From positions 4,399,092 through 4,463,091 of the forward strand of contig BDGG01000003.1 of the NCBI GenBank assembly GCA_001949185.1: DNA of 64,000 bases. Direction: 5' to 3'. Of the stretch, positions 1-64,000 are shown piece by piece (within the stretch, counting starts at the first letter, position 1; every line of letters begins with the position of its first letter). The notes under the pieces are model-generated. The model was not told the DNA's origin and did no database searches. It worked only from the letters and a program-made list of their open reading frames with translations. The position numbers and the translations under genes are program-made. This DNA is from Ramazzottius varieornatus (Eukaryota; Animalia; Tardigrada).

Positions 1-429
1 GGGAAGTCCGAAGGGAGAGGAAACGGTGGTTTCTGGATGAGAATTCGGCAATTCCCGTTGCTCTATCAATAACCGATGTGGAGAGCGCATAAGTATGAGG
101 GGAAAGTTTGTTAAGAATGTGTAAGGTATCCGCCCCAGGTGATCAATGCAAGCATGGGTTGAAAAGGGGCGCTAATCTCTTCTGTGTTGGGATTAACTTG
201 CCTCTTTCCACCAGCAGTGTCACAGATAGAGATATGTTCTGTCACAGCGATCTGCCAGCTTTATTTCTTGATTAATAAGCAATGTACCTTTTGACAAGCT
301 GCGTGACTTTGGCAGAGCGCGACATCATCAAGGCGATGTCAGGATAAGAAAGGCAGGCAGGCAGGCAGGCGAATAGCGAGGGCACAAGAAAGCTACCATC
401 TTGTACCAGGCAAACCGAATAGAAATACT

Positions 430-1356
430 TCTCGATATCCGACTCAAGGAGCTATTCAACTAAGCTGTCACGGTCGGTGCAGATTGTGTGCCTAGAATAA
501 CTTTCCGCGATCGGTTCCAACGAAATCCTTTTCCATGTTCACTCTCCATCCACGCATTCTACAGTCCGTTACAATAATTATGGTTTCTCTTGCAGATGGC
601 TCTCTTCGAGAAAAGCTAGTAAGGAATCTGCCTGCTGTCGGCAGTGCATTACTACACACCAAACGACATCTTCAGACTGATGACGACTGTTCGGAAGTAT
701 CAATACATCGACATAACCGCTTCATGTTTCAATGAAAAACATGTTATCTGTTCTGCCGGACATCTTGTCTGATGTCGTCTGGGTTGGCAGACATGCAGAA
801 GAGGTTGATATGGGCTTCCGAGCGGGACTGTCTGTTACGAAAGCCTTATCGGACAAGTCCAAGCAACTACTCGACGACGTCCACCTTTCCAAAGACCTGA
901 TCACCAAGTTCCGACACTTGCAGCTAGATATACACGAAATGACCTTCCTGAAGATGATTCTATTCTTCAGAGGTAAGGGAACCATTAAAACATTAAAAAC
1001 GTATGCGATATCATTAAAACGTATGCGATATCTACTAAGTTAATAAACAGTCGTCCACGGTCTACCGATGTGAACCTTTGCAGCGCCATCTGGAGAGAAC
1101 TCGGCGGGACACCTCTTACAGAAGCGCGAACCATCTCTCAGTTTTTGGAGCAAGCACAGACCGCACTGAACAAGTACATCCAGACAAACGCACCTTCCCA
1201 ATTTCATCGATTCGGCAACATGTACCCGCACCCAACCACCTCTCCAGCAGGAACATTCAAGACTTCCTTTTCCGAAAGTCTGGTGACTCGCAAATTGAGT
1301 CAGCATTTTTAAGATACAAAAATTACGATTCACAGAGCTCGACTATGCGAAGCTGA
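430..1356 (+). pseudogene. Degenerate nuclear receptor ligand-binding domain, NR2E (TLX/PNR)-like
   Basis: LDIHEMTFLKMILFFR (ORF 732) and ISQFLEQAQTALNKYIQTNAPSQFHRFGNM (ORF 1070) resemble NR2E LBD helices. The C-terminal NIQDFLFRKSGDSQIESAF lies in another frame (ORF 1078). The exon at 596 reads MALFEKS-TAG-TAA-GICLL, with in-frame stops where EESWxELFLL is expected. Confidence 0.6.
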
Positions 1357-4078
1357 GTTTATGGTAAATATTCGAGCGTATGAACTCATTTTCCCCGACA
1401 TTACTGTGACAATTTCTTCGTATAAGCTCGCCGTCCTTTTGTTGTCCTTTCAGCAATTTGAATCGGATAAAATTAGCCTGAAAGAGCTTCACGTTCTTCT
1501 GTGAGCGCACAGGTCTCTGGAAATTAGGGGGCCAACTAGACTGGAACGGACTGTACTTTACGGCGCGCAAAGAACCTGATCGAATCTTTTTACCAAGCGG
1601 TCATCACAATTCACAAATCGTCTAAAAATTATTTAAACATACCTGCAGTAGCTACTGCGAAAAGAATAATTGAAATAATGAGTGGATAACTATAGTATGT
1701 CTGCCATCCCAAGCCATCCCAAGCCATCCCAAGCGCTACGATAGTGCTCAGTAGAAAACCACCCGCGAATTTCAACGAGTCATTACCAAGATGGTGCCAG
1801 ACACCCGTTTGTTTACCAAGTGGAGCGGCGGGGAATTTGAGCTCAGCAGCGCGATAGGATGTTTTCGAGTCGACCTGCAAAAGCGTTTTTGCTTGAAATT
1901 TAGCAGTTTTAGCTTTTTCGATTTTCACTAGAAATCAGGTGAAAACTGCGATGGCACGCCGAGGCACGCCTTCCCAACCGTGTCATTTTTACTTGGTCTA
2001 ACCCATATGCGGTTTGGTGCTATAGCTTGCTTTACCCTCTGCAGAAAGCGTGCTGCCTAATATCGGACTCCATTTTCAAATGGCTTCCCTTCCGGAATTT
2101 CTTCGGTCTTAATTTCCCGCCGATTGCCGGTTCTGTCTGGCTTCGAATAGAGGAATTAGTTGAGGGATGCTTGGGAAATAATTTGGAATTTTAGCTCCGC
2201 ACGGTAGCTGAGGTAATTGTCAGTTAGCCAAGTATTCGCCACTTTGGTGAGTTAGAAAAGTTAGGTCTCGCTCCTCGAACTCAACCATCAAATCGGCTTG
2301 ACACATTTTTGCTAAACCTCTTCAATTATGTGCCTGCGAACGACGTTGAAGGAACAGGAAGAATTCAACTTTTTCTTCCCATTGGTCGAAAAAGTCATGA
2401 CGTTTATCCAGCGTACCTCCTCTGCTCAAAATAATTAATGTTCTGGGAATCTATGTCCGCGAACAAGGTGATATAAAGTAGGAATTCAAAAATCAGAATC
2501 ACTAAACTAAAGCCAGTGTTCGCCAGGTAAACATTCCGTCACAGCGGGTAATAGCAGACTACCTTCAGTGTTGCTCCGATTATTGTAATACGTAATTGAA
2601 AATGGCCAGATTTGACGGTTTTCGGATTCCGATACAGCAATTCAAATTATAAATTCTAGATTGTGCATCTCGATATTAATCGGAATTGAATTGGAATCCC
2701 AGAGACGCGACGATATTTTAATGTACAATTGAAATCCAACATGTTGGTAATTCAAATAGTGACCGTCAATGAGAGGCACGCGATATGCACGTAGATATTT
2801 TCTCACCTTATGAAGCACCGTAAGTGCTTGATTGACAGAGCAGCGGTGCGCTGGTGCGTGTTGCACCGCCGCTCAGGATTACAATGCGTACGTAGTGCTT
2901 CACAAAGGAGCTGCAGTACGTCCTCTTACGCGCAACCAGCACCCGGTGGGCCTGTCCAGGGTTCTGTTTCTGAACTGGGGATCACGTTTACGCTTACGCG
3001 ATGTACCGCGGCTCCTTCGTAGTGCATAACAGTCCGTTCTGACGGCAGCCATCCGTACTGGATACCGGGAACGACGTAGTCTACACGAAAGACCAGAGAG
3101 TCATTCTAGACGCTCACCCATCCTGCGTGGGGTACCGAACAGAAATGCCAGTTTTATGTAAATAGAAATTGAAAATAAAAACACTATCGCAATAATTCAA
3201 ATAATTTCAATTGTAGTCGACAGTCATGTTTGAATCAATCGTGATTGATAATCCAGCCAGGATGAGGTAGCGGCCTGGTAGCCGCAATTCAGATTGCTGC
3301 TGCGCGAGGAATTACGATTAATCGTAATTGCAATTGAAGTTGAAAATGTCTTATCGGAACAACACTGACTACCTTGTCGTCCCCTCGGGTCAGTACCTAG
3401 TATCTAGTGGAAGCGGAAAAAGAAATTCGAAACTATTGATAAATAAAATACATGGAGCCGCGACCTTGTGCGAAGGAATCGAAGCACACGAACGTGCAGC
3501 AGGGCTCGCGGATACTGCGCATTGTGTAGGTTTTATTGGGTGTGCTCATCATGCGCTTGTTATGCGCTGGACATCTTGATTACCCGACTGCAGACCATAC
3601 CGATTGCGCAATCAAAAGCACAAGATGGCCAGGCGTACCGTTGCTGTCCACGGCCCTCCGTACTGCCTACCATGTTTCCATTGATTGTCTCTTTCGTTGA
3701 TCGAGCTTCTCAACCTGCGAATCCCACTGTATCTGACAGTCATTCACGAGCACATACCTTGGCCTGCGCCTGACGGATTTAGATAACCTTGGTATCAAAA
3801 TGATGCCATGAGTATTTACTTTTTACCGGAAGACGAATATTTCCAAAGAAGCTCCAGACGACGTCAGTCAAGAAACTCGAACTTTTGTGAGCTTTTTCAT
3901 CAATTGTCACCCCCTTCGCCCCTGGGCAGGATGACGTCATGGGCTCCCACCCGAGTGAGCTGTGTTCGAATTGTCTTTCTGATTTTTGAGTTTTGTCCTG
4001 GCATTTCAGGGAATCTAATCATTGTATATCCGGTTTTCAAGGAGAAGAACGAACTCTCAGCATCATTTTGATACCAAG

Positions 4079-4123
4079 CTTGCCTAACTTGCCTAACTTG
4101 CCTAACTTGCCTAACTTGCCTAA
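4079..4123. repeat. 9-bp tandem repeat (CTTGCCTAA)x5
   Basis: Direct reading: cttgcctaacttgcctaacttgcctaacttgcctaacttgcctaac. Confidence 0.95.
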
Positions 4124-4830
4124 CAGCGCTGATCAACGAACGTTGATTGTGCGTGTGAATTTAACGTGGGGGCGGTGGTTCATCAGGCATCCTGCGAGAA
4201 CTGATTTAGCAGGCCATCATGCGAAACCGCGTCAGTCTTTGCATGAAGCATTGCGTCACTTCAGCAGGGGCGCGTTGACCCATAAGGTTAACGAGGCCCA
4301 GCCTGCCCCCTTTCCCAGATTTTTAGCCTTGAGAGGTTGGGAATTTCGCTGTGAAAGGGCGAGGGAAAACAGAAGCCTCGTGAGGCCGGTCGAAGCTGTC
4401 TAAAATTTTCACGTTTTCGAGCGCTTTTGAGCAGTTTCTGGACGTTCTTCTGAAAATTTTACAGGTTTCCATGCTCGGTCAAATTAAAACTGCAGGATCG
4501 GTTCTTACACCAATACCGAATGGAAAGTGTGGCACTTGTATACGACGTTTTACACGAAAAACACAGGTTTCTGTTCAGATGTACCATACATTGTTTTCGA
4601 ATTTCGCGAGCCTCGTAACGCTTGGTCGCGATTTTTGCCGGCCTCGAGGCTCAAAAGCACGATTTTCTCAGCCTTACAGGCTGATCCGCCTTAACCATCC
4701 TCGGGAGCTCCGCGCGCCCCTGGGCACTTCAGCACAAGATTGATGAAAATGGCTTGTGACGTCTTCTCTACTATGACGAACGCATGTGTACCTCAAACGG
4801 GCCTTCGTCAGACACCTTTAAACAGCGCAT

Positions 4831-5231
4831 TAGAGCACTGGGCCGCAGGTCCAAAAGTACGCTGTAACTGTGCTGCACAACTTTCATGCCCAGTGGCTAC
4901 TGGCTAGGCAGCTGCGCTGCAGATGCACATTGACTTGTTGCGATTGCGCTGCACGCTGATGTAGTGAAGTAATTTATAGCTTTGTCTGCAAAATGGGTAG
5001 TTCACCTGGAAAACATGGCCCTTCAGTACGGCAAAACTCAGATGCCTGAAGTTTGAATACCCAAAATCTCCAGTTATTGTTAGGTTTCGGTACGTGCATC
5101 TGTGCTGCAGTCTTCGACTTCCTGCTGCATGCTGTGCTGCACAGATTTTGTCGATTTCCGCACTATAGCTGTGCTGCATCACAGCACAGCTGCAGTGCAG
5201 TACAGTGCATGCGGCCAGATTCAGTGCTCTG
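4831..5231 (+). mobile_element. hAT-type MITE, family H1 (copy 1)
   Basis: Termini TAGAGCACTG...CAGTGCTCTG; flanks CAGCGCAT/CAGCGCAG (7/8 TSD); homologous inverted copy at 47643-48098. Confidence 0.8.
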
Positions 5232-6349
5232 CAGCGCAGCTGGTAGTAAACACTCTGATTCCGTGGAACACGGAATGACCTGTCAAAAGCGCTGAATCAC
5301 GCTGATCCATGCAGAATCGTCGCAGAACCCAATGACTTGACCAGCTGCTCAGGAGACAAAATACACGGCTATCAGGACTGATTTTGGTTGAGCGATGGAG
5401 TTTCTGGCAGTCCAAGCAAATTCCCGAACGGCGTCCTGATCGGCGTACCGGAAGGTTTATCTTAATTACCTAGCGAACACTGACAATAGACAGATTGCTG
5501 TTCGGGAATGGGCCGGAGGACAACTAAATTAAGTGCGGCTCACCATGCTAAAATATCAAATCAAGTCAATCAAATACTTTTACACACCAGCTCAATACGG
5601 TCCAGTCGGGGAGCGGTGAACCGGTAAATCAGCTTTTTTACTGGACCTTTTTTGAGATAAACTGAGGTCACAACCGTCACATTCGAGCGAATGCAAACTG
5701 CGCGAGTTGACAGTGCAAACTGCGCAACTTGATACAAAAGGTGCGCCAGACTTGCAAAAATTCCCAGTTGTTGAGGAATCGACCGTCAGACCTAAAGACT
5801 CGTAGCACTGTCACTGCGTGAATCCCTCCGGTGATATCAACTCGTACACGTGGCGTAGTGGACAAGTGGACGAGCATCTTCGGCCTGTTTATTGTCAAGC
5901 CGCACTCAATTTTGAAAAATTATTTTCCTTCCGCCCATCATAGTGCGTGCTATGGCCCCGGGGGGACTAGTGTCACAGCGGGCGCCGTTCCAGGTACACA
6001 TTTTCTGGTGGAGAATATGACGTCATGACCTAGTCTGAACTTCATTTTGGATAGCTAAACGTTCCGAATGTTCGCCTCGTTCTGTTGATTGATGCCCAGC
6101 TGACTGCACAGCCCGTTTTGTATTTGACAACGTGGTCTACCAATTCGACGGTCCAACGTCGTCGCTCCACAATCGACTGCGAACATCGATGACGTAAGTA
6201 CGGAATTTATTTTGTTGCGAAAATATGGCCAATTTTCACTTTCTAGTGGTCCAACCACTGATTTTCTTCGGAATCTTGTGAATCGTTTCGATACCCTTCG
6301 CGACCCTATGTGTTTCAATGCTCCAGGTATAGTAGACTGTGTGATAGTG

Positions 6350-6625
6350 CCGACTAACAACTTGGAGCGTCAGATCGAGATGCTGTGGAACTACGAGCCT
6401 ATCAGCGAGTTGGAGGTAGAAGCACTGTGCGCCAAGGTTGGGAGGAAGGGAATGTACAGACGATCGGCTCACATGTTACCATCTACGGAGGCATGCACGG
6501 AAAATTATACGGACCTCAAAGAGCTACCCGAAATGGGTGGAGAGTCTGGGGACGTACCGGAAACGAATTACCTCTTCATAAGGGACTTCTTCGATACCAC
6601 CGGAAACACCTGGTTTTGTGAATAA
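6350..6625 (+). pseudogene. PPP4C: Frameshifted fragment of PP4/PP2A-family Ser/Thr phosphatase catalytic subunit
   Basis: LERQIEML..SELEVEALCAK, then (other frame) EEGNVQTIGSHVTIYGGMHGKLY, then DLKEL...GDVPETNYLFIRDFFD. This matches the PP4c N-terminus, with the GDIHG and GDFVDRG motifs decayed. Confidence 0.75.
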
Positions 6626-8963
6626 GATATAAATCGGTTGATGCGTAGGCCGAGAGAAAACTTTTGTGGACAAAGCTTCGTGGATCGTTGGTTTGACGAT
6701 TTATAAGAATTTTATAACTTTGCTATGTGGTGGTGTGAAGAAGGTTTGACTTTCACTAACGTACCCGCGCAGTGCATTTGGGAAATCGGCAGATGGAATG
6801 AACAAAAACGTTGGCCCGAAGTGGCGCACTTTTTCATTGGTTTTGGCTAGAAGTTTGCCCCACTTCTGATATCCATCTTGTACGTTTCTTTGCCGGGCGC
6901 CCATTTTTATCCCGGAGTTAGTCACATGTCCAATAATATTATGGGGAAGGAAAGTATCTTTTCATAAAATTCCAACTGCGTTATATTTTCTGTCATGGGA
7001 CATAGTCAGTGATCTGGTCCATCAGATTGCAACCGAGCAAGGGGCTGCGCGAACTCATCAAGGTCTTGGGCGTTAGTCCCGTGCTCATCTTGCGAGCCAT
7101 CCACATTGATGGACAGGAAAGAGTCGTTGCTGAAGACCCATGATAAAGGAGCGTTCTCCCGATCAGCATGACTGTGCTGAAATGGTTGTACGTGCTCACT
7201 AACGTCAGAATCCATAGACTCTGCAGAATATATAACTCTGCTAACGTGCTCTAACAAGTACTTATTGAAAAATATTCTCTTGTCGTCTGGGAAAATCTGC
7301 CAGTCCAGGTACCGGCGCAGTGCATTGCACCATGGCAAGTGCATCTGATGCACAACCTCACGCACATGAATACAAATCTGAATGGCGTGCTGTGCTATGT
7401 ACAAAGGCCGAGCGCATTCCATCACGCACCTACAAAAACTGCACAGTGTGCAGTACCGAACAGAGGTTCTTGGATGATTTTGGCCTGTCCTTGGACACTA
7501 CAAACCGTGTATCTTGTCTCCACCAAATATTCAACACGCTGTGACACTTGTCTCAGCGCGGCAGCGAACGAGCAGCGAAGCAGCCAGCTGTTCTGACGCA
7601 CTCTGCGCCCATCCCAGAACCATCTGATATAGACAATGAGAGTCGTAACGAGCTTGAAATTGGGACAATAAAATTTTCACCCGCTTTTGCAGGAAGATGT
7701 CCCATCTCTCTTCAAGCAATTCCAGCTTCCCAGCGCCGCGCATCCTCCCATTGTCCCGCTGCCTTTCCGTTGAGTATAGGTCTGCCACACAGGGGGAAAG
7801 AAACTGCGGTCATGCTGCGTCTCCGAGCGGCCCGACGTCCCTCAAACGAGGTATCTTGGTGAGAATATCATGCTCGGTGAGAATATCATGCCATCCTCAC
7901 TTCCGGTTGTTTTCAGAAGGACTACCATTGTTCTTCATTGTCGTCTCTGATAGTTATCAACAGCCAAGACCAGGGGAGAAATACCTACCCTATTTCCTGG
8001 CCGAAATCCGACTCCTGCTCACTGTGGAGAAGAGCTTTACATCTGCATTTCGTTTCGCTGCTCCGGCTCTGTACGTTAATTGATTCGCTTCTTGCGTGCA
8101 GATGTCGTCGTTGTCCCTTTCTATTAAGCATTCGTTCTTTACAGGACTGAGGTACGTCTGGAAGACGAAGAAACCGTTAAATGGTCGGACATCGTGACGC
8201 CCAACAACACTTTGTTGATCTGCTCTCCCCAAGGTAAACACGATGGAATCTCGCATGGTGCCTTAGACCGTCAGTTTTCTCGCTTTCTTTCGCTTATCTA
8301 ATCGTGCGACAAGTCCTCCCGATCTTTCGTAGAATGGAGCCGATATTACATAAGGAACCAGAACGAAAGTAGCCTTGGATGCATCACCGTCGACGACACA
8401 GTCCGTGACGCAGTCACCCTTCGACCATTGGTCACCAGCGAGGTATGTGACGCATATGTAGCAGGTTTTCTTCTGAAGTCTTTCATAAGTTGTACGACAA
8501 CCGCTTCCGGTTATTCGTGTTTCGATCATCTTCTTCGCAGGTTTTGTCCCATCAGTCGTTCGTACTCAAACACTTCGTCCTTCCGAATGGCTGTCCCATC
8601 AACCCTGCAGACGAAGCCAAGTTCTCCCTCTACGATCTCAGTAGCCCTTCTCGAAGCATCACGATCAGCACATTCAAGAAGTCACCTCTAAGCTTTCACC
8701 CGAGCTCCGATCCGGGCGCTGCTACCCTTGAAGGTGATATGAACATTCTTCACGAAAGTGGCCACTCAACGCCATTCATTCTCAAGCAACCGCCATCGGG
8801 CTTGGCTCATCGCAGACAGATGCTTAACGACCAGTAAGCTTGATTCCCCCATCGAGCTCCCCTATTTGGTCGAATTAACAGTTTATTTCGTAGTTCGCCC
8901 AGTAAGAAGGGACAGATTTCCAGCGGTGTCGATAAGCGTCTGTCGTTCAACACGAGCAAGAAC

Positions 8964-11900
8964 ATGCCAAGACTGCAGTCCCCAATGACGATGAGTACTC
9001 CGGGTAAGAAGTTTCTCATTAGCTATGTCCAAAAAGAAGGAAAAGAGAGGGCGATACTGCTGAAGAACGAGCTGGAGCGCCATGGCTGCACCGTCTTCCT
9101 CGACTTCGAAAATATTGTATGCGGCATGGACTGGCAAGATGTCCTGAACAAGGCCGTCAAGGACTGCGAAGTGTTCGTCCCACTTGTCACCGACTCATAC
9201 GGTACGTCTTTCATTCCATGAGTAACATGGATGCTCGACAAACAAGCTCGACCAGATTGCTTTTTCCAAGTGGCGCACCGGTTCAGTGTGATTGTTTGGA
9301 AACGTGCGCCACTTGGAAAACACCGAGCTGGTCGAGTTTGTTAGCCGAGCTCTCTATCGACTGTAAAGGATGCTGCTATCATTATTTTCATACTTTAGGT
9401 GAAACATTATGGACTAACCGGGAAGTCAAGCTGGCGGATGTCATGAAGAAGATCGTCGTTCCGGTCAGCCTGATCGAACATTGGCCGCCATCTTGTTTGG
9501 CCATACAGTTTGCTACAAGTATGTGAGGAGTTGGTCGGTTTTATTCAGGAAAGTCATCCAGCCTTTGGTTTCTAGCACAGCATGTCCAGTGGAGCAGAAA
9601 TTCCTCGCCGTGGAAAGGTGGGGCGCACATTTTGCAGTTTTGTCCCAACCGGAGGTGATTTGAAAGTGCATGCCTCAAGTGAAACTTTTTGTTTCATTAG
9701 ATGACAGGCGTAGTGGGTCAGTCTTCTCGCCGGAGGAGGAGAAGGAATGTGTCAAGTTCGTCGCAAGAGCCATTCTGGACCTCTACCAGCAACTGAAGAC
9801 TCACTACAGTGCCCTGTCGGCACCTGCAACGGACACGGAAACCCCGCCATTCAACTTCCTTTCAGCTTCAGTGCCCCGGAGAATGGCCAGAGTTAGACTT
9901 TATTTTCTCTTTCTTGCGGAAACCTATATATTACAGTGTTCGTAATGGCGAGTGTGATGCATTACAGACATCGTCTTTGAAAAGTTATCCTTACGATTCG
10001 GGAAGAAACCTGGCGGTCGAAGAGGCCAAGAAACCACGAGAAGGCAAGCCGCTGATCGTGGTTTGCGCTCACCCATCCCAAAGATCTTTTGTACGTTGTC
10101 CTGTACCCTGTTATTTGTAGCATGGAATCTAGGGGAACGCACTTGACAAGATCAGTTTTCCCAAAGTGGCGCACAACTCCAGCTGACCACACTGGACAAG
10201 TGCGCCACTGGAGAAAAATCTTTCTGTGTTGTTCAAGTTGAATTTTCACACCGTCAAACAGAGCGCTCATTGGTAATCTACATCGTATCTTTTACTCTCA
10301 GATTGACCAGATTCGAGAAGAGATGGGCAGTGGCGACGGCAAGTACGACATCTGGTCCACCACAGATGCGCCTTCGCTGTGGTCGGACACTGCGCGAGAG
10401 AAGATGGTGACGCCGCAGTTCGACAACCAGAACCAGAACCCGCAGTTCCAGCGAGTCTCCCTCATGAGCAGTAGCAGTGGTGGAACTGCTTCTAGTGGCT
10501 CCCCAAGCGAAAGTATTAACGGATGCCTCTTTCAAGAGAAAGCAGATGAAGCCGGCATGGTGGTCCTCGTCCTCTCGGCGGCATTCGCCAGCAGCAGTAT
10601 CTGCAAACACTTCGTAGGTTTATTACTTGTCTAGCTTTCCTTCGAAGCGTGTTCTCTGATCGTTCGTCTCTGTGCAGTTATTTTACGTGGAGCGCCGAAA
10701 GCGAATCATCCCAGTCGTTTTCGAGAAGTTCAGCATGCCTGGTTGGATGACGACACTCATCGGAAACAAGGAAGTCGAGGTACGTACCCGAAAAGAGAAG
10801 GTCGGCAAACAAACTCGACCAGATGGTTTTCGCAAGTTGCGCACGTCTTGGTTTTATTGGCTGAAAGTTTGCGCCACTTGCAAAAACGATCTGCCGTATC
10901 ACACTTTCGAATATATATTCCGTGACTTCGAGCGGTTTTGTTTAGGATTGTCATGCGAAGAATTTCATCGATAGACTTCGTACAAAGCTGAACCGGGCAG
11001 TGAATCTGGATATGCACGCCGAGTGTGCTGAAGAGGACTTGTCAGAATCCAATATTCTAAAAGGGGTAACTTCTTCCGTTCTGTTCTGATCTGTTGAAAC
11101 GTGTTACCTGTTTGTAGTCTTTTGCTTGTTTCAGTTGAAGTTTCTTCATACCAACGGCATTCCTCCAGAGCGTTCAGTCTACATCTCCGGAAGTGGCTCT
11201 CATGGCTTGGAATCAGCATTTTTGAGCAGGTACACCATTACTTTTCTTTCTCCTTTAGCCGACTGTTGGTAATGCACAAGATGGTATTTTCAGGGAGATT
11301 GCGAACGAGCTGTCGAAGCTACCGAAGCTTTGCGTAGCGACCGGCGGTCTTCTTGGTGTAGGGCAGGCACTCAGTACGCAGTTTCTCGAAGCACGTAAGC
11401 ACAACCTCACTACGACTGGCCGGACGAAGCAGGAGGAATGTGTATACCACGTCCTTCCGTCCTATGAAGAATCGGTATGTGGAAACCGTAGCCTCAGCCA
11501 ATCGTTTTCCTTCCTCTGCTCGATAAAAGTTAGATGGGACGTGGGCAAATGAACTGAACCTGATCATGATATCAAGTGGCGCACATTATCATTGGTTTTG
11601 AATGGAACGGTGCGCCACTTGGGAAAACGATCTGGCTCATTTCATTCGCGTACGTCCCAGATGTGTACTGAAACCAGTTGGGTGACTTGAATTGGGACTT
11701 GTAGGATCAGAAAGAGATCGCTGATCAAAATGGTGATGGTACTTTCAACCCGGCACCAACGGGCAAAACATTCTTCGTGGGGAAAAGTCTTCGGGAACGA
11801 GAAACGGTGGTTGGTCGTTACTTCAAAGTCTGTATCCTCATTGACGGTAAGCTTTTCTCTTCCATATGCTTTACATAATTGATGGAAATTTTTCTGTGGA

Positions 11901-12437
11901 CTGATGCGACTAATTTGTCCAAGCAGGTGATACACACGCTGCTCATGAAGCTACCGAGGCCATCTGGGCGGACAACGTGGTTTTACCCATCCTCAAAAGT
12001 GGTGGGGCTGCTGGAGGAGACTACGACTTCCGGATGGACAAGGTACGCCAGTGTTGATTGGGGGAATCGTCTTTCCGTATTTTTCTCTTTGTGAAACTTG
12101 ATCGTACTAAATTAAGATTGAGCTGTTTCTACCTGTGGTGCTGGTGTAGGCTCCGGCTGGTGTGAGTGAGGAACATTGGGCTGTCATCCGGTCGAAAGAG
12201 TCTGCAGATAGCGACATCGCGGTTGCCGTCAGAGAGATTGTGGCTGGTCTTTTGCCCAAGACGAAAGACGGAAAGAAGCCCAGAACACCTCGAACTCCCA
12301 AAAGTAAAGCTCAAGTACCGCTTACGCCTTCATCGTCCTACTCGTTACGCGATCGCACTGGCCGAAAGCGCATCTTCGAAGAAGACTCTCCCATCACCGA
12401 AGAGGGCTCTTCCACTCTTTCCAACTCAAAGTTTTGA
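8964..12437 (+). CDS. TIR-TIR-SLOG multidomain protein (about 12 exons)
   Basis: Exons ~8964-9201, 9399-9518, 9576-9617, 9701-~9891, ~9940-10090, 10302-10613, 10678-10779, 10946-11065, 11135-11229, 11294-11474, 11705-11846, 11927-12042, 12150-12437. TIR1: FLISY..VFLD..DWQD..YGETLWTNREVKLAD. TIR2: EAGMVVLVLSAAFASSSICKHFLFYVERRKRIIPV. SLOG: VYISGSG / VATGGLLGVG / ILIDGDTHAAHE / VLPILKSGGAA. Confidence 0.8.
9233..9350. repeat. Palindromic element family A (type copy), intron of TIR-SLOG gene
   Basis: GCTCGACAAACAAGCTCGACCAG..AAGTGGCGCAC-N25-GTGCGCCACTT..CTGGTCGAGTTTGTTAGCCGAGC. Confidence 0.9.
10135..10245. repeat. Family A palindrome, intron of TIR-SLOG gene
   Basis: Core inverted pair, 25-nt spacer 10175-10199. 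Confidence 0.8.
11543..11650. repeat. Family A palindrome, intron of TIR-SLOG gene
   Basis: Core inverted pair, 25-nt spacer 11585-11609. Confidence 0.85.
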
Positions 12438-12950
12438 ATCTCACGTCAATATATCGTAATACTTTTTCTTGTTCAGTTAACTTTGTCCATAATTCCATAA
12501 CGTATTAATTTTTCGTTCGTTTTTTGTTGAGTTGAGTTTTACAGCGATTCAACTTAATATTCGATCACTTTCCGATTCTTCGCAGAAGTTCCTAGCGCTA
12601 GCTTTCCTGATGTTTTTATTGTGGTTTGCAGCTTGAAGAAAGATCGTTTACATTTTCTGAACGTAGCTCTAAATTTTTGACGAAGTTGTTAGTAACATAT
12701 TTGTTCGGCCCTTTTTTGGCCATCCATCAAACAGAAAAATAAATGTTGAAAAACGTGTGAGGCACTTGAAAACAACCCTTCGCCTTTTCGGATAAATACA
12801 AACGTAATTCCATCTAACGGAAAAATTCACAAACGAAAAGACAGTATAGTCAAACCAGAACAATATCGAATCGACAGAGCCGAAACTGGAAATTTTGCCG
12901 GAAAAGATCAACCACACAAAGAAAGGCCAAATTTAATTTGAAAGAGTGTC

Positions 12951-15146
12951 TTATGGAGCACAAGGAATAGGTCTAAGAAGGAAGATTTCTCGATCGCCAG
13001 AAAGGAGTGGTTCTCGCGAGGACAAGTGTACGTCAATGAGATGAGGAACCGACAGGAACTCTTGGTTCTTGGTACGAACTATCCCGTCATAGTCAACCAG
13101 AAGAATGTGTGTGCGAGTACCGAGATGAAAGCCACTGAGGACGTACTGTTGATGTGGAGCTGCTGGACCGTCAACTGTAGCTGAAGCACTAGCTCGCACG
13201 AGGAAGTCGCCGTCGTTTCTCAGTAAAGCTTCGGCTTCTTTGCGAGACATCTTGCCGTGGAACCAAGAGAAGGACTCGAGGTCCGGGTAGATGAAATGAT
13301 CCATGTTCCTCACATCGAATGGATCTGCAGAAAACATCCACCAGTCAAGAAACGCTACTTCAAAACGAGATGTGTCGGTGAAAATACAAAAGCTCGGCGA
13401 ACTAACTCGACAAGTTCTCTTTCCCAAGTGGCGCATGTTTGCCGTCTTGTTGGCTGGTGCCATGCGCCACTTGGAACAATCAACAAGGCGGTCTCCCGTT
13501 GTGGCGCACTTTTTCCGTGCTATCGGCTGGGAGCGTGCGCCACTTGGAGAAGCAAGCTTGTCGCATTTGTTTGGCTAGGTCCCACACCAAGTGGGGTTTG
13601 CTTATGAATTGACAGCAAGGTACCTCGGTTCTCCGCAAGTCGGTGAGAGGGCTGGGAACGTTTCGAAGGCTCCTTCTGAGTTTCCAGGAACTCGAGAAAG
13701 TCCTCGTTCTTCTTCGGTTTGTCATAGGCGGGCGAGTTCAAGTCGATCAGGTTGGCATCAGGACGGGACGAGCCACCCGGAAGAGTGTTCGTCGAGTTGG
13801 AGAGCTGCAACGCCTTCACTTCGGTACGGGTCTTTGAATTATCATTTGCCGGCTTGGAGTTTTCCTCGGCGTTCATTTCTGAAAGCACACACCACACTCT
13901 TGAATACTTTGATCCAAATAGAGACGAAACCCCACCAGATTGTCTGCCCAAGTGGCGCACGCTTCTAGCCAATAAAACTACGAACGTGCGCCACTTGGAG
14001 AACGATCTAGAGTTTGTTAGCGAGTTTCCAATCGATTTTGACGAGTCTTACCTGCGTCTGGTGCAACTTTACCCGGCATATCGTTGTAGTACTCGGCGTC
14101 AGCTGGCGGAAGTTTGGCCGGAGGTTTGCGTTTCTCCGCGGCAGGTGAGGATGTTGGCACGATGTCCGGAAGTTTGCCTGCTGTGCTGGTGGACAGTCGG
14201 ACCTCCGAGTTGGGTCGTGCGTGTTGATGGGGCTGGTCTCCACTGGTCTTCAGGTGCTCTTTGAAGCGCAGGTCAAACGCTTGACCGATGGTGGCCACGC
14301 AGTCTGCTGTGGCCGCCGTGCCACATTCGATCACGTAACACCAACGCGAAGAGCCACTTGCCTCGCCACCACCGCCGCTTTGCTCGTTGTTTTTGCCCAC
14401 GTAGGCCATAAAATCCATCGTTTCAGCGTCACCACCAGATGCAAAACTGATCTCTGGTATCTCGTGAGAGGCAATCATCTCGCCGTCGAGCGTGATAATC
14501 TGCATTACGAAAAACACATGGCTTGAAATTATCGTAAGTTTCATAACACATCAAAAAGAAATGAACCACGATTACACCTGCACACCGGAACCCCAGTGCC
14601 GCACACGCACCTAGCGTATGCCGGTGGTTGAAAGACAACAAACCCAACTAACCCACTTCAACCCGCGCGCGGCTACACCAACCACGTGCCGTGCTTCGTG
14701 ACGACGAATCAACAATTAAAATTCCATGCGTTTGATGCAAAAAATGAAAAACGAAAGAAATTTCCGTAAAAAATTCTAAAGATTTTTCCTACCTTCAAAC
14801 TGTCAACGCTGACGAAGAGATCGACGTCCGAGTTGGCATTGGTCAAGTCCACAGTACCCAGAACCTGCTGGATGCGCTTGTCCGTCTTGCGTTTCCTGGA
14901 AGAAGCTGTGATGCCTGTTGCCTCGCATACTCGCGCAATGCATTCCTTGGCCACCAGTGCGCGATCGCTGAATTCCAGAGTTCGCATGGATATGACAATC
15001 GACACTCTGCCCACGTAGCGAACACGGAAAGACTTGCCTTTACGTAACTGCTCCTCACTGGTGTTCCATTCTCGTTCCATCGTCTTGTTGCTGAAGCCGC
15101 CGTCGCTGTCCCGACTCAGATCACCAGCTGTTCCACGTAGAGGCAT
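12951..15146 (-). CDS. Shc: SHC-transforming adaptor protein (PTB + SH2)
   Basis: PTB: VRYVGRVSIVISMRTLEF and ASHEIPEISFASGGDAETMDFMAYVGK; EYYNDMPGK Grb2-type site; SH2: WFHGKMSRKEAEALLRNDGDFLVRAS. About 4 coding exons; start codon tentative. Confidence 0.92.
13392..13580. repeat. Family A palindrome, dimeric form, Shc intron
   Basis: Two tandem core inverted pairs inside one pair of outer arms. Confidence 0.85.
13922..14025. repeat. Family A palindrome, Shc intron
   Basis: Perfect core pair, 25-nt spacer 13961-13985. Confidence 0.85.
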
Positions 15147-16170
15147 TTCCGCAGTTGGGAATCCGGAAATATCCGTTTGGAAGATTCCCCAAGGATCACA
15201 GACGCATCAAGATGAACTGAGCAACCTGAAAGAAATCCAAGAGTCAATGAAGTGAGAATCGCGTGAAGAAATCTGGTCGATGTCGTTCTCGGAATGGCCT
15301 CATATCAGTGAAACCAAAACAAGGCATCAACACCAGATGGCTTATCTGCATGGCCACTGTGCTGTATGTCATAACGCCCCACCCACCCATCTCGCACTAC
15401 GTATTACATGACAACATATACATTCACATCTGCATGCTCCCTGTTCCTCCTTCGGGGTCCACATGTCCCAATTGCCCTTTCTACTTACATAAACAATACG
15501 TTAGAGATCAAGAAGATGAAATACGCGGTAGATTAAGAAGTACAGTTCGCAAACGACACAAATATAAAGCGTGGTCAGCAGACGATCAATAGCTTACTAT
15601 GAGCCGGCTTGAGCACTTTACGTAAGATTTTCTATTTTGCCTAAAAGACCACGTGCAATGTCGTGCAGATTTTGCCGGATCCTCTTCGTCTAAACAATTC
15701 TCTTGGGCGACAATGAGAATATAGTTTAAGGGTGCCGGTTGCACGCTCTTGTTTAAAATCTCATATGAGTCATTCGAAGTATACCGCGTCTGCTTTTTGG
15801 GTGTGTATGTGACTCACCCAATTCTGCCGGCATTGCAGCTGCCGCAGCTCATCAGCCAACAGATGGTTATGGAATATGAATTTAGCTCATGGCGGCGCCA
15901 CGGCAAACCCTTTGCTTATGGAGATAACCGGAACATAATCTGTTAAAAAGATTACAGTGTGAATAAACATCCACGAAGTTTTATTTTTCGTTTGTTTGGT
16001 TTTTCTTGTTGAAGCACTATTCGTTTTCTAGAAACCGCTGCCTTCGTTCTTTCCATTTTCTACAAATAAAATTGCCCCATTGCGCTGTACAAAGAAGCTG
16101 AACTGAGCATCGAGATGTGGCAGCTTCAGAAGAATCACAGAAAAAATTCATTCAGACTGTGGGAAACTAA

Positions 16171-19100
16171 TCAAACAATTTCTTCCATGTCAACGTCAGA
16201 GTCCACATCGGCCAAGTGGCCATCGGTGGTTTCCTGCTCGTTCTCCCCGTCGAGTCTCGGCGCTTCCATGATGACCAGACTGTCTTCCTCTTTGAGCGTG
16301 GTTCCTCGTAGCGACTTGGGCACGTACGCGTCGACCGAGGGCCTTTCGATGTAAGAACCGATGTTCGGGATGTTCCCTACCACACAGGCGCTGAGAGCGC
16401 TGCGAAAAAGACTCATACTCGCGCACTCTTCCCACTCGTTGGTCTTCTCGTCGTAACACTCCACGTTGACGATAGCTACAAAGAGTCTTCCATGATTACA
16501 TTACCCTAACTTACCTTATGTTTCGCCGTAAGTCAATTAGAACGTCGGCAAATGATTTCACCCAGATCGTTTTCCCAAGTAGCGCATGCTCTCGACCAAT
16601 AACAGTGAGGGCGCACGTCACTTCGGAAACGATCTGGGTGAATTCATTTGCCGAAGCCCCAATTTACTTTTATCGCAGTTCTTACTTGTGACGCCGTTGA
16701 ATCCGCCCACTGCAAAGATTTTGTTGTCCAAAAGCTACAGACATAATGAAACGAATTAGTGACAAATAATTTACAGTGTCAGGAAAAAACGTGGGTGTAC
16801 TTGGACAGCGTAGTTACTCCGAGGATTGAGCATGTCTTTGATGGCGGTCCACTGGTTCGTTGCTGGGCTGTACCGCTCTCCGCTGAGCATTCGCGCTACC
16901 CCGTTGAAGCCGCCCACGGCGTAGATGTACCCGTTGAGAGCACACGCACCTACACCACTCCTCCGGTTCCTCATCGGCTGGATGAACTCCCAGGTGTCTA
17001 GGAGGGGGTCGTAAACTTCACCTGACTGCAGGCATTCCTGCCCATTGAACCCTACATCCCAGAACTTTACCAAAAGTTAGAAAATCTTTTTGTAATTTCG
17101 GAGCTCGGCAAACAAGCTCGACCACATCCGTATCCCAACTGACGCACTCTTCCAGTCAATATCACTGACAACTTGCGCCACTTTGTATAATCTTATCGAG
17201 CTTGATTTTTCAAGTGGCGCATACCTCCAGCCAATTTCAACGAGAGCGTACGTCACTTGGAAAAATGATCTGGCAAAGTCTTTTTGCCAAGCTGTCGTTT
17301 GAGAAAGTATCAGCCTCACCTCCAATCATGTAAATCTTGTCGTCCATAACACACGACGACCCGTCTGACCGCTGGGAATTCATGGATGCCACGAAGCGCC
17401 ACTGATTCTTGCGAGGAGAGTACCGTTCGACCGTTGCCTGCCTAGCCTGTCCTGTTCAAAACACGCATGATTTTACTGTGGAATGTGCTTTCATAGATTG
17501 TTCTACCAGAACGAAACGATTTCTCACGTGATTCTCCGTCGTACCCGCCCAGAGCATAAAGATGACCCTTCGCGGCTGTCACGCTGACGTAGCATCTTCT
17601 GGTCTGCATGGGCGAGATCTCTATCCAGGACCGGGTGGCGGGATCGAAGGCTCTACAAGTGTTGAAGTAGCTGATACCGTCGAACCCGCCGATGGTGTAG
17701 ATGAGACCGTTGAGCACAGCTAGACCGTGGTACGCCCTTGGTCCGTTGCGATCTCCCACGTTGGTCCTTATCCATCGGTCAGCTCGGCAGTCGTAGCATT
17801 CGATGAGGTTCGTTGGCGATCCACCTGACCAGCCACCCATCGCTGTTCGACCAAACAGAAAACAACCAGGTTGAAAATTTTTTTATGAAAAATCGGAATT
17901 GACTTGCGTGATATTTAATGATCACATTTCGGAACTCGGCAAACAAATTCCACAAGATTGTTTTTCCAAGTAATGCATAGTTTTAATGATACCGGCTGAA
18001 GGCGTGCGCCACTTGATCAATCTGATCTTGTCGAGTTCGACGGTTTTCGTGAGTGGCGCACCTTCTCGGTGTTAGTGACGGTGCGCCACTTGGCAAAGCG
18101 TTTGGCCGAGTTGGTTTGCAGGGCTGCCGTCTTTTCTTAAATTTTTACTTCGGAAATTTCGAAATTTATTTGTCGGTGGAAATTATGAACAGTGTTAAGG
18201 TTGGGTACGTATTGTGATTATTTTGGATATCGTATTATAGGTGTGTGTAAACCGTGAACCGGAAGTACCGAACATGATCTCATGCGGCGCTCTTGACCTG
18301 GTGATGTACACATCGTTTGGGTCTTGTTCCGGGTTTTTGTTGAGGTCAAGGTCGTAAATGTACTTTAGCGCCGATATGATGACCGGCTTGCATTCATTAT
18401 CAAACTCTTTCAGGTACGGACTGCTCTTGATCTTCTCCATGAAGTACTGCGAGTTTATTAAACCTGAACGAAGCGCCGGGAGAATCTGGATGATGGCTTT
18501 CTTCCTGCTCTCGCGATCCGTTTCGATCCACTGCACTACAACAACAGTCATCACAAAACAGTTTCAATTTAAATCAAAACGTAAAAAGTGATAAACTTAG
18601 GATGGGATCTCGTGACTTCGGTAAGTGAATGCATCCGGATCATTTGCCCAAGTGGCGCACGCGCTTGGACAATGACAATGAAAACGTGAGCCAGCTTGAA
18701 AAAGTGATCTTGCCGAGTAGCGAACGTTCTCATTCTTATTGGCCGAGAGTGTGCGCCACCTGGGATAACGACTTCGGAACTCGGTTAGATCGCTTTCTCA
18801 AGTGGCGCACTGTCCCGTTGTCGCTGGCTGAAACTCTGCGCCATTCGGCTGAATGATCTGGAGTACTCATTAGCCGAGGTCTCTGTTTATTGACAAATGT
18901 CCAAATGAAATATCAATATTATTTTTAGTTTGAATTTTATATGATCTTTTGATTGGACCAACTGCAGAGAGTTCCTCCACGCCGTCTACCAACCAATCGC
19001 TTCCCAAGCCTCTTCCTCCTTGCTGACGTTGAGCATGTCATGTTTCAGCAGGTTGATCAGTTCGTCAACGGTAATGTTGTTAAACGACGCCGTTCTCCTA

Positions 19101-19925
19101 ATCTCTGAGAAATTCTGGAGGAGATTTTTTAGGGCGTAAAACTTCAGCTCAGGTATGCCGATGGCTTCCGCGAACCGGTGTACTTCGATGGAGTTATCAG
19201 GGTCGATGTGATCTCGCATAAAGTCCACACAGGCATTCAACAAACCCAGCATGGAAAACATATCAGCGGCTATCAAAGCTTGCTGGACATTGTCAGCGTT
19301 GATGTTGGCTTTGCGGGTGTATGCATAGTCAACGAGAACCTCCATAAACTCTTTGGTTATATCCTGAAAATTCGTGATCCAACGATCCCCCCGATCGTTG
19401 GCGGCTTGGGCCGTCGGACGAAGAGGAGTGGTGAAAAGAGCTCGAAAATAAGGACTGCATGACGATAAGATAGCGCGGTGAACCTTCAACAACAATACAG
19501 ACGCATTACAACCAGACCAAAACGTGAAACTCGCGACCTCCGGTTAGCACTTCCGGTGGGGTTCTCTGCAACCTGCAGCTTCGGGAAACGTTTAGTTTCC
19601 GACACCAAAACGAACATACGGACTCTTTGCAACGCGAAAGAGTTAAGCAAGTTCAACAGACCGGCGCCGCGAGATTGTTCTCAGATTTTTCGAGTGACCG
19701 GAGTGAGAATTTCGATCAATAGAGCAATCCCGGTAACGGTGTAGGTAAAAATTCGAAATTAAAATTCGGGAATATTCCCATTGTTACCTTCAGATTGCCA
19801 TCTGCGAGGACTAATTCGGCATCACAGAGCTGGCCCATCTTACGCATATCATTGAGAAGTTCCAGCGCCTCGGAGGAGTACTTTTGGGATAAATCATAGC
19901 GCCGTTGGCCGAGTAAACTCGACAT
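16171..19925 (-). CDS. KLHL10: Kelch-like protein 10-like (BTB-BACK-Kelch)
   Basis: GQLCDAEL|VHRAILSSCSPYFRALFT (BTB); BACK EEEAWEAI; kelch GGWSGGSPTNLIECYDCRADRW..GPRAYHG, characteristic of KLHL10. Confidence 0.85.
16544..16654. repeat. Family A palindrome (variant arms), KLHL intron
   Basis: 28-nt outer arms 27/28 complementary; decayed core. Confidence 0.85.
18616..18879. repeat. Family A palindrome, trimeric form, KLHL intron
   Basis: Three successive core pairs. Confidence 0.75.
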
Positions 19926-21143
19926 GACGCGCGAGCGGTGGCTGGCGCAGGCTCCTTAGCCCAAATGGGGGGTCGCTAGCGCTCTTCGCCGGACAATTGA
20001 GTAAAGAAAATAGTTCAGCAAATCTTAGGGAATAAGTGCTACTGGAACATCCCTGTCCTACTGGATGTTCAAACAGAAAAACACTCACAATCTTCCCACC
20101 GAAACGCTCCCCCGTACGCGTTCAAGCCGCAGAGTTGCTGGGCATACACGTGACCTTTACCTATCCAAACCTACACCGCTCGACCAAGGGCGAGCTCACA
20201 TCCCTTCTCGGCACGACCTCGCGGTCCTCATCAAGAGAATCACAACATTTTACCACCCTACAGGTCCGGTTGCGGAGACCGGCTAGTTGACCGAGGTTTT
20301 TATCTCGTATTTCGCACAACTCACCGGTCGGTTTGGATATCGATTCTGTTCCCGACTCCTTCTTCCGCTCGGTCAAGCGAAGAAATCTGGCGGTTGCTGC
20401 CGATCGTATGTCGAATTCGGACGTTTCGCATTCAAAAGCGCAATCCTGGCAGACGAACGTCGGCAAACGGTCGTTGTCTCAAGTGCGCACGTTTCCATTG
20501 TTGACGGCTGAGAGCGCGCGCCACTTGGATGCTGTAATCAGTTTGGGTGAATACGTCTGCCGACGTCTCAAATGCTCATTGTAACATCATTTGTGAGGTC
20601 TTCTATATGAGTATGTGAAGCACGTCTTCTACCGCATCTATCGATAGATGCTCCGAAACATCAATGAGAGGTAAAACGGTAAAACCGAAGTTTATGAGCT
20701 GTGACAATTTCCAGAATGCAAAAGCCTCGGCCTCGGTGACCTGATGGTCACCACAATAAGACCTTGCACTGGTGGGGACCTCTGCTGGCAGTAAGCAGAC
20801 CTCTGAAGACCCGCAAAATATTCTCGCTACGCCGCATCTCTCTGTCGACGTCAGAAGCAAACATGGTGATCTCTGATCTCATACCGATCGAAAATGATCC
20901 TCCTTTAGACAGCATACTTCTCCCAAATATTCAATAAATATGCGCAACACCCTGCCCTGTGTCTCTCTTTTGTATTTACCGCTCGGGAACCCAGGCTTTC
21001 TTCTGCGGCATCCCCGAGGTCTCTCAGGGCTATCAAAAGGACGTTTTGACGCCGCTTAAGTCAACACTGTTTCTGTTAGTCGCAGCCTCATCCAGTTTCA
21101 GCCTTTTCTTCCTCGAATATCCCGTGGAATATCACTGCGATCG

Positions 21144-21211
21144 CGCTCTCCTTAGGATGTGTTCGATAATCTGCACACGCTCTCCTTAGGATGTGTTCGA
21201 TAATCTGCACA
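21144..21211 (+). repeat. Perfect 34-bp tandem duplication
   Basis: CGCTCTCCTTAGGATGTGTTCGATAATCTGCACA x2. Confidence 0.95.
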
Positions 21212-22245
21212 AACAGCCGATATATTTTTATTTCGGCTTTTAAAGAAACGTCCCGTAGCGAATCTAGCACCACTCAGACCAGTCCAATGTTCATTTCTAA
21301 TTGTGATGGAGGAAGCACGTTCGTTCCTTATGTAGGTCGTGGGGAAATTTCATTGAACTGAACCGGATCCTTATCTCGAGTGGCGCAGGCTTCCACCCAC
21401 TACCAATGAGAATGTGCGCCACTTGAGTTAACGATCAGAGTCATTTCAGCGGCGAACAGTCTCATTGTTATTGGCTGAAACGATGCGCCACTTGGAAAAC
21501 TAATCATATTTTCGTACTTTCTAAAAGGGTTTTCCTTCCATTTGATTCTTCATAATGTAGGTTTGACACCAAGCTGTACCCTTCGACACTTCCTCAATGA
21601 GCCCTGAAATTACTTTTGGCTGAAACAGACGAGTTTGAATTGGAGTTACAAAAGCAAGTGACTCGAAGTACAAACTACAAGTATAATCTCTTATAGTAAA
21701 TTCCCGCAGGGTCCTTTGCGCCCCGAAGGAACCGCGCTTTTGTTGTATAGAAAACATATGGGTACTACGGCTACTGTAAGACGAACCGTGAGCGCCGTGA
21801 TATGTGAGTGAATACAGAAAAATTCGATCCGTATGAGCAGTTCACCTCGGAGAACACACACATGCAGACGAAGGATCCAGATACTGTACAGTGATCGTTT
21901 ATGTAGAGGACAAGTGTACTATAATGAAGTTATCGGCAGCTAAACTTGCCCATTCTTTAGTAGCTCGATCTGTGTCCCACCACTACTGTACGGCCCTCCA
22001 TAATTTAGGGTAGATACTAAAGTTCGATCGCCATTGACATCAACTTTTCATCTTTTTTGAAGAACTGTAGGATTTCTTACTAGGCTGGACAAGGAAGCTG
22101 ATCCATTTGCCCTATTTATCGACTATTTTATCGTCGGACCATATTTTCAACTACTTCATAATTCGAAGCCTGGATCCTAGAAGGATTTTTCCTGACCTTT
22201 ATCCCTGCGTTATGATACTCAGAAGTGTGAAAAACCCCATTGGAA

Positions 22246-25200
22246 ATGACAGCATCGACCACTTTGTTCTTCCTGGTAACATTATTGATGTTTCTCCTGA
22301 CAGGTAATCAAGACCAATAGCTCTGTAAACGATCTCTGGGAAGTCATTTTGAAGTGACGGAAGTTTCATATCAGTTTAGTCGATGAAATGAACTATCAAG
22401 AAAATCGACCTCACAACTCCACCTAAGCCTGTCTTCAGCGATAAGTTTATCTTCCTACATCGAGTGGCGCAGGTTCCTCTTTGGCTAATTGACCGTAAAA
22501 AGCTAAGGTCGATCGGTGAGAGCCTCATCACTCTTAGCGAGAAGTCTATCCCGTTTACCGAACAGAAAAATTATCGATGTTACTCAGTAAAACGATGTCT
22601 AAAATTCGGCAATATTCGTCCGATAAGTCATCAAGCTGATGAAATTTGGTACACGTCCGAAATATCGACGACAATACTTTTTACTGTGATGGAACTCTCG
22701 AAAGTAAGATCGACGTGGATCGGCTTTCCGGCTTTTTTGTGCGCTAAGTACCCTTCGCGCCTGGATGGGCGATCCCTAGAGTATACAGTGTTTTCCGCTT
22801 ATTCGCCATCTGTCATTTAGCAGAAGTTAAGACTTCGTCAGTCTTACTTAGAGGCCCGAATCCACGTTCCTTAATCATAATCTGGATCTGTGAACTATTG
22901 TAGGTCGTTTTCCCTAAACTTGTCTAAACTGATGATTATCAATGGGCGAGTCGGAATCTAAACGCCCATAATGAGTATATTTATATGGAACGGGAATCAT
23001 TCCTTTTCAATTGGACTTCCGCTTTTCTTCTACATTGCTCAGTCCGTCGTGCTTCCGACGCGACAAGCATTCCACCATGTCAAATTCAGGAAACCAACCG
23101 GGTTCGAAAATACCGGCATGGCCAAATCTCGCCAAGACCCGAATGACGGTAGCTCCTTCTTGCAAGATTCCAATAACAAAATCTGGTAGCTCAGCAAACA
23201 AACTCGACCAAATCGTTCTGATCGAGCTTTCACCGTTTACGATATTTCCCAAATCTTGCAGAAATAGTTTCGAAGGATATCTGACGGTATTGGAACTGTA
23301 CTGAACTGATTCGTTTAGGCTTTTGAGAATTTAGAATAGAACCACCATTGATCGACCTGGAAGTTGTTACGGTTGGGAAGAGCTCACCGGAGTCCTTCGC
23401 CGCTCTTTCGAAACCTTCCAGATAATTAATGCAAACATTTACTCTGTAATTCGTTGAGCAGCCGCCTGAAACGTGCAGAGTGTCTGCGACTACGCATAAT
23501 CATCGACTAAACCCGAAGGAAACTTTGCCTGACAGTGGGGTGCCCTATGCATCATCCTTCGATCAACTTGTTAATCCTGGATAACTTTTTCCAGATTCCT
23601 TTATGCTTCCGTCCAACATCTCCGGGTACATGCGACCCAAAGCGGAGCAAACCGATGAGCAACGTCTACTCTACACCTTACTTAGAGGCTACGAAAAGAG
23701 CGTGCGACCGGTGCGGAACGCCTCAACCCCCATTGTGGTTCGCCTTGGAATAACCCTCACGCACCTTTTCGACCTGGTAAGATGTAACTAATCAAGAACC
23801 TCTAGACGAAAAGCCTTCCACTTTATCACGAATCAAACCCACTTAATATCGCTCGAAAAGAGTAGACTGAACTCAACCAGAAGAATCTTCCCGGGTCCGC
23901 ACCAGAAAATCACGTCTACAAAAAAAGATAGCATGTACAGTGCACGCGAAAATTAACCGTCGATAATGGGTGTAACGCTCGAGCTTATTTGTGGTCTAGC
24001 CAATGACCGCTATAGCTTGATACATGAGGTAATTTCATCGTCTATCCCCATCTGACTCCATCCAACACCCATTTTNGACGGTTAATTTTCGCGTGCACTG
24101 TAGATTAAAAAACATGATCGCTCTCAAAGTGGCGCACGCGTCCAGCCATAATACATTGAGCGTGCGCCAGTTCGGGAAAACAGTGTTGTCAAAGTTTCCA
24201 AGTGGCGCACAGTTCCAGCTAATATCGTTGGACCTGTGCGCCACTGGGTTGATTGATCTGCACAAGTTCAACTGCCGAGCTCCCAGATCAGTCCCTTGAA
24301 AGTATTTCGATTGATAGTACGTCCCCTAATAAAATATTTGTCATATTGAATGGAACTAACTGGTGAGAAACGCATATGGTTTTTCTTCAAGGGAAAAGAA
24401 TAGCCATTTAGCGGTCCGTTAAATTCCGTCGGCATTGAATATGTATGTTATGGGGTAAAACTGTCAAGATGTCGAGCCAGCTGCCTGCAACCCATGTGAA
24501 ACATGTCCTGATCGTCAGGAAATTACTTTTAAATTGACGCGGTCTTCTGCCTAACGAAGGCCGTACGGCGTGCCTCATCCCAAAGAAAGACCTCAGAATG
24601 ACAGCTGATTTTATTGCTTCACACAAGCAGCCCATTCTAAGCCAAACAACCGATTTCGCTCCTGTCTAAAATGATCGCTAATTGAAATTTCTTTCCATTA
24701 AAGGACGAACGCAACCAAGTCCTAACAACCATGATCTGGCTGGACCAAGAATGGTAAGACTCTTCCTCGTTATAGCCTCACGCACAACCTGAATCAAAGA
24801 TTTTATGACGTAATGTTACTAATGTAGGTATGACGAGCTTCTAACGTGGAACCCATCAGACTACAACGGACTGACTGTCTTACGGACTCCATGCGAACTA
24901 CTCTGGCTTCCCGACATCGTCCTCTACAACAAGTAAGTCGACTTGATTAGGCACAGCCAAAATCATGCTGAGAACAGCGGGAATCGGCTGGAAAAACTTC
25001 CTGTTATCCCATCACATTAGTTAGGCTGCGCCAAACGAAAGAAGGCTGCTCGGCGAACAACTCAAACAGATCATTTCCGAAATGGCGCACGTTTTTGTTT
25101 TATTGACTGGTGACGTGCGCCTTTTGGTAAAACAATGTGGTTGAATTTGTTGCCACGCTCATGAATTATTCTGGTTGTTTTCCTTAGCGCCGACGACTAT

Positions 25201-26768
25201 ACTTCCGGCTACATGAAATCAAAAGCCATGGTCCATTCAGACGGGAACGTCTTTTGGCCTCCTCCCACTAAGCTACGAAGTACCTGCAAGGTGGAGATCA
25301 CCTTTTTCCCATTTGACAGTCAAACGTGCACTATGAAGTTCGGCTCGTGGACTTGTACGTAGTACAACGATTTCCACCGTCTAAGTGCTTCCGTTCAAAG
25401 CCCCTACAATCGTAATTTCTCTTTTTGTGCTAGATAATGGATTTCAAGTGGACGTGACTAATCGCACAATGGAGGTCGATCTGAAGAACTACGTGAAGAA
25501 TGGCGAATGGGAGCTCTTGAAGATTGAAGTGCATCGCAATGTTAAATATTATAGCTGCTGTCCTGAACCCTTTGTTGGTACGTCAGTTACGAATCTCACC
25601 CCTTGATAAGTACGTCTATACTGTCTTACCTTCTTTCTGTCAGATGTGACTTTCCGCATCCACATCCGCCGAAGAGTCCTCTACTACACGTACAACGTCA
25701 TCTTGCCCTGCGTCATGATGTCAGCCTTGACACTGCTGGTGTTTCTACTTCCGCCCGATAGCGGAGAAAAGATCGCTCTTGGCGTCACCGTTCTTCTTGC
25801 CTTTTCCGTCTTCATGTTAGCCATCGCGGAAAAGTTACCTGAAACATCAGACTATATTCCGCTAATCGGTACAGAGATGAAAACAATTCTTTTTGACTGA
25901 CGCCCGCTTTTAGTTAATAACACTAAGAACGTGCGCCACTTGGGAAAAACAATCTGGTTAGGTTTGCATGCCGGTTCCTACTTTTCGGGTTACGAACTGG
26001 GCATAATTATTTTTTATAGGAATATACCTGACCGTGGTGATGACCATGACTTCGATATCTGTGATAATGACCGTAATCGTCTTGAACTTCCACTGGCGAG
26101 CTGCAGAAAAATACGTCGTTCCACCTTGGATTCAAAAGTGGATTTTAGGAAAGCTCGCTTACGTGATGTGCATCGACACCGATTTCAACCCTAGGGACGA
26201 AGAAAAGAAGCTTTCACCCCCGATGCGTCTCTCCAGGCACACTCAAGCCTCGCAAGACGATCCAGAGTTCGCTCTCGAAAGGAGCAACATGCTTCCGCTT
26301 CAGCTCTTCTCCTACAACAACAATACACAGGAAAATCACCACCACGATTCAGACAAACTCCTCGGAGCAAACTCTTCCTTTCAGGACGCTACCTTGCTTC
26401 AACGTCGACAGATGTTCGCGTCGTCCAACAGGATGACCAATACTATATCGGCAGACGAAGCAACAACCGGAAACCACATCAACCGGCGCTCGAAGAACGT
26501 CGGTGTTGGGCCCACCGTACGTGGTCGCAGTCGAGATTGCCTGCAAGACGAGATTGTTAGAGCATTATCTTTACTTACCACAAGGCAAGAGGTCGATGAC
26601 AACATTCTGGCTGTCCGGAAACAATGGCGCCAAGTAGCTCAAGTGTTGGATCGATGTTTATTCTGGATATTTACCGTAGCTACTGTCTCCTCCACGTTTA
26701 TCCTCCTGGTCATAGTCCCTCTTTTTGGTGATATGGGCATAGATGAGCCGATCGAGAACACCCTGTGA
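22246..26768 (+). CDS. Nicotinic acetylcholine receptor alpha subunit
   Basis: Signal exon 22246-22303 ([19 protein letters not shown]) splices in phase to 23595; WLPDIVLYN; Cys-loop [15 protein letters not shown]; vicinal YYSCCPEP; TM1-4 with the GEK cation-type motif. Confidence 0.93.
24108..24282. repeat. Family A palindrome, dimer, nAChR intron
   Basis: Spacers of 24 nt (24138-24161) and 25 nt (24211-24235). Confidence 0.85.
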
Positions 26769-27425
26769 ATGTCCTAGCCCAGATCTTTCTTTCGGGTTGA
26801 GACTTGGGAGCGACTGGGATTCTGACAACAATGAAATCCGCGGCTGAGTAGAACTGTAAAACGACTGAATAAAATTTTTCTGGCTTTTGTTTCTGTGGAT
26901 CCTATCCGCACCGAGGGGTTTCTAGCCGACCAGTTGGCGGACCCCTTTGCTTTTCGGTAGGTAACCGATCGAACCGTTAGCCGATCACTCCCGCTCTGGC
27001 CTGAGCTTTCATGCAATAGCGATCGGTTCGGCTCATGAGCTGTGCACGTGGTCCTGTCGGGTTAAAACGCAAGATTTATGGATTTTTTTGTTGAGTCACC
27101 CACTCACCCTGCCAGCCAGCCTGGGCCAGGTGGGGTTATCCCCCGTCACCGACTCACCGTTCACCAGTTATGTACTGTAACCGGAAATCGGGAATTTGGG
27201 ACCATTCGGGAAGAATACCTTCATTTTCCCTTCCTTCTGCCGCCAGCCTCCTACAGTTGAAACGTACGAATCAGCGATCGAGAAACGTCTGTGGTATAGG
27301 TAGTGGTGTGTACGGTACAGATAGTGGTCGGCTGAAGCTGACTCGACGTTGAAGGTAGGTAAGGTTGATCTATGTGCTGAACTCGTTGTCCAATTAGTAC
27401 CTTGGTGTTGCTTTCTAGTGAAGAT

Positions 27426-28614
27426 ATGGCAAGTACCTCATCGTCTCGAGAGTCTCTCGGGACATCGCTGAATCGACGGCCAATAAACTCAGAATTTGTA
27501 GTAGCACAGCCGCCGCGCACGGAAGTAGAGCGGAGCGCAACATTCGCCAGAGAAGACAAAACCACTCCGCCAGATGACACGGCTTCCTACCATCTTCAAA
27601 GATACTTTCACCCCGTACTTCAGTGGATTCTCTACTTCAGCAAACAGTTTCTTAAGATCGACCCTTTGGCAAAGTCTGTTTTCTACGTACTGCTGACTGT
27701 GGTGTGTTCAGGAGCGTCGCCCGTGTTTGAACCCTTTCGGGAGTATTCTTTCTTTCAAAAGACCAGCTTCCTCAACCAATATTTCGTCAAGTTTAGCTGG
27801 GGTTGGACATTCTGGCTGCTGCTGGTCTTCTTCTCGCTGTGTGGATATGTAGAAAGCGATGGACGAATGCTTAGAATCGGCCGGAATCTAACAAGACTCG
27901 TCATTGGAACTGCAGTGTGGTATTTTGTTACCCTGACTTTCATCGGAGGAATTGAGAAACGCACTGGAACTTGTAGCAAGACCGATATTAAGTCCAGAAA
28001 GGTAGTTGTAGTCCATATCTTCCAGCAAATATATGTCTAAGTTCGATTTTGCTGTTTGTTCTGCTGTCTAACGAATACCGCTGTAGTTCAAAATTTGGCG
28101 AGCCACCCAGATCACGCAGTGCGTGGCAGTTGCAACGCTGTACGCGGGAAATGTACCGTTCGACTCACCGAATTTGATATTACCTTTTTCCCCTGTTTCG
28201 TAGGAGTGTGTTGAAGCTGGAAATACTTGGATGCAGTTCGACATTTCTGGCCACGCTTTTCTCCTAGTCTACTGCAGCCTGCTGATTCTCGAAGAAGCTA
28301 GAGGATTCTTCGATTGGGAGAGTGAAGATGTGCAAGATACCGATGTTCCTGAAACGGTGAAGGATGTCCGTTACGAAGATCACATTAAACCCTATGTCAC
28401 CATTGCCATTCGAGTTCTGGCCGTGGCCATTTCAGTTTTAGCTCTCATTTGGGACTGGATGTTGATTGTGACTCTAGTTTACTATCATAGTTTCTTCCAG
28501 AGGATACTTGGTGTAGCTTTGGGCATTGTCGCGTGGTTTCTCACGTACCGTGTGTGGTACCCGAGGTTTTATCCCGGTCCGCCGGGAGATATGTCAGGGG
28601 AAGCTTCGCGCTAG
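27426..28614 (+). CDS. FITM: Fat storage-inducing transmembrane (FIT) protein / acyl-CoA diphosphatase
   Basis: Exons 27426-28001 and 28204-28614; FLNQYFVKFSWGWT, FDISGHAFLL, TLVYYHS motifs. Confidence 0.92.
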
Positions 28615-28971
28615 TGAAGCGTACCGCGGTCTTCGCCCCAGTTGAGCTCAGCGATCTAGTCTCCCATTTTGAAACTTTTGAATTCCTATATTGGTGAGAA
28701 GTGATCGTACTTCTGCTTCACCTCAAGATAGATTGTTTGTGCATGGTTGTTTTTCGTTTTTTCTGCTCGCGTTTCTTCGTGTTCCCAACCAGAAAAATCC
28801 ACGAAAAAACCACAAAAGTCTGTCCACGACAGCTCAAGATGGCTGCATACTCTCGAACTGACGGACCTAGCCGAAGTGTACGCGTCCCAACACCTGGCTC
28901 GTGAGACTAAGACTTTAGACCAGATTAAAGGAAGCAAAGTGACAGTGTACTGCATTCAGGGAAGCAGAAAT

Positions 28972-29366
28972 TCATTTGGTAGTCTTTGCACTCGCAGTAA
29001 TCTTCGCGGACATTTCCTCCGCTCGTTGTTGGCGACGACGTATGTGGGCAGGTATTTCCGGCGAGTCCATTGATGGGGAGGAAGAATACCGGCTTGGCGA
29101 TTTAGATTTCGATTTCGACGTCTGCTCCTCGTCCGGACTTTCCATGCCCAATATCTCGCGGAAAAAGCGAAAATGGGAGAGGATGAGCTTCCACACCACA
29201 AACCAACCTATTCAACAGTTACGATCCGGCTTTGACACATTCAATTGTTAGTTCGGAGGAGCAAGGAAATTGACTTACCAATAACAATAAAGAGGAGAAC
29301 AATAACAACAGCCAGCAGAACGAGAAGTAGTGTTCCGAAGATCTCAAACGCTCCGATTTCCGCCAT
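28972..29366 (-). CDS. SMIM13: Small integral membrane protein 13
   Basis: Two exons: MAEIGAFEIFGTLLLVLLAVVIVLLFIVIG|WFVVWKLILSHFRFFREILG, matching the SMIM13 GWYFVWHLFLSKFKFLREL motif. Confidence 0.8.
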
Positions 29367-30044
29367 GCTTGCTCAGCTCCCTTCCAGGGCGAGAGAGTGT
29401 GAAGTCCACTCCGGGATGGTTAACATAGCTCGAGAAGATGCAGATCCAATCAGGGCGGAACCTTTTGCACAGCAATCCGATGAAGATCTTAGATGTAACT
29501 TAAAGATGCATATGGAATTCTTTTGAGAATGGAAATGAAAACAAAGCGAAGTCTCAGCTGATCGGTCATGTCACTTATGTGATATAACATGACACTACAT
29601 AACGACAAGTACATAGTAAAATGCAGTAATTGTTATACGACACATCAGGTCGCCCAGCGTCATCTGACTATTCTGACATGCATGTGATCGTATAGCCAAC
29701 CTTAGCACTTCCGGGTTTGAAGTAGAGCTCAAGGTCCCTTTTCTCTTGGACTAAGACCTCATCTCACATTCGAAGGAGTCGAGCATTTCCATAGCATCGT
29801 ATTTGCCACAAAACTATCGCGGCCGTAAGCGGGATCTTTATTCTACTGTTTCAGGCCTATCAATTTGTACGGTGGCCCATCGGCACAAAGCATATCCACA
29901 GCTGAAACTAAACCATTTGCAACCAAATATTAATGCTCAGAGAAGTTTTATACGGGTTGATGTGGACAAGAACAAAGGTTTTACAGTGGCCAAAGCCGGA
30001 CACGAAAGTATTCATTTTCGCACCAAAATACATTCAAATTTTCG

Positions 30045-31155
30045 TCACCAGAACATCGGGAGATGGGAAGCATTGGTGCGCCACTGCTGGTTCAAGTACG
30101 AATCAACAGTGGCGTGTGCGGGGATCGGCATCCGATGTTGCTGAACATTGAGATTTTGCGAATGGAAGCTGGCACTGGTTCCGAGGAAATGGTTTGCAGT
30201 GGCGGCTGCCGGGTGTTCATATTCCGTAGATCGCGGTCGGCGTGATGGCGCATGCTCGTTAAAGAAATGACTCCTACTGTCGAGATCAAATGACTCTGGC
30301 GTCTCAATCTCTGGCGCAAATGTATTTTGGCTTGAGTTGGACGTCTTCTCGTTGCGTCGAAACTTGGCTCTCCGATTTTGAAACCAGACCTAAAGCACAA
30401 AAGAATCAAAGAACATGCCATTGCCGGCAAACTTCGTATCCGAAGGAGTACGGATATTTTGATCATTTATACTGCTTCGATTGCTTTGAAAGGTCAGTCG
30501 TGTTTCGTTCGCAGAAAAAAGACCGTAAAATCGGAAATGCGGTTCTCAGTTCCAGTTTCTCAATGCTTGATTAGGTTATGAGTTTTTGAAAAGCAGGCGG
30601 TATAAATCTTGAAATGCGCTCCACTGCAGCCGCGACTGTGACTTTCCGAAAACTGGGACGTCGGCATTAGATCGCATTCCCAGACCGCGCGCTTTTCCGA
30701 CTAGCACAACCAAAAAGTGCGCAACTCAGGAAATCAGTCTTGATGAATTTGTTTACCGGCGTCGCATTTAGGATTTACGAACCGTACGTGTGGAAGGGTC
30801 TTACCTGGACGCGGGCCTCGGTCAGGTTAACTTTCTTGGCAATATCCTCTCTAGCAAAAGCGTCCGGGTAGTGGGTCTTTTCGAAGACCTTTTCCAGCGC
30901 ATTCAGCTGAGCGGTCGTAAAGGTAGTCCGGTTCCTTCGCTGCTGCTTCTTGCTAACGATGCCTTCGTTCTTCTTGGGCGGCTGATCATGAGGACCTTGC
31001 GATTGGTCGTATTCCACTCCATGTTGAGAGTGTTGTGGTTGTCTTTCTTGCGGATTAGTCCAGTCGGCGGGGATGTTCAAACGATCGGAAGCACCCGTAC
31101 TCACGCACAAGTCTACAAACGAAGAACCAACACAGTCATCGGCAATAATGCGCAT
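30045..31155 (-). CDS. Prrx: Paired-related homeobox protein (Prrx family)
   Basis: [46 protein letters not shown]|[14 protein letters not shown] (intron 30390-30804); start uncertain. Confidence 0.85.
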
Positions 31156-32385
31156 TGATCAAGGCAAAATACAAAGTGACAGATTTTGTCTGCTTTAATT
31201 TCATAGTCGACTGGCTGCGGGAGATAATTCATCGCAATTAAGTGACAATTGAATTAGAGGCTGTTAGCCATAATTACCGGCATCGTTTCGCCTTTCCGCG
31301 GGGTACTTGCGCTTGGCTGCCATGTCCTCAAAGAATTTTACCCAAATTCAACACGACAAAGTATTTTAGGGCGACTGAGTAATTCTGCTAGCTATAGCGT
31401 CAAATAATAGAGCAAAGGAAAATGAGCATCGTAGCATTTTTGCTCAAGATGGAGATGATTTAAGCGGACGTTTAGATGGTTGCGCGCGGCTTCCACGAAC
31501 CAATGAGTGCTCACTTTGTGTGGGCGCGCGAAGTCAGCCGGTTATTTTGGGAAGACGATTCCAGTGGCGCAAAACTGTTATGCTAAAGAGGGAGAATCAG
31601 CCAATTATCTGCAAGTTGACTGCATCTGGCAAGTATCACACTTGGCAGTTAGCTTCTCTTCTTCTTCTGGCTATATTTCTGCCCAAGATAAGATGGCAAG
31701 ATTGGAGCTGCGAAATGGAGTGTCTGGTTTGTGTAGGCAAGTGTCATGCACACATTTCCCCATGCCTGTTGCGCGGCGGGATGCCATGTATCAATGTCGT
31801 CTCATTTTCAGCGTCGTTGTAATGGATCAACAGTTTCCTCTTATGACACACGAGGATGTGTGCCTGGGCTTGAACTCTTCTTCGCTCTAAATGTTTCATC
31901 TGTAAAAGTCTGGAGAAACTACTCCCTCTGATTCAGAAGCTCAAGCTTGTTTACTATCCATCTTCATTTACGGACCACTTTGGACTGACAGAAAGGTTAA
32001 ACCACAAAGTAAACTTATTACTGTCTGATTGAAGAAGTTTGTCGAGGGCCATACGCCCTTCTTAAGCTTCTTTCCACTCATGACCTTTCGAGAGAACTGA
32101 CGATTTTTCTGATTTTGTCGTAGCTTTTCACGTGTTATAATTCTAAAGAAATTTATAACCATTGGTGTCCGCTGAAGCGGTTGGATGGGACGTGACCTGT
32201 CACCAGATGAACCGAACAGGATCGGTGTCCCAAGTGACGTACGGTTCCGTTGTTACTGTCCGGTAACTCGCGCTACTTGGCGGAACGACCACGTTCAGTT
32301 CATTTGCCAACGTCTCGGATAATAATTCTTCTGAATTCTAGAATCGTGCTATTAGAAACTCTCGTTGACTTGGGAATAGTTGGTC

Positions 32386-33228
32386 TTATCCGCTAAAGCC
32401 TCCTTGGATGGTAGGTTGCTGCATGGCCAGCAAGAGCGGCATCATGGACTGCATGTCCATTCCCCCGGTATGCGTTCCCGAAGAGCAGTTTCCTTGGTTG
32501 TTCTGCATATTCTGCATCATTTGCATTATCATGGCCGTCTGCATTCCGTTGTTCTGCGTCACGTACCCTGCAAAATGACAAAAGCGTCCAGTATTAAACT
32601 GCTCAAGGTGAAAAAATCTGAACAGGCCAGCTTCAAGCGACTGACGACTCACCAGCGCTCCTGCTTTGACGCCCGGTCATGCCCTCTGTGGACAACCAGT
32701 TTTGCGATGGTTGATGAGTACTGCACTTGAAATTCTGACATGAATTTTGCTAAATACTTACGGAACTTTCTTCTGTCTGCGAAAGAGAGGAAAACGTTGC
32801 GCATGTTCAACCTTACTGACGGTTTGGAAAGTTCCACGTACCGAAAGGGTGGTATCTTTCCTGCTTGACGACTTCTGGACCATCGCCTCAAAAATACAGT
32901 TCGACGGTCATCACAGTGCAGTGCTATGGACCTTCAAGCGGCGGATTACATTCAGCTTACGTGGGTTCGGGAGAGGGGCATCGATATCCAAGTTTCCGTT
33001 AGGCTTGGGCGGGGCTCTGATGGACGTTTTGTCATGTCCCTTCAGCCAGTCGGTGTCCCGGTATTTCGGAGGAGGCTAAAGCATCAAGGAAAATTTAGGA
33101 GTAATTTTCGCATTGAAAAACTGCACGTATCGTCAACCAACCCGGCAGAGCACTTGGACCATGAGAGCAGAGCACGCAATCGTGGCGAGTATCACGGTTC
33201 CAACACTTGTCGTTCGTACGTTCGTCAT
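32386..33228 (-). CDS. Putative orphan secreted protein with Met/Gln-rich C-terminus
   Basis: First exon MTNVRTTSVGTVILATIACSALMVQVLCR (signal-peptide-like), small GT-AG-bounded middle exons, last exon GYVTQNNGMQTAMIMQMMQNMQNNQG..MDMQSMMPLLLAMQQ; internal splicing uncertain. Confidence 0.45.
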
Positions 33229-34345
33229 CTTCGAGACCACCTTGTGGAATACTAATCCAAAAGCTTGATTATCCCAGAATAATTGAAAGCGATGCATCAG
33301 TTATAAAATCTAAAGCTGAAAAAAAGATACCTTATATGCGGGCCGATCGAGCGTCTGTCTCGCCTGTATCCGCATTGCAGACGTGATCCTCATCCGGATG
33401 GAGGAAGTGGATAGAAGGCACTGGTCATCCTTCCGTGACAGGCTCTTCATTCATGGACCTCTAACCTAGAAAATATGTTGAACCAACTGCACATCTCGAT
33501 AGGCCGAATACACAGAAGCCCTCGGTTCGTCAACAACGAGGGCATTTCTTTCTGCTGCCTCATTTCAGTAGTCATTACTCGTTATTGTTGATGTGGATTG
33601 TATGAGTGCTTCCGAAAGCCGATACTCAAACAAAGGCGGCAGCCAGAAGGACCCCCACTGTGATCTTGAAAAATCGAGGACGATCGTGCTTTTTCTGTAG
33701 TGGGTGGGACGGCCCTTCGCAAGGTACGCGACCTGGCATGGGCGTGGTTCCGAACCATGAATCTGCTCCCTCATCAGATCCCAACAGATCCAGCTCCTCG
33801 TGTACGTTGCACGTTGCTTTGTTTCTTGAAAGTACATGGGCCAGACGATAACGAACTTTACTGCCGTATAAGCAAATAGGCAGTTGGAGGACTCTACCGA
33901 AGTACGCATGGTTCTTGGCAGCCAGTTGAGTTCATAGGTAGTCTCCCGCTTCCGCCGAGTTCATGGTCGAAACTACAATACCAAGCAATCCGTGATGCAC
34001 CGTCGCTTAATCGACGATGAACTAAAGAGGATAAAACAAGCTGAAAACATTAAGGTTTGCACGAGGAAGAATTTACGGGTTTGATTGATTTCAGCGAAGA
34101 TAAGAACGTCAGAACCATCCATTATTAAACCAACCACCTGTGTGTGGCAGCACTGGAGCACATTCAGTTGATTGATGTAACTGATTGCGAGCCTCCGAAA
34201 GAAATCGATTGACTCAATTGCATAATTTCCGTTTTTCCAAAACCTTTTAATATTTCAGAAATCAAAATTCAAAAACGCAGTGATGCTCTCAGTGAACTTC
34301 ACCCCACCGTGGACTTGAAGAAAGTCTTCTCCTCGTACTGACGTG

Positions 34346-37300
34346 ATGGACAACGGCTTGGACGAGGCCAATCCTTTCTGGGAATCTGAGACACTGCCAT
34401 CCAGCAATCCCTTCGATCAGGACACGTCGGAGAGCATCGATAATTTATTGGTAAATTCTGGTAACCAGACTCCTGTCGCCGCTGATTCTGCGCTGTTATC
34501 CTCTCCTCAAGATGAAGAAAAGACGTTGACATGGGATCGAGTTGCGACCTTTTTGCTGAAGAAGAATTTTCATCTGACTGCCTTGGAATTACACACTGAA
34601 CTGCACGAAAAAGGCATACCGCTTCCACGGTACGGTCGTACGGTTGATTGATTGATGGAACCACGCGTACTTGATGTCACACTGTATCTTGGTACTGTGT
34701 AACCACAAAGCTCTTGGCCGTGACGTCATAAACACTCCAACCGAATCATGGAAATGTTGTTATACGTATAGATGGAATGCGATGAAATCATGTGTTAGTT
34801 ACTTGGACATCGTGATTATTTCTGTTTGCTTGTAGGTTGCGCGACTTTTTCAGCAATCCTGGTAATTTCGAAGTGGTCAGAGATGTGTCCGCATCAGGAA
34901 GTGAGTACTACCCTAATACTGGGCAGCTTAACCGCGCATCGAGCTCTCAGACACTCGACTCTATCGATTTCGCGCGGGATCCTTCCGAAGACGACCCGAA
35001 CCAGCGAGTGGACGAACGTGTCGCCGTCCTCGAGTTCGAGCTGCGCAAAGCCAGAGATTTAATACAGAGTTTACGGGAGAATCTTACTAACCTCACTGGC
35101 AACAGCGAAGTCAGCTCAACGAACAAGGCAGCCATGTCCGATGCCCCGCTGAAACGATCTCCTACTGACAGCAGCTCCTTCGCCGAGAATTCAGCGCCCA
35201 TACAAACGTTGGAACGGAGAGCTTTGAACTTTCTGATAAATGAGTATCTTATGGGAAATGATTACAAACTGACCAGCATTACTTTTACGGACGAATGTAT
35301 GTCGGTGGATTTGGACGACTGGGATGATGTCGGCTTGAATATGCCGAAACCACCTGCTCTGATTTCGCTCTATCGCAATCACCGCAGTGGTTCTACTCCC
35401 AAAGCATCCACTGATGCTGTAGTACCAGGTACCTTGAGCTAGTTTTCCTACAGATTGAAATTTCTAATTGTGCTCGTCTATCTTTTCAGATCGCTCATCG
35501 GTGCCGAAGAACTCGCCTAAATACCTTCAAGCGGACATCGGTGTTCAAACGGACTTTGAATACCCTCCGGAGAAGTTTTCGTCTGCACACCATACAGAAC
35601 CTCTGAAGGAAACTCTGACGAAGGACCTCCAGGCAGATAACCAGCGTCTCTCGGAAGAAGTCCGCGTCCTGCGCAATCGGTGCGAGCATGTGGAGAACGA
35701 TCTGCGCGCGCTTCGGTCCCAGCGGACTTTCGCTCCGTCTAGCCACACAGATGTCCCTGACAGTCCTAATATGGCTTCTGGAGACAGTTTCAGTTCTCAC
35801 CCGTATAATCAGTCTAGGAGACCCTCTGTCCCACCTCATAACCCGTCCCGTCATTCACAATTCGAAGACGCTTTGAAACAGGCTGTCCTGACGTCGCTGA
35901 TATCCACCGACATGGACCCGGACAACCGGCGCATTCTCGACACCATCTCAAAGATTTCTTTGCACAGAGATCGGTTCGCAAACTTCGTGGCTGAGACGCT
36001 CCCCAATATCATACCGAATGTCTTGCTGTCTAAACGGCAGGAAATTGTTCCGCTATTGCTGTATTGCTCCATTTTACATGAAGACCATGATGTTCGGGAT
36101 AAGCTACTCCACCAACTGTTCAACTTGTTGAAGAAACCCGAAGAGCAACAACGGTATGTGATATTAACCGGCTGTGAACGCTATGCTGCTTTGTCGCCCA
36201 TGGAGCGACTGGAAGGAGAACTACTTCCGCAATGCTGGACGCAGGTAGAAATATTCTCAGGATGGGACCTGGCGCACGTTTCCAGCCAATAAAACTGTAA
36301 ACGTGCGCCACTTTGGTTTTCTATGGCTTTCGAAGACAACTTTCTTCACTGCTGTCGTTTCAGATTTCTCACAAATATTCGGAACGGCGAATGCTGGTCG
36401 CCGAGGCTTGTGCCGTCTTGGCGCCTTACGTATCCCCTGCGTTATGTGGTTCGCTGATAATATCCATGCTGAAGCAGATGCTGACAGAAGACAAGAACGT
36501 GGATGTCCGACTGAAAGTGGTACAAAGTATCGCCGTCGTATGTTTGTTCATCGACCTCCCGGAGAAACTACCCCATGTGAGAACATATTTCTCTTTACGC
36601 GTACCGTAGCCTTACTAATATTTTCCCGTGTTTTAGCTGATAGAGCTGCTACGCTCCGCCCTGGTGGATTCTTCGGAACCGGTGGTCCAAGCCGCCTTGC
36701 ACGTGTACCTGCCTTCTTTAGCCATATGGACATCCAAGTACTCCGAGCTTGGACCAAGGCTTGTGGAACCGCAGTTTTTGGCGTTGCTTGATCCGAACAA
36801 CCTAGCGGCCAGCACGTTAGCGATAAATGGTCTGCGGAAGCTGATTCCGCATATCTACGCTAGCGTTGTACGAAGGGGTCCCTGGAAAGATCCCGAGCAC
36901 GACTTCGAAGTGGATCCTGCTTTGGTCGAAGCTACCCGAAGAAGGTACCATTTTATGTTTCAGTTGAGTTGGTCCGAAAGAATACATAAGATCTTGGCAG
37001 ACAGACTCAACAAGATCATTTTTCCAAGTAGCGCATGTTCCCACTGTCATTGGCTGAGGCCGTGCGCCACTTTGAAAAACGATCTGACTGAGTTCGTTTG
37101 TTCTTAACAAGTAACGCAGGACCTCAGTGTTACTGGCTGAAAGGGTGCGCCACTAGGGAAAACGATATTGTCTGGTTTGGTTGGCGAGCTATAGTAATTA
37201 GTAATGATGGAAATTTTTCAGGTTGCCCTTGAATGATAATCCGCTCGAATCGCTCGAAGTCCTCTTGTCGAGTGACTTCGCCATACAGTCCGCGAAGTTT

Positions 37301-38886
37301 CAATCTTATCTCGACCGGGAATGGTTCCAGGAATGGCCCGAATTAAAATTCGTGATCGACAACTTTATTCCGTGGTACGATGATGACATGAGCGAAAGAC
37401 TGCATGGTGTTTTTCACGACGTCGTGAAACTATTTATATCGTTGTTATTTTTAGCCTTTGTCAATTTGCTGCCGTCTTGCACGCAACCAAGCACGACGCT
37501 GTTATAGCGATTGTGGACCTCTTCAGGCTTTTCACAGCCTACTTTGGGAATGCATTCGCTACGGGGCCTCTGTCTCGATGCATGAAAGGCAAAATCCAAG
37601 AACTCGGCTCAAGTAAGACGACTCCTCACAAAATAAACAAGTCAGAAATAAGCCGCAATTTTGCTCAAGGGAATTGTAACTAAACCTGTAACTTCAGCAT
37701 GCAAGAAATCAAGCAAGCTTACGTCAAAGATTACTCTGTTCAAAATTGTTACAATCAGATTCTGTAATTCAGCACTGCTAAGGCGGTAAACAAACTTTCC
37801 GTTAATCTCACTAACCTGCATACTGAACCATCAGCATCAGTGTCTGGGTCGCTGTATGCAGGTACATGAACGTTGTATGCTTTTCCTTCGGCACTCCCAT
37901 TTCAACGATTGATGATTTTCCACACTTGAGAACTAAGTAACTAAGTAACTTTCGATCTTTCAAGTTGCATTGATGTATCACGTTAAGTTTCGTTAAGTGT
38001 ATGTTTTGTAGGTTTTTTGTGCCACGCGGTGTTCGTTTGCTTTGCCTGTGCTGTGGTGGCACTTTGTGAACCCAAGCAGCTCCAAGAATTCCTCGCCTCC
38101 GCTTTGGTCTCCATCAGCGATCAGTCACTGACGTTGGAAGGCCTGCAGCTAATCTTCAAAGATCTATGTGATCGTTTTCCCGAAGATCTCATCCAGGTTT
38201 GCTGGAGTGGTATCGTCCACCATTCCGTCCCGGTTCGTCTCAACGCGTGTCGCCTTCTCCGTTCCCTTTCCGAACTCTTTCACAAGTCATACGTCCATCT
38301 AGAATCCCTCATAGCTCCCTTAGTCACTTTATCCTCAGACCAAGAACCCCGCATTCGCTTAGAAATCATTCCCTCCTTGGCCAACATTCTCAAAGAACAC
38401 GTTCAGGAAGAGAAGATCCTCGCAGTCTTTCAGAGCTTCTTGGACGACAGAGACCATCTTCACATTGTAGACGAGTCCGTCAGGGCGTTAGCGGCTAGTG
38501 CGTCTTCAATGGACAAGAAGTTCTTTCAAGAGTTTCTCCTTCCTCGATTGGCAGTCCTCGTGGCGGGTAACGCCAGACTTCAAGTGTACAGGAAAGACAT
38601 GGCAGTGTGTTTGTTGGACGCCTACGTGACGCTGTCCTGCTCGAATCTCGGTGAAGAGTCCTGGCTCATTGCGCCTGTGATGCAGTCTCTCCGCTCTCTT
38701 TTACAGGAACTAAAGGAGCTGGGAATGCAAGAATACGTCGACATCGCACAAGAACTGTCTGATAAATTAAATAGAATACACAATTCTGCCAGCTCTTCTT
38801 CGCTAACCAATCCCGATGAAATTAAAACGAAAGTTATGACGAAAATAAAAGATTCTGGTTTGACTACAATGTTTAAAAAGAAGTGA
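34346..38886 (+). CDS. RELCH: RAB11-binding LisH/HEAT protein RELCH (KIAA1468)
   Basis: LTALELHTELHEKGIPLPR|LRDFFSNPGNFE; VAVLEFELRKA; LisH ALNFLINEYLMGNDYKLTSITF; LFNLLKKP; HEAT repeats. Confidence 0.92.
36993..37190. repeat. Family A palindrome, dimer, RELCH intron
   Basis: Two core pairs within outer arms. Confidence 0.75.
37814..37863. repeat. Family B mini-palindrome, RELCH intron
   Basis: ACCTGCATAC-N30-GTATGCAGGT, perfect arms. Confidence 0.8.
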
Positions 38887-40030
38887 TATTTTTCACGCTC
38901 TTTTCGTTTAAAACCACCTCACGGGATGATGAATTATTGCTCATGATGTTTTTTATCCTGATGAGTTTGCTTTTCTCGCTGATAACTTATTCAAGAGAGT
39001 AATGAGTAATGAATCGGACTGCATTGTGAATACAGTGTACGACAAAATAAACCGTTAAAAATGGGTGTTGGATGGAGCCAGATGGATAAAGCCAATGAAA
39101 TTTGCGCATGTAGCAAGATATAATTCTCATTGGCTGAGTTGCTCCAGCTGCAGTGCTGCGCCCATTTTGAACGGTTAATTTTGTTGTACACTGTACTTGA
39201 TGCGATCAATTACCGGCGTCCAGGTATCGCGTTGCGTTTCTCGTGTTGGGTTTCCTCCACGCAGACGCAAGCTAATCGCGCTTTTTGTGGTGGTGCTGTA
39301 CGACGCTATTGAATCGGGAGAGAGTGCGGGAAAAGGTGAGAGTACTGTGGCGCAGCCCTTCTAGCAAGCGTTTCTGTACGGTCTTGTCTCACCTGCTCCC
39401 CTTATTCACTTATTCAATTGACCATTGTTCAGCATCGTTCACATCGGATCTGGGACATCCGGGAACCCGGAGAGCCAAACGACGGTTCAAGCACGTACGT
39501 CATGACAGAGTGTGATGTGTCAGCACTACAGTAAGTATTTCGAATGCACACACAATGTTGCTGTATGACATCACACAATCCTGCAGGATGTATCGATATG
39601 TGAGTGTCAGTGTGTGATGTCATGCGCGCTGTATATATCAGGCGGTGGCGCAGTGTTTGCCTTGAATGAATGTTAGTTCCCGAATAAACGTGAGTCGTCT
39701 GGCAGCTGGCCGGTTTATCTTATCCCTAAAATTATCCATCTCACACTTGATAGATACAACGTCTTGTGTTACGTAACCGCCGTCCAGAAGACGCGGGACA
39801 TTGAGTCGGTGTTTTTTGTGTTGAACGAGCCCAAGCCCCGCGGCGACGAGAAGTGAAGCGATCTGGACTTTGTAGCGAGGATCATTTCTGGGTAAGCGAT
39901 GGTTTCAGTGTGGGAAAGCTTTGGAAGCATCATAAAACGGAATGTCTATTTGTTTCAGGTCTTGAATATAGAACATCTAGGAGCTTCTAACGGGACTGAC
40001 TGGCGCGAAATCAGCAAAAAGGGGGCTCTA

Positions 40031-43000
40031 ATGGGCCTGCTGACTGAAGGGACACCGCTGTCCTGGAGCGAGACCAAGGAATATGCCGAACACGTCCAGA
40101 AACACGGCATCCAGCAATTTATCAACCTCTATCACAAGCTAAAGGATCGCCACAACGACGGCCTGAAGTGGGGAGACGAGGTCTGTGCCATTTTACCCCC
40201 CAAAAATATGTCGTCCTTTTCCATCGAGTCTGCGACATCTATGTCATGTCATGTCATATGATATTACCTGAATATTCACCTTGGTTTCTTCCTTCATAGA
40301 TCGAGTACATCCTCGTCCATTTCGACGACGCTCGGCAGAAAACCCAAGTGGCTTTGAAGTCCGTGGATATCTTGCCGATCTTACAGCGGAAGGAGAACGA
40401 GGCGGAAGAGAATGGGTAAGTCCCCATCCATAGTCTATCCACTTTGAGACCACACCTAGAAATTCATTATATATCCACCGCCAGCATTGTCAATACATCG
40501 ATTAGCACCATTGTCTACTAAAAAGAAGAGTTGATGGCTTTTTATATCTCCGTTTTTCGTTATTGATTTCTCTTCATTGTAGACACATTGATCGGCCGAA
40601 ATTGTTGTCCCTTTGGAGACCCGAGTGTGGAGCCTACATGATCGAGTCATCCCCTGGCGAACCCTTTGGATCCAAGTTCAAGGTCTTCAACGAAGTCGAG
40701 CCCAGTATGCGCTATCGGCGCCAAGAAGTGCAGAGCATCTTAGCGGATAACGAAGCTGTCTTGACCTTCTGCGCCTTTCCTAGGTATCTACTCACGTGAT
40801 GCTCTCTCACACGTTTGACATTTGAAAGCTCTGCAAGACCGTTTTCCGAAGTGGCGCACATATCAGTGGTATTGGCTGAAAGCGTGCGCCGCTTGGGAAA
40901 CCAGTTTGGTTGAGTTTGCTTGCCGAGTACGCGTTTGACATTTCGTTTCAGAAATTCTCAAACACATTTAACAAATATACAAATCTTTCTAATCCATTTC
41001 CGCAGGATTGGCTGCGAAGACTTCACCTACCCGAAGACAGTCCCGAGGCCCAACGACCCAAACTCCATTCAGGCGTCAATATTCTTCCCGGACGAGGCAC
41101 TGTTTCCGGGACACCCTAGAAGCCGGTAAGCCAACGCAAAGTAAGGTATCGTCGTAGAAAGGTTGAATCGATTATGACTATAAGACCGTGTCTCATCGAA
41201 CTGGCGCAGTGTATAGCATTCATTGGCATATGTACTTCATTTCGTAATCTCGTGATGCGTTTACGTATATTTACAGGACTCTCATTCGAAATGGACGAGC
41301 AAGATTGGGGAAGAAGCGCCTCGCCAATGTCCCCCGTACGAAGAAGAAGAGTATATTCGGAACGTCGGTAGATGATTTCGCCTAGATCGTCTGAAATAGT
41401 TAATGGCTGACAACGTACGCCACACGGAAAGCGATCTGGTTGAGTTTAATTGCTGCCCCAAGTGGCGCACGATTTTATTGTTGTTGGTTAGAAGAATGCG
41501 CCAGTTGGGGAATTCATCATCGGCGTTTCAATTTTCCTGATTGGTTTCGACAGGCGTACGAAGAGTTGAGTGTCATATTTTCCATATTTTTTCCATATTT
41601 TTTCCAACAGTGTTCAAGGATAAAAACACGCCAGAAAAGCTGGACGAAGACTATGCGGCGATGGGGGATGACGGTCAGGTGCAGGCTGGAGCACTTCCCG
41701 GTCATGTCGTGCTGGATTCGATTGGACAGGGGATGGGTATTTGCTGTCTGCAGGTACTACTCAAACAGCCTAAGCATAATAGGGGTTTTACATATTTACT
41801 AACGTGTCTCTGGTCGTTCATCCATTCTTTACAGGTGACGTTTCAAGCATGCAACATCGACGAAGCTCGCTTCCTCTACGACCAACTGGCTGTCATGTGT
41901 CCATTGATGGTACTGTAAATCCGTAGAATCCGTACATGTTTCCCATGGGCATTCGATTCCATCAAAGGAAACACTTAGATCTAGTCTTATCAAGGATGTA
42001 TGAATTTCCGAAAGTAGCAAAGGGAACAAAGTCTTGAATAGGAGGTGGGCAGAAAATTTGAACGATATTGCTGCTTCAAGTGGCGCATACTTCCATCCAA
42101 TGTTGTTGAACATATGCGCCACTCGACGTAGTGATTTGTTTCGATTAAATGTAGCCACGTCCCAAAATTTTGCCAAATCGTTTTTATCTTATAAAGGAAA
42201 AATAGAGGAAATCAAGAAATATCGAAGAAACGTGAAATATTTGGGTTTTTCAAATGATTTTTTTGTCAATAATCGGAAATCGGGTCGTAGTTCTTGTTTT
42301 TTGGCTTGTTGCAGTTGGCGCTTACGGCTGCTGCACCCATGTATCGGGGCTACTTGTGCGATGTCGATTGTCGATGGAATGTGCTGTCGGAAGTCAACGA
42401 CGAGCGAACCGACGAAGAAATGGGAACAGTGGTGTGTACGCTTACTTCGTCAGAAATCATCAGAATAGCGTATATATTATGATCTCGCACATTAGTAAGG
42501 TTACTGATCGACCTTGCTAGGGTTATTCCATCCTTTCACCAAAAAGTAGACCAAAATCTAATTTGTCACTTTGTCCGTAGCCTTTGAAGTCGCACCGATA
42601 CGTGATTCCGAAATCACGGTATGGATCGGTCGACCTGTACATCTCTCCGCAGGGTGAGCAATTCAACGATGTACCGGCGGTCTACAATGAGGAACTATGC
42701 CGTATGATGGTCGATGCGGGTACGTGGCAGTGTGACTTTAAAACATATTGTTTGATTTCAATTGTGACTTGGTACACATGTGGTCCACCTTTATACTTCG
42801 CGCTTTGTAGGCATTGATCGCCAGTTAGCCGTCCATATGGCTCACGTGTTCATAAGAGATCCCTTGGTACTGTACAGAGAGAAAATCCATCAGGATGACG
42901 AGAATGAAACTGACCATTTCGAAGTACGTACTCGAATCGCTCCGTTTTCCTTGTTTCAAACTGAATCTCTTAGTGAAATATCTGATTTTATTTGCAGAAT

Positions 43001-44325
43001 ATTCAGTCTTCCAACTGGCAAACTTTGCGGTTCAAACCGCCGCCGTCGCAGAGCACAATCGGGTGGCGGGTGGAGTTCCGCCCGATGGAGGTACGAAACT
43101 GCTTGTTCACAGATATGAAAGTTCGATCAGCGGCTATTGGGTAGCAATGAGCACTGAATAGGCACTGGTTCGGTAGAGAAAATCGACAAGATTGTTTGTC
43201 CAAGTGGCGCACGCTCCGAGTCAACAACACTATAGATGTGCGTCAGTTGGGAAAACAATCCTGTCAATTTTGTCTGCCGATACAAGTGATGTGCTGTACG
43301 TCATGCTATATGACATGACTGTATGTCATTTACATGATTGTACGGCCATAGTTTTTTTATGTAGACTCAGTTGACGGACTTCGAGAACGCTGCTTTCGTG
43401 TCCTTCATCGTCCTGTTGACTCGTACGATCATCAGCCTAAAGCTAAACCTTTTAATCCCGATCTCGAAAGTGGAAGAAAATATGGAGGCAGCGCAGAAGC
43501 GCGATGCTGTTCGTCAGCAAACGTTCAATTTCCGGACGGAAATTATGTCAGGTACTTGATGAGAGAACCCAGTCCGAAATGTTCTGTTAACTGGCTCAGG
43601 CCAAGTTGGTAACAGTTTTACTGGTTAAAGAGAGGCCGGATGGACCGAACACCTTCAGAGTCAATGGAAAACCATCGCAGAACCTGGTCGAGAAGATGAC
43701 CATGAATGAGATTTTCAACGGCCAAGATGAGGGGTTTCCGGGCCTGATTCCTCTCATCGAGAACTATCTCGCAGCTGTCGATCTCGATGCAGAGACCACC
43801 TGTACTCTGCGATCTTACCTTCAGTTCATCAGCAAGAAAGCGTCAGGTACCATATTTCTTTTTTCTCGGTCACGCACTCGGAAGTGGGAGAATATAATTC
43901 ACCGCTTTGCGTAGACCTGCATACGCGGATGCTGTTATAGCTTGCTAGCTTTGTGTATGCAGGTTCATGCCGATGTACTCTGAAAATTTCACTGTGGTTC
44001 AGGTGAGCTGCTGACGACGGCATCTTGGCTTCGGAACTTCGTCATGAACCATCCCGAGTACAAACAAGATTCTTATGTCAGCGAGAAGATCAACTACGAC
44101 CTGATAAAGACCTGCCGAGCCATCTCGAGCGGGCATCTGTACGATAGTAAGTTGTTGTGCGAGAGAGCACAGCTGAGGTTGTTACAGTCGGGAGAGAAAC
44201 GCCGAAATACTGGTCCGAATGACAGTAAGCTTGGTGATGGCAGCGGAGACGTTGCTGACGGGCGTATTCCTAAGGGGAATCTCAACAATGGCAGCGTGCC
44301 GAAGCCGGTACTAGCAAGCAGCTGA
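40031..44325 (+). CDS. GCLC: Glutamate-cysteine ligase catalytic subunit (divergent copy)
   Basis: [18 protein letters not shown]|IEY, CCLQ|VTFQ, HFE|[26 protein letters not shown]; many short introns. Confidence 0.93.
43915..43964. repeat. Family B mini-palindrome, GCLC intron
   Basis: ACCTGCATAC-N30-GTATGCAGGT, perfect arms. Confidence 0.8.
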
Positions 44326-44732
44326 CACAATGCACTTCTTCCCTCTTTGAATCTCTAAATTTTTAGCTTTCATCCTCTTTGGCCTTCTCCTCTGCCGTGT
44401 TCTTTTCGGAGTCTAAAGTTTTAGCCTTCGTCGTCCGCTTTTTCCTGCGATCTTTTTCCTACGCTGAAATTCGCAAATTGCTTCTTCTCGCGTTTAAGTT
44501 TATCCGTCTGAAAATTTACAGTGTGATTCTGTTATCATAGAAGTTAAATGGTGACAATTCTGTTGAAAAGCCAGAGCTGCAATAACGTGAACTAAAAAAG
44601 CAAGCGAAAAGGTCGGCAAGGCACAGAAGTTTAAGACTACAAAAAAAGAACAAGGTTCTTTGAGCAAGTAGAACCGTTTTCGGGGCGAGGAAGACAGCGA
44701 ACGAAAATGTTTCTTTAACTTCTCGACACCAA

Positions 44733-46196
44733 CTATGCTTTATCTTTGTCACCAGAAGGAATACTGTGGGTTCGCGTTAAGCCTTCCATGAGGTAACTTA
44801 CATCCGCGTCTGGAGCTATCTCTACTATCCCTTGATCCCGCTCCAGGCTCTTAAAGAGGCGCGCGCCGGTTTTCCCGCCCACAGTCGCGCGATCACCTTC
44901 CACCCTTAACCACGCACCTTCTCGTAAAGCCTAGACGAAACGTCCAGCATAAAACTGATCCAAGTCGGAACACTCGGGAGACCGGCAAACGACACATACA
45001 AGATCGTTTTCTGAAGCGGCGCACTCTTCCGGCCAGTTGTACGAGAACTTGGGCCACTTCGGAAAAACCATCAAACTTGAAAAGACCAACTTTCCAAGTC
45101 GCGCGCGCTTACAGCCACTGATACTTGAAACGTGCGCCACTTGAGATGACGGTCTTGTACGATTCGGTCGCAGGCTTTCCACTTTACATCCGAAAAAAAC
45201 TTACGAGAACAAGCCTCCCTGGCTCTTGTTCGAGGTACTCGGCTATTCGTTCGTCTCTTGTTTCCTGAAACAAAATAACTATCCGGTTGAATGTCTGTTC
45301 CGTGTACTCTCTTGGCTGAAAGGCCAAGATCAACCACCAGTGTGACGGAAAGCACAGTTTAGGGAGAGGTAAGAGTAAGTACCCCTTTGTGCGTGGAGTT
45401 GGGATCCGTGTCAATATAATGCGGATTGATATTGATCGGGATCAAATTTAGAGCCTGGAAGGTGGGCGGATAGACTATAGGCATATCGTTGGTTGTGTTG
45501 ATTGATATAGTGGCCACATTGCTGCCTGCGCTCGAACCCATGTAAGGGAGGCCATCCTACAAAACAAACATGGAATCAGTTTTCACCCAAGAAAATTCTC
45601 TACGATTCCCTGCACAAACCTCCAAAACTCTCTTCTGTAGCAGAGGGACCAAATCCATGGCATAGAGTGATTTCAGTAACCGAAACGAATTTCCTCCGCC
45701 TGAAAAGGTAATTTAGAGACAGAAAGTACTCCTCCGGCACGAACCTCCATACTAGCGTTCGTTGGCGATCGAATAGTAAAATGTATGCAGGTGCAAGCTA
45801 GATGAGTGTATGCATCTGGGCGACATTCGAAATGGTTGTCATCAACTGACCAATAAACACGGCCTGAGCATTGTTGACGGCTTCCGTGGCGAAAGTTCCT
45901 TCGTGGATTCCCACAATTTTGTAGTCAAGTCCGATCTTGGCGAAACGCTGGCGGATCCTGCTGACGTATGCATCGTAGTCATGCAGCGCATAGGGAATGA
46001 AGAGGATTTCTTTCACACTACTGCAACAAAACAAGACTCACCACAAAGCTGGCGATAACCAGAGCTCGTTGTACTACCTGCCGAAGAAATTGATGATCTC
46101 CTCCTTGGCGTACTCGAACGGCTCACACCCGTGAACACTGGCGCTGGACAAGAGCAGAAGCCGTCGAGGCGAAGCAGACATTAGATCCTTCGCCAT
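44733..46196 (-). CDS. pepE: Alpha-aspartyl dipeptidase (peptidase E, family S51)
   Basis: [24 protein letters not shown]|[17 protein letters not shown] (catalytic Ser), [20 protein letters not shown]; several introns. Confidence 0.92.
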
Positions 46197-46838
46197 TGTT
46201 GCTCTTCCACGTCTCAAAGCATGAAGCATATACGTCCAGCAAACCGGATAAAGTAACAAAGAGGCGTGAAGATCAGCAATTACTGTCTCAAGCCTTCCAG
46301 AAATCGATATTCAGTAAGGGATAAGCAGCAAATTTGTCTAGAACCAAAGGCGAGGAGCGGTGCACGAAGGAAGACGATAAAAATTCCTTTAGAGATAACG
46401 CTGTCACTGTCAGCAGCTGATATCGCTGACAAATTGCCACCGGCTTCAAAGCGGTTTAACTGAAATCGAGCTGCCCGACCGGGCCACCACCATGTGAGCC
46501 GTTTGGTTTCCTCTGTGCCGAAATCGGAATCTTCCGCCTAACGAAACGATTTTAGCAGCCGCGCCGAGTTCCACTTCTCGCGCTCGTCTCATAAGGGGTT
46601 TTATGCCTGTCATGACATCGATATCCCGATGGTCAAACTGTCCCGACAAAACGACAGAGGAGCGTTTCTTTTAGTATCCGAGCCCGGTTGGTCAGATACC
46701 GGAACGATCCTGGAATAGAATACGAGACTCGGTAATGCCAAATTCAGCTGTCGAACTATGAACAGAGTGGCTGATTGTGTTCATTGTCCTTTTTCGCTGT
46801 CTTTTCCGTCCCTTCCGAGTCTTGTAGTCTATTCCAGT

Positions 46839-48173
46839 TAGTGATGTTGGCATATATGAGTATTATATTAAGTTAGAGCTTATTAGATGCTTTTTGCATC
46901 TAATCTAGCATATTAACATTTGATGCTTCGGCCGAGGTGGAGTATTTATTAGTATTAAATTAGACGACAGTCAGAGCCAGAATTATCATATTGAAATCAA
47001 GCCGCAGGCCGCTCCGTATTAAAATTATTAGAATGCGGATTTTTGCTTCATTTGATTAACATAGTATTTGATTTGCGTCCAAGCGTGAAACTGTGCGCAG
47101 TGTGCTGTATGCCAGTAAATCTTACGCATCAAGCACCTGCGCTGGCGTTACACTCACAAACGTTCGAATGTGGTGACTTGATCAAAGCAGCTTATCTAAT
47201 TGGTGAGTGCAGGACTGCGATTTCGGGGACTCACTTGCATACCCGCCATTGCCGCTGTAAAAAACGCATTGCAGCGCGATCCTGCAATGCGTTTGGGATG
47301 ACTGTCATCCCAAGGATGTCAGCACGGCTTGAAAGAGGGACTTCCCCGAGCATCAGGCAGAACAGACAACAGCCGCTGAAACTGCTGTTATTTTTAGACG
47401 CTTCCTTGGTAGTACTTTTAACTGATGATCCATGACATTTTTATTGCTGGAAATGGATAAAAATGTTTTGCTGGTGAAATTGTCAAGGAAGGAAGTTATC
47501 TTTTCCCGTTGACATGTGGATCTAAAAATGACTGAAATATTAGAATTTATTATAATAAGAACCCAGCGACGCAAGTTAATATGTTGACATTATATTTGAT
47601 GCTTTGCGGTCGGGGCATATTGTATTAAGATCAGATTAGAACTAGAGCGCAGAATCTGGCCGCATGCGCTGTGCTGCACTGCAGCAGTGCTGTGCTGCAG
47701 CACAGCTGCAGTGCGTGAACTGACGTGTGTGCACAGCTGCAGTGCGTGAACTGACGAAATTTGTGCGGCACAGCACAGCATGCAGCAGAAAGCCATAGAA
47801 TACCGCGCAGATGCACCTACCGAAACCTAACAAAAATTACAGTTTTTTGGCATTCGAACGTTAGCCGTCTAAGTTTTTCCGTACTTTAAGGCCACGTTCT
47901 CCAGCTTGACTACCGATTCCGCTGACTGAATTACAAACCACGTCAATACATCGGCGTTCCGCGCAGTTGCACCAGGTCAACGTGCACAGCTGCTTAGCCA
48001 CTGGGCATGAAAGTTGTGCTGCACGGCGCAGCGTACAGCGCCCTGCTGATGTGCGCAGCAGTTACAGCGTACTTTTGGACCTGCGGCCCAGTGCTCTAAT
48101 TAGAACTCTGGCAGCCCAGGCTTATTAAATTAAGATTATATTAGGTCGCGATACCCTTATGCCAACATCACTA
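46839..48173. mobile_element. Non-autonomous hAT-type element H2
   Basis: TIRs TAGTGATGTTGGCATA / TATGCCAACATCACTA; perfect 8-bp TSD ATTCCAGT (46831-46838 and 48174-48181). Confidence 0.9.
47643..48098 (-). mobile_element. hAT-type MITE family H1 (copy 2), nested in H2
   Basis: TAGAGC..GCTCTA termini; perfect 8-bp TSD ATTAGAAC (47635-47642 and 48099-48106); homologous to 4831-5231. Confidence 0.9.
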
Positions 48174-48417
48174 ATTCCAGTATCGTTCCGGTGTTTAGCT
48201 ATCTGGCTCAGATGCTGGAAGAAACTCTCTTCTATCCTTTTGTAGGCACAGTTTGACCATCGGAATGTCAGGACAGGCGTAATCCTCTTGTCAGAAAGAG
48301 CAGAACAGCAATCAAAACCGCAGAAGGAACACGGAAGTCTAGAATCAAATTTGCCTCAATTCTGACCAAGGCTTTTAAAATAGATATGCATATTTTAGTT
48401 CATCAAAAGCAGGAGCT

Positions 48418-51400
48418 TTATCTTATGACTTTTAGGTTTCTTGTTCGAGCTATGCGCATGCGTCCCTGTAGGATCTCTTTCGTTCTGGCGCTGAGGACTT
48501 CTTGACGGCTCGACAGCTTTTTCCCTTGCGGACGGAATGTTCGTTTAGGAAAAAGAAGTCTCGTCGTTTTGAACGCTCGGTATCTCGCAGCTCTCGCTAG
48601 GACCGGAAGCTTCAGTTTCCTTTCGTCGTTCATCATCGGTAGAAGCGTCCAATAATCGAACAGCTTCAGCTGCTTCCCCAAGATACCCAACCTGGAGAAA
48701 TTAATAGTTTAGATCAGATTACTTAGGGTATTCTTGATGAAGCTTACGTGGTCTGGAAGGGCGTCAGTTGGTGATACTGGATGTGCCGGATGGGCTCGTG
48801 GTTCTGGCGTAGCTGTGCCAAAAGACTTGGTTCTGTGGGTCCTCCCTGCAGCGTATGCAGCAGCCTGGTTCGGAGCTTGAGGTATTTTTGGTTCATTTGG
48901 AAGTCCAAAATTGGAGAGTTCTGCCTGTAGTTAACACAACGTACCATACATCAACTGGAGCTCGACAAAATTACTCCCCCAAGTGGCGCACGTTCCTGAG
49001 CTATTGGCTGAAAATGTGCGCCACTTGGAAAAGCGATTTGGTCGAGTTTGTTTGCGAGATCCCTTTTTAGATATCAAGAAAGCTATTAATATGTTTCTGT
49101 AATTACCGCATTTCTCGGAGAACTTGATGCTTATTTGTCGCGTAATCGTGCTTCTCAGGAACGGAAGGTTGCAGGATGTAGAATGGTTTCTTGGCCGAAG
49201 TCTTCCATAGAGGAGGTCGTGAAGCCACCTTAATCTGCCAATTGGTGATTGTTGGTCGAACTAACTCGTCGCTCAGCTTCAACCGGTACGAACGCGGGGA
49301 CAACCTTGGTGCCTGAAGCTCCTCGTTCTCTCTCTGACGAGCTCGATGTCGGGAATCTTGCAGGGCTCGAAGAGCCCGTTCCGAGTAGGTTTCATAATAG
49401 GTGAAGTCCATGGTGCGCTCCAGCGAATCCATGTTGAAAGCCTCCCTCCGAAAAAGCCTGCAAATATATTTGCAGTAGATATCTTTGTTCGTACGGCATT
49501 CTCAAGCAACCACAGCTTGGAGTCAGTGCCACCCCACCTTCCGAACTCCGCTCGGATGAAGCGGTTAGATCGTTGCAAGAACACCGCGCAAACAGCGATG
49601 CAGCTCAAATCCAGCAGATTCTGTTAACAATCAGCGAACAACCTCGAGCTATCCCACCGTTGAACTGATCAGTTCATGGATACATACAGTAACGTATTTC
49701 ATGTGTGGAGCTGTTTGACCTACCTCGAAGAAGAACCTTTCAGGAACAATCGAATGTGGTTTATACCTGGAAAACATACTTTTGGTCGTTCCTTCCAACT
49801 GTCTCCTGAGACCAGAAACGCTTTTTTTCTAGATTCGTACCTTAGAGTACCTACATCAGGCTGGTTGATAAGTAAAACGCGCATGAGGATCGCCGAATAC
49901 TTTTCAGCCAGGGTCATACGAGCCTTGTGGATCTCGTATCGGAAGACCCTTCTCTGTCGTTCCCTTGCCACAACTTTAGGTCTTTCGATCTGTGCCGGCA
50001 ATCTGAGACAAACACGTCAAGCCGTCTTCATTCATGTACGGACGTAGCTGGTTAGCTGACAATGTCTAGCTGAAGGCCATAAGTACCTAACCACCTTGCC
50101 TGCTCGTAACGTCAGCCGGAAGTACTTCCGGGTTAGTCCCAAAAGATAAAAGTAGAAATAGTGAATGAGGGCAAGTAGGAACTCGTCGTAGTCCTTGTGC
50201 CTGTTGGGAAAGCACCAGCACGTGTCAAAGATGCGCCCTCTTCCCCAAGTGGCGCACGCTTCTGGAAAAAATAAGTGAAAAGGTGCGCCACTTGAAAAAC
50301 CGATCCGGTCGAATTTGATTTCCAACTGGTGCACGCTTCCAGCCAAAAACAATGAAAAGGTGCGCCACGTGAGGAAAGGACTTGCTCGAAATTATTGGTC
50401 GACCTTCCACTTGGTGAAGGATGCAAGGCACTTCGACATACTTTATGAAACTTCGAACTCCGCGCACGCAGTTGAAGGAGTCATAATACGTCACGACGTT
50501 CTCCGGAAGCTTGTCATGAAGTGTGTATTTCATGAGGTAGACAGCTGCACCTGTGGAAATTTCGACTGACCTTCTTCCTCACCTGGAGAGTGCCATGTTC
50601 ATCCGTTCGAGAGCTACGGACGGGAGAGCTGTGCGCTACGTTCTTACGCTTACGTTTCACATCCTCGATTTCCACCTGTCGCGATGCCTCAACGACCACG
50701 TCAGCTTCTGGCTCTTTGTCCTTGATAAGCTTGGCAAAACCTTCGATAATCTTGTCAGCTGGATGACGGCTGTCAATATTCGGAACACTTAGTACCAACA
50801 TACTCCCACAGATTTAAACTAGAGCTGTCAGTCTGCACGCGAGAGTCACTTACTTTTCCTTGTAGTTTATTTTACCGGCTAATTTTAGCGTATCCTGCTT
50901 CTGGGCAATATCTTTCGTGACATTGATGGCTTCAGCGTACTCTTGTTTCGTCCTGGAAAAAACTGGAATGCAGGAATCAGCTTTTCCCCAAAATGATAAG
51001 CCGGTGGTATAGGGTGGAGAAAAGCACGCACGACGAGCGGAAGCACTTACGGCACGAAGAGAAAACCCAGCCGCCTGTCCCATTTCCAGCTGCCATGTTG
51101 CGGCGTTGGGGGTTTTCGAGTGTGCTGTATCATCGACATGGACAAATACCTGGGCTGCCCATCTTGCGGATTTGATCCTGCCTAGACAGAAAAGGCAACT
51201 TTATGAAAATATTTTTGTGTTGTACGATACGAGAGGCCGGTACAATTGTTATCTTATGTGGCGCACTTTTCCGGCCAATACCAAAGAAAACTGCGCCACT
51301 TGAAACAGCAGTCATTCCGAGATTGTACGCTTGCATCCATACAGCCCGAAATTCTTTCGTACCTTTTCGTTCTTCAAAAAGTCTTCGTCATCTTTTCGGT

Positions 51401-51527
51401 GCAGTGCCTGGTCGCCAAAATCAAACACATCCCGAAAGACATCACTAGGTCTGGCGGTAACAAAGGGGTTTCTACCAGCAAGGACCGCCGCAACTTCCGG
51501 CGGGACCTTGTCGCCGGCTTTCTTCAT
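48418..51527 (-). CDS. PPP1R36: Protein phosphatase 1 regulatory subunit 36-like
   Basis: GSWKWD..LFVP, DEFLLALIHYFYFYL, RMTLAEKYSAILM, IRAEFGR and GILGKQLKLFDYWTLLP resemble PPP1R36 blocks; 5' exon structure uncertain. Confidence 0.5.
48958..49058. repeat. Family A palindrome, PPP1R36-like intron
   Basis: Perfect core pair, 24-nt spacer. Confidence 0.85.
50222..50405. repeat. Family A palindrome, dimer, PPP1R36-like intron
   Basis: Two core pairs; first spacer 25 nt. Confidence 0.8.
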
Positions 51528-52319
51528 GATTCTACACTTACAAGTTCTGGCAACATCAACCGACGCTTGATCCGAGTGTCAATTAAGCTAATCGAGCTTC
51601 GCACAAATGCTGCCGTCATTACTGTGGAAACTGACAGGATTTCCGGTCTAACTTCGAAGCGATTGTTTTTTCCCAGCAGCTTGTAGCGAGACAGCTGCCG
51701 AAACGGATCACGACTTCAGCCCAAGACAAAAAACAGTCTTCCTCGACCTTGCCAGAATGTGCCTTAACCAGCTGTCTCTTCCTGCCAAGACAGAAAACAG
51801 TCTCACTCGACCTTGACGAACTGTGCCTCAACCAGCTATCTTCGTTCGCAGTGTTTTGCTGGAGCAGAAACTAACTTCGAAATCAACCGGGTCACACAGT
51901 GACAATTGGAAGACCGGCGAATGAAACGTCCAAAATTGCCATCTCAAGCGGCGCAAACTCCTTTCCAACAACAATGGGAAAGTGCGCCACTTGGCACAAT
52001 GATCTGGTACGTTGTGTTTACCGGCTCCCAATAGCTTATATAAATTTTTCATTCAGTGTTTTGGATATCAGATGGAACAGATACGTTTCGCTAGTATGTT
52101 TCGAGCGGAGAGTTTACTATGGCGAAAAAGAAACATTTCCTTGTCAACTATTTTGGAAAAATGATTCGATAATCGATATCAATTCGGGCGTCTTTGTATA
52201 AACTGTAAAGCCTGTGCATGAAAAAAGGCAAGGTCGATCTGAACGTTGGCAAGTCGGACAATCACCGTGCTTTATGACTGTCAGAAATTACCGGCAATTT
52301 CTAGCTTGCGTTCTTTGCG

Positions 52320-55300
52320 TCAAAGTGGCGCACCATAAGATTGAGAGTAAAACCGTCTACCCTCTTGTAAATGGAGGACTTCTTTGACACCATTGACGCT
52401 GTCCCAATTGAAGGAACGTTGACTGAACTCGGGACCGTCCATTGAATACTGTCGATTGCGACTGAAGCGGACAATTAGCCCCTCAATCTGCACTTGCGGC
52501 AATGGTCGGGGGTAACTTTCGCGTCGCTCCCCGACCTTGCGACAACAACACAGCCGGAACACCAGTTGTCCATACAGCCGAACTGCCTGAACTCTGTAAC
52601 ACTGGTTCCAACAGCAGTAAATGCCTGGGTTGACACCTGCAAAACATGACAAAATGATAAGCTTGCTCTGAAGGAGATCGGCGAACTCAACGTACAATTC
52701 TCTCAAACACCTGCACACAGATAAGCACACATCACTGGTGGTACTTGTGTATGCAGGACCGTGCGGATTTTGTAATTGGTCTGCTAATCTCTTTTCACTT
52801 GACCTGTCGGGGAACTCTGTTGGTTCATGCACCTGAATACAGCGGACTGTGTGACTCTATAATGTGTATGTATGCAGGTATGCGAAAACACGCTGGATTT
52901 TACCCCTTGGGAAAACATGTCTGCAGTTTTTTCTCACCGGAACTGCTCATGGCGAGCCAGTGAAGTACCATGAAAAGGAAGACGTTATGGTTGGTTGCAT
53001 CGTTTTGTGGGTTGAAGTCTCGGGTTAAGTGGTACATGGAGATGGGAAGCCACGTTCCCGCGAACACGGCCAGGACGAGCACCAGCATCTTGATGGTCTT
53101 TTGCCGGTTGCGAATTATGCTCGACATATGATTGTTCTGGATGCTTCCGCTGCAAAAGAAGATCCAATTAGTTCCTATGCATTGATAACCAGTCAGGCGA
53201 ACAAAACGCTGAGCCTTGACTCTTTTCAGGAAGACAATCATTTAAGCCGATACCAAACACAAAACTCAATTGGATGACGTTTTCTAACACGGGAATTTGC
53301 CCTTTTATTTTCATCTAAGAAGCTTCGAAATTGATCGCGTGAATGCTGGATTACTTTTAATTCCCCCTTTGATCGATGCAGTTGTCCTTGTTGCCATCTG
53401 TGATGATGTGTAATTAAGCACTGACGGGAACCACCCTTGTTTCCGGGTTTGTCTCTTCCGCCCATCCCACGTTGGAAGGGGACCCAGCTTCATTAAAAAG
53501 TCCCTGGATGGACCCTACTGTTCTCATTAGACCGACTAGCCAAAAACGCGAAGGTCATGTCTTGAAAACACAAGCTACTTTGTCCTATGCCCCGCGTCAT
53601 CAGATTACTGTAATGTCTGGATAGACTAATAACGAGATAAACAACCCGCGTCAAATCGCCCGGAGAAACCACGACATTTCAGCGCCGACAACAACTCTTC
53701 TGTTCTTATTTTTTTCTTTCTGTCTGTACTTTCGTGAGGTCCTGAGGTTAGATCACAGAATGGACTTGACCAAACTGCCGATAAACAAACGATTCACCCT
53801 CTGTTGCAGGCGCGTCACGTAGTCAGCCACCTGAACCGTCACGTACCTGCATGCATTTGCGCTACTTGAACCGAGGCTCGGCAGGTATGCAAGTACGTGA
53901 TGGCTCTGCTGGACATGAACCGTTACGCACGTGCATGTTTGCAGATCACTTTACGCAGCGCTCGGCAGGTATGCAGGTACGCGAAAGGATTGCTGGATGT
54001 GTTTTCCGATCGTCACAGATATCATGCTTACCTGGCTTTCAAGAGTGCTTTGGTCGACCACAGGTTCAACGCTATGATCCCGTAGCAGAAGCCGGTAATG
54101 TTGAGCGGGACGATAAATTGAAGGATGAACGTGCCGAGGGAAAGATATTGGCGTAGGTCAGAGCCCTGCCCGGTAGGGTACATTGCCGCACATCTACAAT
54201 TTAAAGACACACCCATTCAGCGCCTTGTCAACATTACTAAATAAACATTCTTTTCAAAAGAGCCATTCGGTTAATGTTACCACACTCTCCTAAAAAACGC
54301 GCTCGTTATTGCTCGTATATTAAAGTTGCTATGTTAATGTATCGAGTGAGTGTAAAGAGGAGTGACGCGATGAAAAAGCTGTCAACAGCTAAGCTTGTTT
54401 GGTAAGGAGTAATAAAGATAAGCCCACTGACAGATTCGTAGTCTTGTGGAGGAGTTCCACCGACACGACTTGATGAAAAATGGCGTATGGTGCGGAGACG
54501 GCCGAGCAGAAGACCCACAGTGTCGTAATCATGATTGCTCCCGAACGAAAAGTTAGCCGAGGGCGCAGAGGGAGAACGATCACGCGTAAACGATCGTATG
54601 CGATGCATACCTAAAAAATAATGGGCAAATTTACGCGATGGAAGAACAGCAACACTCTGTAAACACATAATCGGATGACAAGATTTATGAAATGGGACTC
54701 AAGCCAACGAACTCGAGAAGGTCGATTGCCAAATGGCGCATGCTTCCGGGTCACAACTATGTAAACGTGCGGTACTTAAGAAATGGATTCCCAGGTGGCG
54801 CACCCTACCGACATGTAACGTTTGAAAGGGGCGTCACTTGGGAAAACGATCTTGTCGCGCTCACTGCGAGAAATAACGAAAACATTCAGGGTAAAAACGG
54901 AAGTCGAACAAGGAAACAAATTTAGCGATTATTGATTGTTACCATTGTCCAAGATGACACATAAACTGCTGTGACCTGCACGAATGGCAGGAACTGGCAC
55001 ATGATTTGTCCCAGGGGCCAGTCGTCCATTAGAAGCCTCACCAGGCTGAAAGGAATATTCACGCAGCTGATGAGAAGGTCGGAGACCGCAAGATTGAAGA
55101 TAAATAAGTTTGTGACAGTATGCATTCGTTTCAGTTTAATCTGAGAACAAAAATTAATCGCATTAGTTCGTTCTGCAGCAACAAAGTAACGGAAGACCAC
55201 ACCCAGCTCAACTGTCACACAGCTGCATACACAAGTGCGCACTGTCAGGCAGGTATGCAGGTACGCGACAGTCCGGGCGGAAAGGTCTACCGGTCTTCCA

Positions 55301-55645
55301 GGTTGCTTTCATGTGCGTGTAAGGTTTACTTACGATAACGTAGCACACCAGGATGTTTCCCAATAAGGACACCACCATGATGATGGCGTACGCTAAACAG
55401 ATTCCGGCGATCGAAATGGCATCGAACTTGAGGAAAGGTACGTCGGACAATTGTGTCCGGTAATCCTCGTTGGTCAAATCATCGCTTTGATTACTGATTA
55501 AATCGCGCAGTTTCTCAAAAGAAAGATCGGAAGGAAGATGGTCAAGAGTTGGCTGATTTAGTTGCGCCCTGATCTTATTCAGGACATCGTTTCCGTCAAA
55601 GGTAACGTTGATGGTTGCGCTCGAGCTTGACAAAGCGGACTCCAT
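52320..55645 (-). CDS. Class A neuropeptide GPCR, GPR83/RYamide-receptor-like
   Basis: GNILVC, TVTNLFIFNLAVSDL, WPLGQIMC, KTIKMLVLV..WLP, LHWLAMSS|NPGIYC; about 6 exons. Confidence 0.88.
53845..53978. repeat. Two tandem family B mini-palindromes, GPCR intron
   Basis: 53845-53894 and 53929-53978, both with 30-nt spacers. Confidence 0.75.
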
Positions 55646-57685
55646 GGAGTACCAATTACGACGGAAATCAAAAGTCCCCCTACACAGTCAGATTCAAAGT
55701 GCACCAGCAGGCCGTCTGACTACCACAACGAAACTACTTCATCAATTATACGCTCCCTGTCTCGATGCTTCTTGACGAACCAACAGCGTAAAGTGCATCC
55801 ATGAAAGCCCCAAATAATTGGACTTCTTCAAATCTTTCCTACGTGTGATGGATCGATCTTTTGAAAAAAAGGCCTTCAAATACGGATACGCGTATCCCAG
55901 TATCAGCACATTTCATATCGTCAAACAGAAATGACAACTGTCATAACCAGATCATAATTTCATGAAGGTTACAGACAGCGCGCAAGTTCACCCGGGTTAG
56001 AATTCCTTGAAGTTCCTCATAAATTATCCTTGAAAACTCGGCAAGTAATTGGGTGTATCGGATTCGATAAAGGTCATGTGTGAAACTGTATCAAAAAGAG
56101 GAAAAATGCGAACAATCGGATTAGGGTTTGGGTTCCCGCACGCCGAAAGGAAAGAAACTCTATACATCCACGCGCAGCGTAAATAGGATTAATCAGGAAC
56201 AAAGAACGCCCATAGCGAGGAGCGGAAAACTATGATTAACGAGCCATTCAAGCGATACTCATTCCAGTCATGGGAGATTTTGGAGGGAGGACGGAATTCA
56301 GCTCAAAAACAAGCTGAGACTGGGAGAAACATTCCTTTCTAACCCAAGAGATCTGTGGGTAACGAGGAAGATCGAACGCAGATACGAATAAATTTACGGA
56401 GCTCTTCTGGCGGGATGCACGCTGCACTGGAGTGCCCTTCAGGAGAAAAGCGTGGCTATGGATCCCCGAACGCCGAACCAGGAGAACCTTGTACGGTTGT
56501 ATATACACAGTTGATAATATAGAGCTAATGAGCGTCTGATGTATTTGCAGGTCACGCCCACAAAAGATCATCGAGGTCCCGAAACCACCAACCGGATCTT
56601 GAACGGAAAGAAGTTCAAGAGTAGCGGAAGTATGAAGGAGCTTACAAAGCTCGTGCTCGATCAATAAGTTATCCTGTTACGATCCTACACCATTGTTCGT
56701 ACAAGGCGATTTTGACACTTCAGACATTATCGAAGGAACTGAGAGGCTCGCAAACGAAACGTCCAAGATCATCATCTGAAGTCACGCACGTCCTCAGCCA
56801 ATGACAATGTAAACGTGCGCCACTTGAGATGACGATCATATGCGTTTTGTTTGCTGAGCCTCCACTTTTTCTGGGGTTTCTCTCCAGAATTCGCAATAAA
56901 TTAGAAGCGGGCAATATCTTGACACAGGGCTTCTTCAGAGTAAATACTCGCCAAGCACGTTCGGAGAAGGAAGTGGATAGACAAGAGACTTAGGCTGATT
57001 GCTTCGCAAACGCTGCGTGCTCGCTGGAGCGAAGTGATTCAGTCATCGAGAGATGGCCTGACCCGATAACTCGAACTTCCCTTCGCACGGAAGATGATAG
57101 AAGACTCCGTCGTACCGGAAGTCGGGAGCAGACCATCATTTTGACAGTCAGAATGGGATTACATTTCACGATTACATTTGTAACTGTTTCATCCGTGATT
57201 TTCGACCCCAAATATCACTGCCATATTCCGCCCATCTGCCAGTGTCCCACAGGCCTAAACCATACAAGTCCTAGTGAATGAACGTAGCGATCTGATCCGC
57301 GGTAAGCAACATCGTTTGCGCGCGCGGGTAATCAATTGTCGCAAGCGTGACAAGCGACAGCTTTGCTGGCTTCCAAATTCCCAGTGTATCTCTTTGACAA
57401 CTGCTCATGTCCCTCACAAGTATTGCGGCCAATTTGATGATAACGTACTCAACCGAATAAGCAAACATGAGTAACAAGATACCATCCTTTCAAAGATCGG
57501 TCCTCGAGAAAACATCATTTCACTGTAAACAGCTGCATTCGCTCAAGGAAACTCACGCGCGTTCTTCGCACATCGCGGACAAAACGCTCCCACTTTACTT
57601 TTTCTCTGACTCGTACACGATGTTCAAGCTTCCAGGGAGCACAGTCCGAAAAATCATCATTGATATCAGATACTGTATTGGAACA

Positions 57686-57797
57686 CGGTCAATAAACTTG
57701 ACCAGATTGTTTTTCCAAGTGGCGCACGTTTCATGTAGTTGTTGCAGCAAGCGTGCGCCGCTTAAGAAAACGTTTTGGTCAAATTTGTTTGACGAGG
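57686..57797. repeat. Family A palindrome
   Basis: Core pair with 25-nt spacer and complementary outer arms. Confidence 0.85.
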
Positions 57798-58407
57798 TGG
57801 ATACGTTTATGAAGTTTCATCTCGTGGAAATAGTCAGAAATTTCACGGAAATACATCTTTAGGCTGGTTATCTCGTTTCATTGGTCCGCTCTGCACAATA
57901 TCCCTGAATAAACTTGGAACGCTGGGGAATTTGTTCTGAATGGAATGTTCAAGCAGATGCATTCTCGACACCAGAATGAGCAACTGAGAGAAACTCCTTC
58001 CGGCCAAACGAATTGATGCATCCCAGGGGAAAACTAAGCATCACGCTGTAAGAAAATAAAACTAACAGATGAAAAGAGACACGCCACGTAATTTACCATG
58101 ACAGTTTGTCCAACGAAAGGCACGTCGCAGACCTGTTCGAAGGAAGTTGAAGGATGTTGAAGGAAGTCAACCATCCAATACGTTTACTCGGAAAAAAGCA
58201 ACCTTGTGACCATGTGAAACTCAAAGCTGATCCCCCATAGTGTCTGCACTAATTGCGGAAGGAAGGACCCAGGAAAGAAACAAAGTTAACTAAATGGAAG
58301 ACGGGTTGTCATATTATTCTCACACCGGCAAGTGAATCCATCAATCAACAAGAAGCTCAATCAAGCGAGCAAAAAACAACAGGCTGCTGGCTCGACTGAA
58401 CTAAGAC

Positions 58408-61400
58408 CTAAATATCGTCATTGCTGATCTCCATGTACACGTCGTACTCCTCCCTATTACAGTGTCCCGAGTCGGAAAAGGAGTGTTTGTAGTACTTTCC
58501 GTCAACGCACACAGCTGAGGAGAAGTGATCGTTAGTGGGTGGAGTTGTTTTGTTCTTCGGTTACGTTGTCTAATCGTCACTTTATGAACTTACCGATGAC
58601 CGACTGAGCATTCTGCTGGGAAGTAAATGCACTGATGCAGGGGACTTCCGCAGGAACTGTGAAGCTGGCGAGGCCCCATTGTGAGTCCGCGTACTGGCTG
58701 AACATTCCGAGCTTCGGTATCCTACACAGGAGAAGACTATGATGGGCAATCCCACAACTTCTGATTCTTGCATGACTGAGCTTATTTCGAAGACATCAAT
58801 ATTCTCTTGAAACAGCCCGTACCAGCCAAGCTGTCCCTCCCGATTTTTCGTAAATCTTTCTAAATTTTAGATCTACTGTATTCCCTCGATGAGTCTGCGC
58901 AATCACGTGGCGCGCCCGTAGAAATACGTCACGTGATTGCGCAGACTCATCGAGGGAATAGTGTACTTTNNNNNNNNNNNNNNNNNNNNNNNNNNNNNNN
59001 NNNNNNNNNNNNNNNNNNNNNNNNNNNNNNNNNNNNNNNNNNNNNNNNNNNNNNNNNNNNNNNNNNNNNNNNNNNNNNNNNNNNNNNNNNNNNNNNNNNN
59101 NNNNNNNNNNNNNNNNNNNNNNNNNNNNNNNNNNNNNNNNNNNNNNNNNNNNNNNNNNNNNNNNNNNNNNNNNNNNNNNNNNNNNNNNNNNNNNNNNNNN
59201 NNNNNNNNNNNNNNNNNNNNNNNNNNNNNNNNNNNNNNNNNNNNNNNNNNNNNNNNNNNNNNNNNNNNNNNNNNNNNNNNNNNNNNNNNNNNNNNNNNNN
59301 NNNNNNNNNNNNNNNNNNNNNNNNNNNNNNNNNNNNNNNNNNNNNNNNNNNNNNNNNNNNNNNNNNNNNNNNNNNNNNNNNNNNNNNNNNNNNNNNNNNN
59401 NNNNNNNNNNNNNNAATAGTGTACTTTTTGCCTTGCCCCACCCCAACCCGTTCTTAACATTTCAACTTGTGCTCTGTATTCGCGTGTATTCGCGTGGTAG
59501 ACTGCTTTGGAAACTCATCTTGAAACTAGGTCGTTTTGACACGTCCACTCACTCTGCTTGTGGCCGTTCTGCGCAATAAAATTCCGACTTCTCCAGAACG
59601 AAATTTTTTACACGCAGTTTCAAAGACATTTACTGTGTTTTGTAGTGTTTCAGAAGAAAATTTTTGGTTGGAAAGTCAAAACGACGCGAGATGCGAAATG
59701 AAAATAAAAAACACTGAAATGTCACCCCGATCGACTGGTGCGCCTCTTTTGCGTCGAGCAAAAAAACAGATGTGGAACTTCTCCACCTGTCAACTGCCCC
59801 ACGATTTTCTTCCAGGCTTTATTGTTCTCAAACGGTTCCAGAGGGCTGTAGTAATGATAAAAACATTTAAAACAAGCGCAAAAATCATCTGGTTGGCAGA
59901 AGCGAATTTACGATTGAGCAGGGACAACTCGACTGGAACGCGCTGTAATTACTGTAAGAGACTGACCGATGAGCTCGACAAGATAATTTCCCAAGCGGCG
60001 CACGTTTTCAGTACTATTGGCTGGAAGAACGCGTCACTTGGAGAACTTTATCTGTGATTAACAGCAAGCGTGCGCCACTCGGAGAAACAAATTTAAAGCG
60101 TTCTTATGCCAAGCTTTCAATTATCAAATTTTTTTTACCAATTTTTGCTCCATTAAATGTTGAGAGACGACTAGTGAAGAAGTCTATCTTACTTGCTCCG
60201 CTTGTTGAGGACCGTATCTTTTACAGCAAAAATGTGGACGGTTCCCTTGTCGCTGGAGACGCAGAGGTACTCAGAGTCCAGACTAAAGTTGATGGAGTAG
60301 AGTCTGGCCGTGTCCATGCCTCTCCGTAGTTCCACCAGCAGGGTGCGCTTGAGCGTGTCGAACACTCGAATGAGCGTTCCCTAGAGGACAGATTGCATAA
60401 GCCCCTTTACTATCTGGCCGATCTGCATGCTTGAGCATGGCGCCATCTGCTCGTGGAGCTAGCGGTTCGCTGCAGACCAACCTTGGTCGAAGCTGTCGCA
60501 CAGATGTTGCCATTCTGGCTGACAGCAATACAGGCAAGATCGGTTTGATGAGCTTTGATGGGAGCTTGAGTGGCGTCGGGTGAGGAAAAGTTCTAGAAGA
60601 GCATCAGAGAAAGACGAGCCGAAGATTCGTGAATTCGAGTAATGCATACCTTTATCTGCAGTGTCCCACATTTCACACCCGGAAACGCCATGATCTGCCT
60701 ATCGCTGGTCGTGTTGAGTTCACACAAACCTGTAACACCACACCTTGATCAGATTACTCATTGCATAACCTGAAGTTCAACACGTGCTGGTGAAATTGAA
60801 ACTGTAACTTGCCTCGAGGGTTATCACGGGTTTCGCATGTGTAAATCTTTGAGGCACCGTTCGGGAAGCGAAAGACATGAATTTGGTTCCGTAAGATACA
60901 CACAATTCTGAAACGACAAGAAAGTGAAAGCATAGTAAGCAAGAACAGTCAATAAAGGTTTCCGCACTTGTCTCGACGAAGTCGAGCAGAGATCACAGGC
61001 AAGCCGAACGTCAGCTCCATGACAAACTTCTTGGCGGCATCGTCCCATATCAACACTGCAAGAACAACATTCGGTCGGGGACAGGGTAAAGTCAACATTT
61101 ACTCCTCCAAGACCATTAAGACTACAATTCAGTCTTTTTGACGTGATTGGTATGATCGTGCACTTCATCGATCGCAATCTGGGGACTCGGCAAACGAAAT
61201 CGACAACATTGTTTCCCCAAGTGGCGCACTTCTCCGAAGCTACTGGCTCAAAGCGTGCGCCACATAAAAAACGATCGGATCGAGTTTCCACATGGCGTAC
61301 AGTGTCTGTGTCATTAGCTGGAAGCGTGCGCCACTTGGAAATACGATCGTGTTAGTTTGTTTGCCGAGATACTGACTTCCAGTCAGGACAAAGATTCAGG

Positions 61401-61819
61401 CACCTGTGTTCTCAGCAAACTTGGGCTTTGATCCGCCACCAATTATCGCTACGAGGTTGCTCCGGTACAGCATTTCGCACTCCGCGATTCCTCCGACCAG
61501 ATCATCGTCTGTGGAGATAGGGAATTGTTACTGGACGAAATCAGAATGCAATCAAGGAGGAGAACGTCAGCTTACCTAGTCGAAGCTTCTCCACCAGAGG
61601 GTTCACGTTGTAAATTCGCAGTCCAGATTCCAACGCCACAGAAAAACACGCTACAAAGTACAGTTACGTAACTATTCCGAGTGCTCTCAATAATTTCTCA
61701 TCCAACAAAGATAAACACAATTGCAACATGCAGAACTGCGGACAAGCCCATCGATTGATTGGCCACTTACCATAGTCTTGATTGAATCGCAAGCCAAGAA
61801 TTCCATAAGGATTGTCCAT
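58408..61819 (-). CDS. WDR45: WD repeat phosphoinositide-interacting protein 4 (Atg18/PROPPIN family)
   Basis: [32 protein letters not shown]|VLIWDD, NPRGLCE, ATASTK|[36 protein letters not shown]; the short exons are missed by the ORF track. Confidence 0.93.
58879..58960. repeat. Perfect 31-bp inverted repeat with 20-nt loop, WDR45 intron
   Basis: TATTCCCTCGATGAGTCTGCGCAATCACGTG / CACGTGATTGCGCAGACTCATCGAGGGAATA. Confidence 0.95.
58970..59414. other. Assembly gap (N run)
   Basis: 445 N. Confidence 1.
61185..61368. repeat. Family A palindrome, dimer, WDR45 intron
   Basis: ACTCGGCAAACG..two core pairs..GTTTGTTTGCCGAG. Confidence 0.85.
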
Positions 61820-62367
61820 TGCTTCTGGCCTATTGTCCAGGAGCGAGACCCGATCTAGACGATCCTCCAAGAGCCACCTTCGGCTGTCGCCATTCGTAAG
61901 AAGTGAAATAGTACAGTGATACGTTCGAGAAGGACAGAAGTTGTTTTGAGAAGCAAAACAAACGAAATGACGGAAAACCCTGAGATGGCAACATATGCCA
62001 TGTCATTATTATCATCTCACAACGACCTCGGTAACTAATGTCATGTCATTTTATGTCATGTCTTGTAGTGTGGTGGCGTAACTGGCGTTTCCAACTTTCC
62101 GCCATTTACTGGATAACAACAGTGGTCCTGAAGGTGAAAATTACGAACGACGACATAGCAGTATTCCATAGAGTATAATTGGATCAAAAATACAGTCACT
62201 CGAGAGAAACCGTATGTCGTCACAGTAATTTTCGATAGTTACATATGGTCACGTATTTGATTCAATGAAACGCTGACAAGAGAATCGTAGGCGAACGACC
62301 AGGAAGAGCTACCCAACGCATTCAGCACGTCGAATCAGAAAAGCGACAAAAAATATCGGGAGCATCC

Positions 62368-64000
62368 TCAGTGAAAGCTGTCATTGCGGGAGAGCCAGAA
62401 AGCCGAAGTAGCAGATGTTTCTTGGCTTTCTTCCTAAAAAAAGAAAAGGATCGAATGGCTGATGCGTACTCCAGCTCAGTAAATCTCACCTCGGCCTTCA
62501 TGGCTGCCTCAATTCGATATTTTTGGATGAAACCCAGCTGGTTCTTGAAAATGTCCGAGATGCGGACTCTTGTGGGCAGGGAGGACGAATGGAGTTCGAA
62601 CGCGGTCCTCACCGTCTCTCCCAGAACGTAGAAACGCGGAACTTTCGATACGTTCACCAAACCTCCAGTCACACTGCCAATATGTAGTCCCGCCTGCCAT
62701 CTCACTTTCTTCTCCTCCAAGAAGTCGGGCAAAATGTTCTGATAGCCTTCCATGAAACTTAGAGCAAAGTCTGCTGCGTCCTCCCCATTGGTCGCACTGC
62801 TGGAGGAACCGCCTGCAGAAAGACCCGCCACGTATATGCTAGCATGGCCAGCGGAATCCGCTTTAGAAATATTGTATTTTGTTAAGAGTCCGTCGTGGTC
62901 TGAAAGCCACAGAGACATTCTGCAAATTGAGAGCACCATGTGGGACGTCGGCAAAAGACTTGAACAGGATCATTTTCCCAAGTGGTGCACGTCAACCGTG
63001 CATGCGGCTGACGGAAAGCGTGCGCCGCTACAGAAAACGAAGCTAGCATAATCGTTTTCGCAAAGTGGCGCACGGCTCCGGTCAGTAACAGTGTAAACTT
63101 GCGCTACTTGGAAAAAACGATCCTGGTCAACTCAGTTGCTCGCGTCCCATTTGTAAGTTAAAGCCAGGTTACACGTACAACTTTGGAATTTCTCCAGAAA
63201 GACGAAGGCTTCTGTAACCCCCAGCTGAGTAATCGTGCACGACAGTTCGGTCGAAGTCAGAACGCAGACGGCGACAGACTCGAACGTCGAAGGATGAGAA
63301 CCAGCATGGGCCACAACCGCGGGCACTTGAGCTGTCCTGAGGTCCTCCAGCTTTCTCATTGCTGTCTCAAGTTCCGTCTGCTTCTCAGTCAGCTGATTTT
63401 CGAGATAACTATTATGGTTTTCCATTGACTGCAGCATGTTGTCCATCAGAGCCTTTCTTTTCGGGAAGATTCCATTCGAGACTTTTTTAACGGCCATGAT
63501 CGTAAGCCGTTCTGATGAGTCTTCGGCCCACATTGACCGGATCAATGCGAAAATATTCGGCCATTCATGGAGAACATTCTGTGAGATTTTGGGTCGTATC
63601 TTCTTGTACTTGACAGCGGTCAATATGCTCAAAGCACTGTTGTGCGAATCCACCAGGTCCTCGTAAGGACTGCAGTTGGTAAATATCTCGTACAAGATCA
63701 GTCCCAAGCTGTAAATGTCTGCCCGCATGTCGGCTGATTGAACAATGTACAGCCCGGCTGCATCCCGTCTTAGCAGTTCCGGAGCAACGTAAAGCAGGCG
63801 GCTGTGATACGTCTCGATCTTTCCCTCGTTGGGCGCTTCATCCTGCGAAGTTTTCGCAGCTGTATAGAAGTACTCGAAGGCGATGAAAACGCATCTCTGT
63901 GCCACCGTCAGTGCGTGCTGCTCCCAGTCGCCAATCACGCCGTTCCACTGGTGGTCTACGAAACATGAGTGGGTAGACAGTTGACCGTGAGTGATGCCCT
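62368..64000 (-). CDS. Receptor-type guanylyl cyclase-like protein, 3' part (kinase-homology + degenerate cyclase domain)
   Basis: LLYVAPELLR..ADIYSLGLILYEI..MWAED (KHD); LMDNMLQSME hinge; GLHIGSVTGGLVNVSKVPRFYVLGETV (cyclase); runs off the window edge. Confidence 0.85.
62947..63142. repeat. Family A palindrome, dimer, guanylyl cyclase intron
   Basis: Two core pairs filling most of the intron. Confidence 0.8.

What the first reader, a model, noticed from the sequence alone, without database searches (positions are those of the whole stretch)
8964..12437. Animal TIR-TIR-SLOG gene: Thoeris-like nucleotide-signalling modules fused in one spliced protein
Seen: splicing the short exons at 11135-12042, which the ORF track misses, gives SVYISGSG..LSREIANELSKLPKLCVATGGLLGVGQAL..LRERETVVGRYFKVCILIDGDTHAAHEATEAIWADNVVLPILKSGGAAGG. 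In order, this shows the SLOG (SMF/DprA-LOG) Rossmannoid hallmarks: strand + SGS, TG/SG..LGVG, R..hh, G..E, and hhPh..[TS]G.A. Two TIR domains lie upstream. Known: in bacterial Thoeris, ThsB TIR makes an NAD-derived signal that is bound by the SLOG domain of ThsA; TIR-associated SLOG families (STALD, TPALS) exist; SARM1 and plant TIRs are NADases. Inference: a soluble protein with no signal peptide or TM segment that could both generate and sense an NAD-derived messenger, i.e. a candidate uncharacterised innate-immune or stress signalling system in an invertebrate. The canonical introns and animal neighbours argue against contamination. Homologues may already exist as uncharacterised proteins.
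Basis: partly seen in the sequence, partly recalled or inferred. Interest (0 to 1): 0.92.

Follow-up and report, generated by a model that had tools for sequence, protein, structure and literature searches.

The report
Tardigrade TIR-TIR-SLOG signalling gene
This is a real, expressed water-bear gene (RvY_08017) that joins an NAD-cleaving TIR enzyme domain, a dead second TIR and a nucleotide-binding SLOG domain. It belongs to an old, widespread but barely studied animal family, and a 2026 preprint has already catalogued this protein and assayed a starfish relative.

Summary
It is RvY_08017 of Ramazzottius varieornatus: 18 coding exons, window 7697-12437, 979 aa. Transcript contigs from four studies confirm every junction I could see, including a 42-nt microexon, and link the TIR and SLOG exons in one contig.

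The architecture is two N-terminal repeats of about 90 aa, then TIR1, TIR2, SLOG and a disordered tail.
- **TIR1:** Pfam TIR_2 at 70 bits. Glu378 is invariant in 68/68 relatives and aligns to SARM1 E642.
- **TIR2:** a divergent TIR with Phe632 (Gln in most relatives) at the catalytic position.
- **SLOG:** aa 716-920 fold as SLOG, with Z 17.4 to TM1055 and 17.0 to the ThsA SLOG domain. Orthologues, but not the tardigrade protein itself, pass Pfam LDcluster4.

Relatives occur in a sponge, molluscs, nemerteans, an annelid, mites, echinoderms and hemichordates.

Novelty is limited. bioRxiv 10.64898/2026.04.20.719644 lists this very protein with Glu378 and SLOG 718-915, and shows that TIR1 of a Patiria orthologue makes cADPR. 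The roles of SLOG, TIR2 and the N-terminal repeats remain untested. My best reading is a SLOG-gated TIR NAD+ cyclase/hydrolase. This scan had not noted the gene before.

The parts
7697..12437 (+). Whole CDS of RvY_08017 (979 aa, 18 coding exons). Exons: 7697-7849, 7916-8071, 8146-8233, 8333-8442, 8541-8833, 8894-9201, 9399-9518, 9576-9617, 9701-9891, 9968-10090, 10302-10613, 10678-10779, 10946-11065, 11135-11229, 11294-11474, 11705-11846, 11927-12042, 12150-12437 (stop).
   Evidence: P0002 matches the window exactly, exon by exon. All junctions from 8231 onward are seen as GT..AG joints in transcript contigs of four runs. The three most 5' exons rest on the database model plus partial contig depth.
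7748..8226 (+). N-terminal repeat 1 (aa ~18-130), of unknown family; possibly beta-grasp/ubiquitin-like.
   Evidence: hhalign of repeat 1 against repeat 2 gives Prob 99.1%, E 6.6e-19. The AF2 model shows a beta-rich fold with pLDDT 80-95. Atlas feature hits to beta-grasp families score 0.76-0.82, which is a lead only. There is no Pfam hit.
8227..8687 (+). N-terminal repeat 2 (aa 131-218), with the family motif F.FLD.NGWPI..QE..L.V...V.I.
   Evidence: family consensus.
8688..8993 (+). Disordered linker (aa 219-300).
   Evidence: pLDDT is below 50 over residues 219-300.
9003..9816 (+). TIR1 (aa 304-462), spread over four exons including the 42-nt microexon 9576-9617.
   Evidence: Pfam TIR_2 at 70.4 bits, E 2.6e-19, and E 3e-10 for exon 8964-9200 alone. 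VIA-align gives Z 16.5 to the SARM1 TIR (27% identity) and Z 17.0 to the SPARTA TIR. PADLOC ThsB model hits at E 1.9e-8.
9422..9424 (+). Codon of Glu378, the predicted catalytic glutamate of TIR1, in the motif YGETLWTNREVKLAD.
   Evidence: It aligns to the Glu of SARM1's 'WVHKEIV', which is E642 by the numbering in preprint Table S4. It is invariant in 68/68 family members. Preprint Table S2 lists it as 'GLU 378'.
10034..11005 (+). TIR2 (aa ~510-686), a divergent TIR with a disordered insert (aa 562-600). It is predicted to be non-catalytic.
   Evidence: Pfam TIR_2 reports two stretches. The family profile hits the TLR15/TLR2 TIR at E 1.9e-4 and MyD88 TIR at E ~0.1. hhalign of TIR2 against TIR1 gives E 2.5e-4 in register. 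The model shows the beta-alpha order of a TIR.
10611..10613 (+). Codon of Phe632, the TIR2 residue at the position of the catalytic Glu.
   Evidence: hhalign pairs F632 with E378. That column holds Q in 54, E in 6 and F in 3 of 68 sequences.
11162..12257 (+). SLOG domain (aa 716-920) across five exons. Motifs: YISGSGS, ATGGLLGVG, SLRERE and LIDGDTHAAHE (family consensus L.EGGPGAAFE).
   Evidence: VIA-align over model residues 717-920: Z 17.4 to TM1055 (1rcu_A, rmsd 2.2, 154 aligned); Z 17.0 to BcThsA SLOG (8bto_A residues 281-476); Z 16.6 to ThsA SLOG bound to 3'cADPR (7uxs_B). Foldseek E-values are 1.6e-5 to 1.7e-4. Atlas hits are all SLOG families. Orthologues pass Pfam LDcluster4.
12270..12434 (+). 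Disordered, basic, Pro/Ser-rich C-terminal tail (aa 925-979).
   Evidence: pLDDT is below 50 over residues 925-979.

Best explanation
The locus is the expressed single-copy tardigrade gene RvY_08017. It encodes a soluble 979-aa protein: two N-terminal repeats, a catalytic TIR (TIR1), a degenerate TIR (TIR2), a SLOG domain and a disordered tail. It belongs to an ancient animal family. What is shown: the gene model, its transcription as one spliced unit, the three domain folds, and the invariance of the TIR1 catalytic glutamate. What is shown in an orthologue by others: TIR1 alone converts NAD+ to canonical cADPR. What I infer: the protein is a ligand-gated NAD+ cyclase/hydrolase. The SLOG domain would bind a nucleotide or ADP-ribose-derived ligand and control the self-association that TIR enzymes need for activity. 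TIR2 would act as a non-catalytic TIR partner or scaffold, and the N-terminal repeats would mediate assembly or partner binding. In this reading it works like the sensor-TIR effectors TIR-STING and TIR-SAVED, and like SARM1 with its allosteric sensor domain. The output would be cADPR and/or a local fall in NAD+.
For: Gene and transcript: P0002 matches 18 exons exactly. In X1 and X5, every joint listed from 8231 to 12148 carries the depth of the single 5.0-5.1 kb contig that the pieces table places from 8331 to 13000, and X9 and X10 show the same joints. The SLOG exon has no paralogue in the 55.8-Mb genome. TIR1: TIR_2 at 70 bits, Z 16-17 to solved TIR NADases, Glu378 aligned to the SARM1 catalytic Glu and invariant in 68/68, and ThsB, TIR-SAVED and Ago-TIR defence models hit. 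Orthologue activity: Patiria miniata A0A914B4U3 (857 aa) carries the same YGETQWTNRELKLAD motif and is scored 'Active, cADPR yes'. TIR2 is inactive: F632/Q at the Glu position. SLOG: Z 17 to TM1055 and ThsA SLOG, LDcluster4 at 41.3 bits in P0006, and strongly conserved pocket-type motifs (TGG..G 94-99%, R830 96%). Precedent for sensor-plus-TIR: SLOG families named for their fusion to TIR, SIR2 or PNP effectors (STALD, TPALS/Cap17-like_N) are the top Atlas feature hits, and bacterial TIR+LDcluster4 fusions exist. That ThsA SLOG binds 3'cADPR is known from PDB 7uxs and 8bto.
Against: No ligand, binding assay or activity exists for this protein, or for any SLOG domain of the family. The tardigrade SLOG fails every Pfam SLOG model by itself, and it has replaced the family's GGPG loop with GD[TS]H, so ligand binding may be altered or lost in tardigrades. 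The family keeps a LOG-like Arg plus GGxG[AT]xxE signature, which fits an enzyme as well as a sensor. In the preprint, the cluster that holds the tardigrade protein is marked as not tested. The Patiria TIR needed 4 h of induction, and no NAD+ depletion was recorded. The TIR1-TIR2 docking test gave no verdict.
Confidence: 0.5

Rival explanations
1. This is the reader's model, a self-contained Thoeris-like loop. TIR1 makes an NAD-derived messenger, and the fused SLOG senses that same messenger in cis or in neighbouring molecules. The result is cooperative, switch-like assembly or feedback control.
For: TIR1 of an orthologue makes cADPR. The SLOG domain superposes on ThsA SLOG bound to 3'cADPR (7uxs_B, Z 16.6). 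TIR1 hits ThsB models. As established knowledge, the SLOG domain (MHR1/2) of animal TRPM2 binds ADPR.
Against: There is no separate effector domain that the sensed signal could switch on (Pfam finds only TIR). In Thoeris the maker and the sensor are separate proteins, so that infection sensing gates production. STALD, ThsA's own family, scores only below threshold in orthologues (16-21 bits against a cut-off of 24), and no ThsA model hits in PADLOC. The orthologue's product is canonical cADPR, not the 3'cADPR that ThsA reads.
Confidence: 0.2
2. The SLOG domain is a LOG-like enzyme, not a sensor. It would cleave an N-glycosidic bond in a nucleotide or in the TIR product (for example, releasing adenine from ADPR, cADPR or AMP). 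The protein would then be a two-step NAD-processing enzyme.
For: The best structural match is TM1055, and LOG type II and PpnN nucleosidases follow closely (Z 15-17). PF18306 also rings over cut-off in 13 of 14 control genomes, which suggests, though I did not check which proteins match, that it is a broad model close to housekeeping LOG-like proteins. The family consensus keeps LOG-like motifs: an Arg in 'SVRQRE' (R830, 96%) and 'GGPGAAFE' matching GGxGTxxE (E853, 82%). The Aravind group has proposed that SLOG domains act both as sensors and as N-glycosidases on ADPR derivatives (PMC9503650).
Against: ThsA's sensor SLOG also uses an Arg and a Glu for ligand binding (my recollection of the 7uxs work, not tested here), so these motifs do not discriminate. 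The tardigrade clade has mutated the phosphate-binding GGPG loop to GD[TS]H, which is hard to square with conserved catalysis. No assay exists.
Confidence: 0.2
3. The protein is a purely adaptor-type TIR protein. Both TIRs act only as protein-protein scaffolds, as in MyD88 or TLR signalling, and the SLOG-like fold is a structural relic.
For: TIR2 matches TLR and MyD88 TIRs weakly and lacks the catalytic Glu.
Against: The TIR1 Glu and its surrounding 15-residue motif are invariant from sponge to sea urchin. The orthologue is catalytically active in a Glu-dependent way. The SLOG pocket motifs are 90-99% conserved.
Confidence: 0.05
4. The gene is an artefact: bacterial contamination, recent horizontal transfer, or a pseudogene.
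For: The TIR and SLOG domains are typical of bacterial defence islands.
Against: The gene has 17 GT..AG introns, four of which carry the host genome's own palindromic repeat. Spliced transcripts appear in four studies. The 979-codon frame is intact. Orthologues exist in three tardigrades and in at least seven other animal phyla. An animal SH2 gene lies next door.
Confidence: 0.01

Closest known systems
Animal TIR-(TIR)-SLOG family as catalogued in bioRxiv 10.64898/2026.04.20.719644 (for example Patiria miniata A0A914B4U3, Macrostomum lignano A0A267GNU3, and R. varieornatus A0A1D1V4B3 itself)
   Same: It is the same family, and for A0A1D1V4B3 the same protein. Table S2 gives TIR 305-446, Glu378 and SLOG 718-915. 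The Patiria TIR1 shares the invariant YGET.WTNRE.KLAD motif and makes cADPR.
   Different: The preprint tests only isolated TIR1 domains in E. coli. It marks the cluster holding the tardigrade protein as untested and does not discuss the TIR-SLOG fusion in its text. The SLOG domain, TIR2 and the N-terminal repeats have no assigned role there.
Bacterial TIR + SLOG cluster 4 (PF18306) fusion proteins
   Same: They combine a TIR with a LOG-like SLOG in one polypeptide. An Atlas cluster of 81 mainly cyanobacterial proteins of about 392 aa carries TIR, TIR_2 and LDcluster4, and matches residues 687-890 of the Hypsibius orthologue P0001 at TM 0.67.
   Different: The bacterial proteins have one TIR, no N-terminal repeats and no disordered tail. 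Their function is also untested as far as I could find. I did not build a tree to test common descent of the fusion.
Type I Thoeris (ThsB TIR + ThsA SIR2-SLOG)
   Same: A TIR with a catalytic Glu is paired with a SLOG fold. TIR1 hits ThsB models, and the SLOG domain superposes on BcThsA SLOG at Z 17.0.
   Different: Thoeris has two proteins and a SIR2 effector, neither of which is the case here. The SLOG belongs to a different family (STALD versus LDcluster4). The Thoeris messenger is 3'cADPR, whereas the orthologue's TIR1 makes canonical cADPR.
SARM1 / TIR-1
   Same: It is the closest solved TIR by sequence (E 1e-7, 27% identity) with the catalytic Glu aligned. As established knowledge, it is an animal NAD+ hydrolase/cyclase that makes ADPR and cADPR and is controlled by a fused allosteric nucleotide sensor and an oligomerisation module.
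   Different: SARM1 uses ARM (sensor) and SAM (octamer) domains N-terminal to a single TIR. This protein has no ARM or SAM, has a second dead TIR, and has a C-terminal SLOG.
LOG / TIGR00725 proteins (TM1055, PDB 1rcu) and the PpnN nucleosidase
   Same: They give the best structural match to aa 718-918 (Z 17.4, rmsd 2.2, 21% identity). The family shares a Gly-rich loop, an Arg and a GGxG..E motif.
   Different: These are stand-alone metabolic enzymes or proteins of unknown role with no TIR. The tardigrade protein has the GGxG loop mutated to GD[TS]H.
TRPM2 MHR1/2 (LSDAT SLOG)
   Same: It is an animal SLOG domain and, as established knowledge, it binds ADP-ribose. LSDAT clusters appear among the Atlas structure hits at TM 0.64-0.67.
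   Different: It belongs to a different SLOG family, is fused to an ion channel rather than to TIR, and shows no sequence-level match here.

Membership tests
TIR domain (Pfam TIR_2, PF13676) - TIR1 | Profile match above the curated cut-off | tested here: met
   70.4 bits against a cut-off of 28, covering aa 307-423. The exon 8964-9200 alone gives 41.1 bits.
TIR domain - TIR1 | Flavodoxin-like TIR fold that superposes on solved TIRs | tested here: met
   Model residues 304-456 give Z 16.5 to SARM1 (rmsd 2.3, 127 aligned) and Z 17.0 to SPARTA TIR. pLDDT is mostly 80-97.
Catalytic (NADase/cyclase) TIRs | Glutamate at the position of SARM1 E642 | tested here: met
   E378 aligns to the Glu of 'WVHKEIV' and is invariant in 68/68. 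The preprint makes the same call independently.
Catalytic (NADase/cyclase) TIRs | Glu-dependent NAD+ turnover | not testable with these tools
   This is reported only for the Patiria orthologue's TIR1 (cADPR, 4 h induction). The text states that activity depended on the Glu in all cases.
TIR domain - TIR2 | Recognisable TIR profile or fold | tested here: met
   The evidence is weak but concordant. There is a second TIR_2 stretch. The family profile hits the TLR15/2 TIR at E 1.9e-4. hhalign to TIR1 gives E 2.5e-4, Prob 43%, in register. The model has a TIR-like beta-alpha order. The preprint annotates a second TIR in the Macrostomum orthologue.
Catalytic TIRs - TIR2 | Catalytic glutamate | tested here: not met
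   F632 pairs with E378. The column holds Q 54, E 6 and F 3 of 68. The Macrostomum TIR2 has His there.
SLOG superfamily (SMF/DprA-LOG) | Rossmannoid SLOG fold that superposes on solved members | tested here: met
   Z 17.4 to TM1055, 17.0 to BcThsA SLOG, 16.6 to PpnN, 16.1 to the Moco carrier protein and 15.1 to LOG type II, all over model residues ~697-928. Foldseek E-values are 1.6e-5 to 2e-4. All ten Atlas structure rows carry SLOG-superfamily Pfam families (LDcluster4, Cap17-like_N, LSDAT, DprA, LOG), with TM 0.58-0.87.
SLOG cluster 4 (Pfam LDcluster4, PF18306) | Profile match above the curated cut-off (26.3 bits) | tested here: not met
   The three tardigrade proteins give no hit even at E<=10, and the window is not hit in the six-frame search. 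Orthologues do pass or come close: P0006 41.3, P0058 27.1, P0013 26.3, and others 17-25 bits. Membership of the tardigrade protein is therefore by orthology and fold, not by its own score.
SLOG superfamily | Conserved Gly-rich nucleotide-binding loops after beta-1 and beta-2, and the loop plus acidic residue after beta-4 | tested here: inconclusive
   YISG(S/G) is present (G725 96%) and TGG..G.G is present (T754 99%, G755 94%, G756 97%, G759 96%). The third motif, GGPGAAFE in the family, is GDTHAAHE in tardigrades, with E853 kept. I assigned these residues to the ligand pocket by motif order, not from coordinates.
SLOG sensors | Binding of a nucleotide or ADPR-derived ligand | not testable with these tools
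   No assay exists for any member of this animal family (searches found none).
Thoeris defence system | ThsA-type effector (SIR2, TM or Macro) coupled to a STALD SLOG, with a separate ThsB | tested here: not met
   No SIR2, Macro or TM domain is present. STALD scores only 16-21 bits (cut-off 24) in orthologues and nothing in tardigrades. PADLOC hits ThsB models but no ThsA model. The TIR and SLOG are in one chain.
SARM1 family | ARM-SAM-SAM-TIR architecture | tested here: not met
   Only the TIR matches. There is no ARM or SAM.

The most novel reading that the evidence does not exclude
Animals from sponges to sea urchins and tardigrades may keep a compact, Thoeris-related second-messenger module. 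In it, TIR1-made cADPR (or a related ADPR isomer) would be read by the fused SLOG domain of the same or neighbouring molecules, driving cooperative assembly through TIR2 and the N-terminal repeats. That would be a previously unrecognised animal nucleotide-signalling pathway in immunity or stress. Tardigrades would have retuned the ligand pocket (GGPG changed to GD[TS]H).
Probability: 0.2. Interest if true: 0.8.

Novelty: new member of a known kind. Interest (0 to 1): 0.45.

Why it matters
Catalytic TIR signalling is established in bacteria and plants and is only now being shown in animals. This family is the one place where an animal TIR enzyme is physically fused to a SLOG domain, the fold that reads TIR-made messengers in bacterial Thoeris and ADPR in TRPM2. 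Its spread from a sponge to echinoderms points to an old and conserved function. If SLOG gates TIR1, or reads its product, that would give a directly testable animal counterpart of bacterial sensor-TIR immunity. It would also provide a second regulated cADPR source besides CD38-type cyclases and SARM1. For this window the practical gains are these:
- a corrected, RNA-supported gene model;
- the finding that TIR2 is catalytically dead;
- the N-terminal tandem repeat;
- a tardigrade-specific change in the SLOG loop.

The architecture itself is not new, because a 2026 preprint already lists it.

Tried and rejected
**Pfam on single exons.** Only the first TIR1 exon hits. The SLOG exons are too short.

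**phmmer of the 60-aa SLOG exon against 1.84 billion representatives.** This gave one hit, the Hypsibius orthologue. It served to obtain a full-length reference but said nothing about remote kin.

**phmmer of the Hypsibius SLOG region.** Only the three tardigrade proteins came back. The profile of all three was needed to reach other phyla.

**AF2 with the 3-sequence alignment.** The model was unusable at pLDDT 40 and was replaced by the 68-sequence run at pLDDT 74.5.

**Profile against PDB sequences.** No SLOG chain was reached by sequence, only TIRs.

**PF18306 against the own genome in six frames.** It misses this gene and finds two weak, unrelated hits.

**Complex prediction of TIR1 (303-465) with TIR2 (508-690).** No verdict (score 0.14 against a mark of 0.34). 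This is no evidence either way.

**Burroughs et al. 2015 (NAR), which defined the SLOG families.** It is not held in the library, so what I say of it is from memory.

**Contamination or HGT artefact.** Rejected on introns, transcripts and animal orthologues.

**Joined exons.** I searched exons singly by reference. After that I used the database protein P0002, which a tool returned and which matches the exons exactly.

Full report
**1. What is in the sequence**

The region is eukaryotic, with GC of about 0.47 and short GT..AG introns. I worked out exon borders by hand and then laid transcriptome contigs from four independent studies on window 8000-13000. Every junction I had drawn was confirmed as a GT..AG joint in all four runs. 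One exon I had missed also appeared: a 42-nt microexon at 9576-9617, encoding QHVQWSRNSSPWK. In runs X1 and X5, every joint listed from 8231 to 12148 carries the depth of the one 5.0-5.1 kb contig that the pieces table places from 8331 to 13000. The TIR exons and the SLOG exons are therefore assembled into one contig. The contigs run on past 13000 into the convergent neighbour, so the far 3' part is not evidence of a single RNA. The junction chain inside this gene is unbroken.

**2. Identity of the gene**

I searched exon by exon, by reference.
- Pfam on the single exons found only TIR_2 in exon 8964-9200 (E 3e-10). The SLOG exons are too short on their own.
- The 60-aa exon 11295-11474 has no second copy in the 55.8-Mb, 200-contig genome.
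- Against 1.84 billion representatives, that exon found a single protein, P0001.
- Further searches named P0001 as Hypsibius exemplaris BV898_15974. They also returned P0002, Ramazzottius varieornatus RvY_08017 (979 aa), and P0003 from Paramacrobiotus metropolitanus.

P0002 matches the window exactly over 18 coding exons from 7697 to 12437.

**3. Family**

A profile of the three tardigrade proteins found 78 proteins of 640-1140 aa at E values from 0 to 5e-56. They come from the following groups:
- nemerteans (Tubulanus, Lineus);
- hemichordates (Glandiceps, Ptychodera);
- molluscs (a chiton, abalones, whelks, an apple snail, oysters, scallops, clams);
- echinoderms (Strongylocentrotus, Lytechinus, Diadema, Amphiura);
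- the sponge Corticium;
- the annelid Owenia;
- mites (Dinothrombium, Oppia).

Nearly all are named 'uncharacterized protein' or 'TIR domain-containing protein'. No vertebrate, insect, nematode or cnidarian appeared in that list. I did not test absence beyond that.

**4. Domains**

AF2 with only three sequences failed (pLDDT 40). With 68 family members it gave pLDDT 74.5 and pTM 0.61, with more than 90 in the domain cores.

*N-terminal repeats.* Residues ~18-130 and 131-218 are two homologous repeats (hhalign Prob 99.1%, E 6.6e-19). They have no Pfam match. Atlas leads point to beta-grasp/ubiquitin-like domains at scores of 0.76-0.82, which are leads only.

*TIR1 (304-462).*
- It hits TIR_2 at 70 bits.
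- It superposes on SARM1 (Z 16.5, 27% identity) and on SPARTA TIRs (Z 17.0).
- It hits ThsB, TIR-SAVED and Ago-TIR defence models.
- Glu378 aligns to the SARM1 catalytic Glu. It sits in the 15-residue motif YGETLWTNREVKLAD, which is almost invariant in 68 sequences, and E378 itself is 68/68.

*TIR2 (~510-686).* It is divergent.
- There is a second TIR_2 stretch.
- The family profile reaches the TLR15/2 TIR at E 1.9e-4.
- hhalign to TIR1 gives E 2.5e-4 in register.
- The residue paired with E378 is Phe632. That column is Gln in 54 of 68 and Glu in only 6, so TIR2 is predicted to be non-catalytic.
- It nevertheless has its own invariant patch (Y635, E637, R639, K640).

*SLOG (716-920).*
- VIA-align gives Z 17.4 to TM1055 (rmsd 2.2, 154 of 170 residues), Z 17.0 to the BcThsA SLOG domain (residues 281-476), and Z 16.6 to ThsA SLOG with 3'cADPR. 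PpnN, the Moco carrier protein and LOG type II follow.
- Foldseek agrees.
- The ESM Atlas lists only SLOG families by features. By structure it lists a mostly molluscan cluster of 244 proteins with TIR_2 and LDcluster4, plus bacterial TIR+LDcluster4 fusions.
- By sequence, the tardigrade proteins miss every Pfam SLOG model. Orthologues reach LDcluster4 at up to 41.3 bits (cut-off 26.3), with weaker STALD scores.

The domain is therefore SLOG by fold and orthology, and it is closest to the LOG-like cluster 4 rather than to ThsA's STALD family.

*Other features.* The tail (925-979) is disordered. A hydropathy scan finds no credible TM segment or signal peptide.

**5. A tardigrade peculiarity**

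The family consensus after beta-4 is L.EGGPGAAFE, a LOG-like GGxG..E loop. All three tardigrades have LIDGD[TS]HAAH[EL] instead. The change is conserved within tardigrades, so it looks like retuning of the pocket rather than decay.

**6. Literature**

The bioRxiv preprint 10.64898/2026.04.20.719644 (April 2026) surveys eukaryotic TIRs.
- Its Table S2 lists A0A1D1V4B3_1 of R. varieornatus with TIR 305-446, active-site Glu378 and SLOG 718-915. It lists the Hypsibius protein likewise. Both are clustered under a Macrostomum representative whose second TIR has His at the active site.
- Table S3 marks that cluster as not tested.
- Table S4, entry 129, is TIR1 of an 857-aa Patiria miniata protein with the same invariant motif. 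It is scored active and produces cADPR after 4 h.
- The text says activity depended on the catalytic Glu in all cases.
- SLOG appears only in a figure legend for these animal proteins. The fusion is not discussed.

No other paper in the library mentions the family or these accessions. Burroughs et al. 2015 could not be read.

**7. Mechanism**

Shown here: the gene model, the joint transcription, the domain folds, the invariance of the TIR1 Glu, and the loss of that Glu in TIR2. Shown by others, for an orthologue: TIR1 makes canonical cADPR.

Inferred: the SLOG domain binds a nucleotide or ADPR-type ligand and controls TIR1. This would parallel the bacterial sensor-TIR effectors and SARM1, with TIR2 as a non-catalytic TIR partner and the N-terminal repeats as assembly or partner modules (confidence 0.5).

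Rivals:
- A LOG-like enzymatic SLOG that processes nucleotides or the TIR product (0.2). The LOG-like Arg and GGxG..E motifs, and the TM1055 and PpnN matches, keep this alive.
- A pure adaptor (0.05).
- An artefact (0.01).

A docking test of TIR1 with TIR2 gave no verdict.

**8. Verdict**

Novelty is modest, because the architecture of this very protein is already tabulated and an orthologue's TIR1 has been assayed. The open and testable question is what the SLOG domain, the dead TIR2 and the N-terminal repeats do.

Noticed in passing
window 9268-9314, 10164-10210, 10834-10879, 11574-11620 (four introns of this gene) and about 55 further sites across the window: A short palindromic element (AAGTGGCGCAC ... 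GTGCGCCACTT, arms about 36 nt apart) sits in four introns of the gene. The 11-mer occurs 63 times in the window against 1.09 expected. Transcript contigs from other loci end loosely at these sites (tables 5c and 7). It looks like a MITE-type repeat. Other first-stage notes on this genome describe the same palindrome.
   Followed up: partly
window 9576-9617: A 42-nt microexon (14 codons, QHVQWSRNSSPWK) lies inside TIR1. It is supported by all four transcriptome runs and is present in the database model.
   Followed up: yes
window 12951-13463 (minus strand): A convergent neighbour has an exon encoding an SH2 domain (Pfam SH2, E 2.7e-12). Its coding end lies about 510 nt from the stop codon of the TIR-SLOG gene, and the assembled RNA contigs run across both genes.
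   Followed up: partly
window 7748-8687 (aa 18-218 of P0002): The N-terminal tandem repeat of about 90 aa (motif F.FLD.NGWPI..QE..L.V..I....V.I) is conserved across the whole animal family and has no Pfam model. The Atlas structure search gives weak look-alikes (TM ~0.35) in GTPase- and MACPF-containing eukaryotic proteins. It may be an undescribed domain.
   Followed up: partly
window 11840-11960 (aa 845-853): The SLOG loop GGPG is replaced by GD[TS]H in tardigrades only. The change is conserved in Ramazzottius, Hypsibius and Paramacrobiotus.
   Followed up: partly
window 10620-10700 (aa 635-640, TIR2): TIR2 has lost the catalytic Glu, yet it carries an invariant Y635 / E637 / R639 / K640 patch (YYCEQRKR in the family consensus). 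This suggests a conserved non-catalytic function, such as an interface or a binding site.
   Followed up: no
window 58001-60000: GC falls to 0.35, against about 0.47 elsewhere in the window. I did not examine it.
   Followed up: no
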